Assembly: GCA_963677485.1 (NCBI GenBank)
Contig: OY781964.1
Location: 128,001 to 192,000, forward strand
Direction: 5' to 3'
Source of the DNA: Armatimonadota bacterium
GTDB lineage: Bacteria > Armatimonadota > HRBIN16
DNA: 64,000 nt
Made by a program: the position numbers and the translations under genes. The notes below the pieces were generated by a model that saw only the letters and a program-made list of their open reading frames with translations, searched no databases and was not told the DNA's origin. This document shows positions 1-64,000 of this stretch, piece after piece; position 1 is the stretch's first letter, and each line of letters begins with the position of its first letter.

Positions 1-1719
1 TGGTCTTCCGATCCGCCCCCCTGCCTCGCGTCTCCTCCTAACCTGATGGGCGATCAGATTAACTACGCTGACATCAAACTGGCGGTCAATTCTGATGGCA
101 CTGTATGCTCACTCAACACAGCGTGGATGAATAGGTTATGGGATAGCGGGACAAGTCAACTCATTTCAACCCAACTACTGCGGTGTATGCCCGACCAGCG
201 TCTCGATGTGGTGCGCGTGATCGCCCAAATCGACAAGCCTGAGATGGTCGATGGCGTGATTGAACTTCTGGAAGAAGTTGAAACAAATCACGACAACGCC
301 ATATCATTCATTGAAGCCGCACAATCAGTCGGTCCAATCGCCGGAACCGAGCGAATTTTAGGCAAATTATACGAATTTGCCAGCAGCACCGACGCCAAGC
401 TTTCGAAGTCGGCACTGACTGCGATGGTTGACCTTGATGCCGCGGCTTGGTGCGACTTTACCAGGCAAGCGTGGATCAGACTAGGCCTGAGTAATGATGC
501 AACCATCCGCCAATCAGCATTCGAGCTTTTGAAGTTCTTCAGCCCGGTGGCAGGAGCTGGCATCGTGAGCAGTCTGCTGGAGCAATCCAGCTTGATGGGC
601 ACCATTCCATTCCGAAATTACGCCATCGCTGCGCGTGAACTCGTTGATGGGTTCGGATACGAGCTGATGTGCCGCCAACTCATGCGGATCATGCGCGATG
701 AGACCCATGTGCAAACACTGATCGCCGTGATTAGCATCGCAGGAGCGTTGGGCCATCGAGCCGGTAATACTGAGTTATTGAAACAGCTCAGTACCATCGT
801 CAACACCCGCGAGACCATCCAACGCGGTGCTGCCATGAATGCGCTTCTGGAAATGGACCAACGTGAGCGCTTGGTTGACAACTTTGAACTCAACAAAGAC
901 CGCGAAGCGATACTCTACTGTATCGTCATAGCTAACGCCAACGATTGGGGTTTAGCTATCGAACCAGCAGCGCTTACATCCACTATGCAGGCACTGGATG
1001 CTGAAGTTCTATCGATCAAGCTGGCGAAAGTGATCGTCGACCGTAAGGCTGACGAGGCGATTCCGGTGCTCTCTACTGCCCTGCAATCGCAATCCGCAGT
1101 ACTACGGAAATTTGGGATCTGGGCAACAGGTCGCTTAGGAAATATGGTAGCCAAGCCAGAGCTCATGGCCAACCTTGAGCGCGTCATGGCTGTGCCTGAA
1201 ACCACAGGTTCCGCACTGTGGGCGCTTCTGCATCTGCAACTAGAGGAGCTACCTAGCAGCACAGCGAAAATTCTGGCCCGCGTCTACTTCCAGGGGACCG
1301 ATCATCTGCGAATGCATGTGCGCTTGATCCTGGCCAGTAACTGTGGGGCCGCAGTCCGGCATGAGTTAAGTCTTGCAGTCCACTCACTAATGACCGCACA
1401 GTTCAAGGCAGGTGCCTCACCTGTGCTGCTAGTAGCATATACACTCTATCAGCCGTTATTGGCTTCGGTAGATGGTAAGCAGTTCCTGGAAGTATGGCGC
1501 TGCGTTGCCGACGCACTCTTGCAGAAACGCCCTGTAGGCCAACTCATCTCTATCACATTACGCGCCGTAGTGGGATTGATGCAGTTGAGCAGCCCAGAGG
1601 TTTTACAAGCACATTCGCAAGAGATACGCGCCTTAATGGATGCGCTGCGCAGGGTCAACCAACCTCAACTGGTTGAACCGATGTTAAAAGTAGCCACCGC
1701 CAAAGGACTAAACATGTAG
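1..1719 (+). CDS. HEAT/ARM-repeat-like alpha-helical protein, probably 5'-truncated by the window edge
   Basis: Frame 1 is open from base 1 through the ATG at 46 to TAG 1719. Leu/Ala-rich helical segments resemble HEAT repeats (AIPVLSTALQSQSAVLRKFGIWATGRLG, IRQSAFELL). Confidence 0.55.
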   Translation, partial: WSSDPPPCLASPPNLMGDQINYADIKLAVNSDGTVCSLNTAWMNRLWDSGTSQLISTQLLRCMPDQRLDVVRVIAQIDKPEMVDGVIELLEEVETNHDNAISFIEAAQSVGPIAGTERILGKLYEFASSTDAKLSKSALTAMVDLDAAAWCDFTRQAWIRLGLSNDATIRQSAFELLKFFSPVAGAGIVSSLLEQSSLMGTIPFRNYAIAARELVDGFGYELMCRQLMRIMRDETHVQTLIAVISIAGALGHRAGNTELLKQLSTIVNTRETIQRGAAMNALLEMDQRERLVDNFELNKDREAILYCIVIANANDWGLAIEPAALTSTMQALDAEVLSIKLAKVIVDRKADEAIPVLSTALQSQSAVLRKFGIWATGRLGNMVAKPELMANLERVMAVPETTGSALWALLHLQLEELPSSTAKILARVYFQGTDHLRMHVRLILASNCGAAVRHELSLAVHSLMTAQFKAGASPVLLVAYTLYQPLLASVDGKQFLEVWRCVADALLQKRPVGQLISITLRAVVGLMQLSSPEVLQAHSQEIRALMDALRRVNQPQLVEPMLKVATAKGLNM

Positions 1720-1751
1720 CCGAGTTTCTTCAGCTACATACTGAGATACCA

Positions 1752-1787
1752 ACATCGGCGATGTGTTGAAAAACACATCGCCGATGT
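1752..1787. terminator. Perfect 16-bp hairpin with GAAA loop (terminator or stabilising stem-loop)
   Basis: acatcggcgatgtgtt-gaaa-aacacatcgccgatgt just after the stop at 1719; only a weak T-tract follows. Confidence 0.55.
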
Positions 1788-1856
1788 GCTTTCCGAGGAG
1801 CCAACCTGGCAAAACGTCTTCTGATCTCGATATTGACTTGATACGCAACGAGGAGT

Positions 1857-2843
1857 ATGGCGATGAATAGAACCAAATCGTACCCTATAGTATTGGCGGT
1901 CATCGCTGGATTGGCTGCCTGTAGCCTTATGTCCGCAGATCAAGTAACGGACAGACGGATGAAAGCACTGCAGGAGGTGCTGAGTAATGTAGGAAAAGCA
2001 CAAGCCAGCCAAAAACCACCGCAAAAGGCAGCCACAAAAAAAGCTACCTCTTCAAAGCCTGTGAAGAGTAAACCAGCCATAACCACCACCAAACAACCTC
2101 AACCCATAGCCATTACCCGGGTAAGTTGGACGCCTCGCGTCGCCTTCAGTCAAGGAGGATGTGTCGAAGAAACCGAATTTGGCGCTCGCAACCTTGTTGC
2201 CAGATATGATGCTAAATCGGTAAAGCTGACTAAGGTGCTCAAGACTGTTTGGACATACAATGACGGAAAAAACCCCATTAGTATGAGCGACTGTAAACCG
2301 CACCCTAACACAAACATCTATGATAATGGGATTTCTATCGCCAACGGCCTGCTCCAACCCGGAAAATACCAGGTCAGGTATATGGATGGCAGCAAGCAGT
2401 TAGCTGTGGGAAGCATAAGAATTCGAACCCCCGACCCACTCGGTAACCGCAACCTGGACACCATTTCAAAGGATGTGCTCATTTCGATTCAGAGAGCTTT
2501 GGATGAGGTTGCGGCCTCGCGAGCCTCAAACGCTGCAGACTATTGCAAATATGCCCTACCCCTAATCGGCACAGCGATGCAAGCTAATCCCGACTCAAAA
2601 GACATGCAGGCGATGTATGAAATGGCGCAGGCGATCATTGCCGTGCATAACCTTGAAATGGCGGCTGAAGCTAAGTCCGGACCTGCGGCCGTCGACTGGT
2701 GCTTCAGAGCGCAAGGCCATGCGCAAATGGCCTCTACCATTGCCCAAAACCCGAAGCTCAAAGCCGCCGCTAAAGAATACGCGACCATGCTGCAGCAGAC
2801 GCTTGACCAAATGTCGACACCTGCTAGCAAGAAGGGAAAGTAA
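1857..2843 (+). CDS. Secreted hypothetical protein (signal peptide, Lys/Pro-rich linker, helical C-terminus)
   Basis: 328-aa ORF with GAGGAG upstream, hydrophobic N-terminus and KKATSSKPVKSKP linker. Confidence 0.7.
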   Translation: MAMNRTKSYPIVLAVIAGLAACSLMSADQVTDRRMKALQEVLSNVGKAQASQKPPQKAATKKATSSKPVKSKPAITTTKQPQPIAITRVSWTPRVAFSQGGCVEETEFGARNLVARYDAKSVKLTKVLKTVWTYNDGKNPISMSDCKPHPNTNIYDNGISIANGLLQPGKYQVRYMDGSKQLAVGSIRIRTPDPLGNRNLDTISKDVLISIQRALDEVAASRASNAADYCKYALPLIGTAMQANPDSKDMQAMYEMAQAIIAVHNLEMAAEAKSGPAAVDWCFRAQGHAQMASTIAQNPKLKAAAKEYATMLQQTLDQMSTPASKKGK

Positions 2844-2848
2844 GGAAT

Positions 2849-3787
2849 ATGAAAACACCATGCAAAATGCTGCTCGCTATGGCAGTCCTTATCATCCCAG
2901 CGGTTCACTCCAATGCGGTCGTGATACCCACTACAATGACCCGAGGATATACTGCCGAATACGACACATCATCAAAGGCGCTTCGCTGCATCTCGGCGAA
3001 CGGTTCAAATAGCTGGGCGGCCTCTGTGGCATCGCCTGTGCCCAGTGTGGGTGACTGGTCGGGTATCGGAACCGCTGCTGGTCCGGTTTTTGTTTACACA
3101 GCCGGTAATTCGGTTTACTACACGCTGCTGCGCCACAACACCGGTAAGGCGATTACAGACGTGGGTAACAAGTCGCTGACGGGCGTTCTTGCCCCTGGAA
3201 AACTCATATCTGCGACCTGGCGAGAAGCCAGCTACGGCGCTGAGGTATCTGTAGTGTCCTTAGATGGCAACAAAGAATACACCACCATATTCGACATCAA
3301 CATGCGGGGCACCAGCACCAAGAAGGGCCAGACCTCACGCAGTCTGCCCATCCAGCGAATTACGATTCCTGGCACGTCCGTCTCGTTCGAGCTCCCACCT
3401 GGGTTTACCAACGCATGGGATGCCAGCAATCAATCGATGGGCATAAAATCACAAAACAAGCTGCCTGTGGGCATACTCATCAATGTGGCTGAACAAGATG
3501 ACAATATCACGCTGTTTGCGGACCTGTTCATGAAGGACATCGGCCCTGCCATGGGTGCACAGAATATGCAGCAGATCGCCTCGCAGCCTGTATCTATCGG
3601 CGGTTCTATGCAGGGTCTGCTGAGGATGACTTCATGTGTGTGGAACGGCCGCAACGCCAACTTCTCTTTCGTATTTATCAAAACAAAAAGCAACCTGCTT
3701 GTGGTTGTCTACGGCACGCCAACCGAAAACTACGACACCTACGCCAACCTGTTCTATCGCATGCTTTCGAGTATGCAAGTTAAGTAA
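2849..3787 (+). CDS. Secreted hypothetical protein with PsbP/DcrB-like C-terminal domain
   Basis: 312 aa, signal peptide ending SNA, starts 5 nt after the previous stop. C-terminal pattern SFELPPGF...VVVYGTPTENYDTYANLFYRMLSSM. Confidence 0.6.
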   Translation: MKTPCKMLLAMAVLIIPAVHSNAVVIPTTMTRGYTAEYDTSSKALRCISANGSNSWAASVASPVPSVGDWSGIGTAAGPVFVYTAGNSVYYTLLRHNTGKAITDVGNKSLTGVLAPGKLISATWREASYGAEVSVVSLDGNKEYTTIFDINMRGTSTKKGQTSRSLPIQRITIPGTSVSFELPPGFTNAWDASNQSMGIKSQNKLPVGILINVAEQDDNITLFADLFMKDIGPAMGAQNMQQIASQPVSIGGSMQGLLRMTSCVWNGRNANFSFVFIKTKSNLLVVVYGTPTENYDTYANLFYRMLSSMQVK

Positions 3788-3801
3788 GCATATCGCCCCC
3801 C

Positions 3802-3842
3802 CTACCCCGTCATATCGAACGACCAGCGGTATGACGGGGTAG
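3802..3842. terminator. Hairpin after the 1857-3787 gene pair
   Basis: ctaccccgtcatatcg...cggtatgacggggtag inverted repeat. Confidence 0.55.
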
Positions 3843-3983
3843 CACTTTACGGGCCATGCCATACTTCCCACCTTCTACCAAAATGCGTTGATCTGTCTGT
3901 TGTTGAAGGATTACGACCTCGATGCGCGTAACATTACCCAGTAATCATACGGTAAGACCATACTTCAGACAGCAGGTAACCCA

Positions 3984-6620
3984 ATGAAACTACATGAATA
4001 CCCAGTCCCTGCCAGCTTTGTATTAGGGGATGCCCCCTTCATCAACACCTGGTTGATCACCGACCCGGTACCGAACTCATCGCCAGCGACGATGGACGCC
4101 AACACGGTTGATGCCGCCTCATGTAGCCCTGCCCCCGGACGCTCATTTGGAAATCATCAATGGTATGTTTTCGATGATCGTATATTCAACCGGAATTACG
4201 ACGATTATGTCGACTTGTTCAGCTATTTCCGCGCAAAACGGCATCTGCCCGTAGCCGGTGCTGCGGTGTACGCGGCTGTCTGGTTGTGGTCGCCAGCATC
4301 ATGCGCCGCACAGCTTCGCATCGGTGCTGACAGCATGTTTCGCGCCTGGTTCAACGGGCTGCCTGTGGGTTCAGCCGACAAAGGAAACACCACCGGAGAC
4401 CCTAATCCGCCGGCACCAACAGCCTGGCCGAATAGCTACCACTGCATCCGCAGCGACGACGCAGGCAAGGACATGAGCCAACTGGCCATTCTTCTCAAAC
4501 GAGGCTGGAACCTGCTGGTGCTGAAGGTTGGCAACAAAGAGGAAGGTCTGTTTGGGTTCTACGCCCGCGTCTGCCAACCAGACGGTAAAGCTATACACGG
4601 GCTCATCCCAAGCATGGCAGGGCCAGATCAGCAGCTTCAGGCCGCCCCCGCAGAAATGCGCGGATGCACTCCCACGCTGCCTGTGGCCTTCACAGAGTGG
4701 CCGTATGTGCATACCAATCACCCGCTTGTCGCAGAGGCACAAACTATCTGGCCGGAAGGTCGGCAGCTTTGGAGTTATGTCGCCCAATCCAGCGCATACC
4801 GTCTGAGTGCCGCTGGAGGATCGCCACCTTACAAATGGAAGCTGGTCGGCGGAAAACTGCCTAAGGGCTTGAGCCTCACCGATGACGGCATCCTGCACGG
4901 GCTTGTCAGTGGCGAGCAGCCCACGGGCATATGGCCGCTGGCCTTCAGCCTGTCAGACAGCACAGGACGAAAAGTCACCATGCGCACCAGCATCACCGTC
5001 AAGGAACGGCCCAACCGCTGGTATGAAACCGCCCGTATGAACGCGTTGATACATGGTCCTGATCACTTCGAGCCCAACGATTGGCCCAAACTGGCAAAGC
5101 TCATGAAAGACCAGGGTTACGCCATCGGCATCCCCATCGGATACGGCAACGGAGACTGGTATTTCCGGTTCCGCAACCGCTTCGATCCAAACGCGAAGGC
5201 CGCAGGTGTGCATGACATCGTGAAGAAGGCGCTTGAATCGGCAGGACTGAAGTATGGCATGTACATCGGGAACCTGACCGATTCGCCGCAATTTCGCTAC
5301 GAGCAGGTGATCCTGATGCTGGAGGACGTCTGCAAGCAGTATCAGCCCGCCGCGTTCTGGATGGACTGGCTGGCCATCGACCACTCCTCGCTGGATGCCA
5401 TCTACAGCATGATCCGCACACTACTGCCGGATGCCGTCATCGTCATCAACGGTGTGGAGCGGCCGACTCACGGTGATTGGGACATCTGCTGCGTCGAGGA
5501 ATACTCCTTTGTGCCCGAAAAGCATTGGGGACGCTGGCCTAACGACATCCACACCAGCACCATGCAGATACTAAAGACCTGGCCCAAGAAGCACATGCTG
5601 GAAAACTGGCGTCCCATGCTCTGGCCATACAAGGACAATACAGAGGACACTCCAGACTGGCAGGAATACCAGCGTGTGCTGATTTCGCTGATCGGCGAAG
5701 GGAACATCGCCAACTTTGACCACAGCCCGGCGACGGGTGCCATAGTCAACGACATGGATTTTGCACACTCACACCTGATGACCGCGCATACGCATATGGC
5801 CAACTGGGCCAACAAGGAGCGAACGGAACCTCTCTACCACGCTTATACCAACATCGACAATGCTCCTCTGCCGGATCAGCCATGGGGTTACACCACCATG
5901 AGTCTGGATGGACGCAGCCTGTACCTGCTCTCAGTCAAGAACCCCAGAGGGAAAACTGGCCTTCCGCAACCACAGCTCACACTGACGGGCTTAACCCAGC
6001 GTGTGGATGCTGCCGTATGCATGAACAATAACCATAAGCTGACTTTTAAACAAAACGGCCACACACTGAACATCGACACCAGTGCTCTGCAAGCCGACCC
6101 CGTGAGCACCATCATCAAACTCAACATGCATGAGCCGCTCAAAAGACCGCACTACAAGCCGGTTCCTCCCGAGTTCATTGACAGGATCCCCTCGCCCGGC
6201 AACCTGGCCACGGGAAAGACGGTGCAAATGTTCACGCTGGATGGAACTAAAACCATGGGTGCCAGTATGGAGACATGCTGGGCTTGTTGTGCCACTGATG
6301 GACTGGCTGAGACCTTCGCCGAAGCTTCAGGTGACTACCCCTGGACTCTGGAGCTGGATATGAACCAGTTAGAGACCATCTCCAGGATCAAGTTCCTATT
6401 TGGCGATCTATATGCCACCAGCTTCACAGTGAGCATCAGCGAGGACCGTGTCCACTGGAAGCAAATCGCCAATGATTCCGGCTCATCGCGCGCCTGGGAA
6501 GAGTACCGCTTCGCACCAGCCAAAGCGCGCTACGTGTGGATATCGGCCTTCAAACCTGATGGCCCTGACCAGGAAGGCGGGCAAATGACCATCGCCGACC
6601 TTCAAGTATACGCCAAATAG
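3984..6620 (+). CDS. Multidomain GH29 (alpha-L-fucosidase)-like protein: beta-sandwich + putative Ig (He_PIG) + TIM barrel + F5/8 type C (CBM32-like) domain
   Basis: Ig motif AAGGSPPYKWKLVGGKLPKGLSL; GH29-like KYGMY...FWMDW...IRTLLPDAVIVING; discoidin-like NLATGK...ATDG...LELDM...ARYVWI. No signal peptide. Confidence 0.6.
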   Translation: MKLHEYPVPASFVLGDAPFINTWLITDPVPNSSPATMDANTVDAASCSPAPGRSFGNHQWYVFDDRIFNRNYDDYVDLFSYFRAKRHLPVAGAAVYAAVWLWSPASCAAQLRIGADSMFRAWFNGLPVGSADKGNTTGDPNPPAPTAWPNSYHCIRSDDAGKDMSQLAILLKRGWNLLVLKVGNKEEGLFGFYARVCQPDGKAIHGLIPSMAGPDQQLQAAPAEMRGCTPTLPVAFTEWPYVHTNHPLVAEAQTIWPEGRQLWSYVAQSSAYRLSAAGGSPPYKWKLVGGKLPKGLSLTDDGILHGLVSGEQPTGIWPLAFSLSDSTGRKVTMRTSITVKERPNRWYETARMNALIHGPDHFEPNDWPKLAKLMKDQGYAIGIPIGYGNGDWYFRFRNRFDPNAKAAGVHDIVKKALESAGLKYGMYIGNLTDSPQFRYEQVILMLEDVCKQYQPAAFWMDWLAIDHSSLDAIYSMIRTLLPDAVIVINGVERPTHGDWDICCVEEYSFVPEKHWGRWPNDIHTSTMQILKTWPKKHMLENWRPMLWPYKDNTEDTPDWQEYQRVLISLIGEGNIANFDHSPATGAIVNDMDFAHSHLMTAHTHMANWANKERTEPLYHAYTNIDNAPLPDQPWGYTTMSLDGRSLYLLSVKNPRGKTGLPQPQLTLTGLTQRVDAAVCMNNNHKLTFKQNGHTLNIDTSALQADPVSTIIKLNMHEPLKRPHYKPVPPEFIDRIPSPGNLATGKTVQMFTLDGTKTMGASMETCWACCATDGLAETFAEASGDYPWTLELDMNQLETISRIKFLFGDLYATSFTVSISEDRVHWKQIANDSGSSRAWEEYRFAPAKARYVWISAFKPDGPDQEGGQMTIADLQVYAK

Positions 6621-6658
6621 ATACCAATTCATCATCATATCAACCAAGGAACACGAAT

Positions 6659-9322
6659 ATGCAGAAACCGACAAAACTGTCCGAGTATCCGGTGCCGTCA
6701 AGTTTCGTACTAGGCAATGCGCCGTTCATCAATACCTGGCTCATTACCGACCCTATTAGTAACTCATCACCGGCCACGATGGACCAGCACCCGGAAGCCA
6801 TCCAAGCCTGCCAACCGGCACCCAAACGGGCATTTGGCTCCTCGAAGTGGTATGTGTTCGACGACCGTGTGTTCAGCCGCAACTACGACGACTACGTGGA
6901 TCTGTTCAGCTATTTCCGGGCGAAGCGCAACCTTCCGGTGGCGGGAGCGGCGATCTACGCGGCGGTCTGGCTATGGTCGCCGTCGGCCACAGCGGCTCAG
7001 GTGCGCATTGGTGCTGATAACATGTTCCGCGCCTGGTGGAATGGGCTGCCCATCGGCTCAGCCGACCATGCCAACACCACCGGCGATCCGAACCCACCAG
7101 CACCTGGTGGATGGCCTAACAGTTATTACTGCGTGAAGTCTGACAACGCCGGTAAGGACATGAGCCAGCTCGCTGTTCAGATGAAGCAGGGCTGGAACCT
7201 GCTGATGCTGAAAGTCGGCAACAAAGAAGAGGGCTTGTTTGGGTTCTATGCCCGTATCTGCCAACCCGACGGCAATGCGATACCGGGTCTGGTGCCCAGC
7301 CTGGCCGGCCCTGATCAGCCGCTACAGACTGCACTGGCCGACATGCCGGGTGTCGCCCCTGATTTACCTGTGGCTTTCACCGAGTGGCCATATGTTCACA
7401 CCAACCATCCACTGATAGCCGAAGCTCTGTCCATCTGGCCAGAAGGGCACCAGATGTGGGCCCACGCGGCGCAATCCAGCGAGTTCAGGCTCTCCGCGGC
7501 TGGCGGTCTGCCCCCGTATCACTGGAAGCTCACCGCGGGACGGCTGCCGAAGGGCATGAAGCTGAATGATGACGGCATCATCACTGGCCCGGTGGACATG
7601 AAGCAACCGCTGGGCACCTTCCCGCTGGCGTTCCGAGTAACCGACAGCACCGGCAAGACGGCCACCGCACGCACCATGATCACGGTGAAAGAACGCCCGA
7701 ACCGCAGGTATGAAACGGCCCGACTGAACGCACTCATCCACGCGCCGGATAAATACAACCCACCGGACTGGCCGAAACTCGCCCGGATCATGAAAGACCA
7801 GGGCTACACCTATGGGATGCCCATCGGATATGGCAACGGCGACTGGTATTTCCGATTCCGCAACCGGTTTGACCCGAATGCCCCCACCGCGGGCGCTCAT
7901 GACCTAGTCAAGAAGGCCCTTGAGGCTGAGGGGCTGAAGTATGGCATCTACCTGGGCAACATGCATGATTCGCCTCAGTTCAAATATGAGCAGGTCATTC
8001 TGATGATCGAGGATGCCTGTAAGCAGTATAAACCAGCCGCCTTCTGGCTGGACTGGCTTGCCATAGACCAGTCGTCCCTTGACGCCATCTACAGCATGGT
8101 GCGCACTATGCTGCCTGACACATTAATGATCGTCAATGGCGTGGAACGCCCTACTCATGGCGACTGGGATATCTGCTGCGTCGAAGAGTTCTCATTCGTC
8201 CCAGACCAGCGGTGGGGCCGATGGCCCAACGATGTGAAAGCCAGTGCCATGGAGATACTCAAATCCTGGCCAAAAATGCACATGATGGAGAGCTGGCGTC
8301 CGATGCTCTGGCCTTGGAAGGGTGATGTTGAGACGGTACCAGAGTGGCAGGACTACCAGCGTGTGGCTATCTCACTCATCGGCGAGGGGAATATCGCCGA
8401 TATGGACCACAGTCCCGGCACAGGTGCTTTCCCAGGCGTGACAGGCGGCGGTGGTGTCACCTTCGACAGCTCCAAACTGATGACGGCACATAACCACATG
8501 GCGGATTGGGCAAGCAAGGATCGGACCGAACCGCTCTACCACGCTTATACCAACATCGTGAACACAACCCTGCCCGACCAGCCTTGGGGATACACCACTC
8601 AGAGCCTGGATGGCCGGTATCTATACCTGCTTACACTTAAGAACCCCAGAGGTAAGACGGGCCTTCCTAAGGCTGGCTTGGAGCTCCATGGGTTGAAAAA
8701 CAAAATCCGCGCAGCCGTCTGCATGAATGATGACCAACAACTCAGTTTCAAGCAATCCAACAGCGGTCTGAAGATCGATACATCCGCGATCACAGAAGAC
8801 CCCATCTGCACCATCATCAAGTTGACCATGGTCACCTCCCTGCCCTTGCCTGAGCGCAAGATGCAAGAGCCTGTATTCCATGACCGCATACCCTCCGAAG
8901 GCAATCTAGCGAAAGCCAAACCAGCCCGATTGCTGAGTGTGGATGGAACCCGCGACCTGACCCCCAACATGGAGGTCTGCTACGCCAGCCTGGCGGTCGA
9001 TGGTCTTTCTGGCACCGCAGCGGTCGGATCCGGCGACTGGGCCTGGGCTCTGGAAGTGGACCTGTTGAAACCAGAAACGGTCGGCCATGTCAAGGTTCTG
9101 TTCGCAGCAGGATGGGCTACCAGCTACAAAATCGGCCTGAGCGAAGACCGCGTTCAGTGGAAGACTGTCGCCACGGGGGCCGGAGCCAAGAACGCCTGGC
9201 GCGAGCACCGCTTTGCCGCTATCAAGGCCAGGTACGTGCGCATCACCGCCATCAAACCCGATGGCGAGAACCAGGAAGGCACGCAGATGGGCATCGTCGA
9301 TCTGCAGGTCTATCCGAAGTAA
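6659..9322 (+). CDS. Tandem paralog of 3984-6620 (GH29-like / He_PIG / F5/8 type C)
   Basis: Collinear with the upstream gene along its whole length (shared blocks NYDDYVDLFSYFRAKR, GYGNGDWYFRFRNRFDPNA, NGVERPTHGDWDICCVEE). Confidence 0.6.
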   Translation: MQKPTKLSEYPVPSSFVLGNAPFINTWLITDPISNSSPATMDQHPEAIQACQPAPKRAFGSSKWYVFDDRVFSRNYDDYVDLFSYFRAKRNLPVAGAAIYAAVWLWSPSATAAQVRIGADNMFRAWWNGLPIGSADHANTTGDPNPPAPGGWPNSYYCVKSDNAGKDMSQLAVQMKQGWNLLMLKVGNKEEGLFGFYARICQPDGNAIPGLVPSLAGPDQPLQTALADMPGVAPDLPVAFTEWPYVHTNHPLIAEALSIWPEGHQMWAHAAQSSEFRLSAAGGLPPYHWKLTAGRLPKGMKLNDDGIITGPVDMKQPLGTFPLAFRVTDSTGKTATARTMITVKERPNRRYETARLNALIHAPDKYNPPDWPKLARIMKDQGYTYGMPIGYGNGDWYFRFRNRFDPNAPTAGAHDLVKKALEAEGLKYGIYLGNMHDSPQFKYEQVILMIEDACKQYKPAAFWLDWLAIDQSSLDAIYSMVRTMLPDTLMIVNGVERPTHGDWDICCVEEFSFVPDQRWGRWPNDVKASAMEILKSWPKMHMMESWRPMLWPWKGDVETVPEWQDYQRVAISLIGEGNIADMDHSPGTGAFPGVTGGGGVTFDSSKLMTAHNHMADWASKDRTEPLYHAYTNIVNTTLPDQPWGYTTQSLDGRYLYLLTLKNPRGKTGLPKAGLELHGLKNKIRAAVCMNDDQQLSFKQSNSGLKIDTSAITEDPICTIIKLTMVTSLPLPERKMQEPVFHDRIPSEGNLAKAKPARLLSVDGTRDLTPNMEVCYASLAVDGLSGTAAVGSGDWAWALEVDLLKPETVGHVKVLFAAGWATSYKIGLSEDRVQWKTVATGAGAKNAWREHRFAAIKARYVRITAIKPDGENQEGTQMGIVDLQVYPK

Positions 9323-9330
9323 TCGCTTGA

Positions 9331-9360
9331 GTGTTGGCCGTCGCGTGCGACGGCCAACAC
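9331..9360. terminator. Perfect 14-bp inverted repeat after the GH29-like pair
   Basis: gtgttggccgtcgc-gt-gcgacggccaacac, starting 9 nt after the stop. Confidence 0.6.
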
Positions 9361-9466
9361 ACCAGACCGCGCAGGTGATAGTCTGAACCACGGATTACAC
9401 GGATTGGAACAGATGGATCCGGATCGGGGGGAAACCACACCGGTAAAATGAAAACATGTATGCTTC

Positions 9467-9574
9467 CGCTGCCGCGACATCATTGTCTCGGCTATTGATC
9501 ATCAAGTCCGTTGAAACGGACTGCGGCACTTCGTGCCGTTTGGGGTAAGGTGCCCCAGGCTGCTTCAGCAGTCT
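9467..9574. repeat. Left part of a palindromic REP/REPIN-like element split by the IS110
   Basis: 9467-9498 is an inverted repeat of 11396-11427 (30/32). Internal hairpins agtccgtt-ga-aacggact and ggctgc-ttca-gcagtc. Confidence 0.75.
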
Positions 9575-9688
9575 TGTAAGTAACCTTTATACGGCGATCA
9601 TACCACCTATTGGGTATAGAATGCCTGTCGGAGCTGCCTATGCACTTCTCCGATAAAATTGTGCTTGAAAGCATCGAAAATCAAATGG

Positions 9689-11128
9689 TCAGACGGCTTC
9701 GATCAGATCGAAACCTAACTTCTTGGCCCTCTTTCTCATGGCTGCAACTTGATGAGACTGATACCTCGCTTCGTAATCCTGAACCCCAAGATCAACGTAT
9801 TGCTGGCCGTCTTTTAGCAGATGGTAGTACATCCTGGCGATTTTGTATGCGGTGGCATAGAGAGCTTTAGGCTTACTGATGCGAGCCGCTAAGCGTCTTT
9901 AGAAAGCACCGTAAGCATTATCAGAACGTATAGTCGCAACGGCCGACTGCAGAAACAGAACGGCCGCAGGATGTATGCCAGGCCGGGTACGGCTCGATAG
10001 CCGTTTACCTCCGCTGATCTTCTGAACCGGCGCAAGACCAAGGTATGACCCGAAATGTCGATCCGTTTTCCACTTATCCATGTCGTAGCCTAACATAGAC
10101 AGAAGGCCCAGAGCTGTGAGACCGCCGATTCCTGGTAGCTGGGTTGGGTCTACACCCAGAAACAGTGTCACCATCGCACCAGCATTAAATGGCGGTGGAT
10201 GTTTTCCCTGGTTGACTGGGTGGGTTTCCAAGCTAACAGCTTCCGTGATCTGATCATCATTCTCAGGCATGATCGCAGTAAGATGCTGTAATATCTGAGC
10301 ATCGATCTGAGCGATTTGAGCCTGATGGAAAAGATGGTCGTTTCGGGCTATCTTGAGAGCAAACACCAGGTGGGGTTGGTAATACCCTGTCAAAGCCGCA
10401 TAAAGCTCTTCATCGGTGCAGTGACATCGATGATCGCGATATGACGCCAGTTTGACTGGATCACGCTCTCCATTCACGATCGCGTCCACGATACGCTGAC
10501 CAGTCACTCCATCCAGGTCGCTTATTACCTGGTGCGGGCGCAGATTCATCATATCCAGAGCCCTCTGCTGGCGACGGACCGCATCACCGCAGAATTCCAC
10601 TTGTTTACTTCGTTGGTGCCAGAATTCTAGCAACGGGCGAATGTCTTCGCTCGGGCGAAACGAGGCTGAAAGCAAGCCGAATTTATGCAGCTTCTGTAAC
10701 CAACGTGCGTCTAGCTTGTCATCTTTCGGGCGTCCAGGAACATTCTTAGCATGGCTTGGGTTCACCAGAAATACTTCGATGCCGGCCTTCTCCAGAGCAT
10801 CGTACACCGGAATCCAGTAGACACCGGTCGCCTCCATCGCCACCGTAGTCACGGCATGCGATTTCAGATACTCAACCCACACCGTCAGATCCGGGGTCAT
10901 TCCCCCCACCTCTATGACCTCAAGCTCTGTTTCACTGATCTCCAGAGCGATGAAGTGAGCGCCGCGCCCTGCTAGGTCAATGCCCGCTGCATTGCGGTGG
11001 ATCACCTGGAGATCCTCTTTTGGATAATGAGCTACGAACCGAGGGGCCGGTACACGGCGCGACAACAGGGAGTGGGAAGGAGGCTTGGCCTCTACAGGCG
11101 AGTTGTCTTTTCGAGAGTGCTGTGCCAT
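9689..11128 (-). pseudogene. IS110 DEDD recombinase/transposase with one in-frame nonsense codon (TAA 9899-9901)
   Basis: Motifs GIDL, MEATGVYW, KDDKLD, LPGIG, GLAP..ISGGK. ATG at 11128 with GAGGA RBS. The frame continues past TAA as RRLAARISKPKALYATAYKIARMYYHLLKDGQQYVDLG...RKRAKKLGFDLIEAV to TGA 9689. Confidence 0.9.
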
Positions 11129-11160
11129 TGTTTGATCCTCACACTTAGAAATATGAACAC

Positions 11161-11320
11161 ATCTCGAGCCGGAAAGGCATATGCGTGAAATCTTGTAATC
11201 GGGTTCACTCGGGTTCGCCACCGAGCACTACACCATCTGGCTGATCAGCCACCTTTCCGCCCCATGCTTGTTAACGGGCTATTATGCACCAAAGACTGTC
11301 CGGGGATGCTGTCAAGAGAT
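11161..11320 (-). ncRNA. Putative IS110 bridge RNA with target-binding and donor-binding loops; ends approximate
   Basis: Two modules with shared (T/C)GGTG...CCCG scaffold carry CAGTCT/AACAAG (match target junction) and TGCT/TTACAAG (match donor junction). Stems GGAAAGG/CCTTTCC and ATCTC/GAGAT enclose them. Confidence 0.7.
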
Positions 11321-11389
11321 GTGTGCTATAAATGTACCTGAAACGCATCAGTTACAGTATGGGCTGCCGGGTAGGCACGGGCGGATGCT

Positions 11390-11427
11390 TGTTTGTCAAT
11401 AGCCGAGACATTGATGTCGCGGCGGCG
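11390..11427. repeat. Right part of the REP/REPIN-like palindrome split by the IS110
   Basis: tcaATAGccgagaca-ttga-tgtcgcggc: ATAG-footed imperfect hairpin, inverted copy of 9467-9498. Confidence 0.75.
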
Positions 11428-11538
11428 AGGGCCTCTAGCTTTGATATCCACCGCACCACCCATCTCCGCCCATCGCACGTGAGCCACCATGGTAAAATAG
11501 ACAAAACATCCCAGCACTATCAGAAAGGTTTCTCTCAC

Positions 11539-14109
11539 ATGCATTTTCTGACACGCCCCAGCTTACTGCTTGCTGCGCTATTACTGACTGGCAGCACGCA
11601 GGCTCAGCCCCTGAGCATCAGCAACGACTACATCCGCATCGATGGTGCAGATGGCGTCATCAAGTCGCTGCGAGTATCATCCACACCCAAAGGCAAGCTC
11701 AGCGATAACATCATCAACGGCTTTAGCCTATTCTCGCCGGTAGCGAATAAATCGGCCAAAGTAACCATAGATAAAAAGTCCCATACCATGCGTATACAAA
11801 ACGCGGCGTATGGCTTGACACGAATCATCGAGTATCCAACCACTAACCCATCATACCCGGTGGAATTGAAACCAGGCGGAGTGTTGGCACAACAGATACA
11901 ATTCAAGTCAGGCCGTATCCGCCGCGTTGCTGCACAATGCCCCACCTGGAACAAAGGCGACTGCACCGCCACATTCAGCTTATACCGAATAGCCAATGGT
12001 AAAAGGCAGCTCGTATCACAAATGCGTCCCCAACTGGTCGGCGATGGCACTACCGTGTGGCTGGACGCAAAGAACTCCCCAGCGGGCACCTATTCATTTG
12101 AGATGTCTAGTCCCAAAGGCACCATCGGCTGGTGGCAGCCCACCAGCAACGGTCCGGTGCCCGGATCATCATTTACCAACGGACAGGAAGTCAAAGGGAA
12201 ACACTACGCCCTCAAAATTGAGGCTATTCTGACCGGCTATGCGAATGCCGTGTGTAAGTTGGATGGCCCGAAACTGACCATTAACTACCAACCCACCAGC
12301 AAGCTAGGTGACGCGAAACCCTGGATTTCCGTGAAGATGGGCTGGGTCAAGAACGGCTATGATGTCAGCAGCCCGAAGATCAAGTTCAACTATGTGTATT
12401 CCAACAACGACATCGTGGTGCCGGCATACCTATTCAAGCGGCGCACCGAATCTTACTCATGTAATTTTCAATGGTTGCGCTTCAACGGCCGGATCGGTGC
12501 AGACATCCAGATCGAACCTGCACAGATGAAGGCTGACATCAGCGACACCGAGCTGGACTGGCACATCAATGGCACCAGTCTGCGTCTGTCGGTACTCCCC
12601 CACCAGAACGGTTACCCAAAGCACCTGACCTCGTTCGACAGCAGCAATCCCAAGCTCACAAACCCCATCAACGAGTTCTTATTCACGCACAACTACAGCC
12701 ACGATATCGGGGTGAACCCAGACTGGGCTGACTGGATGAGCGCGCAGATGTGCTACACCACAAGCCGACAGGCAACCCAATATGAAGGGGTGATCAACGG
12801 CCATTACATCCAGCCGAACGGCTATGTCAACTCGTGGGGATCCATGCCCGGCTGGCCATTCCCCTTCGCCGATGCGAACGGCGACGGGTTAAATGACCTG
12901 GACACCCGCCACATGCCTACCAATCCTAACCTGATCATTGGGTCACAGAGGCTGGCCGCCTGGAATGGCGACAGCAGCTATCTAGCCACAGTGGTCAACC
13001 GCGCACGTCGCGCCATGGAGTTCATGTTGATTGACCTTGGCGGTAAGGATGGCTTGTTGGTCATCGACTACCCAGGTCTGCAGGGTCGCAACAACGAGTT
13101 TGGCTCCAACTATTGGGACATCACGCCGTTCGGTTATAAATGCGCATTCACCAACAGCATCTTCCCACGATCCCTTGAGGCCATGGCTGTGCTGGAAGAG
13201 ATGATAGCGGCCGATCCGAAGGCCCAGAAGCTTCTACCCGCCACTTCCCTACCATCACGTGATCCAGGCTACTACCGGGCTCTAGCGAAAACCGCGGTCA
13301 AGAAATACAACGAGATCTTCTGGCTTGAGGATAAGAATCGCTACGCAGGCTGCATCGACAAAGACGGCACAGTGCATGACTACGGCTTCACCTTTGTCAA
13401 CCTCCAGGCGATGGCCTTTGGCGAAGCCAGTCCAGAGCGTGCGCGACGGATATTCAACTGGATGGAGACCGGCACCAGCTACACGGGCAAGCAAGACATC
13501 ATCAGCAAACACGTCTTTGCCATGCGCGCCAGTGCAGAACTGAATCCATCAAAGACGGCTTCACAGACACCTAAGCCAAGTTGGTGGCACCGCGATTGGC
13601 CCGGCACCGACTTTGAGGAGCAATGCCAGGCAGGTGGGGCTATTCTATACACCACAGCCCATGAAATCATGGCGCGGCAGAAGCTACTGGGCACCGAAAA
13701 CGCATGGAGCCGCTTCAAGCAGGTTCTTGGCCGCTACATGCTTGGTGACCGCCTCTCCGGTGGAAGTCCACTTATCACCGGGCAGACCTCTCAGGGCGGT
13801 CCTGGGGGCACTGCAGGGGCATGTGGCATCGAGGGTGAGTTCCCCGAAAGCGGTCTGGTGCCCAGCCAGTTCCTATATGTATTCATGGGCATCGACGCCA
13901 GCAAAGACGGCCTGCGGATCGCGCCAAACCTCCCGACCGACCTAAACTGGGCGAGCGTGAAAAACATGCGCTGGGATAAGCTGGTTTGGGACGTGCGTGT
14001 CGACCGTCAGCAGATCACCATGAAATGCCTGACGAAAGGCCATCAGCAGACCATCACCCGCCCGTTGGCTTCAGACGCAGTGACCATACGCCGCGATGAG
14101 GTGAAATAG
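11539..14109 (+). CDS. Secreted six-hairpin (alpha/alpha)6 glycoside hydrolase-like protein with GH65-like C-terminal domain
   Basis: Likely ATG at 11539 (AGAAAGG RBS), signal peptide ending TQA. Motifs SNYWDITPFGYKCAFTN, KYNEIFW, DYGFTFVNLQA, C-terminal MGIDASKDGLRIAPNLPTDLNWASV. Confidence 0.6.
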   Translation: MHFLTRPSLLLAALLLTGSTQAQPLSISNDYIRIDGADGVIKSLRVSSTPKGKLSDNIINGFSLFSPVANKSAKVTIDKKSHTMRIQNAAYGLTRIIEYPTTNPSYPVELKPGGVLAQQIQFKSGRIRRVAAQCPTWNKGDCTATFSLYRIANGKRQLVSQMRPQLVGDGTTVWLDAKNSPAGTYSFEMSSPKGTIGWWQPTSNGPVPGSSFTNGQEVKGKHYALKIEAILTGYANAVCKLDGPKLTINYQPTSKLGDAKPWISVKMGWVKNGYDVSSPKIKFNYVYSNNDIVVPAYLFKRRTESYSCNFQWLRFNGRIGADIQIEPAQMKADISDTELDWHINGTSLRLSVLPHQNGYPKHLTSFDSSNPKLTNPINEFLFTHNYSHDIGVNPDWADWMSAQMCYTTSRQATQYEGVINGHYIQPNGYVNSWGSMPGWPFPFADANGDGLNDLDTRHMPTNPNLIIGSQRLAAWNGDSSYLATVVNRARRAMEFMLIDLGGKDGLLVIDYPGLQGRNNEFGSNYWDITPFGYKCAFTNSIFPRSLEAMAVLEEMIAADPKAQKLLPATSLPSRDPGYYRALAKTAVKKYNEIFWLEDKNRYAGCIDKDGTVHDYGFTFVNLQAMAFGEASPERARRIFNWMETGTSYTGKQDIISKHVFAMRASAELNPSKTASQTPKPSWWHRDWPGTDFEEQCQAGGAILYTTAHEIMARQKLLGTENAWSRFKQVLGRYMLGDRLSGGSPLITGQTSQGGPGGTAGACGIEGEFPESGLVPSQFLYVFMGIDASKDGLRIAPNLPTDLNWASVKNMRWDKLVWDVRVDRQQITMKCLTKGHQQTITRPLASDAVTIRRDEVK

Positions 14110-14128
14110 CCGCTACAGAAAAAGCATT

Positions 14129-14160
14129 AGACGGATCCGACATACCGGCCGGATCCGTCT
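14129..14160. terminator. Hairpin between convergent genes (possible bidirectional terminator)
   Basis: agacggatccg-N10-cggatccgtct. Confidence 0.6.
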
Positions 14161-14183
14161 GATTTCAAATATCACTTGCCAGG

Positions 14184-15464
14184 CTACCTTCCGCAGCAGC
14201 GCTTATACTTCTTCCCGCTGCCGCACGGGCAGGGGTCGTTACGGCCAGGCGCAGGCTTATCAGGGGCTGCGGTGATGATCGGAGCATCTGGCCGATAATC
14301 CATCATGTCCTGCCCTTCATCAATCCAGCTGATCATCCTTGCCCAGGCGTCATGCGTGTGCCGATAGAACTTCCAGTATCCCTCACACAGCAGATTGTGG
14401 CCGGGCTCTCCGTATTTACTCACACCTTTGCGGTCTTTCAGACACCCGCCATGGCAATATGTCAGATATTGACACTCTTTGCACTGGCGGGTGAGGGCGG
14501 TGTCTTTGCTCATACCCCATTCTATCTGCGAGGGTAGTTGAACCAGGTATGCCAAATCTTCTTCAAGGATGTTTCCCAGTTTATGATCAGGGGTCACAAA
14601 ATGATCGCAGGAATACAGATCACCGTTGTGCTCCAGCACCACGTTATTCCCGCAGTATTTGCTGTGAACACATAAGCTGGGATTGAACTCACCTACCGCT
14701 TCCAGTGCGTTGTGGAAGAGCTGCACATAAACCGTGGCCGTTTCCTTCCTGTGCCATTCATCAAATACCCCGCACAGGAAGCTCCCCCACGCATCTGCTG
14801 TCACACTCCACTCGGTCAAACTGCCATCGGGCAATAGTTCCACCGCCGGGATGAACTGCATCCATTCCACACCCAGCTCCCTGAAATAGCGATAAAGCTG
14901 CTTAGGTTGCGTTGCATTCACGCTGTTGACCACACAAAGCACATTGCACTGCATGTGATGTCGCATCAACAGCTTCAGTGCCGCCTCTACCCGCTCATGG
15001 GTTCCTTCGCCACCCAGCGTGTGCCGGTGCGCGTTGTGCATGTGCGCCGGGCCATCCATACTAAGGCCTACCAGGAAGTTATTCTCAGCCAGGAACTCAC
15101 ACCACGCATCATCAAGCAGCAACCCATTAGTTTGCAGGGCGTTGGCCACTTCGCAACCGTCGGGTCTGTAGCCATGCTGCAGTTCGACCGCTTCTTTGAA
15201 GAAGTCCAGCCCCATCAGCGTCGGTTCCCCTCCCTGCCACAGGAAGTTAACTGGGCTCCGGTCAGCCATACACCGTATATATTGCTTAGTGTAGGCTTCT
15301 AGAACCTCGCTGTTCATTCGGAAGTTGCTGCCGTCATCCAGCATCTCCTGCTTCCGCAGATAGAAGCAATACTCGCAGCCTATGTTGCAGATCGGGCCAC
15401 GGGGCTTTGCCATCACCGAGATGGGGAACGGCAGGTATTTATCTTCTTGCGGTACGTTCAACAT
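14184..15464 (-). CDS. Anaerobic sulfatase-maturating radical SAM enzyme (AslB/AtsB-type) with SPASM domain and SEC-C motif
   Basis: CNIGCEYCFY, WQGGEPTLMG, LQTNG, EHNGDLYSCDHFV, C..C.....CHGGC, C-terminal GRNDPCPCGSGKKYKRCC. Confidence 0.92.
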   Translation of the reverse strand: MLNVPQEDKYLPFPISVMAKPRGPICNIGCEYCFYLRKQEMLDDGSNFRMNSEVLEAYTKQYIRCMADRSPVNFLWQGGEPTLMGLDFFKEAVELQHGYRPDGCEVANALQTNGLLLDDAWCEFLAENNFLVGLSMDGPAHMHNAHRHTLGGEGTHERVEAALKLLMRHHMQCNVLCVVNSVNATQPKQLYRYFRELGVEWMQFIPAVELLPDGSLTEWSVTADAWGSFLCGVFDEWHRKETATVYVQLFHNALEAVGEFNPSLCVHSKYCGNNVVLEHNGDLYSCDHFVTPDHKLGNILEEDLAYLVQLPSQIEWGMSKDTALTRQCKECQYLTYCHGGCLKDRKGVSKYGEPGHNLLCEGYWKFYRHTHDAWARMISWIDEGQDMMDYRPDAPIITAAPDKPAPGRNDPCPCGSGKKYKRCCGR

Positions 15465-16195
15465 GCCTTTATCTTCTTAACCTCTTTTGACAACTGCGTG
15501 TATGGACGCGGGTAGCCCTTAGCAGTGGCTTGAATCTTCTCGCAAAACCAGAAGCTGTTGGTGATGTCCGTCATCGGCACCTCAACCTCATGCACCTCGG
15601 GACGGCCGCCGCCCAGACGTTGAATCTGAGGCTCTGAAACCTCAAGCTCCGCCCACTGCGTGCGCCGTTTAGACCAAATCGCCACACCACCAAGCTTCAC
15701 AAACGGCAAGGTCCATTCCGAAAGAGCCCAAAGGTGTGCCACGGCCCGTGCAGTGGCCATGTCATACTTACCGCGGTAATCGCCGCTCTGCCCGGCCTCT
15801 TCGGCCCGAGCGACCACACACTTTACCTTCTCCAGCCCAAGTTCAGCCACCAGTTCCGACAGGAAATCAATGGGGTCATGCCGGCTGTCCATTAGGGTGA
15901 GTTTGATCTCTGGGCACATGATCTTGAGTGGCAGGCCAGGAAAGCCGCCGCCGGTGCCGATGTCCAGCACCAATTGGCCTGAGGTGGGCTTCCACACAGC
16001 CAGCAGGCTGAGCGAGTCCAGGAAGTGGTGGGTCAGTGTCTTTTCAGGGGGTATGGCAGTCAGGTTCATGCGTTGCGAGGCTTCATGCAGACGCGCCGCA
16101 TACAGCATGAACATATCGAGTTGCTGGGTAGAGGGTTCAAGTGAAAGCTGCTGACATGCAGCCAATAAGTCGGATCTAAAATCTAGTGTCATCAC
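15458..16195 (-). CDS. rsmG: 16S rRNA (guanine527-N7)-methyltransferase
   Basis: MNLTAI, HFLDSL, LDIGTGGGFPGLPL, ARAE, TARAVA. Confidence 0.93.
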   Translation of the reverse strand: MMTLDFRSDLLAACQQLSLEPSTQQLDMFMLYAARLHEASQRMNLTAIPPEKTLTHHFLDSLSLLAVWKPTSGQLVLDIGTGGGFPGLPLKIMCPEIKLTLMDSRHDPIDFLSELVAELGLEKVKCVVARAEEAGQSGDYRGKYDMATARAVAHLWALSEWTLPFVKLGGVAIWSKRRTQWAELEVSEPQIQRLGGGRPEVHEVEVPMTDITNSFWFCEKIQATAKGYPRPYTQLSKEVKKIKAC

Positions 16196-16205
16196 ACTAT
16201 AGATT

Positions 16206-17267
16206 TTATCGCTTACCCACCGTCAATTGCACTTTGCGTCGAGCATTGCCATTGGTTAACGCGATGTCAAGCACATCACCCGGTTTGACAGCGCGGATGA
16301 AGGAGGCCACATCTGACAATCGGGCGACCCTTGTCGTGTTGAGCGACATGATCACATCACCAGGCTCAATTCCCGCTGAAGCTGCCGGACCGTCAGGCAT
16401 CACGCTCTTGATCAACGCGCCATAGCCCTGAGGAGCATCAACCATCGTGACCCCAAGGAAGGGTCGTTCCAGTTTGCCCTCACGCATTTTTTGCAGCACA
16501 CTCACCACATCGTTAATGGGGGTGGCCAATGCACTGGAGCTGCGGTTCATCACATCGCCTTGCGGATAGACGCTGGCCACCACGATGCCGATGACTTCAC
16601 CGTGCACATTCACAACCGCGGAGCCGGGTGAACCAGGGCCCACAGGACCGGAAATCTGCAGCAGGTTGCTCAAGGTGGTGGCTCCATCGTTCAAAACCAC
16701 ACTGCGGCCCTTGCCAGCCAGTATGCCGAAGGCCACGCTGCGGTCATACCCGCCGATTCCGCCCACGGTCACCACAACTCCACCCACGGACACCGCATTG
16801 GAGTCGCCAAACTTCAAGGGGACCATATCCACAGGTAACTCAACGGTCTTCAATAGTGCAGTGGCATTCAACTCATCAATGCTGATCAGTTTTGCATCAA
16901 ACCGGCGGCCTGTATTACCTTGCACGCTGCAGCGCTTTGCGCCGCGGACCAAATCCGCACTGGTTAGTATGAAGCCCTTGGTGTCGATCAGGAATCCGCT
17001 GCCCTTCGTGGGCGGCAACGGTCCGGCGGGAGCCACAGATTTGACCATCTCATTTGCATTTTCAAGCAAGCCAGGGTTTTCGTAGATGCCCGAAGCCCGA
17101 TTTCCGCCAAACGCTTCCACGGCCACCACACCTGGAAGCACACGTGTCGCTAACTCGCTGACCTCCTTATTCATCTGGTCTAAAGCCCCTTGAGCGGAGG
17201 CGAAGGCACTCATCCCTATGAGGGCGGCAGCAAATAACGAGATATGTCGAAAAACACGTGCATTCAC
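16206..17267 (-). CDS. Exported HtrA/DegP-like trypsin + PDZ protein, apparently catalytically inactive
   Basis: Signal peptide; GSGFLID, GDS, GEVIGI and PDZ motifs RPFLGV...GPAASAGIEPGDVI. Triad motifs are degenerate: LTSADLV, DELNATALLK, PGSPGSA. Confidence 0.85.
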   Translation of the reverse strand: MNARVFRHISLFAAALIGMSAFASAQGALDQMNKEVSELATRVLPGVVAVEAFGGNRASGIYENPGLLENANEMVKSVAPAGPLPPTKGSGFLIDTKGFILTSADLVRGAKRCSVQGNTGRRFDAKLISIDELNATALLKTVELPVDMVPLKFGDSNAVSVGGVVVTVGGIGGYDRSVAFGILAGKGRSVVLNDGATTLSNLLQISGPVGPGSPGSAVVNVHGEVIGIVVASVYPQGDVMNRSSSALATPINDVVSVLQKMREGKLERPFLGVTMVDAPQGYGALIKSVMPDGPAASAGIEPGDVIMSLNTTRVARLSDVASFIRAVKPGDVLDIALTNGNARRKVQLTVGKR

Positions 17268-18148
17268 TAGAGTGATAACCCCGATTCGGTTGGTGTTCCG
17301 AAAGATTCCATGGGAACGGCAGCCATGGCTGAGCTGCTGAGAGTCACATCGCTCACCCGTAGGGAAGCTTTACTGACTCCGCCACCTGCACCGGAGCCAA
17401 GCATGTGATCAGCACTGGCTATTGAATGCAAATCTATAGGAACAGACTTCGCCATCATCGCCATGGTTTGTGTGGCCGCAGACCTTAGATTTATTGATAC
17501 CCGACTTGACCGTATAGGTTCCTGCTGCTCGCCAATGCTTGGCCCACTGAGCATCTGTGCGGAGGCCATCAGTTGTCTGTCTACAATGCGCGAACGCACA
17601 GGCATCACAGGCACGGAGACCAGGCCGCTTTTTCGGACAGGCGATGGCCTCGAAGCCACATGTTGATATACCTTCGGCTGTTTCGCTGGCATTGTTGATA
17701 CAGCCTGCGCCGGCATGAAGGCCTTGAGCTCATCCACACTGAACAACGGCATCTGCGGTTCGGCTGAGGCGACCACTTGCTGCGAATTCGAATTCTGCCT
17801 CGCGGACGGTTGCGGATTGAACAGGTCCCGATGACTGTAGTCTGTGCCGACCACCGCGAGCACAACGGCTGCCACAAGCGAACCTACCCAAAGCCCAGGC
17901 GAGATCACGAATCCGAGCGGCGATGTCACCATAAAGGGGCGCACTGATAGGGGCTTATAACCACCAAAAGGCTCTGCTGGGAGGCGCGTCAGGGCCTGCT
18001 TAGTCATAGAGCGTAGTTCGCCGCTCAAGCTGAGCTGGCGATGACAATGACTACAGGTCTGAGTGTGCTTGGTCAGCACGGCAGGCAGTTTCTCAGGCTT
18101 ATCTGCGTAGTCAAGATACCATTCCACGAAACGGCATAGTATGCTCAT
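17267..18148 (-). CDS. Zinc-finger (HxxxCxxC) transmembrane anti-sigma factor
   Basis: HTQTCSHC near the N-terminus, one TM helix (LWVGSLVAAVVLAVV), overlaps the sigma gene stop. Confidence 0.75.
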   Translation of the reverse strand: MSILCRFVEWYLDYADKPEKLPAVLTKHTQTCSHCHRQLSLSGELRSMTKQALTRLPAEPFGGYKPLSVRPFMVTSPLGFVISPGLWVGSLVAAVVLAVVGTDYSHRDLFNPQPSARQNSNSQQVVASAEPQMPLFSVDELKAFMPAQAVSTMPAKQPKVYQHVASRPSPVRKSGLVSVPVMPVRSRIVDRQLMASAQMLSGPSIGEQQEPIRSSRVSINLRSAATQTMAMMAKSVPIDLHSIASADHMLGSGAGGGVSKASLRVSDVTLSSSAMAAVPMESFGTPTESGLSL

Positions 18149-18747
18149 TCTGGGCCCCCTTGCATATCGATCAGTTTTTGTTTCAACTGACGGCGAGCTC
18201 GGAAAATTTTAAGCTTAACACTACCGACGGTACACTTCAACACTGTCGCGATTTCCGAATATTCCATATCATCAAGATCGCGCATCACAAGCATCAGTCT
18301 ATGATGGGCAGGCAGCTCAGAAATAGCTTTCCGTACAAGCTGCTGTGTATCACTCACGATTGCTTTGCGCTCAGGGTCTTCTTTATCATCAGCCGGCAAA
18401 TCCCACTCGATGGGAACTTGCTTCACTTTTTTATTACGTTTGATGTGGTCAAAACACAGGTTGACGGCGATACTGGTGATCCAGGTACGGAATTGAGAAT
18501 CTCCACGGAAACTGGCTAGCGCGCGATATCCCTTAATAAATGCTTCTTGAGTTAAATCCTCAGCATCCGCCTGGTTGCCCACAATGCTATAAACCTTGCG
18601 AAACACAGCGACGCGATGGGTCTCCCACAATAGCTCAAAAGCATGTGGATCTCCATCGCGACATAAATCTACCAGTTCGAAATCTGGTTTTTGAGTTGGT
18701 GTCTCCGCTGAGCGGTTCAAGCTCCACTCCAAAGTCTGTGTTTGCAT
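18145..18747 (-). CDS. ECF-type RNA polymerase sigma-70 factor (RpoE/SigW-like)
   Basis: Region 2 DAEDLTQEAFIK...FRTWITSIAVN; region 4 MEYSEIATVLKCTVGSVKLKIFRAR. Confidence 0.93.
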   Translation of the reverse strand: MQTQTLEWSLNRSAETPTQKPDFELVDLCRDGDPHAFELLWETHRVAVFRKVYSIVGNQADAEDLTQEAFIKGYRALASFRGDSQFRTWITSIAVNLCFDHIKRNKKVKQVPIEWDLPADDKEDPERKAIVSDTQQLVRKAISELPAHHRLMLVMRDLDDMEYSEIATVLKCTVGSVKLKIFRARRQLKQKLIDMQGGPE

Positions 18748-18832
18748 CCTGTCACCCTCTATTGTAGGCCATTCTCGCTAGAAAAGCGCGTGTCGAGTAA
18801 AAAGTGGGTCTAAAATCTACTTGTTCGAAAAA

Positions 18833-18860
18833 TTAGACGTATAACAGACCATCAAGTTAC
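18833..18860 (-). promoter_or_regulatory. ECF/sigmaE-type promoter, probably autoregulatory
   Basis: Minus strand GTAACTT-N16-TCTAA (AAC-N16-CGTC), about 85 nt upstream of the sigma ATG. Confidence 0.65.
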
Positions 18861-18943
18861 CAACCGACGGCCTGTCTACATAACCATAAATACCGCTTTG
18901 GTAGAATACACTATAAGCATCAGGACGACATGGAGGTTTAACC

Positions 18944-21307
18944 TTGCATTTCGGAGACACGCTGACCGAATTGGTGGCCATCCTGGCCATTGCCACAGTC
19001 ATGGGCATAATCGCAGCGAGGTTAAAACAACCGATCATCATCGGCCTGATTGCCACGGGTATGCTGGTGGGTCCCTCCGGCCTGCACTGGATGCGTTCTG
19101 CCGAACAGGTCCATCTTCTTGCCGAAATCGGCCTCACCATCCTCTTATTCGTCGTCGGTTTACGTCTTGATGTGGGCATGCTGCGCAGTATGGGTAAAAC
19201 CGCACTGCTGGTAGGCGGCGGGCAGGTGTTGTTCACCACTCTAGGCGGATTCCTGCTCAGCCTGGCCCTGGGGCTACCGATGCTCACATCAGCATATGTG
19301 GCCGTCTGCCTCACATTTTCCAGCACCATCATCATCGTCAAGCTGCTCTCGGATAAGGGCGACACCGATTCCCTCTACGGGCGTATCACCCTTGGCGTAC
19401 TGATTGTCCAGGACCTTGTCGTGGTGCTGTTGATGATCTTTTTGAGTGCTTTCAGCGGTAAGAGCACTGATAGTCTAGGTGTGACCTTCGCGCTGATCGT
19501 GGTCAAGGGCGCCCTGATGTTAGCGGTCGTGGTCTTCCTGACCTCCAAGGTACTACCCAGAGCCCTGCAGCGCATGGCGAAAGACGCAGAGCTTCTGACG
19601 GTATTCGCCGTCACGTGGGCTTTGGCACTGGCCACCATATCCAATTCGCTGGGTTTCAGCAAAGAGGTGGGGGCCTTCCTGGCCGGCATTTCGCTGGCAT
19701 CCACCCCCTACCGCGGTATGCTGGGAGCACGTCTGGCCAGCCTTCGCGATTTCTTGATCCTCTTTTTCTTTCTTAACCTGGGATTACAGCTTGATGTCAG
19801 CAGCTTGAGCGGCCAGCTGTTACGTGCGATCCCCCTGACCCTCTTCGTGCTGCTTGGTAAGCCACTCATCATGATGTTCTTGATGGGCCGGGTGGGTTAC
19901 AAGAAGCGGGTCGGCTTCATGGCCAGCACCTCTCTCGCACAGATCAGCGAATTTTCACTTATACTGATGGCACTTGGTGTTTCACTAAAACATATTGATG
20001 CGAGTATAGGCGGTATGGTGACTCTGGTTGCATTGATCAGCATTACGGCCTCCAGCTATTCGATCATGCGGACACGCAGCCTGTACCAGCGTTTTGCACC
20101 ACTCCTAAAGGTGTTTGAGCCCAAGGGTAAAGTGATGGAGGACGCCCAGGAACTACATGGGGATTTCGGGCCTGCGGACATCATCGTGCTGGGTCTGGGC
20201 AGATATGGGGCCATCGTATGCCGCAGGATGCGTCAGATGAACCGTGACGTGCTGGGGGTTGACTACAATCCTGACACGGTGAAGATATGGCACCGCAAAG
20301 GCCGTCGGGCCATCTACGGCGACGCAGGCGACCCTGAGTTTCTGAGTTCGCTGCCGCTGACAACAGCAACGTGGGTGGTCTGTGCCGTTCATGATGCTGA
20401 CACGAATACGAATCTGCTGCAGGGTCTTAGAGATATGGATTACCATGGTATCATTGCCTGCACCGCCGATAACACCCGTCAAGCCAGAGAGTTTCATAAA
20501 TTGGGAGCCGATTTGGTATTCCGACCGTTTCAAGATGCTGCCGAACAAGCGGTTGACATCATGATGATCAAAGAAGAAGAGATAGCGAGGCAGATCATGG
20601 ACAGCCAGATTCTCGGTCTTAATGACCACTACATCATATGCGGTTTTGGACGCATGGGACAGCAGATCGCCAAGGACCTGAAGCATTCCGGTGTGCCCTT
20701 CGTGGTCGTGGAAAACAACCAGGAGCAACTACCTCGTCTCAAGGAGCTGGGACTGCTGCATGTGGTCGGCAAAGCGAGTGAAGATGAAGCGCTGGTGAAA
20801 GCGGGAATCACCAAGGCTAAGGGGTTGGTAAGCGTCATGCCTACCGACGAGGACAATGTTTTTGTGGTGTTGACCGCCAGAGTGCTTAACCCGAAGCTGA
20901 CGATCGTCGCGCGGTCGATTCTGGAGGAGAACGAGGACAAACTCAAACGGGCAGGCGCAGACCGCGTGATCTCACCCTACATTCTGGGCGGACGCCGTAT
21001 GGCCGCGCTGATCACAAAACCTCAAGTCACGGACTTTCTAGACATGGTTCTTCACAATGACCAGTTCGATATGAACATCGGGCATGTTGTCGTAGCACCA
21101 GATAGCCCCGCTGTCAACAAAGCGATTCAAGAACTGGATCTACGTGGTGAGTGCGGAGTCACAGTGCTGGCGATTCGCGATAGCGATGGGGTGCATGTGG
21201 ATACAACGCACAGTACCGTGCTCCATGCAGGAGATGACATGATCCTGCTTGGATCACTAAAGCAGCTCCAGAAAGCATCGGAGTTCCTCGGATCACCCCT
21301 GGCCTGA
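18944..21307 (+). CDS. CPA2/Kef-type cation:proton antiporter with two RCK_N domains and one RCK_C domain
   Basis: TTG start with TGGAGG RBS; AEIGLTILLFVVGL, FSSTIIIVKLL, VQD, AQISEFS; Rossmann motifs GLGRYG and GFGRMG; C-terminal RCK_C. Confidence 0.88.
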   Translation: MHFGDTLTELVAILAIATVMGIIAARLKQPIIIGLIATGMLVGPSGLHWMRSAEQVHLLAEIGLTILLFVVGLRLDVGMLRSMGKTALLVGGGQVLFTTLGGFLLSLALGLPMLTSAYVAVCLTFSSTIIIVKLLSDKGDTDSLYGRITLGVLIVQDLVVVLLMIFLSAFSGKSTDSLGVTFALIVVKGALMLAVVVFLTSKVLPRALQRMAKDAELLTVFAVTWALALATISNSLGFSKEVGAFLAGISLASTPYRGMLGARLASLRDFLILFFFLNLGLQLDVSSLSGQLLRAIPLTLFVLLGKPLIMMFLMGRVGYKKRVGFMASTSLAQISEFSLILMALGVSLKHIDASIGGMVTLVALISITASSYSIMRTRSLYQRFAPLLKVFEPKGKVMEDAQELHGDFGPADIIVLGLGRYGAIVCRRMRQMNRDVLGVDYNPDTVKIWHRKGRRAIYGDAGDPEFLSSLPLTTATWVVCAVHDADTNTNLLQGLRDMDYHGIIACTADNTRQAREFHKLGADLVFRPFQDAAEQAVDIMMIKEEEIARQIMDSQILGLNDHYIICGFGRMGQQIAKDLKHSGVPFVVVENNQEQLPRLKELGLLHVVGKASEDEALVKAGITKAKGLVSVMPTDEDNVFVVLTARVLNPKLTIVARSILEENEDKLKRAGADRVISPYILGGRRMAALITKPQVTDFLDMVLHNDQFDMNIGHVVVAPDSPAVNKAIQELDLRGECGVTVLAIRDSDGVHVDTTHSTVLHAGDDMILLGSLKQLQKASEFLGSPLA

Positions 21308-21537
21308 CAGCTAGACGGATGACCGCTGCCCTGCATCTGTGGCAAGCAGGGCAGCACAAACAGTCAATTCCCTTCGAATAGCACGTTATTTGCACATAAA
21401 ATCAGGTAACATCTTGATAAGTTGCGGGCCACTGTGACCTATCGGAAGTAAGCCGCAGCCAAAATCACAAACCAAACAAACTCACAGCCGTCCATAAACC
21501 GGGTAAGATGCCCCCTACTCACTCTCTGGAGGTCGTT

Positions 21538-23865
21538 ATGGCTACGAATAGTCCACGGCGGACTATGGATATATCAGCTCGCTGGCTGCAAGTCGCAATT
21601 CTGACGTTTATATTTGGGTTTGGTGTACTTGGGCTCCTTGCTCGCTTGATTTATAGCGAACACCCGCCTATCCCAAACAAGGTAGTAAGTGAAAATGGAA
21701 CAGTGCTGTTCACCGGACAGGATGTGATGGAGGGTCAGCAGCTATTTCAGAGATATGGGCTCATGGAGTTTGGATCGATCTTTGGGCATGGAGCCTATCT
21801 AGGGCCGGATTTCACGGCACAGTATATGCACCAATCTGCCCTTGCGGCCACGCAGTATTACGGACGAGAAGGGATGACAGCCGCAGATATCCAGGCCCGA
21901 GTAAAGAATGAGTTCAAGCAAAACAGATATGATTCCCGCACAGAGACGCTGGTCTACCCTCCAGGACAGGCCTATGGTTTCAACCAGCTCGAAGAGTATT
22001 ACCGAGGATGGTTTGGCCCAACCTCAACGCAGAAGGGCCTCCAAAGGCCCTGTATATCCGACCCCAAAGATATCCACCGGCTAAGCTCTTACTTTGCCTG
22101 GGCAGCCTGGACATCCGCTGTGACCCGTCCTGGCACCAACTATTCCTACACCAATAACTGGCCGTACGAGCCATTAGCCGGTAATAACCCTACCGCCCAA
22201 GCTTTCGTATGGAGCGCGCTCAGCCTGATATCACTGCTGGGTGGAATTGGATTAATGCTCTTCATATTCGGCCGATATAACACGCTGGGCTGGCATCACT
22301 CAGATGACGATCCTGCGGAGCCGAAGTTGCGCTTAAGGACCCCTGAGAAAGTAAGGCTATCGCCATCGCAGCGCACCACGGCTTGGTATTTCCTATTGGT
22401 GGCAGGGCTTTTCCTGGTGCAGGGACTTCTTGGGGGAGTCAACGCCCATTACCACGCCGAACCAGGAGCATTCTACGGCATCAATGTGGCTCAGTGGCTG
22501 CCATACAACCTGAGCCGGATGTGGCATGTGCAATTGGCCATATTCTTTGTCTCTGTGAGCTTCCTGGCGATAGGCATTTTTATAGCACCTATGATTGCCC
22601 GACGTGAGCCGAAACATCAGGACAAGTTATCGATGCTGCTCTTCGTCGCGGTCGTAGTTGTCGCGGTTGGGAGCCTGCTCGGAGAGGCAGCCAGCCTGAA
22701 GGATTACATCAAAACCAGCGGACCATGGTTCTGGATTGGATCACAAGGCTGGGAATACCTTGACCTGGGGCGGCTGTGGCAGGTAATTCTCACAGTCGGA
22801 ATGATCATATGGGTTGTGATTCTGGTAAGGGGCTTGAGAAGTCGTCTCGCAGGTGAGCATCCCGGCAACCTGCCATATCTGTTGCTCTACAGCGCCATAT
22901 CTATCCCCGCATTTTATGCTGTTGGCATGATCTTCGGTAAGGTCACCAACTTTGCAGTGATGGACTTCTGGCGGTTCTGGGTAGTTCACCTTTGGGTAGA
23001 AGAGTTTTTAGAGCTGTTCACGACCATCGTGGTTGCTTATATTTTCGTGCTGATGGGGGTAGTCACACAGAAAACCGCGACCCGTGTGGTCTACCTCGAC
23101 ATCATCATCTACTCGATTGGTGGTGTCATCGGAACGATGCATCACCTATACTTCAGTGGCGCTCCAGCGGTGCATATGGCCTTGGGAGCATTCTTCTCAG
23201 CGATGGAAGTTATCCCGCTCATGCTACTCACAATCGAAGCATGGCGGTTTATCCAACTCGGCCGCAAGCGATCTGAAGGGAATTCCGATAATGCGTCAAG
23301 CAGGGACTTCCCACACAAGTGGGCGGTGATGTTCCTGATAGCAGTGGGATTCTGGAACTTCCTTGGCGCGGGCGTATTCGGTTTCCTTATTAACCTGCCA
23401 ATTGTGAGTTATTACGAGATAGGCACGCAGTTTACGGCCAATCACGCTCACGGCGCCATGATGGGGGTTTACGGAATGCTCGCCATCGGGTTCCTGATGT
23501 TCGCAGCCAGGTATTTCATAACTCCCGACCGGAAGAGTGAGATGGCTATGAAGCTTTCATTCTGGAGCCTCAACATTGGGCTGATATGGATGACGCTGGC
23601 GAACCTCGTGCCTATTGGCATCATCCAGCTCTTCGACAGTTTCCAGTACGGTTACTGGCACGCGAGAGGGCCTCAGTTCTTCTCCCAGAGGATCGTTCAG
23701 GCTTTCGAGTGGCTCAGGCTTCCCGGTGATATGCTCTTCATTGTCGGCGGCATCCTGCCCGTCGTCTACATCGCCTGGAGAATGTTCCTCGGACGAAAGC
23801 GCCATGCTCAACAGTTTGAGGGTCCTGAGACGGAGGAACTGTCACAGGTATACGAAGAGAGTTAG
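21538..23865 (+). CDS. norZ: Quinol-dependent nitric oxide reductase (qNOR)
   Basis: GSIFGHGAYLGPDFTA, YTNNWP, AHY, WHVQL, GWEYLDLGRLWQ, HLWVEEFLE, GTMHHLY, NHAHGA, LRLPGD. ATG 21538 follows GGAGG. Confidence 0.92.
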   Translation: MATNSPRRTMDISARWLQVAILTFIFGFGVLGLLARLIYSEHPPIPNKVVSENGTVLFTGQDVMEGQQLFQRYGLMEFGSIFGHGAYLGPDFTAQYMHQSALAATQYYGREGMTAADIQARVKNEFKQNRYDSRTETLVYPPGQAYGFNQLEEYYRGWFGPTSTQKGLQRPCISDPKDIHRLSSYFAWAAWTSAVTRPGTNYSYTNNWPYEPLAGNNPTAQAFVWSALSLISLLGGIGLMLFIFGRYNTLGWHHSDDDPAEPKLRLRTPEKVRLSPSQRTTAWYFLLVAGLFLVQGLLGGVNAHYHAEPGAFYGINVAQWLPYNLSRMWHVQLAIFFVSVSFLAIGIFIAPMIARREPKHQDKLSMLLFVAVVVVAVGSLLGEAASLKDYIKTSGPWFWIGSQGWEYLDLGRLWQVILTVGMIIWVVILVRGLRSRLAGEHPGNLPYLLLYSAISIPAFYAVGMIFGKVTNFAVMDFWRFWVVHLWVEEFLELFTTIVVAYIFVLMGVVTQKTATRVVYLDIIIYSIGGVIGTMHHLYFSGAPAVHMALGAFFSAMEVIPLMLLTIEAWRFIQLGRKRSEGNSDNASSRDFPHKWAVMFLIAVGFWNFLGAGVFGFLINLPIVSYYEIGTQFTANHAHGAMMGVYGMLAIGFLMFAARYFITPDRKSEMAMKLSFWSLNIGLIWMTLANLVPIGIIQLFDSFQYGYWHARGPQFFSQRIVQAFEWLRLPGDMLFIVGGILPVVYIAWRMFLGRKRHAQQFEGPETEELSQVYEES

Positions 23866-23950
23866 AATTGCATACTGCCCATCACACAGGCGGAAATACC
23901 TGGTTTTGGGCAGTCTCACATGCGACACGAACCGATAGATGAATGCATAC

Positions 23951-23981
23951 AACACCTCAATGCGTCACGCATTGAGGTGTT
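23951..23981. terminator. Hairpin after qNOR
   Basis: aacacctcaatgcg-tca-cgcattgaggtgtt. Confidence 0.65.
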
Positions 23982-24303
23982 CGCCTATGTGCGGATAGAG
24001 CTGATACGGTCCCCACCCTAAAGCAACCGATCATCGGCGCACTCAATATGCCCACCGGTTGCTCATATTTTAAACGGCGATTCGGAGACTGCGCATATCG
24101 ATTTCCGCCTCATCGAGATGAAATAGTTCTGAACGAAGCCAAATATGACGGAGCGGCATCGTGGGCCAGTGACGAGGTATGACCGGCTTCACATAATCGA
24201 AATGATAGCCGAAAATCACAAATCCTGTCTAAACATATGCCATCCGGTGGCTCCAATATGCCATACTCATATTAGAACCATACACAATATTGAGGTATTT
24301 CAC

Positions 24304-24741
24304 ATGCCAGATGTAACTTTTTCCGTTGATGGTGTTTCGGTAAACACCACAGAGACCAGAGTGACAACACGAAACTTTTCGTTCACTGTCGACGAACCAC
24401 CGAGCCTTGGTGGACAAGATGCAGGACCTAATCCCGTGGAATACCTCCTTGGAGCTTTAAGTGGCTGCCTTAATGTAGTCGCTCGGATGATAGCCAAGGA
24501 GCTGGGTTTTACCATTGAAACACTCAACATCCATATCGAAGGGATTTTGGACCCTAGCGGTTTCTTAGGTATGAATCCAAATGTACGAGCCGGTTTTAAA
24601 AGCATTAAAGCTGTGCTCAACGTAAAATCTAACGCCACTGACAAGCAGCTCGATGAGTGGCTCACCATGATCGAAAGCCGTTGTCCAGTGAGTGATAACA
24701 TCGGAGCGAAAACACCGCTGAACGTCACCTGGGAAACCTAG
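24304..24741 (+). CDS. OsmC/Ohr family protein
   Basis: VDEPPSLGGQDAGPNPVEYLLGALSGC and RCPVSD; ATG 24304 after GAGGT. Confidence 0.9.
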   Translation: MPDVTFSVDGVSVNTTETRVTTRNFSFTVDEPPSLGGQDAGPNPVEYLLGALSGCLNVVARMIAKELGFTIETLNIHIEGILDPSGFLGMNPNVRAGFKSIKAVLNVKSNATDKQLDEWLTMIESRCPVSDNIGAKTPLNVTWET

Positions 24742-24762
24742 TCTTTCCGGTTTGTCCCCATG

Positions 24763-24804
24763 CATCAGAGCCGCACCAAATAGATGGTGCGGCTCTGATG
24801 TTTT
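24763..24804 (+). terminator. Intrinsic terminator between osmC-like gene and accA
   Basis: catcagagccgcacca-aataga-tggtgcggctctgatg followed by tttt. Confidence 0.75.
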
Positions 24805-24836
24805 GAGTCTGCTGATAGCTCTTGGTGGTAAGAACC

Positions 24837-25790
24837 CTACCCCATGAACCGAGCCATCTTAGCCAGTCGTTCGTGGCGCATCCGAAGCAGGTCCGGCACG
24901 GGCAACTGTCGTAGTGATTCCAGCTCTTCCCACAGCAGCTCCCCGGCTTTGTCCGCAGCGGCTGCTGGAGCTCTGTGCGCTCCGCCCAGCGGCTCTGGCA
25001 CAATGCTGTCTGCAACACCCAGTTCCACTGCGTCATTGGCGGTCACACGCAGCGCAGTCGCTGCCTGCGCGGCTTTAGTGGGGTCACGCCAAAGGATGGC
25101 GGCACATCCCTCCGGTGGGATCACCGAATAGACTGCATATTGAAGCATCAGCAGATAGTCACCTACTCCAATGCCAAGTGCCCCTCCGCTTCCGCCTTCA
25201 CCGATCACCAAAGAGATCACGGGCACCTTAAGCAGCGACATCTCCATCAGGTTACTGGCAATCGCCTCACCAATCCCCCTCGATTCGCTTTCGGGCCCAG
25301 GGTCCGCTGCCGGCGTGTCTATGATGGTGATGATGGGTATGTTCATCTTTTCAGCCAGCTTCATCACACGCATCGCTTTACGGTAGCCCTCTGGCCGAGC
25401 CATGGCGAAGTTACGGCGTTGGCGCTCTTTCAAATCAGAGCCCTTCTGCTGCCCCATCACGGCGACGTTCATGCCCTTGATCGTACCCAAACCGGCTATC
25501 ATCGCAGGGTCATCACCAAAAACGCGGTCACCATGCAGTTCAATGAAGTCATCGAACATCGCCTGGATATAATCCATCGTCTTCGGCCGCTCCGGATGGC
25601 GAGCCAGCAGCACATGATCCCATGTGGTCAAATTGGCATATATCTCAGTGAGCAACTCTTCACGCTGTGCTTCTAGCTGCGATATCGGCAGGCGGTTGTC
25701 TACCCCTTGTCGGGCCGATAAGTCCTTCAGCTTTTGGATATTGATATCCAAAGCTGTGATGGGCTTTTCAAAATCCAGCACTGTGGGCAT
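24837..25790 (-). CDS. accA: Acetyl-CoA carboxylase carboxyltransferase alpha subunit
   Basis: LDFEKPI, ARHPERP, ELHGDR, PEGYRKA, IGEGGSGGALG, SVIPPEGCAAILW. Confidence 0.97.
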   Translation of the reverse strand: MPTVLDFEKPITALDINIQKLKDLSARQGVDNRLPISQLEAQREELLTEIYANLTTWDHVLLARHPERPKTMDYIQAMFDDFIELHGDRVFGDDPAMIAGLGTIKGMNVAVMGQQKGSDLKERQRRNFAMARPEGYRKAMRVMKLAEKMNIPIITIIDTPAADPGPESESRGIGEAIASNLMEMSLLKVPVISLVIGEGGSGGALGIGVGDYLLMLQYAVYSVIPPEGCAAILWRDPTKAAQAATALRVTANDAVELGVADSIVPEPLGGAHRAPAAAADKAGELLWEELESLRQLPVPDLLRMRHERLAKMARFMG

Positions 25791-25792
25791 CT

Positions 25793-26599
25793 CTACGACC
25801 TCCCTAATAAGTGCAATAGCCGAATGAGAGTCGTTCTCAGCTCTTTGCGGTCGACGATTATGTCAATCATGCCATTTTGCAGTTGGTATTCTGCTGTCTG
25901 GAAGTTGGCAGGTGTGCGAGATACCTGGGCCTGCGCAGCCACACGCTGTCCTGCGAACCCTACATGGGCTCGAGGCTCAGCGATGATGATATCAGCGACT
26001 GAGGCATAACTGGCGAGAACTCCGCCCGTTGTAGGGTCAGTGAGGATGCTGATGAACGGAATAGCCGCTTCAGCAAGTCGGCCAACCGCCTCGCATGTGC
26101 GTGCCATCTGCATCAAGGAAAGCAAACCTTCCTGCATACGGGCACCGCCCGAACTGGAGACGGTGATAAAGGGTTGATCCGCCTCAAGGCTCATGGCTGC
26201 GGCCCTCACGATTTTCTCGCCCACCACACTGCCCATACTTCCTCCCATAAAGCGGAAGTCAGCCACAGCTACGATGGAAGAGATATCGCCAATGGTACAA
26301 CGTCCTGTCACTATGGCGTCATTCATCTCGGTATTCGCCATACTTTTCGCACGTTTCTGGTCGTAGTCAGGGAAATCCAGCGGATTGAATGATGACAGCG
26401 CGGCATCAACTTCTTGAAATGAATTGACATCCGTAAGGAGTTCAATACGCTCCCAAGCCGTGAGTTTATGGTGATGCGAGCATCTTGGGCAGACCTTCGC
26501 ATTGCGGACAAAATCGCGGTTGAACAGGATATGTTTACACCCGTCGCACCGTATCCAGTCCGCAACTTGTGCCGATTGTGGCGGAGTGCTGTTTGTCAT
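25793..26599 (-). CDS. accD: Acetyl-CoA carboxylase carboxyltransferase beta subunit
   Basis: Zn ribbon W.RC..C...VCPRC, DFRFMGGSMGSVVGEK, SGGARMQEG, PTTGGV, FQTAE. Start placed at ATG 26599. Confidence 0.96.
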   Translation of the reverse strand: MTNSTPPQSAQVADWIRCDGCKHILFNRDFVRNAKVCPRCSHHHKLTAWERIELLTDVNSFQEVDAALSSFNPLDFPDYDQKRAKSMANTEMNDAIVTGRCTIGDISSIVAVADFRFMGGSMGSVVGEKIVRAAAMSLEADQPFITVSSSGGARMQEGLLSLMQMARTCEAVGRLAEAAIPFISILTDPTTGGVLASYASVADIIIAEPRAHVGFAGQRVAAQAQVSRTPANFQTAEYQLQNGMIDIIVDRKELRTTLIRLLHLLGRS

Positions 26600-26720
26600 T
26601 TTTTGATTCCTATTATCGAATTGATGGCTTGTGCCTTTCCTCGTCGATGAATATTTATACAAAGTAATGATATCCTAAAGGGAATAGACTATAAAAGTCA
26701 CATCGGAGTAATCGCATATT

Positions 26721-27791
26721 ATGGACATCAAAAAATTTCGCAGCGACATCGATGAAATCGATAATGAGCTATTACGCCTCATCAACAAGCGTGCAGAACT
26801 GGCCTCGCAGATTGGCAAAGCCAAGCAGCAAAACGCTGCTGTTGTCTATGTTCCAGAACGCGAACAAGAGATTTTGCGACGTCTGAGCAGCTTGAACCAG
26901 GGGCCTCTGAGCAACGCACATGTCACCTCCATCTTCCGTCAGATCATTTCGGCTGCCCGCAACCTGGAGCAGCCCTTGCGAATCGCATTCTGGGGTCCGG
27001 CTGGTTCCTTCAGCCACATGGCGGCGACACACCAGTTTGGTGAGTTCTGCGAACCACACCCCGTGGGCAGTATTCGAGATGTATTTGACGAGGTTGAGCG
27101 TGAGCGCGCGGACTATGGCATCGTACCGGTCGAGAACTCGACCGCAGGGGCCATACCCGACACTCTTGATGAGATGGGCCGTTCCCGTTTGCTGGTCGTA
27201 GCCGAAAACTACGAGCAGATACATCACAATCTGCTTTACAACGGTGCAGTTGATGAGATACGAACCCTCTACACCGGAGTTCAACCACGACACCAATGCC
27301 AGGACTGGCTACGCGAAAATCTGCCTCATGTCGCCATCGTGGAGGTGACAACCACCAGCAAGGCAGCCGAGTTGGCAAGCCAGGAGGCCTATGCCGCGGC
27401 CATCGGTAATCCGCTGGCATCAACCATATACAACCTGAATATCGCTGTGGCGAACATCGAGGATAATCCACGCAATTTTACTAGATTTTTGGTTGTGGGA
27501 CGAAATGAGCCCCGGCCAACGGGCAAAGACAAGACCAGTTTGCTTTTCAGTGTCGAGAACCGGCCAGGCCAATTGATACGTGCCATGAGTGTATTTCAGG
27601 CCCATAACATCAACATGTCAATGATAGAAAGTCGGCCTTCGAAAAAGCGCCCTGGTGAGTATCTTTTCTATGTGGATGTAGACGGTCACCGGCAGGATCC
27701 GAATATCGCACAAGCTCTGGTTGAGTTACAGCCATTGTGTTCTATTTTGTCGATAATCGGCTCATATGCGGCTTCAGAACAGGAATTTTGA
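26721..27791 (+). CDS. pheA: Bifunctional chorismate mutase / prephenate dehydratase
   Basis: RSDIDEID...KRA, GPAGSFS, VPVENST, NFTRF, DKTSL, IESRP. Confidence 0.96.
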   Translation: MDIKKFRSDIDEIDNELLRLINKRAELASQIGKAKQQNAAVVYVPEREQEILRRLSSLNQGPLSNAHVTSIFRQIISAARNLEQPLRIAFWGPAGSFSHMAATHQFGEFCEPHPVGSIRDVFDEVERERADYGIVPVENSTAGAIPDTLDEMGRSRLLVVAENYEQIHHNLLYNGAVDEIRTLYTGVQPRHQCQDWLRENLPHVAIVEVTTTSKAAELASQEAYAAAIGNPLASTIYNLNIAVANIEDNPRNFTRFLVVGRNEPRPTGKDKTSLLFSVENRPGQLIRAMSVFQAHNINMSMIESRPSKKRPGEYLFYVDVDGHRQDPNIAQALVELQPLCSILSIIGSYAASEQEF

Positions 27792-27831
27792 GTTATTTTC
27801 TAAAAAAATGAGATAATTTAGCAAAATACTC

Positions 27832-27859
27832 TTGTATTTTCTGAAAGTTAGTGTAAAAT
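27832..27859 (+). promoter_or_regulatory. Putative sigma70 promoter of the cold-shock gene
   Basis: TTGTAT-N16-TAAAAT in an AT-rich stretch, implying a leader of about 100 nt as is usual for csp mRNAs. Confidence 0.5.
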
Positions 27860-27967
27860 CAATTCCATGTCATGTAGAATCTGGGACATTATTCCAGGCT
27901 TCACATATACTCATATTCACATGGCTGATGGGCAAATTTGCACCATGCAAGGAGGAAAGCACAGGTA

Positions 27968-28168
27968 ATGCAAAACGGTACCGTAAAATGGTTCAATGAT
28001 TCCAAGGGCTATGGATTCATTGAAACTGAAGAAGGCAAGGATGTCTTCGTACACTACTCTGCCATTATGATGAATGGCCACAAAACCCTCGCAGAGGGTC
28101 AGCGCGTACAATTCGAAGTCGTTGACGGTAACAAAGGCCCTCAAGCCTCCAACGTCAGCCCAGCTTAG
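27968..28168 (+). CDS. Cold-shock protein (CspA family)
   Basis: [34 protein letters not shown]; AAGGAGG RBS. Confidence 0.96.
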
Positions 28169-28212
28169 TTATAAGCTGTTCATTACTTCATACATAACGC
28201 AACTATCCTAAC

Positions 28213-28248
28213 GCCCTGGTTAATGAAGCCTTAACCAGGGCTTTTTTT
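28213..28248 (+). terminator. Rho-independent terminator
   Basis: gccctggttaa-tgaagcc-ttaaccagggc followed by T7. Confidence 0.9.
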
Positions 28249-28376
28249 GACGATATCCAACTCTGTAAGGAACACACAGCCTGCACCAGAGCGTATAATG
28301 GATTGTGGGGTAAAACCCGGTATCTGAATAATCTAACGTGATTAAATTCTGCCATTCTGGAAGGAGCTAGCACACC

Positions 28377-29369
28377 ATGAATTCGACGAAAAGCACTCTG
28401 TGGCTTGTCGCCGGGGTATCGTTAACCGCCGCTTTGCTGGCCGGTTGCGGCTCGAAGAACGTAGGCACCATTAACGGGAACAAAATCAGCGTAGAAACCT
28501 ATCTTAAGCAACTGGATATGATGTCTGTGCCGATTGGCGTCAACCCCAACACCAACCAGCCCATCACAGCACCTGCCGGTTTCGTTGCAGTCAGTGCCTT
28601 AGTTGATAGACAAATCATCATGGATATGGCCAAAAAGGAAGGTGTCCTTCCCTCAAAAGATGATGTCAATAAAGAGTACAACCGCCAGTCGAAGAAGGCT
28701 ACATTCACCGACAATATGAAGAAGATGAACTTCACACCTGATGATGTCAAGGACTCTTTGACGTATGAGCTGGCCAAGTTCAACCTGCGGACTAAGGGTA
28801 TCAAGGTACCTGATGATGAAGTCAAACGAATTTATGAGCAAAACATACAGCAGCGGTTCACAGAACCAGAGCAGGTAAAGCTGTCTGTTATACAAACCAA
28901 AACCAAGGCGGATGCTGATAAAGCATACCAAACCATAAACAAAGGCGAATCTTTTGAAGCGGTCGCGATGAATGTCTCGACTAACGCATTCCGATCCCAA
29001 GGTGGACGCATACCCAACTGGGTGCCCATTCAAGGTATCGGACCTGAGGTTGAACCGCTGATTAAGAATAGCAAACTGAATGAAGCGCTCAAGCCTATCG
29101 CGTTGAAAAACGCCAGTGGAAACTCAGCATGGGTCATCATTAAAGTGACCGACCGTAAGCCACTTAGGGTCATCCCCTTTAGTGAAGTCAAGGATGATCT
29201 TACCACAGCCATCAAGCTAAGTAAGAGCACTCGTGACCTGAATAAGGAGATGAACACCCTTCGCGAAAAGGCCGTCGTGAAGCTGAACAACACCGCCATT
29301 GAAACACAATGGAAAGATAGTATCAAAGCTCTCACCGAGAACGCCAAGAACATGGCGAAGCCTAAATAG
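28377..29369 (+). CDS. PrsA/SurA-like foldase lipoprotein (parvulin-type PPIase)
   Basis: Lipobox LLAGC, VGTINGNKI, PEQVKLSVI, GESFEAVA..VST...SQGG, PFSEVK. Confidence 0.8.
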   Translation: MNSTKSTLWLVAGVSLTAALLAGCGSKNVGTINGNKISVETYLKQLDMMSVPIGVNPNTNQPITAPAGFVAVSALVDRQIIMDMAKKEGVLPSKDDVNKEYNRQSKKATFTDNMKKMNFTPDDVKDSLTYELAKFNLRTKGIKVPDDEVKRIYEQNIQQRFTEPEQVKLSVIQTKTKADADKAYQTINKGESFEAVAMNVSTNAFRSQGGRIPNWVPIQGIGPEVEPLIKNSKLNEALKPIALKNASGNSAWVIIKVTDRKPLRVIPFSEVKDDLTTAIKLSKSTRDLNKEMNTLREKAVVKLNNTAIETQWKDSIKALTENAKNMAKPK

Positions 29370-29388
29370 GTTGCTTCCTCACCTGAGT

Positions 29389-29427
29389 AAACTCCCCCTT
29401 GGCCTATGCCGAGGGGGAGTTTTGTTT
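29389..29427 (+). terminator. Rho-independent terminator
   Basis: aaactcccccttggc-ctat-gccgagggggagttt followed by tgttt. Confidence 0.85.
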
Positions 29428-29572
29428 GCGGGATGATATCGAGCGTTCAGGGAGTTTCGATATCTACAAACAAGCACCTGCCCGTGCAGGCACAGCAGCC
29501 TGTAACTCACGCGTTGTCCTGAGGCGGCATATAGATGCGCGATGTATCGTTCGCATCTAATTCAGCCAACCG

Positions 29573-29740
29573 TTGCCTAAGTCCGGGGCGGTCTGTAAGT
29601 AGGCTAGCGGATACAGAAGGCTCAAGACCGCGCCGGTCTGGCGGATAGCCATCAAAGATTGGTGTCGGGAAAAAGACCGGCGCGGTCTATAGACAGTGGC
29701 CTTCGCAGGCATACTGACAGACCGCACCGGACATAGGCAA
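29573..29740. repeat. 168-bp nested inverted-repeat element (MITE/REPIN-like), partial second copy near 61913-62010
   Basis: Terminal IR ttgcctaagtccggggcggtctgt / acagaccgcaccggacataggcaa (22/24); inner IR agaccgcgccggtct / agaccggcgcggtct. Confidence 0.75.
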
Positions 29741-29820
29741 TCATGTTACCTACATGGAAACCACACGATATCCTGTTCAGTTTACGACCTGAGATACTTG
29801 AGATACTATCGTGGCACCTA

Positions 29821-30786
29821 CTAGGCGGTTTCGCTGTCCAGGTTCAATGCATCTATCACCGCTTGGAAGTCCTGGGGAGGTGCGGATTCAAACCTCAGCG
29901 GCTCATTCGTGATAGGGTGATCGAAAGCCAGGCTCCAGGCATGCAATGCTTGCCCCTGTAAGCCCCGTAGAGCCGCTCGTATACGTGGGGGCACAGTTTG
30001 CACCCTGTCTTCCGCTCCATACACCGTATCGCCTAAAACTGGATGATGTGCAAAAGCGCAGTGAACTCTCACCTGATGCGTCCGTCCGGTGTGCAGTTTC
30101 GCCTCTAGCAGGCTGCACATGCCCCAGCTCTGCCGCAGCATCAACTCAGTGGTGGCATCTTTGCTGCGAGGCATATCGGGCCTGACCGCCATCTTGGTGG
30201 GATCACCCTGATCGCGCCCCAACGCAGCGTCTACCATGGCGTGGTTCCAGGCAGGGCTTCCCCATACCAGAGCCAGATACCGCCGTTCTACCACCCGGCG
30301 GGAAATCATATCTACGAGCTTGTAGTGCGCCTCATCGGTGCGAGCCACCATGATCAATCCTGTCGTATCCTTGTCCAGCCGATGGACGATACCTGGCCGC
30401 AGCGGCAATCCCACAGAGGACACATGACCATAGTGCCACAGCAGTGCATTCACCAGCGTGCCATTCCAGGAGCCAGGAGCCGGATGGGTCACCATCCCCC
30501 TAGGCTTGAGGATCACCGCTAGATGCTCATCTTCGTAGACAATCTCCAGAGGGATATCCTCAGGAACGGCCGTGCTGGGTAGTGGGTCAGGGCATTCAAA
30601 CTCCAAAACATCACCCTCAACCACCTTGATGCGAGGCTTCACCACCTCACCATTTAACAAAACGCTCTTCGCATCAAACAGCTTCCCCGCCTGCGAGCGG
30701 GTCAAGCCATCGGCCACAGCTGCCACCACCACATCGACACGCTGCCCCTCATATTCGGATCCGATATCAAGCCGTATCCTTTGCAT
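29821..30786 (-). CDS. rluD: RluA/RluD family pseudouridine synthase
   Basis: S4-like N-terminus, IVYEDEH, KPRGMVTHP, RPGIVHRLDKDTTG, TGRTHQVRVH, QALHA. Start at ATG 30786. Confidence 0.9.
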   Translation of the reverse strand: MQRIRLDIGSEYEGQRVDVVVAAVADGLTRSQAGKLFDAKSVLLNGEVVKPRIKVVEGDVLEFECPDPLPSTAVPEDIPLEIVYEDEHLAVILKPRGMVTHPAPGSWNGTLVNALLWHYGHVSSVGLPLRPGIVHRLDKDTTGLIMVARTDEAHYKLVDMISRRVVERRYLALVWGSPAWNHAMVDAALGRDQGDPTKMAVRPDMPRSKDATTELMLRQSWGMCSLLEAKLHTGRTHQVRVHCAFAHHPVLGDTVYGAEDRVQTVPPRIRAALRGLQGQALHAWSLAFDHPITNEPLRFESAPPQDFQAVIDALNLDSETA

Positions 30787-31534
30787 TTTTACTCCCAGTC
30801 CAACGACGGACACACAGATACCCAAAAACCACGACCATTACTATGCTCAGCCACTGAGCTTGTGTCAGATTGTCCCATATGATGACTGCGGAAGCACCTG
30901 CCCGCCAAAACTCTATGATGAACCTGTAGGCTGCATATAGACTTAAGAAGAGGTAAAACAAAACTCCGCTGTTTGGTTTTGTTTTTTGTAGACGCCATAA
31001 CACCGCAGCAATAAGAAAACCAGACAGGCTGCTGTATATCTGGGTCGGAATATGGTAACCATCAACGCCCTCAAAGCGGAAACCCCACTTGGGACTGCAC
31101 ATTGTGCCGAAGCAGCATCCATTCAAGAAACATCCGATCCGGCCGATTCCATACCCCAATGCGAAACCAGGTGCGCAACAGTCTACAAATGAGTAAAATG
31201 AAATTTTCTTCTGCCGGCAAAACAAGGCGACCGCTAAAATAGCACCAGCCAAGGCGCCATGGAAGCTCAATCCGCCTTCCCACACGCGCCACGCACTGGC
31301 GGGAGCGATGGCGAACTCACTGGTCCAGTTCAGAGCCACATACAACAGCCGCGCACCGATCAGTGCCAACAATACACCCAAAGTAACGCAATCGACCACA
31401 GCATCTGGGTCAATACCGTATTGTGGGGCCGCTTTACGGAACATAAGGGTGCTGACCACAATCGCTAGCACGATCATCACGCCATAAGAGTGTATGGTCC
31501 AGGATCCGATATGGAAGAGGTCAGGATGCATCAC
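30767..31534 (-). CDS. lgt: Prolipoprotein diacylglyceryl transferase
   Basis: SYGVM, GARLLYV, WEGGLSFHG, GRIGCFLNGCCFG, PTQIY, RFIIEFWR. Confidence 0.95.
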   Translation of the reverse strand: MMHPDLFHIGSWTIHSYGVMIVLAIVVSTLMFRKAAPQYGIDPDAVVDCVTLGVLLALIGARLLYVALNWTSEFAIAPASAWRVWEGGLSFHGALAGAILAVALFCRQKKISFYSFVDCCAPGFALGYGIGRIGCFLNGCCFGTMCSPKWGFRFEGVDGYHIPTQIYSSLSGFLIAAVLWRLQKTKPNSGVLFYLFLSLYAAYRFIIEFWRAGASAVIIWDNLTQAQWLSIVMVVVFGYLCVRRWTGSKNAKDTA

Positions 31535-31673
31535 TCTCTCCTTAATGGCAACTCAAGATGTTGTCTATACGTCAACTCACACCGTGATGTCGCGCCTGAA
31601 TATACGAACAGTGATATGTGGGCGGTCAGCCTGTGAGTAGGCGCCCGCCCATAGTTTCCGGGGAAGCATCTGG

Positions 31674-32663
31674 CTAGCCGATCTTCATCATCTTTCGAAC
31701 ACTCTGCATCGTGTCGTTGGCAACAACCCGTGCGCGCGCCGCCCCATCTTTCAAGATGGCGTCCAGTTCATCAGGATTCGATATCAGCTCATTCCGGCGG
31801 GCTCGCAGCGGCTCAAGTTGAATGTTGATGCGTTCGCAGAGCTGCTTTTTACAGGCCACGCATCCGCGAGTACCGGCGCAGCATTCGCTTTCGACGATAT
31901 CGACATCAGGGCTATAAGCCTGATGCAGTGCAAACACCGTGCAACCTTCAGGATGACCAGGGTCGTCTTTACGTATTTTCAATGGATCGGTGTAGGCGTT
32001 GCGAATCTTGGCCCAGACCGTGTCCGCATCGTCCGACAAGTAGATCGCATTATCGTAAGATTTGCTCATCTTGCGGCCGTCAAGCCCCGGCAGCTTTTTC
32101 ACGCGCTGCACTATCGCCACAGGCTCAGGGAACAGTTCACCATAGGTATGGTTCCAACGGCGGCCTATCTCACGAGTTAGCTCCAGGTGGGGTAATTGGT
32201 CTTCGCCAACCGGAACCGCATCGGCTCGGTACATCAAGATGTCAGACGCCATCAGCACCGGATAACCAAGCAGACCATAGCTGACACTGTCTTCGAGGCC
32301 CAGGTTCTCTCTCTTTTCCTTGAAAGAGGGTACACGCTCCAGCCAGCCCAGGCTCGTGATCATACTCAGCATCAGGTGCAGCTCAGCATGTTCGGGCACG
32401 TCGCTTTGGACGAAGACGGTCGAACGCACAGGGTCTATCCCAGCAGCGATGAAATCCGCCGCGACCTGCCGTGTGTTCGGAATGATCTGATCGGTCCGAT
32501 CCTGCATCGTGGTGAGGCAATGCCAGTTGGCGATGAAAAAATAGGATTCATAGTCATTTTGTAGTTGAACCCAGTTCTTCAGTACCTCGTAGTTACCAAG
32601 GTGCAGGATTCCCGTCGGCTGCATCCCGCTAAGCAGTCTTTTCTGTGCCATTACGTCTATCAT
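31674..32663 (-). CDS. trpS: Tryptophan--tRNA ligase
   Basis: SGMQPTG.LHLGNY, YPVLMASDIL, VPVGEDQ, KMSKS. Confidence 0.97.
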   Translation of the reverse strand: MIDVMAQKRLLSGMQPTGILHLGNYEVLKNWVQLQNDYESYFFIANWHCLTTMQDRTDQIIPNTRQVAADFIAAGIDPVRSTVFVQSDVPEHAELHLMLSMITSLGWLERVPSFKEKRENLGLEDSVSYGLLGYPVLMASDILMYRADAVPVGEDQLPHLELTREIGRRWNHTYGELFPEPVAIVQRVKKLPGLDGRKMSKSYDNAIYLSDDADTVWAKIRNAYTDPLKIRKDDPGHPEGCTVFALHQAYSPDVDIVESECCAGTRGCVACKKQLCERINIQLEPLRARRNELISNPDELDAILKDGAARARVVANDTMQSVRKMMKIG

Positions 32664-32907
32664 CTCCCATACACAATTGAATGCCCATAAAAGAGCACCT
32701 CTATATTATGCCATCTTACAAATTACTGTAGTGGGAGCATCTCCGCGCCGCATCTCACGGACTAAATTCACAATTGATAATGAGGCTAAAATCTGCATAT
32801 TGACATGACCCAACTCGTGCGTTAGACTGTCACAAGCACAACCGATTCACGCAATCAAAACGGATATGGGACGCGTTCTGAGCGCCCACTCCATACAGAG
32901 GGATAAT

Positions 32908-35388
32908 ATGACATTCATTCAGATATTCGTGCTGTTAGTGGTTTCTGCATTCGTGACATCATCTTGCCGGTGCGCCGCAGATGAGCGTCCAGTGACGAAA
33001 GACTGGATGCAGAAAGCCTTTCTAGCACAGCCAACCACGGCGCCGAAGCATCCGGGACTTGAACTCCTCCGCCAGGACTATGACAAACTGGGTTTCGGCA
33101 CCACTTGCGTGGCGGCACCAATAGTGTTGGGCAAAAAAAGCTACAAGCACGGATTAGGAACTCACGCTAACAGCGAAATTGTGGTGAGATTGCCCAAGCC
33201 AGGCACGGAATTCCAGGCTGAAGTCGGAGTAGATAATGGATGGCCGGGCAGTGTGTGCTTTGCTGTCGATGTAAATGGCAAAGAGATATTCAAGTCGGAT
33301 GTCTTAGAGGCTGATGGTGCTCCAGTACCGGTTCGATGCGATCTGCACGGTGTGAGCGAATTCACGATTCGCGTGACCGATGGCGGCGATGGCCCCAGCA
33401 GCGACCATGCAAGCTGGGCGGATGCTCGAGTGACGCTAGCCGACGGAAAGCAGATTTGGCTCGACGAATTGCCGCGTCAAGTTCCCTATATGGGGCTATC
33501 GACCGACATCCCGTTCTCGTTCAACTACGATGGGAAGCCGTCATCCTCATTCCTTTCGTCTTGGACGCGGTCGGAGACGAAATCCAAATCAGCAGACGGT
33601 AAAGAGAGCTGGAGCATCACATATACCGATCCTGACACCGGCTTGGAAGTGATCTGCGATGCCATTCAATACACAGACTACCCGGCGGTCGAATGGGTCA
33701 TGCACTTCCGCAATACGGGCTCGGTGGACACTCCCATCATCGATAGTGTCCGGCCGTTGAATTTGGGCGTCAACACCACGAACAGCTCCCCTGTGGTGCT
33801 CCACCATTCCAAGGGCAGCACCTGCAGCTCTACTGATTTCCTTCCAGTGAATGAAAGCATCGACCTCGGCGCCACGATCAACATCGAGCCAGGCGGTGGA
33901 CGCTCATCCGACAGTGCCCTCCCCTTCTTCAACCTCGAATGGGATGGAGGCGGAGTGGTCGGTGCCATCGGATGGTCAGGGCAATGGGCCATGAGCTTAA
34001 CCCGCGCTCAAGACGGCAAAATGAACCTGCAGGCAGGACAGAAGACAACCCACCTCAGACTGCACCCGGGCGAGAGCATTCGCACGCCGCGCATCTTGCT
34101 GGTGATGTGGCAGGGGAAGGATGCCATGCGTGGTCATAACCTGCTGAGACGGCTGCTATTGGCCCATTACGTACCAAAACAAGACGGGCAGATTGCAGTC
34201 GCCCCCACCACCTGGAACTCGTGGTTCAGCTTCGATGGTGGGAACAGCGTGGATGAGGCGAATCAACTTGACTGGATCAAACGCACGGCCAAAACAGGCA
34301 TGGAGTGCTACTGGCTCGATGCAGGCTGGTTTGAAGGCGGATGGCCAGCCGGTGCCGGAAGCTGGGTTCCTGATTCTAAGCGCTTCCCAAGGGGGCTCAG
34401 ACCATTAGGCGATGCGGCGCATAAAGAGGGCATGAAGTTTGTGCTTTGGCTGGAGCCGGAGCGTGTGAACCCAAACAGCCGGTTAGCCAAAGAACACCCT
34501 AAGTGGGTCATTCAAGATTGGGCCAAGAACAGTCAGCCAGGAGACGGTCTTCTCAACATAGGTGATCCTGTGGTGTACCGGTGGCTTACGGACTATCTGA
34601 CCAAGTGCTTTGCTGATTGGGGTGTCGATATCTACCGCATCGACTTCAATATCGCGCCGCTTGCGTTCTGGCAGTCAGCCGACACGCCGGACCGCCAGGG
34701 GATGACGGAAATCCGATATATCGAGGCACTATACTCGATGTGGGATGAGCTCATGAGAAGGCATCCTGGCTTGACTATCGATAACTGTGCGAGTGGTGGC
34801 AGACGCCTTGATCTGGAGACACTCAGCCGCAGCTATCCCTTGTGGAGAAGCGACATCCCATGCATGGGCAAGCAGCCGGTATGGGACCAGGTTCAGACAG
34901 CGGGTTTGAGTTTGTATGTTCCTCAACACACCACAGGCGTGTGGGCAATGGATCCATACACATATCGAAGCGCAGCCACAATGGGTGTGTCGATTTGCCC
35001 AGATCCCAGAGCGAAAGGCTATTCACTCGATCAGACAAAGCAGGCACTGGCTGAGGTAAAGAGGCTGCGCCTATACTACCTGGGCGACTATTACCCGATT
35101 TTCGACATCGGTTTGAGCGAACAGGGCTGGGCTGGCTGGCAGTTTGATAGGCCTGAGTTAGGCGGAGGGTTTGCCACTGTGCTGCGGCGGCCACAGTGTC
35201 CTTATGTCAGCGCAGATATCAAACTGCGTGGGCTTGAAGATAAGGCAGTTTATAAGGTCTCGTTCTATGAAACCTACAAACTCAAAACAGAACGGCAAAT
35301 GACCGGCATAGAACTGTCGAAGCTGCGCGTCACGATGGACACGGCCCCTGGCAGCCTGCTGATCGAGTATAAGAAGCTGAGCAAGTAA
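32908..35388 (+). CDS. Secreted GH36 alpha-galactosidase with NPCBM/NEW2 domain
   Basis: Signal peptide; NPCBM motifs HGLGTHANS...DGGDGPSSDHASWADA; GH36 motifs LDAGWF, FVLWLEPE, RIDFN, IDNCASGGRRLD. Confidence 0.88.
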   Translation: MTFIQIFVLLVVSAFVTSSCRCAADERPVTKDWMQKAFLAQPTTAPKHPGLELLRQDYDKLGFGTTCVAAPIVLGKKSYKHGLGTHANSEIVVRLPKPGTEFQAEVGVDNGWPGSVCFAVDVNGKEIFKSDVLEADGAPVPVRCDLHGVSEFTIRVTDGGDGPSSDHASWADARVTLADGKQIWLDELPRQVPYMGLSTDIPFSFNYDGKPSSSFLSSWTRSETKSKSADGKESWSITYTDPDTGLEVICDAIQYTDYPAVEWVMHFRNTGSVDTPIIDSVRPLNLGVNTTNSSPVVLHHSKGSTCSSTDFLPVNESIDLGATINIEPGGGRSSDSALPFFNLEWDGGGVVGAIGWSGQWAMSLTRAQDGKMNLQAGQKTTHLRLHPGESIRTPRILLVMWQGKDAMRGHNLLRRLLLAHYVPKQDGQIAVAPTTWNSWFSFDGGNSVDEANQLDWIKRTAKTGMECYWLDAGWFEGGWPAGAGSWVPDSKRFPRGLRPLGDAAHKEGMKFVLWLEPERVNPNSRLAKEHPKWVIQDWAKNSQPGDGLLNIGDPVVYRWLTDYLTKCFADWGVDIYRIDFNIAPLAFWQSADTPDRQGMTEIRYIEALYSMWDELMRRHPGLTIDNCASGGRRLDLETLSRSYPLWRSDIPCMGKQPVWDQVQTAGLSLYVPQHTTGVWAMDPYTYRSAATMGVSICPDPRAKGYSLDQTKQALAEVKRLRLYYLGDYYPIFDIGLSEQGWAGWQFDRPELGGGFATVLRRPQCPYVSADIKLRGLEDKAVYKVSFYETYKLKTERQMTGIELSKLRVTMDTAPGSLLIEYKKLSK

Positions 35389-35423
35389 CGGCATCATCCG
35401 TAATTAAGTATCGAAGTATCCCC

Positions 35424-35483
35424 TGTCTGGGGCAGTCTATCCGCATTCACGCGGTTATAGGTAACTATAAGCCGCCCCGGACA
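35424..35483. repeat. Short inverted repeat related to the ends of the 29573 element
   Basis: tgtctggggcagtc ... gccgccccggaca resembles gtccggggcggtct / agaccgcaccggac. Confidence 0.45.
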
Positions 35484-35561
35484 TACACAACCATATCGAC
35501 CACAAGGGATTCGTTCTGTGCATCTCGAACTATACAATAGTCACGATCTCAGGAGGAAACC

Positions 35562-37241
35562 ATGCTCGCGTTTCGTCACAGTATCAGTCTTCTGGCACTC
35601 AGCCTGCTTGCTGGCAGCGCCATGGCAAGGGATGTCATGCCCGACACATGGGTCGCCACCGATGGCGCCCAGCGCACTCTGCCCGGATATGCCCAGGCAG
35701 GCCCTGTCAGGTCCAACAAAACCGTCGGTATGTTTTACTTCAACTGGCACACACCCGGCATGCCTGGGCCATTCGACACGTCCAAAATCACCAAGGGTGA
35801 GCAGCAGTGGGGAGGCCCAGGGGCGTTTCACTGGTGGACAGAGCCTGAGATTGGGTATTACCAGACCGCCGATGAATGGGTGATCAAACGGCACTGCCGT
35901 CAACTCACCACGATGGGTGTGGATGTGATCGTGCTGGATGTCACCAACGCATTTGTCTACAAAGAGGCCTACATGGCTCTTTTCAAAGTGTTTACTGAGT
36001 TGCGGGCGAAAGGCGAATCGACCCCTCAAATCGCATTCATCGCCTGGGCAGGATCCGACAGGGTGGCGAAATCGCTATATGACGACCTCTACAGCAAGGG
36101 TCTTTACAAACCGCTCTGGTTCATGTGGAAGGGTAAGCCGTTAATGCTTGCCAACATGGAGAATATGCCAGAAGAGTACAAGCAGTTCTTCACCATGCGA
36201 GAGACCTGGGCATGGAACGGTGGCCAGCGTAAGGACTACTGGACCTGGCTGGATAACTACCCCCAAGGCGTCTGCTGGGATGAGCCTGGCGAAAAAGAGG
36301 AGCTGTCGGTCAGTGTGGGGCACCATGCCACCACCAACAAAGGGCGCAGTTTCCACAACGGCGTACAACCCTCACCAGATAAAGTCACGCCAGAACTGGC
36401 ACCCAACTATGATGAGCAGTGGAAGCGCGCCTTCGAGGTTGACCCCAAGTTCGTGTTCATCACCGGATTCAATGAGTGGATCGCCCAGCGGTTTATCAAC
36501 GATGGTAACACGCAGTTCCTGGGCAAGGCTGTCAAGGGCGAGAGCTTCTTTGTGGACAGCTACGACCGCGAATTCAACCGCGACATCGAGCCCATGAAGG
36601 GCGACTACACCGACAACACCCTCTACCAGACCATCGCCAAGGTGCGGCAATACAAAGGTGTCCGTCCCCTACCCCTTGCAGGTACTCTTAAGAGCATCAA
36701 AGTGGACGGTAAGCCGTCAGAGTGGGCTAACGTTAAGCCGGTCTTCCGCGACTGGATTGACGACACCGCCACCCGCGACAGTGTGGGATGCGGAGGTCTC
36801 AAATATATCAACAAAACTGGCCGCAACGACCTGATGGACTTCCAGGTCAGCCGCGATAACAAAAACATATACTTCCTGGCCCAAACCCGTGCGAATATCA
36901 CAGGCAAAGGCAACGGCAACTGGATGCTGTTGTTCATCGACGCAGACGCCAACTTCAAAACCGGCTGGATGGGTTATGACACCCTTGTCGATACTGGGGT
37001 GGTAAAGAAGTGGGACGGCACTCGGTTCAGTGCCTGCGGTAAAGCGGTTTATGCGGTGAAGGGCAACAGCTTGGAGCTGGCCATCCCGAAAGCCCTGCTC
37101 GGTTTAGGGAACAAGAAGAGCTTCACGCTGGACTTCAAATGGGCTGATAACATCCAAAAGATCGGCAGTGTTGAGGAGTTCTTCAATAACGGTGATGTCG
37201 CTCCCGACCGCCGCTTCAACTACAGATATCAGGTGAATTAA
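35562..37241 (+). CDS. Secreted GH99/GH71-like glycoside hydrolase
   Basis: Signal peptide ending AMA; VGMFYFNWH, EPEIGYY, GVDVIVLD, GKPL, FITGFNEW; AGGAGG RBS. Confidence 0.65.
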   Translation: MLAFRHSISLLALSLLAGSAMARDVMPDTWVATDGAQRTLPGYAQAGPVRSNKTVGMFYFNWHTPGMPGPFDTSKITKGEQQWGGPGAFHWWTEPEIGYYQTADEWVIKRHCRQLTTMGVDVIVLDVTNAFVYKEAYMALFKVFTELRAKGESTPQIAFIAWAGSDRVAKSLYDDLYSKGLYKPLWFMWKGKPLMLANMENMPEEYKQFFTMRETWAWNGGQRKDYWTWLDNYPQGVCWDEPGEKEELSVSVGHHATTNKGRSFHNGVQPSPDKVTPELAPNYDEQWKRAFEVDPKFVFITGFNEWIAQRFINDGNTQFLGKAVKGESFFVDSYDREFNRDIEPMKGDYTDNTLYQTIAKVRQYKGVRPLPLAGTLKSIKVDGKPSEWANVKPVFRDWIDDTATRDSVGCGGLKYINKTGRNDLMDFQVSRDNKNIYFLAQTRANITGKGNGNWMLLFIDADANFKTGWMGYDTLVDTGVVKKWDGTRFSACGKAVYAVKGNSLELAIPKALLGLGNKKSFTLDFKWADNIQKIGSVEEFFNNGDVAPDRRFNYRYQVN

Positions 37242-37243
37242 CC

Positions 37244-38959
37244 ATGAGAAACACCGCAGTAATCTCAGCCATCGCCTGTATGGCCTTCAGCGTAGGCTGC
37301 CTGGCGGCACTACCCGGCACACGTGACCTTTACGCTGACACATGGGTCGCCACAGACGGCATCGGTCGAACACTACCCACGGCTCCCGAGGTGCGGGTAC
37401 CTCAGGAGCACAAGACGGTCGGCATGTTTTACTTCCTCTGGCACAACGAAAACATGCCTGGCCCCTGGGACATTTCGAAAATCAACAAGGGCACTCGAAC
37501 CTGGGGCGGTATGAACGGGTTCCATCACTGGTCGGAACCAGAAGTCGGCTACTATATCTCCACAGACCCTTGGGTCTACCGTCGACATGTGCGCATGTTA
37601 AGCGATATGGGCGTGGATGTGCTCTTCATGGACGCCACCAACGCGGCTACCTATGAAACCCACTACAAGATACTGCTCGGTGTCATGCAGGAGATGCGCA
37701 AAGATGGCGAGAAGGTTCCTCAGATCGCATTCATCACCTGGAGCAGTTCGGGTAATACCACCGACCGCCTGATGAAGGCGTTGTATACACCAGGGCTCTA
37801 CAAGGATTTCTGGTTCATCTACAAAGGTAAGCCGTTGATCCTGGGTAAAGCCGAGGAGATGTCCAAAGAGGCATTGGACTTCTTCACCGTCCGGGCCGCC
37901 TGGGCTTTCGATGGCGGTAAGGCCAAGGATTATTGGACCTGGATTGACCACTACCCCCAAGGTGTGGCGTGGGATCAGCCTGGTGACAAAGAAGAGGTCA
38001 GTGTTTCTGTAGGCGGCCACCCGCATGAGAACCGAGGACGCAGCCTGGAAAGCGAGAAGCAGCCTCCGTATGAGAAGGTAACCCCAGAAAAAGGGCTGAT
38101 GTTCGCACAGATGTGGAAGCATGCACTTGACGTCGATCCTGACGTGATTTTCATCGATGGCTGGAATGAGTGGATCGCCCAACGCTTTGAGAACCAGGGA
38201 TATATGCTCTACGCAGGCCGACCAGCCAAAATCGGCGACCCCTTCTTTGTGGACACCTACGACCGCGAGTTTAACCGTGACATGGAGCCCATGAAAGGCG
38301 ACTACACCGATGCTACCTACTATGAGGGCGTCGCTGCGGTCCGTCAGTACAAAGGTGCCCGTCCCCTGCCCCTGGCAGGAGCACCGATGAGTATCAAGAT
38401 CGACGGGGATATGTCTGACTGGAAATCGGTGCAGCCAGAGTTTCGCGACCACGTGAAGGACACCGCCACGCGCAACAGCCAGGGATGGAACAAACTACAG
38501 TATGTCAACAACACCGGCCGCAACGACATCATGAACGCCAGGGTCTCGCGTGACAGCCAGAACCTTTATTTCATGGCGGAAACTTTCGGGCCGCTCAGCC
38601 CCAATTTCGGTCCAGATTGGATGCTGCTGTATGTCGATGCCGACAACGACCATTCCACTGGCTGGATGGGCTACGACTACATCGTGAACAGCGCGCAACT
38701 GGGCAGAGGTCTGGCTGAGGTCAGCAAGTGGGTCGGTCAAGGCTGGGTCAGATGCGGCCGCGCCAGTATCGCCACCAGCAGCAACTCGCTGGAGCTGTCG
38801 GTGCCGAAGTCGCTGTTGGGTCTAGCGGGTAACAGCAAGTTCACCATCGACTTCAAGTGGGCTGACAACATCCAGGACCGCACCAGCATCGAGAGCTTCT
38901 TCCTGAACGGCGACGTCGCCCCGGATCGCCGCTTCAACTACCGGTATCAAGTGAAATAG
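37244..38959 (+). CDS. Tandem paralog, secreted GH99/GH71-like glycoside hydrolase
   Basis: Collinear with the upstream gene (DTWVATDG, NEWIAQRF, YDREFNRD.EPMKGDYTD, NGDVAPDRRFNYRYQV). Confidence 0.65.
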   Translation: MRNTAVISAIACMAFSVGCLAALPGTRDLYADTWVATDGIGRTLPTAPEVRVPQEHKTVGMFYFLWHNENMPGPWDISKINKGTRTWGGMNGFHHWSEPEVGYYISTDPWVYRRHVRMLSDMGVDVLFMDATNAATYETHYKILLGVMQEMRKDGEKVPQIAFITWSSSGNTTDRLMKALYTPGLYKDFWFIYKGKPLILGKAEEMSKEALDFFTVRAAWAFDGGKAKDYWTWIDHYPQGVAWDQPGDKEEVSVSVGGHPHENRGRSLESEKQPPYEKVTPEKGLMFAQMWKHALDVDPDVIFIDGWNEWIAQRFENQGYMLYAGRPAKIGDPFFVDTYDREFNRDMEPMKGDYTDATYYEGVAAVRQYKGARPLPLAGAPMSIKIDGDMSDWKSVQPEFRDHVKDTATRNSQGWNKLQYVNNTGRNDIMNARVSRDSQNLYFMAETFGPLSPNFGPDWMLLYVDADNDHSTGWMGYDYIVNSAQLGRGLAEVSKWVGQGWVRCGRASIATSSNSLELSVPKSLLGLAGNSKFTIDFKWADNIQDRTSIESFFLNGDVAPDRRFNYRYQVK

Positions 38960-38981
38960 GCACCATACAAACCGTAAGTAA

Positions 38982-39014
38982 AACAGGGACTGGCCACTGC
39001 GGCTGGTCCCTGTT
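38982..39014. terminator. Hairpin between the GH99-like pair and GH38
   Basis: aacagggac...gtccctgtt inverted repeat. Confidence 0.5.
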
Positions 39015-39046
39015 CATGTATGTCAAACTGACTTCAGGAGCAGGTA

Positions 39047-41614
39047 ATGTCCATAACTAGAACACCCGTATACATCGTGCAGCATAACCACTTCGACCCC
39101 ACGTGGCGACGGTGCTGGGACCGCACTTTTGATTACAAGGGAGACCGATATAGATCCTATGCCGATCTGGAGGAGCGGTTCATCAAGGCCTGGATAGAGA
39201 ACGCCCGTTCTGGAGCCACCTTCTCAGAAGGCCAGGCTGTGGTCATCCGCAAGTATCTGGAACGCCACCCAGAGCAGCACGATGAGATGGTCGACTTAGT
39301 GAAGCGAGGTCTGCTGGAGCTGACAGCCGCCGGCGAAACGGTGCCCGACACCAACATGGTCTCAGGGGAAACGCTGCTGCGAAACTTTGTGATGGGGCAG
39401 CGCTATTTCGAGCGAACATTCGGAGTGATCCCCTGCATCGCATGGCTGGAAGATGCGTTTGGTCAGAGTGCCCAAATTCCACAACTGCTGCGCGGTGTGG
39501 GATGTGACTCAGTTCAGGCTCTTTATTACAAGCGCGTGCCCGGCAGCTATTGGAAGGGTTTGGACGGCAGCGTGCTGTTCACCGGCATGGCACCAAACCA
39601 GCCTGGACTCGGTAACAACATTAAACTAAATCCATGCTCAGAATGTCATGGAATGGGCTGTGAAAGCTGTCATGACACTGGGCTTGGTGACCAGAGTGCG
39701 ATGTCCGACCAGCAGATACTCGATGCGCTAATGGCTCCCGAGTTGGCTGACCACCCATTCAATTTGATAGTAATCGGTGGGGAGGAGACGATCCCCAGCC
39801 TCAATCTGCCGCAGCTTGTTGCAGATGCCGCAGCGGCACGAGATGATGTGGAGTTCATCTATGGCGGCTATGACTGCATCACCAAACATATGGCTGCAGA
39901 GTTCGCCAAGATTTACGATGAAAACATCGAGGTCTCTGACCAGATGGAAGCCAACCCGGTCTCCACAGGCTGTTATGTGGACCGGATCAAGCTCAAACAG
40001 CGGGTGCGGAAGGTTGAGAATCTGCTCAACGCCGCCGAACGCTGGGCTACGGTCGCCTCGCTGCTGGGAGCCGAATACCCCACCGAGCTTCTGCTGACAT
40101 CATGGCGCAACATGGTGTTCCTGGCCTTCCATGACGCCATCACCTGCGACCATCTGGATTCCTCATATGAGGAGCTGATGGACATGCTCGATATCGCAGA
40201 AACAGGGGCGTCGACCATTCAAAGCCAGGCCTTGACACATATCGAAAGCTTGATGGCCACCAGTGCAGACCAAAAGCGGCTGGTGCTGTATAACTCCGAA
40301 AGTTGGCCACGAACCGACCTGATCACACTCACCATTCCGAACACCCAGGGGTTACCTGCCCTCATCAAGCCTGATGGCCAGCCAGTTGAGATTCTGGATG
40401 CCTCCGCCAGGGGACGCAACGTGACGGTCAGCTTCCACGCCCCTGAGGTACCCAAAGTTGGATATTGCAGTCTGAGCTTAGTGGAGGACACAGCCCCAAT
40501 CCATAACGGTGAGGTGACCTCTGGCCCTGGCAGCATAGAGAACAAGTTCTACCGGATGGAAGTGAGTGATTTTGGTATCACCTCGCTGATCGACAAACGG
40601 AGTGGCACCGAACAACTCGACACCAGTCGCTATCTGCTGAATGAGTTGATACTTGAGGAAGACATCGGACATCCCTGGGGCACGATGCAGCCGCCCAGCT
40701 TTGAAGAGGGTTTGTCAAAATACACCACCAGGGTTCAGATCCGTCGAACTCCTGGCATGAGCGAAATAGCGATCACCGGCCAGTATAAGGGCGATGACGC
40801 GGGCACATACCGGCTGAGCTGGCGGCAGGTGACACGCCTCTACAAGGGCAGCGAGCGGATCGACTTTCACACAGACGTGAACTGGGATTCCGCACAGCGT
40901 CGGCTACGGATCGCCTTCCCCACCATACTGCACGCAGCTGAGGCCGTCTATTCCATACCCTACGGCGCGATCACACGGGATCCGTATGAGCCCGAGATGA
41001 ATGTAATGTTCAGCACCAACGGCGATTGGCCGACGGTCAACTGGCTCGATATCTACGATGCAACCACCAACCGGGGCGTTGCTCTCATCAACACCGGCAC
41101 GCCCTCTCACAAAGTGATCGACGGGGTGATATACCTGTCTATTCTCAGAAGCCCCATCGATAGCTGGTGCTTGAATGAACCGGAGTTCTACGACTGCCCC
41201 GACTACGACGGTGCTAGAGATGCGGGTCAGCACGAGTTCAGATACAGCCTGATCCCTCATACCGGTGACTACGGAACGGCTGGGATAGAGAAACGGGCCA
41301 GGGAGATGAACACCCCCATCACGGCACACGTCGTGGATAGTAAGGGCACAGGATCACTGCCGGCCCGGAACTCATTCCTGGATTTTCAAGCCTCCGACAA
41401 TGTGATTATCACCGCCATCAAAAAGGCCGACCAGGGCGATGCCATCATCGTACGGTTGGCGGAGACGGCAGGATTGCCCGGTGTCGCTGTGGTATGGGTA
41501 GATGATGTATCTTCGCAAGTATCGCTGGTGAACTACCTGGAACACGGCGATCAGCCGCTATGCGGCCTCATCGACGTTGGACCATTTAAGGTGCTGACAG
41601 TGAAGCTTGAGTAA
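39047..41614 (+). CDS. GH38 alpha-mannosidase-like protein
   Basis: HNHFDPTW, PDTNMVSGETLLRN, WLEDAFGQSAQIPQ, FHDAI, LSILRSP, DAGQHEFRYSL, AIKKADQ. Confidence 0.88.
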   Translation: MSITRTPVYIVQHNHFDPTWRRCWDRTFDYKGDRYRSYADLEERFIKAWIENARSGATFSEGQAVVIRKYLERHPEQHDEMVDLVKRGLLELTAAGETVPDTNMVSGETLLRNFVMGQRYFERTFGVIPCIAWLEDAFGQSAQIPQLLRGVGCDSVQALYYKRVPGSYWKGLDGSVLFTGMAPNQPGLGNNIKLNPCSECHGMGCESCHDTGLGDQSAMSDQQILDALMAPELADHPFNLIVIGGEETIPSLNLPQLVADAAAARDDVEFIYGGYDCITKHMAAEFAKIYDENIEVSDQMEANPVSTGCYVDRIKLKQRVRKVENLLNAAERWATVASLLGAEYPTELLLTSWRNMVFLAFHDAITCDHLDSSYEELMDMLDIAETGASTIQSQALTHIESLMATSADQKRLVLYNSESWPRTDLITLTIPNTQGLPALIKPDGQPVEILDASARGRNVTVSFHAPEVPKVGYCSLSLVEDTAPIHNGEVTSGPGSIENKFYRMEVSDFGITSLIDKRSGTEQLDTSRYLLNELILEEDIGHPWGTMQPPSFEEGLSKYTTRVQIRRTPGMSEIAITGQYKGDDAGTYRLSWRQVTRLYKGSERIDFHTDVNWDSAQRRLRIAFPTILHAAEAVYSIPYGAITRDPYEPEMNVMFSTNGDWPTVNWLDIYDATTNRGVALINTGTPSHKVIDGVIYLSILRSPIDSWCLNEPEFYDCPDYDGARDAGQHEFRYSLIPHTGDYGTAGIEKRAREMNTPITAHVVDSKGTGSLPARNSFLDFQASDNVIITAIKKADQGDAIIVRLAETAGLPGVAVVWVDDVSSQVSLVNYLEHGDQPLCGLIDVGPFKVLTVKLE

Positions 41615-41713
41615 TATCTGGGCGCGGATGGCATTGGGCGGGGAGACCGCGCCCACATGACGTGCCACACCCGGGGCAGGATTAAACGACAACACATATG
41701 TGACGGCTCACAT

Positions 41714-41735
41714 ATTATATCGTATGTGATATAAT
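41714..41735 (+). promoter_or_regulatory. Palindromic operator overlapping an extended -10 promoter
   Basis: ATTATATC-N6-GATATAAT; the right arm overlaps TG-A-TATAAT just upstream of the XRE gene RBS. Confidence 0.6.
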
Positions 41736-41761
41736 CGATGTGTGCGAAGGAGGAACACCCC

Positions 41762-42034
41762 ATGACCTACAAGGAGTACAAGCAGGCTGTGCTGGCGAAC
41801 GACCCCGAGCTCCGCAAAGAGTATGAGGCACTTGCCCCTCAGTACAAAATGATCAATGCCGTGATTGCCGCCCGTACCCAACAGAATATGACACAGGCTG
41901 AACTTGCAGTTCGGTCCGACACAAAACAAAGTAACATCAGTCGTTTTGAAAGCGGAAACTACAACCCGTCTGTGGAATTCCTTCTCAAGATCGCAAAAGC
42001 ACTGGGCAAACAGCTTGACATAACGCTCAGCTAG
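41762..42034 (+). CDS. XRE-family HTH protein (HigA-like antitoxin) without adjacent toxin
   Basis: LANDPELRKEYEAL...ARTQQNMTQAELA...KQSNISRFESGNYNPSVEFLLKIAKALG; GGAGG RBS. Confidence 0.85.
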   Translation: MTYKEYKQAVLANDPELRKEYEALAPQYKMINAVIAARTQQNMTQAELAVRSDTKQSNISRFESGNYNPSVEFLLKIAKALGKQLDITLS

Positions 42035-42131
42035 CCCCACCACACGCTTGCCTCTGCTGACGGTTCTTCTTTGGAGGCATGTTATTCATGCAAGGCCCGC
42101 GCCCCGGCGCGTCACTCCTCGCCCCTACCGA

Positions 42132-43337
42132 TTACCCGCCGGGCAGATAGCGGTTGCCGAAGCCGACCACCTGCTCGTTGCTGCGGTAAGCTGGTGGCGC
42201 AGGATTGAGCCACCTCAGCAGATCGTCCTTCATCGAGAAGGCGTAGAAGTGCGTGCCCTTGGGGTTGTAATGGCCAATGAACAGACGTCGGGCATACGTC
42301 CAGGCATCCACCCGGAAATCCTTGAAGTCCTGCACATGCTTCTCAATCGCATCGATGTAGGGATACCCGCTCTGATGCAGCCAGTCAGAGAAGCCCTGGT
42401 CGTGGCGAGGCCGTCCTTCCAACACATCGACCACATGAGCATCACCATAGCTCTGCATGATCATCAACTTGCGGTTCGTGCGTTTTGCCCATACAAAGGC
42501 CCGGTTGACGATTTCGATACTGGCACGGTGCGCATACTCGTCGTAGGTGGTTTGGTTGCTCTGCCAGACATGCTCAGGATTGTCCCACTGCAGTGACAGA
42601 CCAAACATCTCAGCCGTCTGCTTAATCTGGTCGAGTGGCACGTCGGTGCAGTGTTGCTGGACCATATACATCTGCGTCACCACATCGTATGTGAATGTCG
42701 ATTGGATGTAATCAGGGTCAGTCAGCGCATACAGCGACTGGGGTGTGGGGCAGAGGCTTTTATGCTCCTCGAGGGCACCATTTTGCGGATTGAAGCGCAC
42801 GTAGTCCCATGGGTTGCTGTGGAACATATATGCGGCTTCTTTCGCGTTGAACCACGGGATGCAGCGCATATACCGGAAGCTGTCAATGCTGCGATGGTGA
42901 TCGTCGCTGCCCCAAATGTTCAGCACCACATACTCCGCAGCCGCATCCGTGGCTTCGGTGCGCATCATGCGCCGAAACGCCTGGTACACACCATATCCCC
43001 CCACCCCAAAGTTGCGGATGGGCTCCCCAAAGTGCGCGGCCAGATACTCCTGCCAGGTCTCGCCATCGGAGACCTGATGGCACATGGTAAAGCTGTTGCC
43101 ATATGTATTGATGCGACAAGGCTGATCGCCATAATGAACCATCTGTCGCTCACCATATGGACCGTAGTTGCCAAAGGTCAAGCATTGGTCCATCCCGTCA
43201 CGAACCACGCTGTCGCGCAGGGTGTATCCCAGCTCTGGGTCAAACTTCGCCCAGTTCGGGGCCTCAGGGTCTAAAAAGTGGTCGATCTGTTCTTTACGCA
43301 GAACCAGAGAATCCAGGAATTCGCGCACAGTGGCCAT
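42132..43337 (-). CDS. SGNH/GDSL-hydrolase-like hypothetical protein
   Basis: YGNSFT (block I), NFGVGGYG..QA (block II), GHYNPKG (block V). Confidence 0.6.
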   Translation of the reverse strand: MATVREFLDSLVLRKEQIDHFLDPEAPNWAKFDPELGYTLRDSVVRDGMDQCLTFGNYGPYGERQMVHYGDQPCRINTYGNSFTMCHQVSDGETWQEYLAAHFGEPIRNFGVGGYGVYQAFRRMMRTEATDAAAEYVVLNIWGSDDHHRSIDSFRYMRCIPWFNAKEAAYMFHSNPWDYVRFNPQNGALEEHKSLCPTPQSLYALTDPDYIQSTFTYDVVTQMYMVQQHCTDVPLDQIKQTAEMFGLSLQWDNPEHVWQSNQTTYDEYAHRASIEIVNRAFVWAKRTNRKLMIMQSYGDAHVVDVLEGRPRHDQGFSDWLHQSGYPYIDAIEKHVQDFKDFRVDAWTYARRLFIGHYNPKGTHFYAFSMKDDLLRWLNPAPPAYRSNEQVVGFGNRYLPGG

Positions 43338-43416
43338 AGTTGTCGCCTCACGATGTAAAGAGTTCTATATGAACTGTTTTTATGGAACACATTGAACGTA
43401 CAGATCGGCCTTCAAA

Positions 43417-44676
43417 TCACGCAAGCTTGATGAGCTCACCGCCGCCAGGAGCGAGATCAAGCTCAAGCCAGCCATCGCGTGGGGGCAACGGGATGTACCT
43501 CGCCAGACGGCGGTCGTATATTGTGGATTTGATCTTCTCGCCAAGCTTCAACCGGCAGACCGCAGACTTGGTGTAGTCCTTATTGGCGATCAGTATCACG
43601 CCATTTGTGAACATCCCAAGAGTAAACCGGCCACCCTCAGCTTCACGTATGACGGCGTTGGGTTTGAAAGGCTCGACGGGTTCGGTCTCTGGCCCGACAT
43701 GCATCACCCCCAGACTCCGCTTTTGGTAAAGCAGACGTCCGATGGGTAGTATCTCCTTGTTTACATCCGCGATTTCGGCATAGTTATGCGTGCGTTTGCC
43801 GTCTTCCGTAATACAGGCGTTATGGAAGTTCCATTCATCCATACCAGGTGTCCAGTAGGTGAACCAGCACAGAGCCTTTACACCGTAGGCCAACGCCTGG
43901 TAGCAGTCCCATCGCAGCTCCGCCGGACCTGGGTCGCGGTATGGCCCGTGTGGCAACAGTAAAGTGACCACCACCATGGGCAGCCGATGTTTTTGGCACA
44001 CCTCCCAGGTGATCTGCAGGTTTTCAAGATAGCCTGGCCGGTCCAGTCCTGATCCTTTTCGATCCCAGGCGTTTTCCCAGATCGCCCGATCGCGCTCATT
44101 CAGCTCAGATGGAGGGGCCGGTGCCTTAGAATCAAGCAGCCAGTGATAATGGTCATAACTGACGACTGACGGTTTGACCGCACCAATGAATTCCTCAAGA
44201 TGGTGCCGGTAATCCACCGAACCAAGCTGCTGCGGACTGGCATAGGTCGGGAATAGGTTGATGAAGCTGAGGTGTTTTGAATCAAGCTTTTTCAACTCAG
44301 CCGTGATCTGCCCCAGACGAGGGAATATCTTCGCACTGGGTTCATCGGTTACGAAATAGGCCTCAAGAGCCGGGTGAGATCCAAACTCGTCATCAACCTT
44401 CTTCAGGTCATCGTCAATAGGTCCCTTAGTGCCTATCGCGGTATATATCCTTGGGTCGGCTAATAGCACTTTCATACCCAGATTCTTGCCGATATCGAGA
44501 AGCTTATGGTTAGTATCATCGGAGACAGTGTCTTCTCGAACGCCAGATGAGTTCATGATGCCGGTGCCAGGCGGGCTGATCATGGTAAAACCAGCATCCC
44601 GTATCTCCTTGTATCTCGCCAAAGTGGTTTCACTCGGCGGCGGGCCAAACCAATACATAATATGAAAGCGGTCCAT
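43417..44676 (-). CDS. Glycoside hydrolase-like TIM-barrel protein (clan A / GH42-like)
   Basis: EIRDAGF, HPALEAYFVTDEP, FINLFP, SYDHY, ALAYGVKALCWFTYW. Confidence 0.6.
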   Translation of the reverse strand: MDRFHIMYWFGPPPSETTLARYKEIRDAGFTMISPPGTGIMNSSGVREDTVSDDTNHKLLDIGKNLGMKVLLADPRIYTAIGTKGPIDDDLKKVDDEFGSHPALEAYFVTDEPSAKIFPRLGQITAELKKLDSKHLSFINLFPTYASPQQLGSVDYRHHLEEFIGAVKPSVVSYDHYHWLLDSKAPAPPSELNERDRAIWENAWDRKGSGLDRPGYLENLQITWEVCQKHRLPMVVVTLLLPHGPYRDPGPAELRWDCYQALAYGVKALCWFTYWTPGMDEWNFHNACITEDGKRTHNYAEIADVNKEILPIGRLLYQKRSLGVMHVGPETEPVEPFKPNAVIREAEGGRFTLGMFTNGVILIANKDYTKSAVCRLKLGEKIKSTIYDRRLARYIPLPPRDGWLELDLAPGGGELIKLA

Positions 44677-44713
44677 ATCATCACCTCAGAAGTTTATTAT
44701 GACTATTATAGCA

Positions 44714-45811
44714 TTACGGTAAACTAGCAGAATTACCATACCTTCGGTCCTTCACAACTTTGATTATGCCTCTGGTTGCCAGTTTGAACGCCTTGTAATA
44801 CATCCACCAGCTCCAGCCGATTATCCATAGTATTGTGACGATGAGGAATACCGCTTTCACAGGGTCGGGCAGTCGTTCGCCCGATATTGTGCCCAGTCCC
44901 ATGAATATGCCGAACAGAACCAGCGCACGAGGGCCTTGGCCAAACACATGCGGCCTGCGCGGTGGTTCGCACACGAGGGCTTGCTGGCTGCCTCGCCAAA
45001 ATATCCAGATGAACAGTGCATACAACACCCAGATGCTGATCTGATACCGTAGTGCAGGCATGAAGGCCACCTGAATATTACTTCCTTGTATAAGGAAGAC
45101 CGCCTCAAGAGCAAGCCCCGCACCTAATAACCCTACGCCAGTCGGAAGTCCCTGCTTCATTGGCAGCATCTCGCCTCGGCTGCGACGGTTCCAGATCGTC
45201 ACCAGCAGTGCGATCAAACCAGCGTTTAAAATCATCATGACCGCAGTAAATAAGCCATTACCTTTTGGATGCGTTGTCGCGTTGAATATACCCGTCAGCA
45301 ATCCTAAAATCGCGACCGTCCAGGGTGCCTGCTTCGGATTGAGCAGCACACGGCGCAACTTGACAGGCGTCCAGAGCCTCCACTGTCCAGTGTGCAGACA
45401 GAGCGCATCAGCGACCGCCACCGGGACCAGGAAGCTCATCAGTGGATGGTAGGCCAGAATCACCCATAGAATCGCGGTCATATCGAGCCCTATCAGTCGG
45501 AAACCAGGGGTAGGGAAATAGGGGTGCCATGCGACTTTGGTGATGTATGCTTCATACAGCCCGAACACTGCACCAGCGGCTACCATCACCGCCACATGCG
45601 GCGTGCCGCGACGATGCGTCAGTGCGGCCAGGATCATCGCATGGAGTCCATACAGCGGTATCAAGGCAATCACACCCCATACTGATATCACGCCCGTGGG
45701 CGATGAGCCGGTGACGACCTCTGCGAAGAACACAGAGAGGCAGCTCAAAATCAGCCAGAATAGCCACCGCGGTGCCCCTTTCGGCACCTCAGCTTCGCCC
45801 TGATTCACCAT
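44714..45811 (-). CDS. Multi-pass membrane protein of unknown function
   Basis: Many hydrophobic segments; LSVFFAEVV, PLYGLH, FGLYEAYITK, HPLM. Start ATG 45811. Confidence 0.7.
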   Translation of the reverse strand: MVNQGEAEVPKGAPRWLFWLILSCLSVFFAEVVTGSSPTGVISVWGVIALIPLYGLHAMILAALTHRRGTPHVAVMVAAGAVFGLYEAYITKVAWHPYFPTPGFRLIGLDMTAILWVILAYHPLMSFLVPVAVADALCLHTGQWRLWTPVKLRRVLLNPKQAPWTVAILGLLTGIFNATTHPKGNGLFTAVMMILNAGLIALLVTIWNRRSRGEMLPMKQGLPTGVGLLGAGLALEAVFLIQGSNIQVAFMPALRYQISIWVLYALFIWIFWRGSQQALVCEPPRRPHVFGQGPRALVLFGIFMGLGTISGERLPDPVKAVFLIVTILWIIGWSWWMYYKAFKLATRGIIKVVKDRRYGNSASLP

Positions 45812-45812
45812 G

Positions 45813-46919
45813 TCACATTTCCTTTTTGGTATGCGCAATATTCCGGCTTCGTCGCAGCCGAATGCGATGCGGAGCTATGGCCAGCCGCAATGCTTGAATC
45901 AACATCCATAGACTCCATATGATGCCCGCAAACATGAAGGTCACGTACAGCAGGTTACGCGTCACCGCACCACTGCCGGCGAAACTAAATGAGGTCAACG
46001 TGACAACCCCTCCGAACACCAACAGGGCAACAGACGCAGCCGGCACGCGATGCACCCGAGTGGGCTGCGCAGCCCCGTAGCTCCAACGGCTACTGCGCCA
46101 CATCAACCATACAAATGCCGCATACAGCACCCAAAGGCTGATGGATCCCTGCAGGCCAGGCAGTGCTTCGGGCCGGATCGTCAGGCCCAACAGCATGTAA
46201 TAGATGAGCAGCACGACCGCACACGCCACAAGTTCCAACCCCCTTGGCAGCATGTCCCGCATAGTTCCGTTGCGGCCTTGAGCCATCTTGTGATACCACC
46301 ACACCAAGCCAACGATGAGCAGACTGTGCATACTAACCATCAACCCGGTTCCATGCCACAAGCCAGACTTATCCATCGCCCCCTGCATCACGCCATTCAG
46401 AGCTCCAAACACCACTCCCGCAAGCACGGCGAACCACAGGATGCGTTTGGGGCTCAATACCATTCGGCGTATCCATCTGGGGCTCCAAAACCGCCATTGG
46501 CCGGTGTGAAGCAGCAGTAGGTCCGCTGTCCACAACGGCAGCAGGAACGCCATCAACGGGTGCCAAAATAGAATGACAGATAACAGCGTGGGAATATGAA
46601 TGCCTAATACTACCTGCGAGGGGTCAAACGGATGAGATGGGTTCCACAGCTCCTTGGTGATGTAGGCTTCATAGAGCCCGAATATCACCCCGGCTGCCAC
46701 AACAGACGCCACGTGCGGAGTGCCTTTACGGTGCACCAGCGAACCCAAAATCACCGCGTGAAGCCCATACAACGGCAGCAGCACACCAATACCCCAGCGT
46801 GAGAACAGCCCAGTCGGCGCATAGTTACTGACCACCTCGGCGAAATAGACCGAGAGGCAGCCAAGGATGAGACAGAAGAGAACCCTCTGCCCCTGACGAG
46901 GTAAAATCTGAGTAGGCAT
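45813..46919 (-). CDS. Multi-pass membrane protein, tandem paralog of 44714-45811
   Basis: Same motifs: LSVYFAEVV, PLYGLH, FGLYEAYITK, HPLM, LHTGQWR. Confidence 0.7.
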   Translation of the reverse strand: MPTQILPRQGQRVLFCLILGCLSVYFAEVVSNYAPTGLFSRWGIGVLLPLYGLHAVILGSLVHRKGTPHVASVVAAGVIFGLYEAYITKELWNPSHPFDPSQVVLGIHIPTLLSVILFWHPLMAFLLPLWTADLLLLHTGQWRFWSPRWIRRMVLSPKRILWFAVLAGVVFGALNGVMQGAMDKSGLWHGTGLMVSMHSLLIVGLVWWYHKMAQGRNGTMRDMLPRGLELVACAVVLLIYYMLLGLTIRPEALPGLQGSISLWVLYAAFVWLMWRSSRWSYGAAQPTRVHRVPAASVALLVFGGVVTLTSFSFAGSGAVTRNLLYVTFMFAGIIWSLWMLIQALRLAIAPHRIRLRRSRNIAHTKKEM

Positions 46920-46951
46920 GAATCAACTATAGCAGATTTCAGTACCAGCCA

Positions 46952-49900
46952 TCACGGTATATGCAGTTCATGAGGGCCATTGGCGGACTCCGTCTCACCA
47001 TATGGGCTTTCCGCCATCACAGTCCAGTAATAGCGACCGGGTTTCATCTTCGGTAATACCAGCTTAAGGCCCTTCACAGCGCCGCAACGCCTCCCAGCAG
47101 CCATATCTTTACCCTGTGAGACGATCACCACCCAATGGTCTGCTCCGCTCCGCGCTTCCCAATTCAACTCGATCCCTGTTTCGCCGAAATGCGGCTCTTC
47201 GAGATAGAAAGGCGATGGTATCCGCTGCGTGCATCCAAACCATGACTGGTAATACGAGCCTGACATCCCGGCACTGGCATAGTCACAGAGTTTAAACTCA
47301 TGCCCATCGCCGTCAACTAGCCTGGTCAGCAGCCACGGAGCGTTACTTCCCTTCCACGCGACAGGCTCGATATGGGCACCTGTCATGTTGATTGGGTATT
47401 TGGAGCCCACGGATTGGCTTCTGTCATATCTGGTGTCGCATGACAACAGGATGGGTCCCTGGTATAGGCTCACCTTGTCTGCGTAGTTCTCCTCACCCTT
47501 CCACACCCTCAGCGAAAAATCCAGAGCCAAGTGCAGCACATCACCGGTCTGCCATCGGCGACGCAAGACCATATAGCTGCCAGCAACAGGCTGGGGCTGC
47601 GGTTCGCCGTTCACCGTCACGCGTGTGTGCGCCGACCATTTTGGAATCCGCAAATACACCGTGAACTCCGATGGTTCTGACACCGTAACTTGGATGTTGA
47701 TGTCGCCTTTCGCAGGATACTCAGTCACTTGCTTGAGTGTGATCCGTTGGCCTGTCTCCAGGGTGGCTGACATCGTCGATGGGCCATAATAGTTCAGCAC
47801 CAGACCATCGGACTTCCGCATCAAGGCCCAGTCCGCAATCATGCCTATCGCACGAGGAGCATTGGTAGAACAGCAACTGAGCAGTGGTCCGTCCGCTGGG
47901 CCTTGCACAAGCTCGCCATATTTCCGGCGGCCGTCGGGTTGGTTGGCATAGGCAGCATACGACCCGTCACTCGGGAACGAGCCTAACGCGCTGTTCAGCG
48001 TGCTCCACTCAAGCTCATCGGCGGCTCGTGAGTCACCCGTCAGCTTCAGCATATCTGTAGAGAGCGCAATCCATGCCACGGTGCAGCAGGTCTCGATGGC
48101 CCCTGGGGCATATGGGGTGCCTCGCAGTGCCTCGTCAGTCGTGAACCCTCCCGTGTTATGACGATCGGAGCGCAGCATCGTCCACCACAGATATTCGTAA
48201 GCCTTGCGGTAATCTGAATCTCCATTCAGCCAGTAGAGCTCTGGGAGTGTCTGCGTATTATGAACGCCCTCCCAGCGGCAAGCCGGGAACTCCACTATCG
48301 GCCGATGCTCTTTACCTAGTCTAAAATAGCTCACGCCGTCAAGCTCGTTGCTGGCCTCACTCACAATGTAGTTCGCGAAGTTCAGATAACGCGGCTCCTT
48401 TGTCTCCTTATACAGCAGTACCATCGCGTGGCTCATCGCCTCAGTGCCGCCGCCGATTTTCGGGTAGGCACCTGCCTGAGGACCGTATACCCGAATCACC
48501 AGGTCGGCGGCCTTCTGCGCCGCTTCGAGCGCAGGCTGGTATCCGGTGTCACTGTAGTAGTTCACCAAGCTGTCGATGATGGCGTAGTGGCTCCAGATGT
48601 CGATATGGCCACTGAGGTCAGCAAATGGCCCCAGATACCCATCATCGCGCTGACAGGCGATATACTCCTTCACGAAGCGGTCCATGCGTTTCTTCAAAGC
48701 TTCGTTGTGGGTCAACCGCCAGAGAGCCTGTCCCGAGTTGATATACTGCCCGCCGTAGATGCCAGCCCACGGAAGCAGATCCATCTGAGGACGCTCGCGC
48801 AGTATCCGCAGCATGCCCGGGTTCTTGTCCGGCATATCGATCCAGAACTTCACCAGTTGGTCCACACGCTCACGTAGATAGCCGTCCAGTTCGATGCGGA
48901 GGTCAGCAGGCCGCACCATCTCTGGCTGCACAACTTGAGTCTGTGTTGCCACATCCGCAGGTTTGTTCCAGTCCACGAATGTAAATCGGCGCAGCTCCTT
49001 GGATCGAACCTCACCATAGCTGTTTTTAGCGACCGCAGTCCAGTAGATTGTGGCTGCCCCCGCCTGCTCAGCGCTCAAGTCAAAGCTAGTCTGCTTGCCA
49101 ACGTCGATACTCTTGAGCAATTTCGCAGACTCTCGGTCGGCATAGATGCGTACACAGTATTCATCCGCCCCCACCGAGCCGTTCCACTCCAGCTTTTTCA
49201 CGCCCCTGTGCGCCTGCATCCCATCAAAGGGCAGACATAATGCCGGTGGGGCTGGTAAGCCAGTCGGCTTTCCCATATGCTCCAAATCGCCTGTGGTGAC
49301 CAGCGGGCAGGAATCACTCAGGCTCATGGCTGTCGCAAGAACCCAGACCTTCGGTCGCGCGGCGTTTAACAGGCGGATTTCTTCAATATCACCATTGAAC
49401 TGTGAATCAGGGGCATCTGTGACGCTGCGGCCGTAATACATCCTATCTGGCTTGTCCGCCCCAGCCGGAAGCACACCCGATGCGAATTGCGTCCCGTCCA
49501 GGCTGAGAATACACTCGCCATCAGCACGGGCGGTGAACACCACGCTGTGCCACTGATCGGGGCTCACTCGGTCAACACTCAGTTCACGCCCTGCCCGGTT
49601 TTGCAGCACCAACTTGTGGGTCTCCACAGATAGCTCATAGCGGTCGCTCGAAAACACAGTAAGGTGTCCCTCGCCTCTGGGACGGATCCGGCATGCCAGC
49701 GTGAAATCCTGACCCAAAGTTTTGACGGTCTCTGCCGATGCTTTCAGGAATCCGGGTTGGGCACGGTAAAGGCTGACCCACGGATTGTGATGCCCAAGAT
49801 ACATGCCTGGAGCCCACCCATGCTGCGCCACATGACCAGTTGGCTCCAACCGCAGGCTAATTTTCACAGCGTTGTCCACATTGTTATACAGATGGAACAC

Positions 49901-50305
49901 ACCCAGTCTATTCGCATCCCACACAGTTGCCGGCTTGGCGACCTCGGCTCTTGAATTTCCAAAGTATAGCCAAAAGAACCGATCACTTTTGAGCTTGCTG
50001 ATGCGGGGAATGCGCACACAAACCCGGATGCCCTGTTGTGACCAGGAGACGATCTCAAGCGGAAGCGTCTTACCATAGGCTGACACCGCTCTGAGGTCAC
50101 GGCCATCAGCTTGGGCTAGTGTCCGTGCGAATTGGGTGTCCTTTAACTGCATCCACAGGGTAAAGTCGGTCATGTCCTCAGCGATCTCTGGAGCATTGAT
50201 ATCCACCCGCTGGCGGTACTGCCAGTGGCCATCCCACCAACTATCAGCTAAAGATATCGAACTGCAGAGTATCATCAAGCTCACCGCCATTATCATCACA
50301 CGCAT
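46952..50305 (-). CDS. Secreted GH127 (beta-L-arabinofuranosidase-like) with N-terminal DUF2341 and LamG domains
   Basis: WW...WQYRQ, DGRDLR, LYFGN (DUF2341); FNGDIEEIR (LamG); DGYLGP, ETCC, CCSTN, LRIPKWS, GPILL (GH127). Confidence 0.85.
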   Translation of the reverse strand: MRVMIMAVSLMILCSSISLADSWWDGHWQYRQRVDINAPEIAEDMTDFTLWMQLKDTQFARTLAQADGRDLRAVSAYGKTLPLEIVSWSQQGIRVCVRIPRISKLKSDRFFWLYFGNSRAEVAKPATVWDANRLGVFHLYNNVDNAVKISLRLEPTGHVAQHGWAPGMYLGHHNPWVSLYRAQPGFLKASAETVKTLGQDFTLACRIRPRGEGHLTVFSSDRYELSVETHKLVLQNRAGRELSVDRVSPDQWHSVVFTARADGECILSLDGTQFASGVLPAGADKPDRMYYGRSVTDAPDSQFNGDIEEIRLLNAARPKVWVLATAMSLSDSCPLVTTGDLEHMGKPTGLPAPPALCLPFDGMQAHRGVKKLEWNGSVGADEYCVRIYADRESAKLLKSIDVGKQTSFDLSAEQAGAATIYWTAVAKNSYGEVRSKELRRFTFVDWNKPADVATQTQVVQPEMVRPADLRIELDGYLRERVDQLVKFWIDMPDKNPGMLRILRERPQMDLLPWAGIYGGQYINSGQALWRLTHNEALKKRMDRFVKEYIACQRDDGYLGPFADLSGHIDIWSHYAIIDSLVNYYSDTGYQPALEAAQKAADLVIRVYGPQAGAYPKIGGGTEAMSHAMVLLYKETKEPRYLNFANYIVSEASNELDGVSYFRLGKEHRPIVEFPACRWEGVHNTQTLPELYWLNGDSDYRKAYEYLWWTMLRSDRHNTGGFTTDEALRGTPYAPGAIETCCTVAWIALSTDMLKLTGDSRAADELEWSTLNSALGSFPSDGSYAAYANQPDGRRKYGELVQGPADGPLLSCCSTNAPRAIGMIADWALMRKSDGLVLNYYGPSTMSATLETGQRITLKQVTEYPAKGDINIQVTVSEPSEFTVYLRIPKWSAHTRVTVNGEPQPQPVAGSYMVLRRRWQTGDVLHLALDFSLRVWKGEENYADKVSLYQGPILLSCDTRYDRSQSVGSKYPINMTGAHIEPVAWKGSNAPWLLTRLVDGDGHEFKLCDYASAGMSGSYYQSWFGCTQRIPSPFYLEEPHFGETGIELNWEARSGADHWVVIVSQGKDMAAGRRCGAVKGLKLVLPKMKPGRYYWTVMAESPYGETESANGPHELHIP

Positions 50306-50445
50306 CGTTGTCAGAAGCTCCTTATAAGGCCAAATTCATTTCAGTGTATCAGCAGTAAACTGATCATACAAATCAACGGAATATGTGTCATACCAGAACC
50401 GATCAATTGCTATACTGTAATCAGTGCCACTTAGGAGGAACCGCC

Positions 50446-51291
50446 ATGAAGATCATCTCTTTCGAAAACAACGGACAAGCGTGCTGGGGATTCACCCAGA
50501 ACGACCGAATATATGACCTCAGTGTGCCTACTGGCTTCAGCAGCCTTAAGAACTACCTGGACCACGGAGGGACGCTGGCTGAATTGCATAAGCTGAGTGT
50601 CGATGTCCCTGAACTGGGAGCCTTTGACACCTACCCCCTGCTCCCCCCGGTGCCAGACGCGGGGCGTATCTTCGGCATCGGCTGGAACTATGGAGAACAC
50701 TGCGCGGAGCAGAACCAGAAGCTGCCCAACTGTCCAGCGATATTCATGATGCCCCCCACAGCACTCACCGCGCACAACGCGACGGTCACCCGCCCGGCTA
50801 TCACCAGCCAACTGGATTATGAGGGCGAACTGGCTGTGGTGATCGCCAAAACCATTAATCACGCTACCGTTGAGAACGCGCTGGATGCCGTTTTCGGATA
50901 CACCATCCTGAATGATGTCACCGCTCGTGATCTACAGAACGCGGAGGGCCAGTGGACTCGCGCCAAAGGTGCCGATGGCTTCGCTCCCTGTGGGCCTTGG
51001 ATTATCACCGCCGACGAGATCCCTGATCCGCAGATACTGAACATTGAGACCCGCGTCAATGGAGAGATCAGGCAAAAGGCCTGCACATCCGACATGCTGT
51101 TCTCTGTCGCGAAAATCATCCAATTACTCACAGAGGTCATCACACTGCAGCCAGGTGATATCATCAGTACAGGTACGCCCAGCGGAGTTGGTGCCCACCG
51201 AAACCCGCCTGTGTTCCTTCAGCACGATGATGTTGTTGACATTACCATAGATAAGGTAGGCACACTGACTTCCATAGTCGCAACCGGATGA
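50446..51291 (+). CDS. Fumarylacetoacetate hydrolase family protein
   Basis: [46 protein letters not shown]; AGGAGG RBS. Confidence 0.92.
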
Positions 51292-51361
51292 CGCCGATAA
51301 CGGGTATGCTCTATATAATGCATCTGGTTCAGCCAGTAAAATCACCTGGAGGTACACACCT

Positions 51362-53884
51362 ATGCGCGCAGTTGTGATGGCAGGTGGAGAGGGTACGCGC
51401 CTGCGCCCCCTGACCACCGGAAAGCCGAAACCATTGGTCCCCGTGATGAACCGCCCCATCATGGAACACATCTTCATGCACCTGAAGTCTTATGGAATCA
51501 CAGAGATTGTGGTGACACTATATTACCTTGCCGATCAGATTTCGGGCTATTTCGGTGACGGCTCTGAGCTCGGTCTGGATATCAAATACAGCATCGAAGA
51601 GAGCCCTCTCGGCACCGCAGGGGCAGTCAAACAGTGTGAGAAATACCTTAAAGATGACTCTTTCGTGATCGTCAGTGGAGACGCGCTAACCGATGCCCGC
51701 CTGGACCGCGCTATCAACTTCCACAGAGGGCGTGGAAGCATGGCCACGCTGTTATTAGCGCGGGTCCCAAACCCGCTGGAATTTGGTGTCGTCGTGACGG
51801 ACAACGACGGGCACATCGAGCGGTTCCTGGAAAAGCCCGACTGGAGCAATGTATTCAGCGATACGGTTAACACCGGTATGTATGTTCTAGAACCTGAAGT
51901 ATTTGACCTCATGGAGTCTGGTAAGAATGCAGACTGGAGCCAGGATGTTTTCCCAAAAATGCTACAGCAGCAAAAGGCACTCTATGGTTATGTATTGGGC
52001 GAAGACGAATACTGGTGCGACATAGGCAACCTGGAACAATACCGCGAGGCTCATGATCATATTTTCGACGGTAAAGTTAAGATCAGTATGAAAGCTGTCG
52101 AAAGCAGTCCTGGGATATGGGTTGAGCCAGGTGTCAATATACAAGCTGGTGCCAATCTGGAAGCACCCGTTTATGTCGGCAAACAGAGCATCATAAAGAA
52201 AAACGCTCACGTCGGTCCATATACAGTCATCGGTGAAAACTGCATCGTAGAAGAGCAAGCCACTGTAGAACGCAGTGTTCTTTGGGGTTCCGTTTATGTG
52301 GGCCGTGACAGCCATGTCTCCAGCTCCGTGGTCGCCTCACACAGCGTGTTAAAACGGGAAGTCACCGTGCGGGAAAACTGCGTGATCGGTGACCATGTGA
52401 CGATGGGCTCAGGCAGCACCTTGAAGGCCGGTTTGAAGATCTGGCCTGATAAGTATATTGAACGCGGTGCTGTGGTGACGATGAGCTTAATATGGGGGCG
52501 CAACTGGCAAGGATCATTGTTCCGAGCACTGGGAGTGCAGGGCATCACCAATGTCGAGCTAACCCCCGATTTCGCCAGTAAACTGGCCGCCAGTTATGGT
52601 GCCAGCCTGCGTAAAGGCAACACTGTGTTGTTAGCCCGTGACAGCCACCGCGCCTCCAGGATGATCAAACACAGCGTGTTAAGTGGGCTGCTGAGCATGG
52701 GAATGAATGTGGTGGACCTCCGCACGATGCCCGTTCCGATTGTCCGTCACTATATAAGTGTAGCCAGTGCTTCGGGCGGCATTAATATACGAGTATCACC
52801 GAATAACCCCCGTCTCACCGTGTTGGAATTCTTCGACAAGAACGGTGTTTACCTCTCAAAGCAGGCAGAACGAAAAATCGAGAGCATCTTTTTTCGCGAA
52901 GATTTCGCACGAACTGATGCCGATGCCATTGGCGAGCTGGATTACGATGCCAGAACGGTAGAGCAGTACCAAGCAGATTTCAGCAGGCATATCGAGAGCC
53001 GCCTGCTCACGGGTTCAAACTACCGCGTGGTGGTGGATTTCGCGTTTCACCGTATGGCCAGCATTCTGCCGTCCATCCTGGGCCGGCTAGATTGCGATGT
53101 CATAGCACTCAATGCCTATTCGGACCCTGATAGGGCTCCGCACAATGCAAGCGATCGGTTTAACCACATCGAGAACCTGAGCCAGATCGTGAACACACTC
53201 AACGCCGATATGGGTGTGCTGTTTGAAAGCGACGGTGAGCGCATGGTCATCGTCACACCGCAGGGCGTGGTGTTGAGCGACCAGCAACTCTTTCTGCTGT
53301 ATGCTCAGACGATGGCAAAAGCACATCGAAAGACACGTGTCGTAGCCCCCGTATATGTCAGCTCTACGCTGGAATCTATAGTCGCCCAATACGGTGGTGA
53401 AGTGGTGCGTTCGCGTTGCGATATCCGCGACATCCATGCCGTGACTCTTTCGCAGGATCCCCCGATATCACTAGCCAGTGATGGCTTCGGCGGTTTTATC
53501 CTGCCGCAGTTCCAAAATTCGTATGATGCACTGTTCGCATTTACCAAACTGCTGGAACTGCTCAGCAGAGCCAACACCACACTTCCTGAACAGGTCGCTT
53601 GTTTACCGGAACTACACATACGCCACGAAACAGTACCCTGTCCCTGGGAACTCAAGGGTATGGTGATGCGGAAACTCACCGAGCAGTATCAAGACAACCA
53701 TAATGTCGACCTTCTGGACGGGATTAAGGTCCGAGACGAAACGGGATGGAACCTGATCCTGCCCGATGCATTTGACCCGGTATTCCACATCTGGAGCGAA
53801 GATACGAATGCTGAGGATGTGGTATTTCGCGTCATGCACACGTGTGAGGTCGTCAAAGCCATCGTCGAAATCAAGGAAAAATAA
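51362..53884 (+). CDS. Mannose-1-phosphate guanylyltransferase / phosphomannomutase-domain fusion
   Basis: [28 protein letters not shown], hexapeptide repeats, then a PGM/PMM-like fold (LF...[12 protein letters not shown]). Confidence 0.9.
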
Positions 53885-53887
53885 GAA

Positions 53888-53916
53888 AGCGGGCTGGAAA
53901 TCACTTCCAGCCCGCT
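53888..53916. terminator. Hairpin between convergent genes
   Basis: agcgggctggaa-atcac-ttccagcccgct. Confidence 0.7.
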
Positions 53917-53959
53917 CCTCATATCTGCAGTTTCGCATGACCACAAGGGTCATCTACGA

Positions 53960-54733
53960 TCAGATCGCGTAATTCAACCGCTTCCATACCATATGCAGTC
54001 CATCCAGGGTCAGCCAGGGGTCTACATGCTCAATCAGCTTGCAGGCCTGGGCTACAAGCGCGGCGTGCCCACCGGTTGCTATCACCACAGGGTCTCCCCC
54101 CAGCTCATCAGCCACGCGAGATATCATCGCGTCGATACCACCAGCATAACTGTAGTACAACCCGCTCTGCATCGCTTCGACAGTGCTTTTACCGATGGCA
54201 TGGAGTGGCGGTTCAATGCTCACACGGGGCAGTCTGGAGGTCTTCAGGTATAGTCCTTCGGCGCTGGTCTCAAGACCAGGCAAAATTACTCCGCCGTAGT
54301 AAGCCGGTGTGGCGTCCACCACATCAAACGTCGTGGCGGTACCCAAGTCTACTACGATGGCCGGCGCTCGGTACTTCTGAACTGCTGCGACCGCATTGAC
54401 CAGCCGGTCCGCACCAATCTCCAGGGGATTAGGGTAGTTGATACCAATCCCCAAGTCCATGCTGGCGTTGATGAACAGTGGCGTGGTGCCGAAGTAAACC
54501 TCAATGGCCTGTGTCATTGTGCTGTTCAGAGGGGGCACGACGTTGCCCACGATCGCCCCTTTGATCAGCGTCGGGTGCAGGCCCACGATTTGCATCAAGT
54601 GCGTAAACAGCAGGCCATACTCGTCAGCGGTGCGCTGCCGGTCGGTACGCACACGCCAATGATGCCTCAGCCGCGAGCCGTCGTATAGTCCCAGCACGAT
54701 GTTGGTATTACCGATATCTACGGCCAGCAGCAT
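53960..54733 (-). CDS. coaX: Type III pantothenate kinase
   Basis: LAVDIGNTN, GADR, VVDLGTATTFD, GG.ILPG, IATGG. Confidence 0.95.
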   Translation of the reverse strand: MLLAVDIGNTNIVLGLYDGSRLRHHWRVRTDRQRTADEYGLLFTHLMQIVGLHPTLIKGAIVGNVVPPLNSTMTQAIEVYFGTTPLFINASMDLGIGINYPNPLEIGADRLVNAVAAVQKYRAPAIVVDLGTATTFDVVDATPAYYGGVILPGLETSAEGLYLKTSRLPRVSIEPPLHAIGKSTVEAMQSGLYYSYAGGIDAMISRVADELGGDPVVIATGGHAALVAQACKLIEHVDPWLTLDGLHMVWKRLNYAI

Positions 54734-54738
54734 CTAAA

Positions 54739-56088
54739 TCAGTCCTCTAGCTTCCCGCAGACCGCCAGCACTTTCTCAGCCAGGGCGTTAGCGACTTCCT
54801 GAACTTTTTGGGAATCACCCGCTTCTACCATCACGCGAACCTTAGGTTCGGTGCCACTGGCCCGGATGTTCACCCTGGAAGGCTCTCCAAGTTGATCCAG
54901 CCCCCACTGCTCATATTTCGCAGCTTCAGGGCTTAATGCCCACGCGTCTTTGTTCTTCACACGCATACTGAGTAGCCGTTGAGGGTATTCCTGCATGATG
55001 CCAGCAAGATCAGACATGGACTTGCCTGTCTTCTGCATGATGGCCAGCATTTGAAGGGCTGTTAAGAGACCGTCTCCCGTGGTGGCATATTCCGTAAAGA
55101 TGATATGTCCGCTCTTCTCACCGCCCAGACTGGCACTGGTGCTGCGCATCCGTTCCGCAACGTAACGGTCACCTACGGTGGTGCGCTGTACACTCACACC
55201 GCACTTCTCCATCGCATCATCAAGACCAAGGTTACTCATGATGGTGGCGACTAACAGGTTACCCTTCAAGCGGCCAGCCTCTTTAAAGTGTTTGGCAGCA
55301 ATGGCCATCATCCGGTCGCCATCTACCTCAACACCGTTTTGGTCGCCCATGATCACACGGTCAGCATCGCCATCAAAGCAGATACCGCACTGCGCACCAC
55401 GCTGCACGACGGTCTGAAGCATCGTCTCAGGATGCAGTGAGCCGCAGTTCTTATTGATGTTGGTGCCATCTGGCGAGCAGTTGATCGTGATCACGTCAGC
55501 ACCCAATGAGGCCAGCAGACGGGGTGCCACTTCGCTATTCGCTCCGTGTGCGGCATCCACCACAATCTTCATCCCTTCGAGGGTGCAGTCGATGCTCTCC
55601 CTGAGGTGCTGCAGATAGTCGCTCACCATCTCACCGCCATCTAGCACATGGCCGATCTTTTCGGCGCGCGCGTTGGCCATAGCTTCCCAGTTATTGAGTT
55701 GCTTTTCAATGGCGTCTTCAGTATCATCGGCCAGTTTACATCCGTCAGCACCGAGGAACTTGATGCCGTTGTCCGTGAAGTCGTTGTGACTGGCCGAAAT
55801 GACCACTCCAGCATCTGCACCGAACTTGCGCGTGAGATAGGCCACTGCGGGGGTAGGCACGACACCGAGCAGCGTCACATTCGCTCCCGCCGCGCATAGC
55901 CCTGCCACCAACCCGGCCTCCAGCATACTGCCAGAAAGCCTGGTGTCACGTCCAACCAAAACCATTGGAGCCGCCTCACCCGACCTCAGCACATGGGCAG
56001 CTGTCACCCCCATTTTCAATGCGAGCAGTGGTGTCAGAAGTTCGTTCGCAACGCCACGGACGCCGTCGGTACCGAATAGAGTGGCCAT
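54739..56088 (-). CDS. glmM: Phosphoglucosamine mutase
   Basis: FGTDGVRG, GRDTRLSG, ISASHN, DGDADR, VGDRYV, GGEKSGH, RASGTEP. Confidence 0.95.
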   Translation of the reverse strand: MATLFGTDGVRGVANELLTPLLALKMGVTAAHVLRSGEAAPMVLVGRDTRLSGSMLEAGLVAGLCAAGANVTLLGVVPTPAVAYLTRKFGADAGVVISASHNDFTDNGIKFLGADGCKLADDTEDAIEKQLNNWEAMANARAEKIGHVLDGGEMVSDYLQHLRESIDCTLEGMKIVVDAAHGANSEVAPRLLASLGADVITINCSPDGTNINKNCGSLHPETMLQTVVQRGAQCGICFDGDADRVIMGDQNGVEVDGDRMMAIAAKHFKEAGRLKGNLLVATIMSNLGLDDAMEKCGVSVQRTTVGDRYVAERMRSTSASLGGEKSGHIIFTEYATTGDGLLTALQMLAIMQKTGKSMSDLAGIMQEYPQRLLSMRVKNKDAWALSPEAAKYEQWGLDQLGEPSRVNIRASGTEPKVRVMVEAGDSQKVQEVANALAEKVLAVCGKLED

Positions 56089-56184
56089 ATATTACCTCGT
56101 ATAAACATGTTTGCAGAAACTAAAATACACAGGCCAGAAATAACAGGCCAGTGTATTATGATATCAACACCAAGAACAGATCAC

Positions 56185-56781
56185 CTAATCCGCCTTGGCG
56201 ACGCCCACTTTACTGGCTCGAATCACCCGCTTATTGAGTGTGTATCCGCGCTCCAGTTCCAGCACAATGGTGTCATCTTCCACACCCTCTTCGGCAGGAA
56301 CTCGCATCATCGCTTCATGCCGGTTCGGGTCAAAAGCCACGCCGGCTGTTTCGATAACCTCGACGCCTTCATCGGTCAGTATCTTCATCAACTGAGCACG
56401 AACCATAGTGATGCCCTCAAGCACAGAGACGACGGAAGCGGTCTCAGTATCTACCTGCATGGCACGCTCAAAGTTATCGACTACGCCTAACAGCTTTTTG
56501 ACAAAACCCTCGAGTTTATACTGTCCGATCTCATCCATCTGCTGCTGCGTACGGCGTTTCAAGTTCTGGTAGTCCGCCACCTGCCTCAGGTAGGCGTCGT
56601 TCAACTGGTCAACTTTGGCACTCATCTCAGCCAGGTCAGCCTGCAACTGCGCCACATCAACCACGGGGCTGTCGTCACCCTGCGGTATTTCTGAATTGGC
56701 GGTGTCGGCAGTGGCCTGTTCTGAAGTGCCGTCAATGACCGTATCTGGATTGTTTGTTGTTCTTTTTGTATTGCGTTTCAT
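56185..56781 (-). CDS. grpE: Nucleotide exchange factor GrpE
   Basis: LRQVADYQNLKRR, VVDNFERA, FDPNRHEA, GY.LNKRVIRASKV. Confidence 0.95.
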   Translation of the reverse strand: MKRNTKRTTNNPDTVIDGTSEQATADTANSEIPQGDDSPVVDVAQLQADLAEMSAKVDQLNDAYLRQVADYQNLKRRTQQQMDEIGQYKLEGFVKKLLGVVDNFERAMQVDTETASVVSVLEGITMVRAQLMKILTDEGVEVIETAGVAFDPNRHEAMMRVPAEEGVEDDTIVLELERGYTLNKRVIRASKVGVAKAD

Positions 56782-56848
56782 TTGTGTCTCCTGACCATAT
56801 CCTGTTGTTGCTATTAATTACATTGTACCAACGATACAGAAAAGGCCC

Positions 56849-57898
56849 TCAATCGGCGATGCTCATCTTGTCCATCAACTGAGACAGTGCCTGGGCGATC
56901 GCCTCCACTGCGGCGATAGCGATGGGATAGTTCATCCTGGTTGGTCCCAAAACACACAACTTCCCCATGCGCTGGTCACCAGCATGGTAGGTCGTCACCA
57001 CAAAACTGAAGTGCCGAAGCTTCTCAAGCGGGTTTTCATCACCGATGGTGGTATGGGCATTGGGAGGTAAAGTCAGTTGATGAAGCAGTTTTGCCATAGC
57101 CCCAGTGTCACTGAACAGCTCCATCACAGGGCTCAGACGGTCCGAAGATTGGAACTCAGGCTGCTCAAGAAGGTATTGCAGGCCATCCCAAAACATTCTC
57201 TGCCGGTTCAAAGCCTGAACACAACTCTCCATCGCAGATTCCACCATTTGCCATACAGGTTCCAGATGATGCAGCTCATTGGGCAGCACAATCGACCCAG
57301 CCATGATCTCATCGATAGACTTACTAGCCCAGTAGTCATTTCCTAACTGGTTGAGTGTGGAAAGTTGGGGCTGGGTCAAACCAGTCTCCAGCGTGATGAG
57401 CCTGTGCTCGACCATGCCAGAATCTGCGATCACCACCAAAACCAGCTTGTCAGCCGATGGTTTTGTCAGAAGCACCTCTTTGATGGAGCCACTGCGTCCA
57501 TGAGGCGCCGTCGCCACACAAGCGGTGTGGGTGGCATCTGCCAACAGCTTACATGTAGCCGCCAACAGCCAGTCTATCTCGCCTATGTGCGAACTATGCA
57601 GCCCCATCGTACCGATATCACTAAGCTCTGGATACTCGGAAGATGGCTGCGTGGGCATCAAGCGGTCGACGAAGTATCGATACCCCATGCACGACGGGAT
57701 ACGTCCGGCACTGGTATGTGGCTGAAGGAGGTAGCCAAGGTCGCTCATTTCGGCCATTTCATTGCGTACAGTCGCAGCACGCACTCCAAGGGGGTAGCGT
57801 TCTACCAGCCCACTTGAGCCTACAGGTTCGGCCGAATGGACATAGTCATTTATAATCGCTTGAAGGATAACAGATTTTCGGCTGTCTAATATACGCAT
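56849..57898 (-). CDS. hrcA: Heat-inducible transcription repressor
   Basis: EPVGS, ATVRNEM, QPHTSAGRIPS..GYRYFVD, GPTRMNY. Confidence 0.95.
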   Translation of the reverse strand: MRILDSRKSVILQAIINDYVHSAEPVGSSGLVERYPLGVRAATVRNEMAEMSDLGYLLQPHTSAGRIPSCMGYRYFVDRLMPTQPSSEYPELSDIGTMGLHSSHIGEIDWLLAATCKLLADATHTACVATAPHGRSGSIKEVLLTKPSADKLVLVVIADSGMVEHRLITLETGLTQPQLSTLNQLGNDYWASKSIDEIMAGSIVLPNELHHLEPVWQMVESAMESCVQALNRQRMFWDGLQYLLEQPEFQSSDRLSPVMELFSDTGAMAKLLHQLTLPPNAHTTIGDENPLEKLRHFSFVVTTYHAGDQRMGKLCVLGPTRMNYPIAIAAVEAIAQALSQLMDKMSIAD

Positions 57899-58065
57899 CT
57901 AATCACCCATATATATATGTACGCCATCTTGGTAATAATGCGCAAATCTGTACGCTATGTGCTGGTAGAATAAACAGGAAGTAATTTGCTACCATCGCTT
58001 GTACGGAGTGATGGCGGTAGCGTGATAATCGATCTGCAACCTGAAAGTGATAGGAGCCTTCCACC

Positions 58066-58479
58066 ATGAAATCAGCAACAAAATATCTGTATATCAACAC
58101 GACGAAACGCCGTGAATACATCAACATCACCAACGAAGTCAGCAGTCTCGTGCGCGAGTGCGGAATACGTGAGGGGTTTGTGCTGGTGAGTGCCATGCAT
58201 ATAACCGCCGCCGTATACGTGAACGACGCAGAAGACGGCTTAATTCAAGACATAGATGAGTGGCTTGAGAAACTCGCTCCAGCTAACCCCAACTACTTGC
58301 ACCATAATACCGGTGAAGATAATGGTGATGCCCATCTGAAGTGCCTGCTGCTGCACCATGAAGTCATAGTGCCAATCACACAAGGAACACTAGACCTGGG
58401 TACATGGCAGCAGATTTACTACGCCGAATTTGACGGCATGCGCCGAAAAAGAATTATTATCAAAGCCATAGGAGACTAA
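58066..58479 (+). CDS. yjbQ: YjbQ family protein (UPF0047)
   Basis: [36 protein letters not shown]. Confidence 0.92.
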
Positions 58480-58487
58480 AATTTCAT

Positions 58488-60299
58488 ATGTCCACCTCAC
58501 AACAGGCCGTGGTGCCAGGGAACACCCTGTGTGAGATCTTCTGGAATGTCGTAAGGAGCACACCCGATCAGCCCGCTCTGGGCCGGATCGTAAACAAAAC
58601 AATCCAGTCGATCACATACCGCGAATATGGACGTCAGGTTAAGTGTTTAGCCAACGGACTCTCGCAGTTAGGCATAGGCTCAGCCACACCAGCACTTATT
58701 ATCTCCGAAAACCGAAAAGAATGGGCCATCACCGACTTGGCTATGCTATGCCTTGGTGCCATTCTAGTTCCTGTATACACCACACTGCCGGTCGGGCAGA
58801 TCGTTCATCTCGCCTCCGATTCACAGGCAACTACTATCTTTGCCAGTAGCAAAGAACTGGTAGCTAAAGCACGTGAAGTGCAGAGCCAGGTACCGTCTGT
58901 CAAGCGAGTGATTGTGTTTGAGGACTATACCGACCGTCCAGATGACGTGCTGCTGTGGAGCGATCTGCAGGAATCAGGCAGCAAATCCGCCCCTTCAGAT
59001 GACCAATTTGCCCAGCAAATTGCCCAGGTCAAATCGAATCAGCTTGCCACCATCATTTATACCAGCGGTACCACCGGTCTGCCCAAGGGCGTGATGCTGA
59101 CACACCACAACATCGTGTCAGATATGAAATCTATATTTCGAGTTATTTATCCCGTACCTGAAGACACATTTCTATCATTCCTACCATTGAGTCATGTGTT
59201 CGAACGCACAGGCGGTCACTACGTGCCGATGGCGGTCGGTGCCCACATCATCTACTGCCGTAGCCTGTTCACAGTGGCTGAAGACCTTCAAATTGTAAAA
59301 CCGACTATCATGATGGCAGTGCCCCGCTTCTTTGAGAGTATCAAGGCGCATATGTTTGACAAGGTGCGCCGGCTGACCCTTCCACAACAGAAGGCGTTCC
59401 AGTGGTCGTTGAAAATCGGGCGCACCACCTGGCAAATGAAGCGTGAAGGCACACTGACAAAAGCACAGGAGATGCTATACCACACCGCAGATAAAGCGGC
59501 GTTGAGTAAAACCCGTGAGTTTACCGGCGGCAACCTGCGTTTCTTTATCTCCGGTGGCGCAGCCATCGACACAGAGACGGCCTATTTGTTCCTGTCACTG
59601 GGCATCCCATTCATCGAAGGATATGGGCTCACCGAGACATCACCCGTGTTAACCGTCGGCACCAGCGACATCTACCGGCCAGGTACCATCGGCAAGCCGA
59701 TACCTGGTGTGGAGGTGCGCATTGCCGAGGACGGGGAACTGCTGGCACGCGGCGAGAACATCATGAAGGGTTACCATAACCGCCCTCAGGCTACCGCCGA
59801 GGCGATTGACGCTGAAGGCTGGCTGCACACTGGCGATCTTGGCTCCATAGACGATGAGGGCATCATTAAGATCGTCGGTCGCAAGAAAGAGATCATCGTG
59901 CTGGCCAACGGTAAGAATGTGGCCCCGCAGGTGGTTGAAAGCGATCTGCGACAGTCACCTTTCATCAAGGAGATCGTGCTGTTCGGCGATGAGCAGGTCA
60001 CACTAGTGGCGCTCATCACCCTGGACAGAACCAAGATGGAAGAGTGGGCGAAGCGCCAGAGGATACAAGCCGATAGCTATGAGCAGCTCCTGCAGAACAC
60101 CGATGTCATCAAACACATACGGAAAGAGCTGGAACAACGATCAAGCCAACTGGCTGACTTTGAGCGTGTGAAGAAATTCAAGCTGCTGGCCAATGACTTT
60201 ACGGTAGACGGCGGGGAGCTGACCCCTACGCTGAAGACCAGGCGGCATGAAATACGGGCAAAGTATGCAACGGAAATCGAGAGCATGTTCCGGCACTAA
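58488..60299 (+). CDS. Long-chain fatty acid--CoA ligase
   Basis: YTSGTTGLPKGVMLTH, FLPLSHVFER, EGYGLTETSP, GWLHTGDLG, GRKKEII, ELTPTLK. Confidence 0.93.
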   Translation: MSTSQQAVVPGNTLCEIFWNVVRSTPDQPALGRIVNKTIQSITYREYGRQVKCLANGLSQLGIGSATPALIISENRKEWAITDLAMLCLGAILVPVYTTLPVGQIVHLASDSQATTIFASSKELVAKAREVQSQVPSVKRVIVFEDYTDRPDDVLLWSDLQESGSKSAPSDDQFAQQIAQVKSNQLATIIYTSGTTGLPKGVMLTHHNIVSDMKSIFRVIYPVPEDTFLSFLPLSHVFERTGGHYVPMAVGAHIIYCRSLFTVAEDLQIVKPTIMMAVPRFFESIKAHMFDKVRRLTLPQQKAFQWSLKIGRTTWQMKREGTLTKAQEMLYHTADKAALSKTREFTGGNLRFFISGGAAIDTETAYLFLSLGIPFIEGYGLTETSPVLTVGTSDIYRPGTIGKPIPGVEVRIAEDGELLARGENIMKGYHNRPQATAEAIDAEGWLHTGDLGSIDDEGIIKIVGRKKEIIVLANGKNVAPQVVESDLRQSPFIKEIVLFGDEQVTLVALITLDRTKMEEWAKRQRIQADSYEQLLQNTDVIKHIRKELEQRSSQLADFERVKKFKLLANDFTVDGGELTPTLKTRRHEIRAKYATEIESMFRH

Positions 60300-60366
60300 G
60301 CCATACCATGGGGCGTAGTTTCTGCGCCCCTCTACCCCATTTGTTTTACCGCAACGGATTATACCC

Positions 60367-60561
60367 CTACCCTAAGATCGCCTGCACACGCCCCACTTTA
60401 CCATCAGTGAGCATCACCTTGATGCCGTGCGGGTGCGTCGCGCTGCTGGTCAGCAGCCGTGCCACCACACCTTCCGTGCGTTGACCTGTTGGCTGGTTCT
60501 GCTTCTCCACGATACTCACCCGCTTGCCGGGTGTGATCTCACTACGTGCTGGTACTGGCAT
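60367..60561 (-). CDS. YwbE family protein (DUF2196)
   Basis: G.V..LLTSS.THPHGIKV.L.DG.VGRV; AAGGAG RBS. Confidence 0.88.
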   Translation of the reverse strand: MPVPARSEITPGKRVSIVEKQNQPTGQRTEGVVARLLTSSATHPHGIKVMLTDGKVGRVQAILG

Positions 60562-60583
60562 GTTTTCTCCTTGTAGTTAACTA

Positions 60584-60670
60584 GTCGTAGGGGCATCCCT
60601 TGTGGGCGCCCGCAACAAGAACTATCGATTGATCAACGATTAGGGTGCCCACAAGGAACGCCCCTACGAC
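60584..60670. repeat. GTAG-type REP doublet (REPIN)
   Basis: gtcGTAGgggcatcccttgtgggcgccc and inverted gggtgcccacaaggaacgcccCTACgac (25/28); a third partial unit lies near 61872-61895. Confidence 0.8.
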
Positions 60671-60812
60671 ATTATAAATCTCAGCCTATGCTGCCGTGCA
60701 TGCACGGTCGGGTGCTATTTTTATACCATCAGTCATCCTCTACATAATACTCCGCTGGTAACAACACCAAAGCGGTGGTATCATACCGCTAAATACACAG
60801 CAGGAGTGGCGC

Positions 60813-61859
60813 ATGCTGAAACCCTATCTGGAAGACTTGGAATCGCGTATCAATGAGCAGGACGAGCAAGCGCTGTTCGAGGAGTGGCTGAGGTTCACCA
60901 ACGGTCAGTTCGATGGGGAAATTTTCACGCCGCATCGACATTCACCTAGCCCTCCTTCCCTACCCTGGCCCAACCCCACCGTCAACGAGGCACTGGATGA
61001 CTTCGAAGCGATGGTGCTGCAGCAGTTGGGGCCGTGCTCCGCGCAGTTAGCCGCTGCGGGAGGTTCATTGCTCAACGTGCGGGCGAACTACGGCACCCCC
61101 ATCATCCCCTCGCTGTTTGGCGTGAAGCTTTATCGTATGGCTGACGCTCTGAACACCCTTCCCGCCAGTTGGCCGCTGGACGGCATCGAGGCGATTCGTG
61201 CGGTGGTAGACGGCGGTGTGCCTAACCTGCACCACTCACTGGGTGGACAGGCACTGGAAGCCGGTGCGCGGTATGTGGAGCTGTTCCGCGACTACCCGAA
61301 GATTTCGCGTTACGTGCATATATACCACCCCGATATGCAGGGGCCCATGGACCTTTGCGAGATGATATGGGGCAGCGGGATATTTATGGACAGCTACGAA
61401 CAACCTGAGCTGCTGCATGAGCTTCTGGAGGTGATCACACAAACCTACTCCGACTACATGCACGCCTGGGAGATGATCGTACCACATCGCGCCGATGGTC
61501 TGGCGGTGCATTGGGGGATGCTCACCAAAGGTCGGTTGATGCTGCGTGATGACTCGGCCATGAACTTCTCGCCGGCCATGTATCGTGAGTTCTTTGTGCC
61601 CTACGAGCAGCGTCTGCTCACGGAGTTTGGCGGTGGGGCCATGCATTTCTGCGGCCGAGGCACCCACTTCGTGCCCATCGCCACCACCCTGAAAGGTCTA
61701 TACGCCATCAACCTCAGTCAGCCTGAATGCAACAACATGGAGGCCATCTACCAGGCCACAGTTGACCGTGGGACACCCCTCATCGGGTTCTCCGGCCCCG
61801 AGGCCCAGCGTACATTGTCTGCAGGGCGTGATCTGCATTCGCTGGTGCATGTGGCTTGA
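60813..61859 (+). CDS. Uroporphyrinogen decarboxylase / MtaA-like fold hypothetical protein
   Basis: HPDMQGPMDL, PELLHELLE, DDSAMNFSPAMYREFFVPY, MHFCGRG; AGGAG RBS. Confidence 0.65.
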   Translation: MLKPYLEDLESRINEQDEQALFEEWLRFTNGQFDGEIFTPHRHSPSPPSLPWPNPTVNEALDDFEAMVLQQLGPCSAQLAAAGGSLLNVRANYGTPIIPSLFGVKLYRMADALNTLPASWPLDGIEAIRAVVDGGVPNLHHSLGGQALEAGARYVELFRDYPKISRYVHIYHPDMQGPMDLCEMIWGSGIFMDSYEQPELLHELLEVITQTYSDYMHAWEMIVPHRADGLAVHWGMLTKGRLMLRDDSAMNFSPAMYREFFVPYEQRLLTEFGGGAMHFCGRGTHFVPIATTLKGLYAINLSQPECNNMEAIYQATVDRGTPLIGFSGPEAQRTLSAGRDLHSLVHVA

Positions 61860-61871
61860 ATGTGATAGGGC

Positions 61872-62262
61872 GGGGCGTCCCTTGTGGGCGCCCGCTCATT
61901 AGCTGGCTCGAATGCCAAAGTCCGGGGCGGTCTGTGCGCAGGCGAGCGGTGGCAGGAGGCTCAAGACCGCGCCGGTCTAGCGGATAGCCACCAAAGACTG
62001 GTGTCGGGAACAAGCACTCGCCCGTGAAGGCACGGCAGCCCAGGCTGCAACTGATGGTGCCGGCAAATGGCCACGGGTTCAGTCACCCCACGGGACTGGC
62101 GTCCCTAAGGGGTTTCCTCACCGCGTGGCTGATCATTAGCGGCCGGCGTCGCTTCGCTCCGGCCGGCGCAGGGCATGTCCCCGCGTCCGCTTCAGCGGAC
62201 AGCCAGATGATAAGCGACGGGTGACGAGGCCTGCTTGAGCGGGCTGATGGAACCCGTCGCAG
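61872..62262. repeat. Mosaic (BIME-like) intergenic cluster of several palindromic repeat families
   Basis: REP unit near 61872-61895; copy of the left part of the 29573 element near 61913-62010; hairpins gtccgc-ttca-gcggac and gcgacgggt...acccgtcgc. Confidence 0.65.
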
Positions 62263-62310
62263 TTTGGCGGCATAACTTTAATAACGACCAGTTGCTTACA
62301 GTAGCCGCAG

Positions 62311-62946
62311 TTATACCTTGGCGATGCGAAGCAGCTCCTGGATCTTCTCGTCTTCCACTTCGTTCAGAATCACGCCAGCAGCGGCGGCGGAACACATCAT
62401 CCGGCAGCTCTGCTCAAACGACAGAACGCGCATCATCAAGCCTCGCATGGTGGCATGCATACAGATAATCCCGTGGTTTGCAAGGATGATGGAATCATGA
62501 TCCACGGCCATCTCCGACACTGCGTCGGCTAACGGCTGGGAGCCAGGAAATAGAAACGGCACACGCCCTACTCGTCCCAGATATACCATCACCTCAACGG
62601 TGGCCGTTTGGTTGGGCATTAGGTCGGTACACGCCAACAGCGTGCTGTAGTGCGGGCTCAAATGCGCTACAAAATTCACCTCAGGCCGTAGTTTGTATAT
62701 TCCGAGATGCATTTGCCACTCCACACTGGGACGCGGACCGCTATTTTCAGACCCATCCATATGGCACAGGCTCATCTCATCAAGCTGCAGCTCAGAAACC
62801 CAGCTTCCACTCGCCGAAATCAAAAAAGTCTCATCGTCTATTCGGGCACTGATATTGCCAGTTGACCCCCAGGCGATCTGATTATCACGTAACACACGAG
62901 ATATCCCAAGCATATTCTGCTGGGCCTCTTCTAATTGGATACTCAC
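62311..62946 (-). CDS. Class II aldolase/adducin family protein
   Basis: GNISAR, PSVEWQMH..IY..RP, AHLSP, PGS..LA, LANHG. GTG start overlaps the upstream stop (GTGA). Confidence 0.88.
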   Translation of the reverse strand: MSIQLEEAQQNMLGISRVLRDNQIAWGSTGNISARIDDETFLISASGSWVSELQLDEMSLCHMDGSENSGPRPSVEWQMHLGIYKLRPEVNFVAHLSPHYSTLLACTDLMPNQTATVEVMVYLGRVGRVPFLFPGSQPLADAVSEMAVDHDSIILANHGIICMHATMRGLMMRVLSFEQSCRMMCSAAAAGVILNEVEDEKIQELLRIAKV

Positions 62947-64000
62947 TTTGCTTCCATTTCTGCCATACTCACATGCAGTCGTCGGCGCAGCTCTGCCCAC
63001 TGCTGTACAACCTGGCCAACGTCTACTATCGGGCGTGTTATTTCAGAGTTCAAATATAGGATATCACCTCGCACCATCGTCAATCGGTTGAGGATGGCAC
63101 ACCCTTGCGAAACAACATCGTACATGGGGTCATCACTAATCGATGTCACACGGTCCAGATCAATCGCACTCAGGCTGGCAATATGCCCTTCGGCTATTCG
63201 TCCACAAGGATCATCAAGATGAATCGCTAAGCCACCAGAACAGACTGCCGCCTCTAACAACTCATCGGTCGATAACAATGGATTGGCCAGCAATGCCGCT
63301 CTCATCTCCGACCACATGTCCAGGTCACCCGAACTGGCGGCACTATCAGTGCCCAAGGCCCAAGTAAGGTGATGCCTGTTCCACAGATCGGTATCGGCCT
63401 GCCCCCCGCTTAGTGCCTCGTTACTGCGAGGGCAGTGTACGATCGGAGCGTGGTGCTGCTGCAGCGTCTCCATATCGGTCTCCTCAAGGTGAACGCCGTG
63501 GATCAGTGTGGGCTCATGGTTAAAAAATCCGCGTCGGTTCAGCGCTTGGACAGGGGTAGGTTGGTATATCGGCCACTTGATGCCCCTTTGTCGATACAAC
63601 TCCGAATAAGGCCCAGACTGTGATATCAGTAACGCCATTTCCTCGGTGCTCTCGCAAAGGTGGATGCAAAACGGCAGCTTCTTCCTTGAGGCAGTGCGAA
63701 CCATGGGCATCAGCGCAGCGGTCGGCACAGTATACAGGCTATGAGCACTCAGCCCGAGTTGCACATGGCTGCCATGGATATCTAGTTCAAGCGAGTTGAG
63801 GCGGCTGTTAAGTTCCTCTTCAAACGGCAGTGAGACCATGTCAGGCATGGCCGTAAACTCAAGGTAGACCGTGGCCTCCAAACCCATATCGGCGATCGCC
63901 CGTGGTGAGGTGTCGGAGAAGCTGACATCACCCAGAGCGGTCGTTCCGGATCTGACACTCTGAATCGCTCCATACAAGCTGCTCACATAGTAGTCTTCAG
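62943..64000 (-). CDS. Metal-dependent amidohydrolase (MTA/SAH or aminodeoxyfutalosine deaminase-like), 5' end outside the window
   Basis: SGTT..GD, SAHSLYTV, IHLCES.EE, IHGVH, HCPRSN, LGTDSAAS. Confidence 0.85.
   Translation of the reverse strand, partial: EDYYVSSLYGAIQSVRSGTTALGDVSFSDTSPRAIADMGLEATVYLEFTAMPDMVSLPFEEELNSRLNSLELDIHGSHVQLGLSAHSLYTVPTAALMPMVRTASRKKLPFCIHLCESTEEMALLISQSGPYSELYRQRGIKWPIYQPTPVQALNRRGFFNHEPTLIHGVHLEETDMETLQQHHAPIVHCPRSNEALSGGQADTDLWNRHHLTWALGTDSAASSGDLDMWSEMRAALLANPLLSTDELLEAAVCSGGLAIHLDDPCGRIAEGHIASLSAIDLDRVTSISDDPMYDVVSQGCAILNRLTMVRGDILYLNSEITRPIVDVGQVVQQWAELRRRLHVSMAEMEAK

What the first reader, a model, noticed from the sequence alone, without database searches (positions are those of the whole stretch)
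9569..11393. IS110 element with a readable bridge RNA whose four guides match its own target and donor junctions
Seen: junction reconstruction gives an empty target cagcagt-CT-tgtttg and a circle-junction donor gcggatg-CT-tgtaagt (+ strand). The upstream non-coding end, read on the - strand, has two tandem modules of the form guide-(T/C)GGTG...CCCG-guide. Module 1 carries CAGTCT (11298-11293, equals left target plus core, 9569-9574) and AACAAG (11272-11267, complement of core plus right target, 11388-11393). Module 2 carries TGCT (11227-11224, left donor plus core, 11386-11389) and TTACAAG (11198-11192, complement of core plus right donor, 9573-9579). The bases following the right guides (CA and AU) could pair with the partner DNA after strand exchange. 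Established: IS110 elements such as IS621 use a bispecific bridge RNA with a target loop followed by a donor loop, a CT core and 'handshake' pairing. Inference: this is a natural programmable recombinase system with its own scaffold, longer right-hand guides, and the CT core on the antisense strand relative to the CDS. The mechanism class is known; this instance may be new.
Basis: partly seen in the sequence, partly recalled or inferred. Interest (0 to 1): 0.88.

Follow-up and report, generated by a model that had tools for sequence, protein, structure and literature searches.

The report
IS110 insertion sequence with bridge RNA
This is a 1.8-kb mobile element whose own small RNA carries short guide sequences that match the DNA it sits in and its own ends. 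It is a clear natural example of an already known RNA-guided recombinase system, and this copy has a broken enzyme gene.

Summary
The element is an IS110-family insertion sequence of 1815 bp on the minus strand, sitting in a REP-like hairpin unit.

**Confirmed beyond chance:**
- Three of the four proposed guides: both target-loop guides and the 3' donor guide.
- The two-base handshake after the 3' target guide.
- Evidence: natural guide/flank covariation across seven copies in two genomes, plus about 30 distant homologues whose RNA a covariance model finds.

**Not confirmed:**
- The 5' donor guide (TGCT) lies in a hairpin stem and changes without the donor changing.
- The donor-loop handshake (AU) shows no covariation.

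**Corrections to the reading:**
- The scaffold is not unique. It is a conserved twin-module fold, also visible in Pseudomonas relatives.
- The CT core on the antisense strand is real. It equals the AG ends published for ISPpu9, so it is not new.
- The window's transposase gene has an in-frame TAA. Copy C in the same genome has TAT there and is intact.
- A family of 18 miniature elements shares the ends.

Verdict: a new member of a known kind, well documented, of moderate interest.

The parts
9573..11389 (-). IS110-family insertion sequence, 1815 bp, shown here with both copies of the CT core (9573-9574 and 11388-11389). One CT belongs to the element and one to the target.
   Evidence: Three-copy alignment in the own genome. 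Four more copies in a same-genus genome. A contig joins 9572 to 11388, skipping 1815 bases.
9689..11128 (-). Transposase gene of 480 codons, broken by an in-frame TAA at 9899-9901 (codon 410). Copy C of the same genome has TAT there.
   Evidence: ORF list and translation. Pfam PF01548 at 63.7 bits and PF02371 at 47.6 bits. NCBIfam NF033542 at 192.4 bits against a cut-off of 140. E100, D138, D141 and S373 align to IS621 E60, D102, D105 and S241. TAT in copy C and in related RNA-library contigs.
11157..11324 (-). Bridge RNA, closed by a basal stem (11324-11316 pairs with 11165-11157).
   Evidence: RNAalifold on 5 sequences found 3 compensatory pairs in the basal stem. On the 45-row alignment 93.4% of cells pair against 66.2% when shuffled, and 38 of 40 pairs change on both sides (alignment fitted to the model).
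11260..11305 (-). Target-binding loop: stem CCCCG/UGGGG, 5' guide CAGUCU (11298-11293), UGGUGC...GCCCG hairpin (11291-11275), 3' guide AACAAG (11272-11267) and handshake CA (11266-11265).
   Evidence: Guide/flank covariation in copies A/B, C, D/E/F and G. Clade-wide tests.
11170..11259 (-).
   Evidence: for the stems. for the 3' donor guide. against the TGCT guide.
9560..9574 (+). Left target half: a hairpin (ctgc ttca gcag) ending in t-CT. cagt (9569-9572) is matched by the 5' target guide.
   Evidence: 85 REP-type units in the genome have variable hairpins before CT.
11388..11422 (+). Right target half: CT-tgtt, followed by the conserved REP-like part tcaatagccgagacattgatgtcgcgg.
11343..11387 (-). 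Outer 45 bp of the left end: terminus CAT, a DNA hairpin with compensatory changes among the miniature elements, and a subterminal inverted repeat GTAACT (11355-11350).
   Evidence: This segment is kept in the miniature elements. Inverted repeats sit at this position in 25 of 28 homologues.
9575..9586 (-). Outer 12 bp of the right end: donor half-site TTACA plus the inverted-repeat partner GTTAC (9584-9580 on the minus strand).

Best explanation
The stretch is one copy of an IS110-family insertion sequence. It lies on the minus strand inside a REP-like hairpin unit between two genes.

**The RNA and its guides.** The left end encodes a bridge RNA of about 170 nt with two similar modules.
- In the first module, CAGUCU pairs with one strand of the left target half plus the CT core.
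- In the same module, AACAAG pairs with the other strand of the core plus the right target half. The next two bases, CA, match the element's own end, as a handshake guide would after strand exchange.
- In the second module, UUACAAG matches the element's right end.

**The left end of the donor.** It is probably recognised mainly through a DNA hairpin, a subterminal inverted repeat and at most a 2-nt guide (inferred).

**Polarity.** Relative to IS621 the recombination site is inverted with respect to the RNA and transposase genes. The core therefore reads AG in gene sense, as in ISPpu9.

**State of this copy.** The window's copy and its twin carry a nonsense codon. They can probably move only with transposase from the intact third copy, while using their own RNA (inferred).
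For: **Family.**
- Pfam PF01548 and PF02371 match, and NCBIfam NF033542 'IS110 family RNA-guided transposase' scores 192 bits.
- The catalytic E, D, D and S residues align with IS621.

**Ends.**
- Seven copies share them.
- Empty units exist, as does a joining contig.

**Guides, local copies.**
- 3' target guide against left-end flank, in gene sense: AACAAG in A/B with flank AACAAG; AGCAAG in C with AGCAAG; UCAACAAG in D/E/F with TCAACAAG in E/F; AGAUAG in G with AGATAG.
- 5' target guide against right-end flank: CAGUCUU with AAGACTG; CGGUCUU with AAGACCG in F (one mismatch in D/E); CCUCCUU with AAGGAGG in G.

**Guides, clade-wide.**
- The own 3' target guide 6-mer lies 30-130 nt upstream of the RNA in 33 of 42 rows, against 26 of 1684 for foreign guides.
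- The own 3' donor guide 7-mer lies at the right end in 30 of 33 rows, against 58 of 1207.
- The 5' guide against the right flank gives 76 of 128 matches, against 38.5 +/- 4.7 when permuted (0 of 5000 permutations reach it).
- The handshake matches 27 of 28 rows at position 1 and 18 of 28 at position 2.

**Fold.** 93.4% of cells pair, and 38 of 40 pairs change on both sides.

**Polarity.**
- The IS621 locus is described as 5' LT-core-RD(LE)...LD-core-RT 3', with the 5' guides pairing the bottom strand (PMC11208160 and PMC11208158, passages and one section read).
- Here the 3' guide equals the gene-sense flank of the left end.
- ISPpu9 recombines at AG in tnp sense.

**Transcription hint.** A 369-nt contig from an RNA library covers 11067-11375 of the D/E/F-type variant.
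Against: - There is no direct proof that this RNA is made. The RNA-library contig may come from contaminating DNA, and it belongs to a related variant.
- The sigma-70 scan found 0 promoter-like sites in 9500-11450.
- The single-sequence fold is no better than shuffles, with z = -0.16.
- No Rfam family matched.
- The 5' donor guide is unresolved.
- Copies D and E have one mismatch to their 5' guide.
- In distant homologues only 6 of 32 right flanks match the 5' guide at 4 of 4 positions.
- The transposase gene of this copy is truncated by 71 codons.
- Junctions in the distant homologues were defined by the guide match itself. Only the foreign-guide controls, position -7 and the handshake are therefore independent.
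Confidence: 0.85

Rival explanations
1. The structured left end is chiefly a cis-acting 5' untranslated region that controls translation of the transposase, as reported for ISPpu9. On this view the matches to the flanks are secondary.
For: The RNA lies directly upstream of the start codon, on the same strand. The ISPpu9 paper describes a structured 5'-UTR that inhibits tnp translation (PMC12288879, passages read).
Against: A UTR role does not explain why the loop letters change together with the flanks in four natural variants and across the clade. In four or five homologues the same RNA lies downstream of the gene, where it cannot be a 5'-UTR. The two roles can also coexist.
Confidence: 0.07
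2. The guide matches are coincidence. The transposase protein itself recognises the REP-like hairpin, and the RNA plays no part in site choice.
For: The individual matches are short, at 4-7 nt. The 10-mer CAGTCTTGTT occurs 10 times in the genome, about as often as chance predicts. All insertions lie in one repeat family, which has a hairpin next to the core.
Against: Foreign guides hit the junction windows in 1.5% and 4.8% of trials, against 79% and 91% for own guides. Copy C and copy G carry changed guides together with correspondingly changed flanks.
Confidence: 0.03
3. This copy is an inert relic. Its gene is broken, so it no longer moves, and its RNA is a fossil.
For: There is an in-frame TAA at codon 410 of 480, where relatives have TAT. 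The lost part aligns with conserved C-terminal helices of IS621.
Against: Copies A and B are 100% identical over 1815 bp, share the TAA, and lie at two different loci. Both sit in TGTT sites that fit their own guide rather than copy C's. This suggests the element moved after the mutation, using transposase supplied in trans. Gene conversion between copies is an alternative I could not exclude. The RNA region has no disabling change compared with copy C.
Confidence: 0.25

Closest known systems
ISPpu9 / ISPpu10 of Pseudomonas putida (IS110 group, REP-targeting)
   Same: - Insertion is into REP/BIME-type hairpin repeats.
- An AG dinucleotide sits at both ends in tnp sense.
- About 43 bp of the left end and about 16 bp of the right end carry the end functions (here about 45 and 12 bp).
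- A palindrome lies close to the left end, with a similar one in the right target half.
- A partner miniature element exists (MITEPpu9). All of the above are from PMC12288879, passages read.
- ISPpu10 has a mapped bridge RNA, a target stem-loop requirement, a tolerant left target guide and a strict right target guide (bioRxiv 10.64898/2026.03.19.712850, passages and one section read).
- Pseudomonas loci in my set show the same twin-module RNA (by eye). I could not confirm that they are ISPpu9 or ISPpu10.
   Different: - The transposase is only about 35-37% identical to the Pseudomonas homologues.
- The host lineage and the repeat family are different.
- My covariance model did not reach the Pseudomonas RNAs.
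- No junction promoter is evident here.
- Figures and supplements of these papers were not visible, so I could not compare guide positions letter by letter.
IS621 of Escherichia coli (bridge RNA, solved structures 8wt6 and others)
   Same: - It has a DEDD plus serine recombinase, with the catalytic residues alignable.
- The RNA lies in the left end, with the target loop before the donor loop.
- The 5' guide has the sense of one strand and the 3' guide is complementary to it. Both include a CT core.
- A two-base handshake guide follows the 3' target guide.
   Different: - Sequence similarity is only distant (E 4.8e-11, partial alignment; 480 aa against 328 in the solved chain).
- The recombination site is inverted relative to the RNA and transposase genes.
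- The guides are shorter (4+2 and 4-5+2, against 8-9 and 4-7 nt in IS621).
- In IS621 the long donor guide is on the 5' side; here it is on the 3' side.
- A basal stem closes the whole RNA.
- There are 6-11 bp subterminal inverted repeats instead of the 2-3 bp reported.
IS1111-type elements with seekRNA (ISEc11 and relatives)
   Same: - The top-strand-complementary segment precedes the bottom-strand-complementary one (PMC11187229, passages and two sections read). That is the order seen here in gene sense.
- Subterminal inverted repeats are present.
- In four or five homologues of this clade the RNA lies downstream of the gene, as in IS1111.
   Different: - Here the RNA is upstream of the gene.
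- The transposase is 480 aa, against 330-350 aa reported for IS1111 types.
- I had no named IS1111 sequence to test relatedness directly.

Membership tests
IS110 family (DEDD transposase insertion sequences) | Transposase with an N-terminal RuvC-like DEDD domain and a C-terminal Tnp domain | tested here: met
   PF01548 (E 2.2e-17) and PF02371 (E 2.3e-12). NF033542 at 192.4 bits against a cut-off of 140.
IS110 family (DEDD transposase insertion sequences) | Catalytic D, E, D, D residues and the serine of the G--P----SG motif | tested here: met
   E100, D138, D141 and S373 align to IS621 E60, D102, D105 and S241 (allowing for a 2-residue offset in the solved chain). The first D is inferred from AGIDLA at the start of the Pfam match and was not aligned. 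In the window's copy all of these lie before the TAA at codon 410.
IS110 family (DEDD transposase insertion sequences) | Site-specific insertion without target duplication beyond the shared core, and no terminal inverted repeats | tested here: met
   Seven copies and the empty units. Only CT (CTTG in this lineage) is shared at the two junctions.
Bridge RNA / seekRNA-guided recombination | A non-coding end encodes a structured RNA with conserved pairing | tested here: met
   The covariance model finds it in 39 of 80 distant loci. 38 of 40 pairs change on both sides.
Bridge RNA / seekRNA-guided recombination | Target-loop guides covary with both flanks of the insertion | tested here: met
Bridge RNA / seekRNA-guided recombination | Donor-loop guides match both ends of the element | tested here: inconclusive
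   The 3' donor guide covaries with the right end (30 of 33 rows, 11 distinct 7-mers). No 5' donor guide could be shown. TG before the core is invariant in 18 of 18 miniature elements, which fits a guide of 2 nt plus the core but does not prove one.
Bridge RNA / seekRNA-guided recombination | The RNA is expressed, binds the transposase and is required for recombination | not testable with these tools
   The only hint is one RNA-library contig of a related variant over the region.
IS621-type geometry | CT core in the sense of the RNA and gene, with the left-end flank equal to the 5' guide | tested here: not met
   Here the left-end flank equals the 3' guide and the core reads AG in gene sense.

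The most novel reading that the evidence does not exclude
The element belongs to a widespread, long-transposase IS110 clade with four distinguishing traits.
- Its recombination site is inverted relative to IS621.
- Its ends carry IS1111-like subterminal repeats plus a DNA hairpin on the same side of the core in both target and donor.
- That hairpin takes over most of the role of the 5' donor guide.
- The same RNA scaffold can lie either upstream or downstream of the gene.

This would make the clade a link between the IS110-type and IS1111-type layouts. In addition, the broken copies A and B appear to have moved using their own RNA with another copy's protein. That would be a natural case of a guide acting independently of its linked gene.
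Probability: 0.3. Interest if true: 0.6.

Novelty: new member of a known kind. Interest (0 to 1): 0.42.

Why it matters
Bridge RNA systems are in use as genome-editing tools, and natural diversity shows which parts can vary.

- **Natural reprogramming.** Four natural guide variants sit in matching sites in two related genomes.
- **Compact target code.** The target is read as 4 + 2 + 4-5 letters next to a hairpin.
- **Donor recognition.** The donor end seems to be read more by DNA shape than by RNA.
- **Miniature elements.** A family of them is available as natural cargo-free substrates.

None of this changes the known mechanism. It does offer a well-annotated orthologue outside the model hosts, and a set of about 30 mapped relatives for comparison.

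Tried and rejected
- **Rfam.** Rfam 15 over 9000-12000 gave only a chance snoRNA hit at E 0.85.
- **Single-sequence folding.** It was uninformative, z = -0.16.
- **Promoter scan.** It found nothing. By eye, a -10-like TA..AT box lies about 7 nt before the RNA in many homologues, but I did not test this.
- **5' donor guide, four attempts.**
1. Its variants in C, D/E/F and G are all transitions at G-U pairs, so they argue neither for a stem nor for a guide.
  2. GAUG just before UGGUG fits copies A and G but not D/E/F or the distant homologues.
  3. AGCAUCC near the 5' end repeats the left terminus in the same sense, and is not general.
  4. A position-by-position covariation scan gave only lineage signal.
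- **Polarity in print.** I looked in five papers, by text passages and some sections and in three literature searches. ISPpu9's AG ends and the reversed segment order in IS1111 types are in print.
- **Closest named element.** The best plasmid matches were unnamed 'IS110 family transposase' genes at up to 43.6% identity.
- **RNA-library runs.** X4 and X5 covered only parts of the gene or the flanks. Parts without cover mean nothing.
- **Host.** I did not try to name the host organism.
Full report
**What is there.** Window 9573-11389 holds a 1815-bp element on the minus strand.
- Its long open frame runs from the ATG at 11128 to 9689. It matches the two Pfam domains of IS110-family transposases and NCBI's model 'IS110 family RNA-guided transposase' at 192 bits against a cut-off of 140.
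- A sequence search of solved structures finds IS621 transposase at E 4.8e-11. In that alignment E100, D138, D141 and S373 line up with the catalytic E60, D102, D105 and S241 of IS621.
- The frame is interrupted once, by TAA at 9899-9901.

**Ends and target.**
- The genome holds three copies. Copy A is the window's. Copy B is 100% identical. Copy C is 97% identical, and has TAT where A and B have TAA.
- All three sit in the same kind of repeat unit: a short hairpin ending in ...cagcagt-CT, then the element, then CT-tg..-tcaatagccgagacattgatgtcgcgg.
- A same-genus genome, G003, has three copies at 94% (D, E, F) and one at 71% (G).
- At the locus orthologous to the window, G003 has the uninterrupted unit ...GCTTCAGCAGT-CT-TACTGGTCAATAGCC... 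twice.
- The own genome has 85 units of this right-hand type. Three of them are uninterrupted and read exactly CAGT-CT-TGTT. The bare 10-mer occurs 10 times, as chance predicts, so only the context counts.
- A contig from an RNA library joins 9572 to 11388, skipping 1815 bases.
- In copies A-F the two junctions share CTTG. Copy G shares only CT (AG in gene sense), which fixes the core.

**The RNA.**
- Aligning A, C, D, F and G gives a fold with four parts: a basal stem, a first arm (stem, internal loop, UGGUGC-loop-GCCCG hairpin), a second arm (long outer stem, small hairpin, UGGUG, distal hairpin, ACCCG), and a 3' single strand.
- A covariance model built from these five sequences was run on 80 loci fetched with the transposase. 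Those loci encode 32-44%-identical proteins from many phyla.
- The model gave 40 matches in 39 of the 80 loci at E up to 0.02, nearly all just upstream of the gene on the same strand.
- On the resulting 45-row alignment 93.4% of cells pair, against 66.2% after shuffling and 33.5-45.2% when partners are slid by 1-3 columns. 38 of 40 pairs change on both sides. That alignment was fitted to the model, so it leans towards the structure.
By eye, Pseudomonas homologues have them too.

**Target guides, in gene sense.**

| Copy | 3' guide of loop 1 | Flank of the left end |
|---|---|---|
| A/B | UUAACAAG-CA | AACAAG\|CA |
| C | UUAGCAAG-CA | AGCAAG\|CA |
| D/E/F | GUCAACAAG-CA | TCAACAAG\|CA (E, F) |
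| G | AAAGAUAG-CA | AGATAG\|CA |

| Copy | 5' guide | Flank of the right end |
|---|---|---|
| A/B/C | CAGUCUU | AAG\|ACTG |
| D/E/F | CGGUCUU | AAG\|ACCG (F); AAG\|CCCG (D, E, one mismatch) |
| G | CCUCCUU | AAG\|GAGG |

The left end of copy D abuts the right end of a miniature element instead of a target.

**Target guides across the clade.** These tests use the 42 rows that could be parsed, of the 45 aligned.
- The row's own 3' guide 6-mer lies 30-130 nt upstream of the RNA in 33 rows (23 distinct 6-mers). Foreign guides do so in 26 of 1684 trials.
- The four bases after the right-end AG are complementary to the 5' guide at 76 of 128 positions in 32 non-redundant rows. Permuted pairings give 38.5 +/- 4.7, and 0 of 5000 permutations reach 76.
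- The first two bases after the AG of the 3' guide equal the first two bases of the left end in 27 of 28 and 18 of 28 rows, against 17.4 and 8.2 when permuted.
- Position by position, the 3' guide reaches one base further (19 of 26 against 9.4) and then stops. The 5' guide covers four flank bases plus the G of the core.
- In most distant homologues an A stands opposite the A of the core. The window's element has a full CU.

**Donor guides.**
- UUACAAG equals the last seven bases of the right end in all seven local copies.
- Across the clade the own 7-mer is found after the gene in 30 of 33 eligible rows (11 distinct 7-mers), against 58 of 1207 for foreign guides. It always sits in the context GTT(T/A)C-TTNNN-AG.
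It reads UACU in C and CGCU in D/E/F while the donor end keeps TG-CT. It also lies in the stem of the distal hairpin.
- I found no better candidate.
- In its favour, all 18 miniature elements keep TG before the core while the base before that varies.
- The AU after the 3' donor guide is a conserved A(A/U)U. It shows no covariation with the flank, matching 11 of 32 rows against 9.4.

**Other end features.**
- In 25 of 28 mapped homologues a 6-11-bp inverted repeat lies 5-7 bases from the right terminus and at positions 31-39 of the left end. In the window it is GTAAC(T), at 9580-9584 and 11350-11355.
- Between that repeat and the left terminus lies a DNA hairpin. Its arms change in a compensatory way among the miniature elements.
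- The target also has a hairpin on the same side of the core.
- This mirrors the palindromes reported in the ISPpu9 A box and in its 3' REP fragment, and the target stem-loop requirement of ISPpu10.
- I infer that hairpin and repeat carry much of the recognition of this half-site, which would explain the very short 5' guides.

**Polarity.**
- For IS621 the papers state that the locus reads 5' LT-core-RD(left end with the RNA)...LD-core-RT 3' with a CT core. [quoted passage not shown]
- Here, in the sense of the RNA, the 3' guide is identical to the flank of the left end and the 5' guide is complementary to the flank of the right end.
- The geometry becomes IS621-like only when the DNA is turned over, which puts CT on the antisense strand. 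This is true of the whole clade.
- It matches two printed observations. ISPpu9 recombines at an AG at both ends in tnp sense. In IS1111-type seekRNAs the top-strand-complementary segment comes first, the reverse of ISEc21.

**State of this copy.**
- A and B share the TAA, are identical over the whole element, and lie at different loci. Both sit in TGTT sites that fit their own guide. Copy C has the AGCAAG guide and sits in a TGCT site.
- The simplest reading is that the broken element moved once more, using protein from C with its own RNA. Gene conversion is an alternative that I could not exclude.
- Contigs of related variants in RNA libraries read TAT at this codon.

**Expression.**
- The only evidence is a 369-nt contig in one biofilm metatranscriptome. 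It covers 11067-11375 and carries the D/E/F-type guides.
- Such libraries can contain DNA, so this is a hint only.

**Verdict.** This is a correct and careful first reading of a genuine bridge-RNA element. Three guides and one handshake are confirmed, and one guide and one handshake are not. It is a new member of a known kind, closest in design to ISPpu9 and ISPpu10.

Noticed in passing
own genome G000 (e.g. C1:3299286, 1577324, 2749987); window 11344-11422 is the matching end: A family of 18 miniature elements, 143-288 bp long, carries the IS's outer 12 bp of right end and about 45 bp of left end around a palindromic core. Many sit in the same REP-like units. One sits in an exact CAGT-CT-TGTT site. 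8 of the 18 have TGTT on the right, while the left four bases vary widely.
   Followed up: partly
L071 and L081 (RNA 2911-3070, gene 1501-2856), L079, L099, second hit in L087: In these homologues the same RNA scaffold lies downstream of the transposase gene, about 90 nt before the right terminus, as in IS1111-type elements. In L079 the target and donor 3' guides are identical. Its 2362-nt contig repeats a right-end/left-end junction 2053 nt apart, as a tandem or a circle would.
   Followed up: partly
window 9374-9574 and 11395-11430; G003:C1:5211850-5212560: The intergenic region is a cluster of repeat units of about 280 bp, each ending in hairpin-CT-T....TCAATAGCCGAGACATTGATGTCGCGG. The hairpins differ between units by compensatory changes. 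The own genome has 85 such right halves, and G003 has two extra tandem units at the orthologous place.
   Followed up: partly
L067, L066, L096, L088, L090, L107, L110, L074, L101, L094 (flanks of the elements): Elements from Acidobacteriota, Bacteroidota and other phyla sit in a shared target of the form tgtcatNNNNag|cg..gcgaggga. The left flank resembles the elements' own right ends (GTCATTAGCAG|), as if target and donor left halves carry a common motif beyond the guide-paired bases.
   Followed up: no
L112 (copy D of G003), left junction: The left end of copy D directly abuts the right end of a miniature element (GTTACTTACAAG|CACCC). This is a donor-like junction in the chromosome.
   Followed up: no
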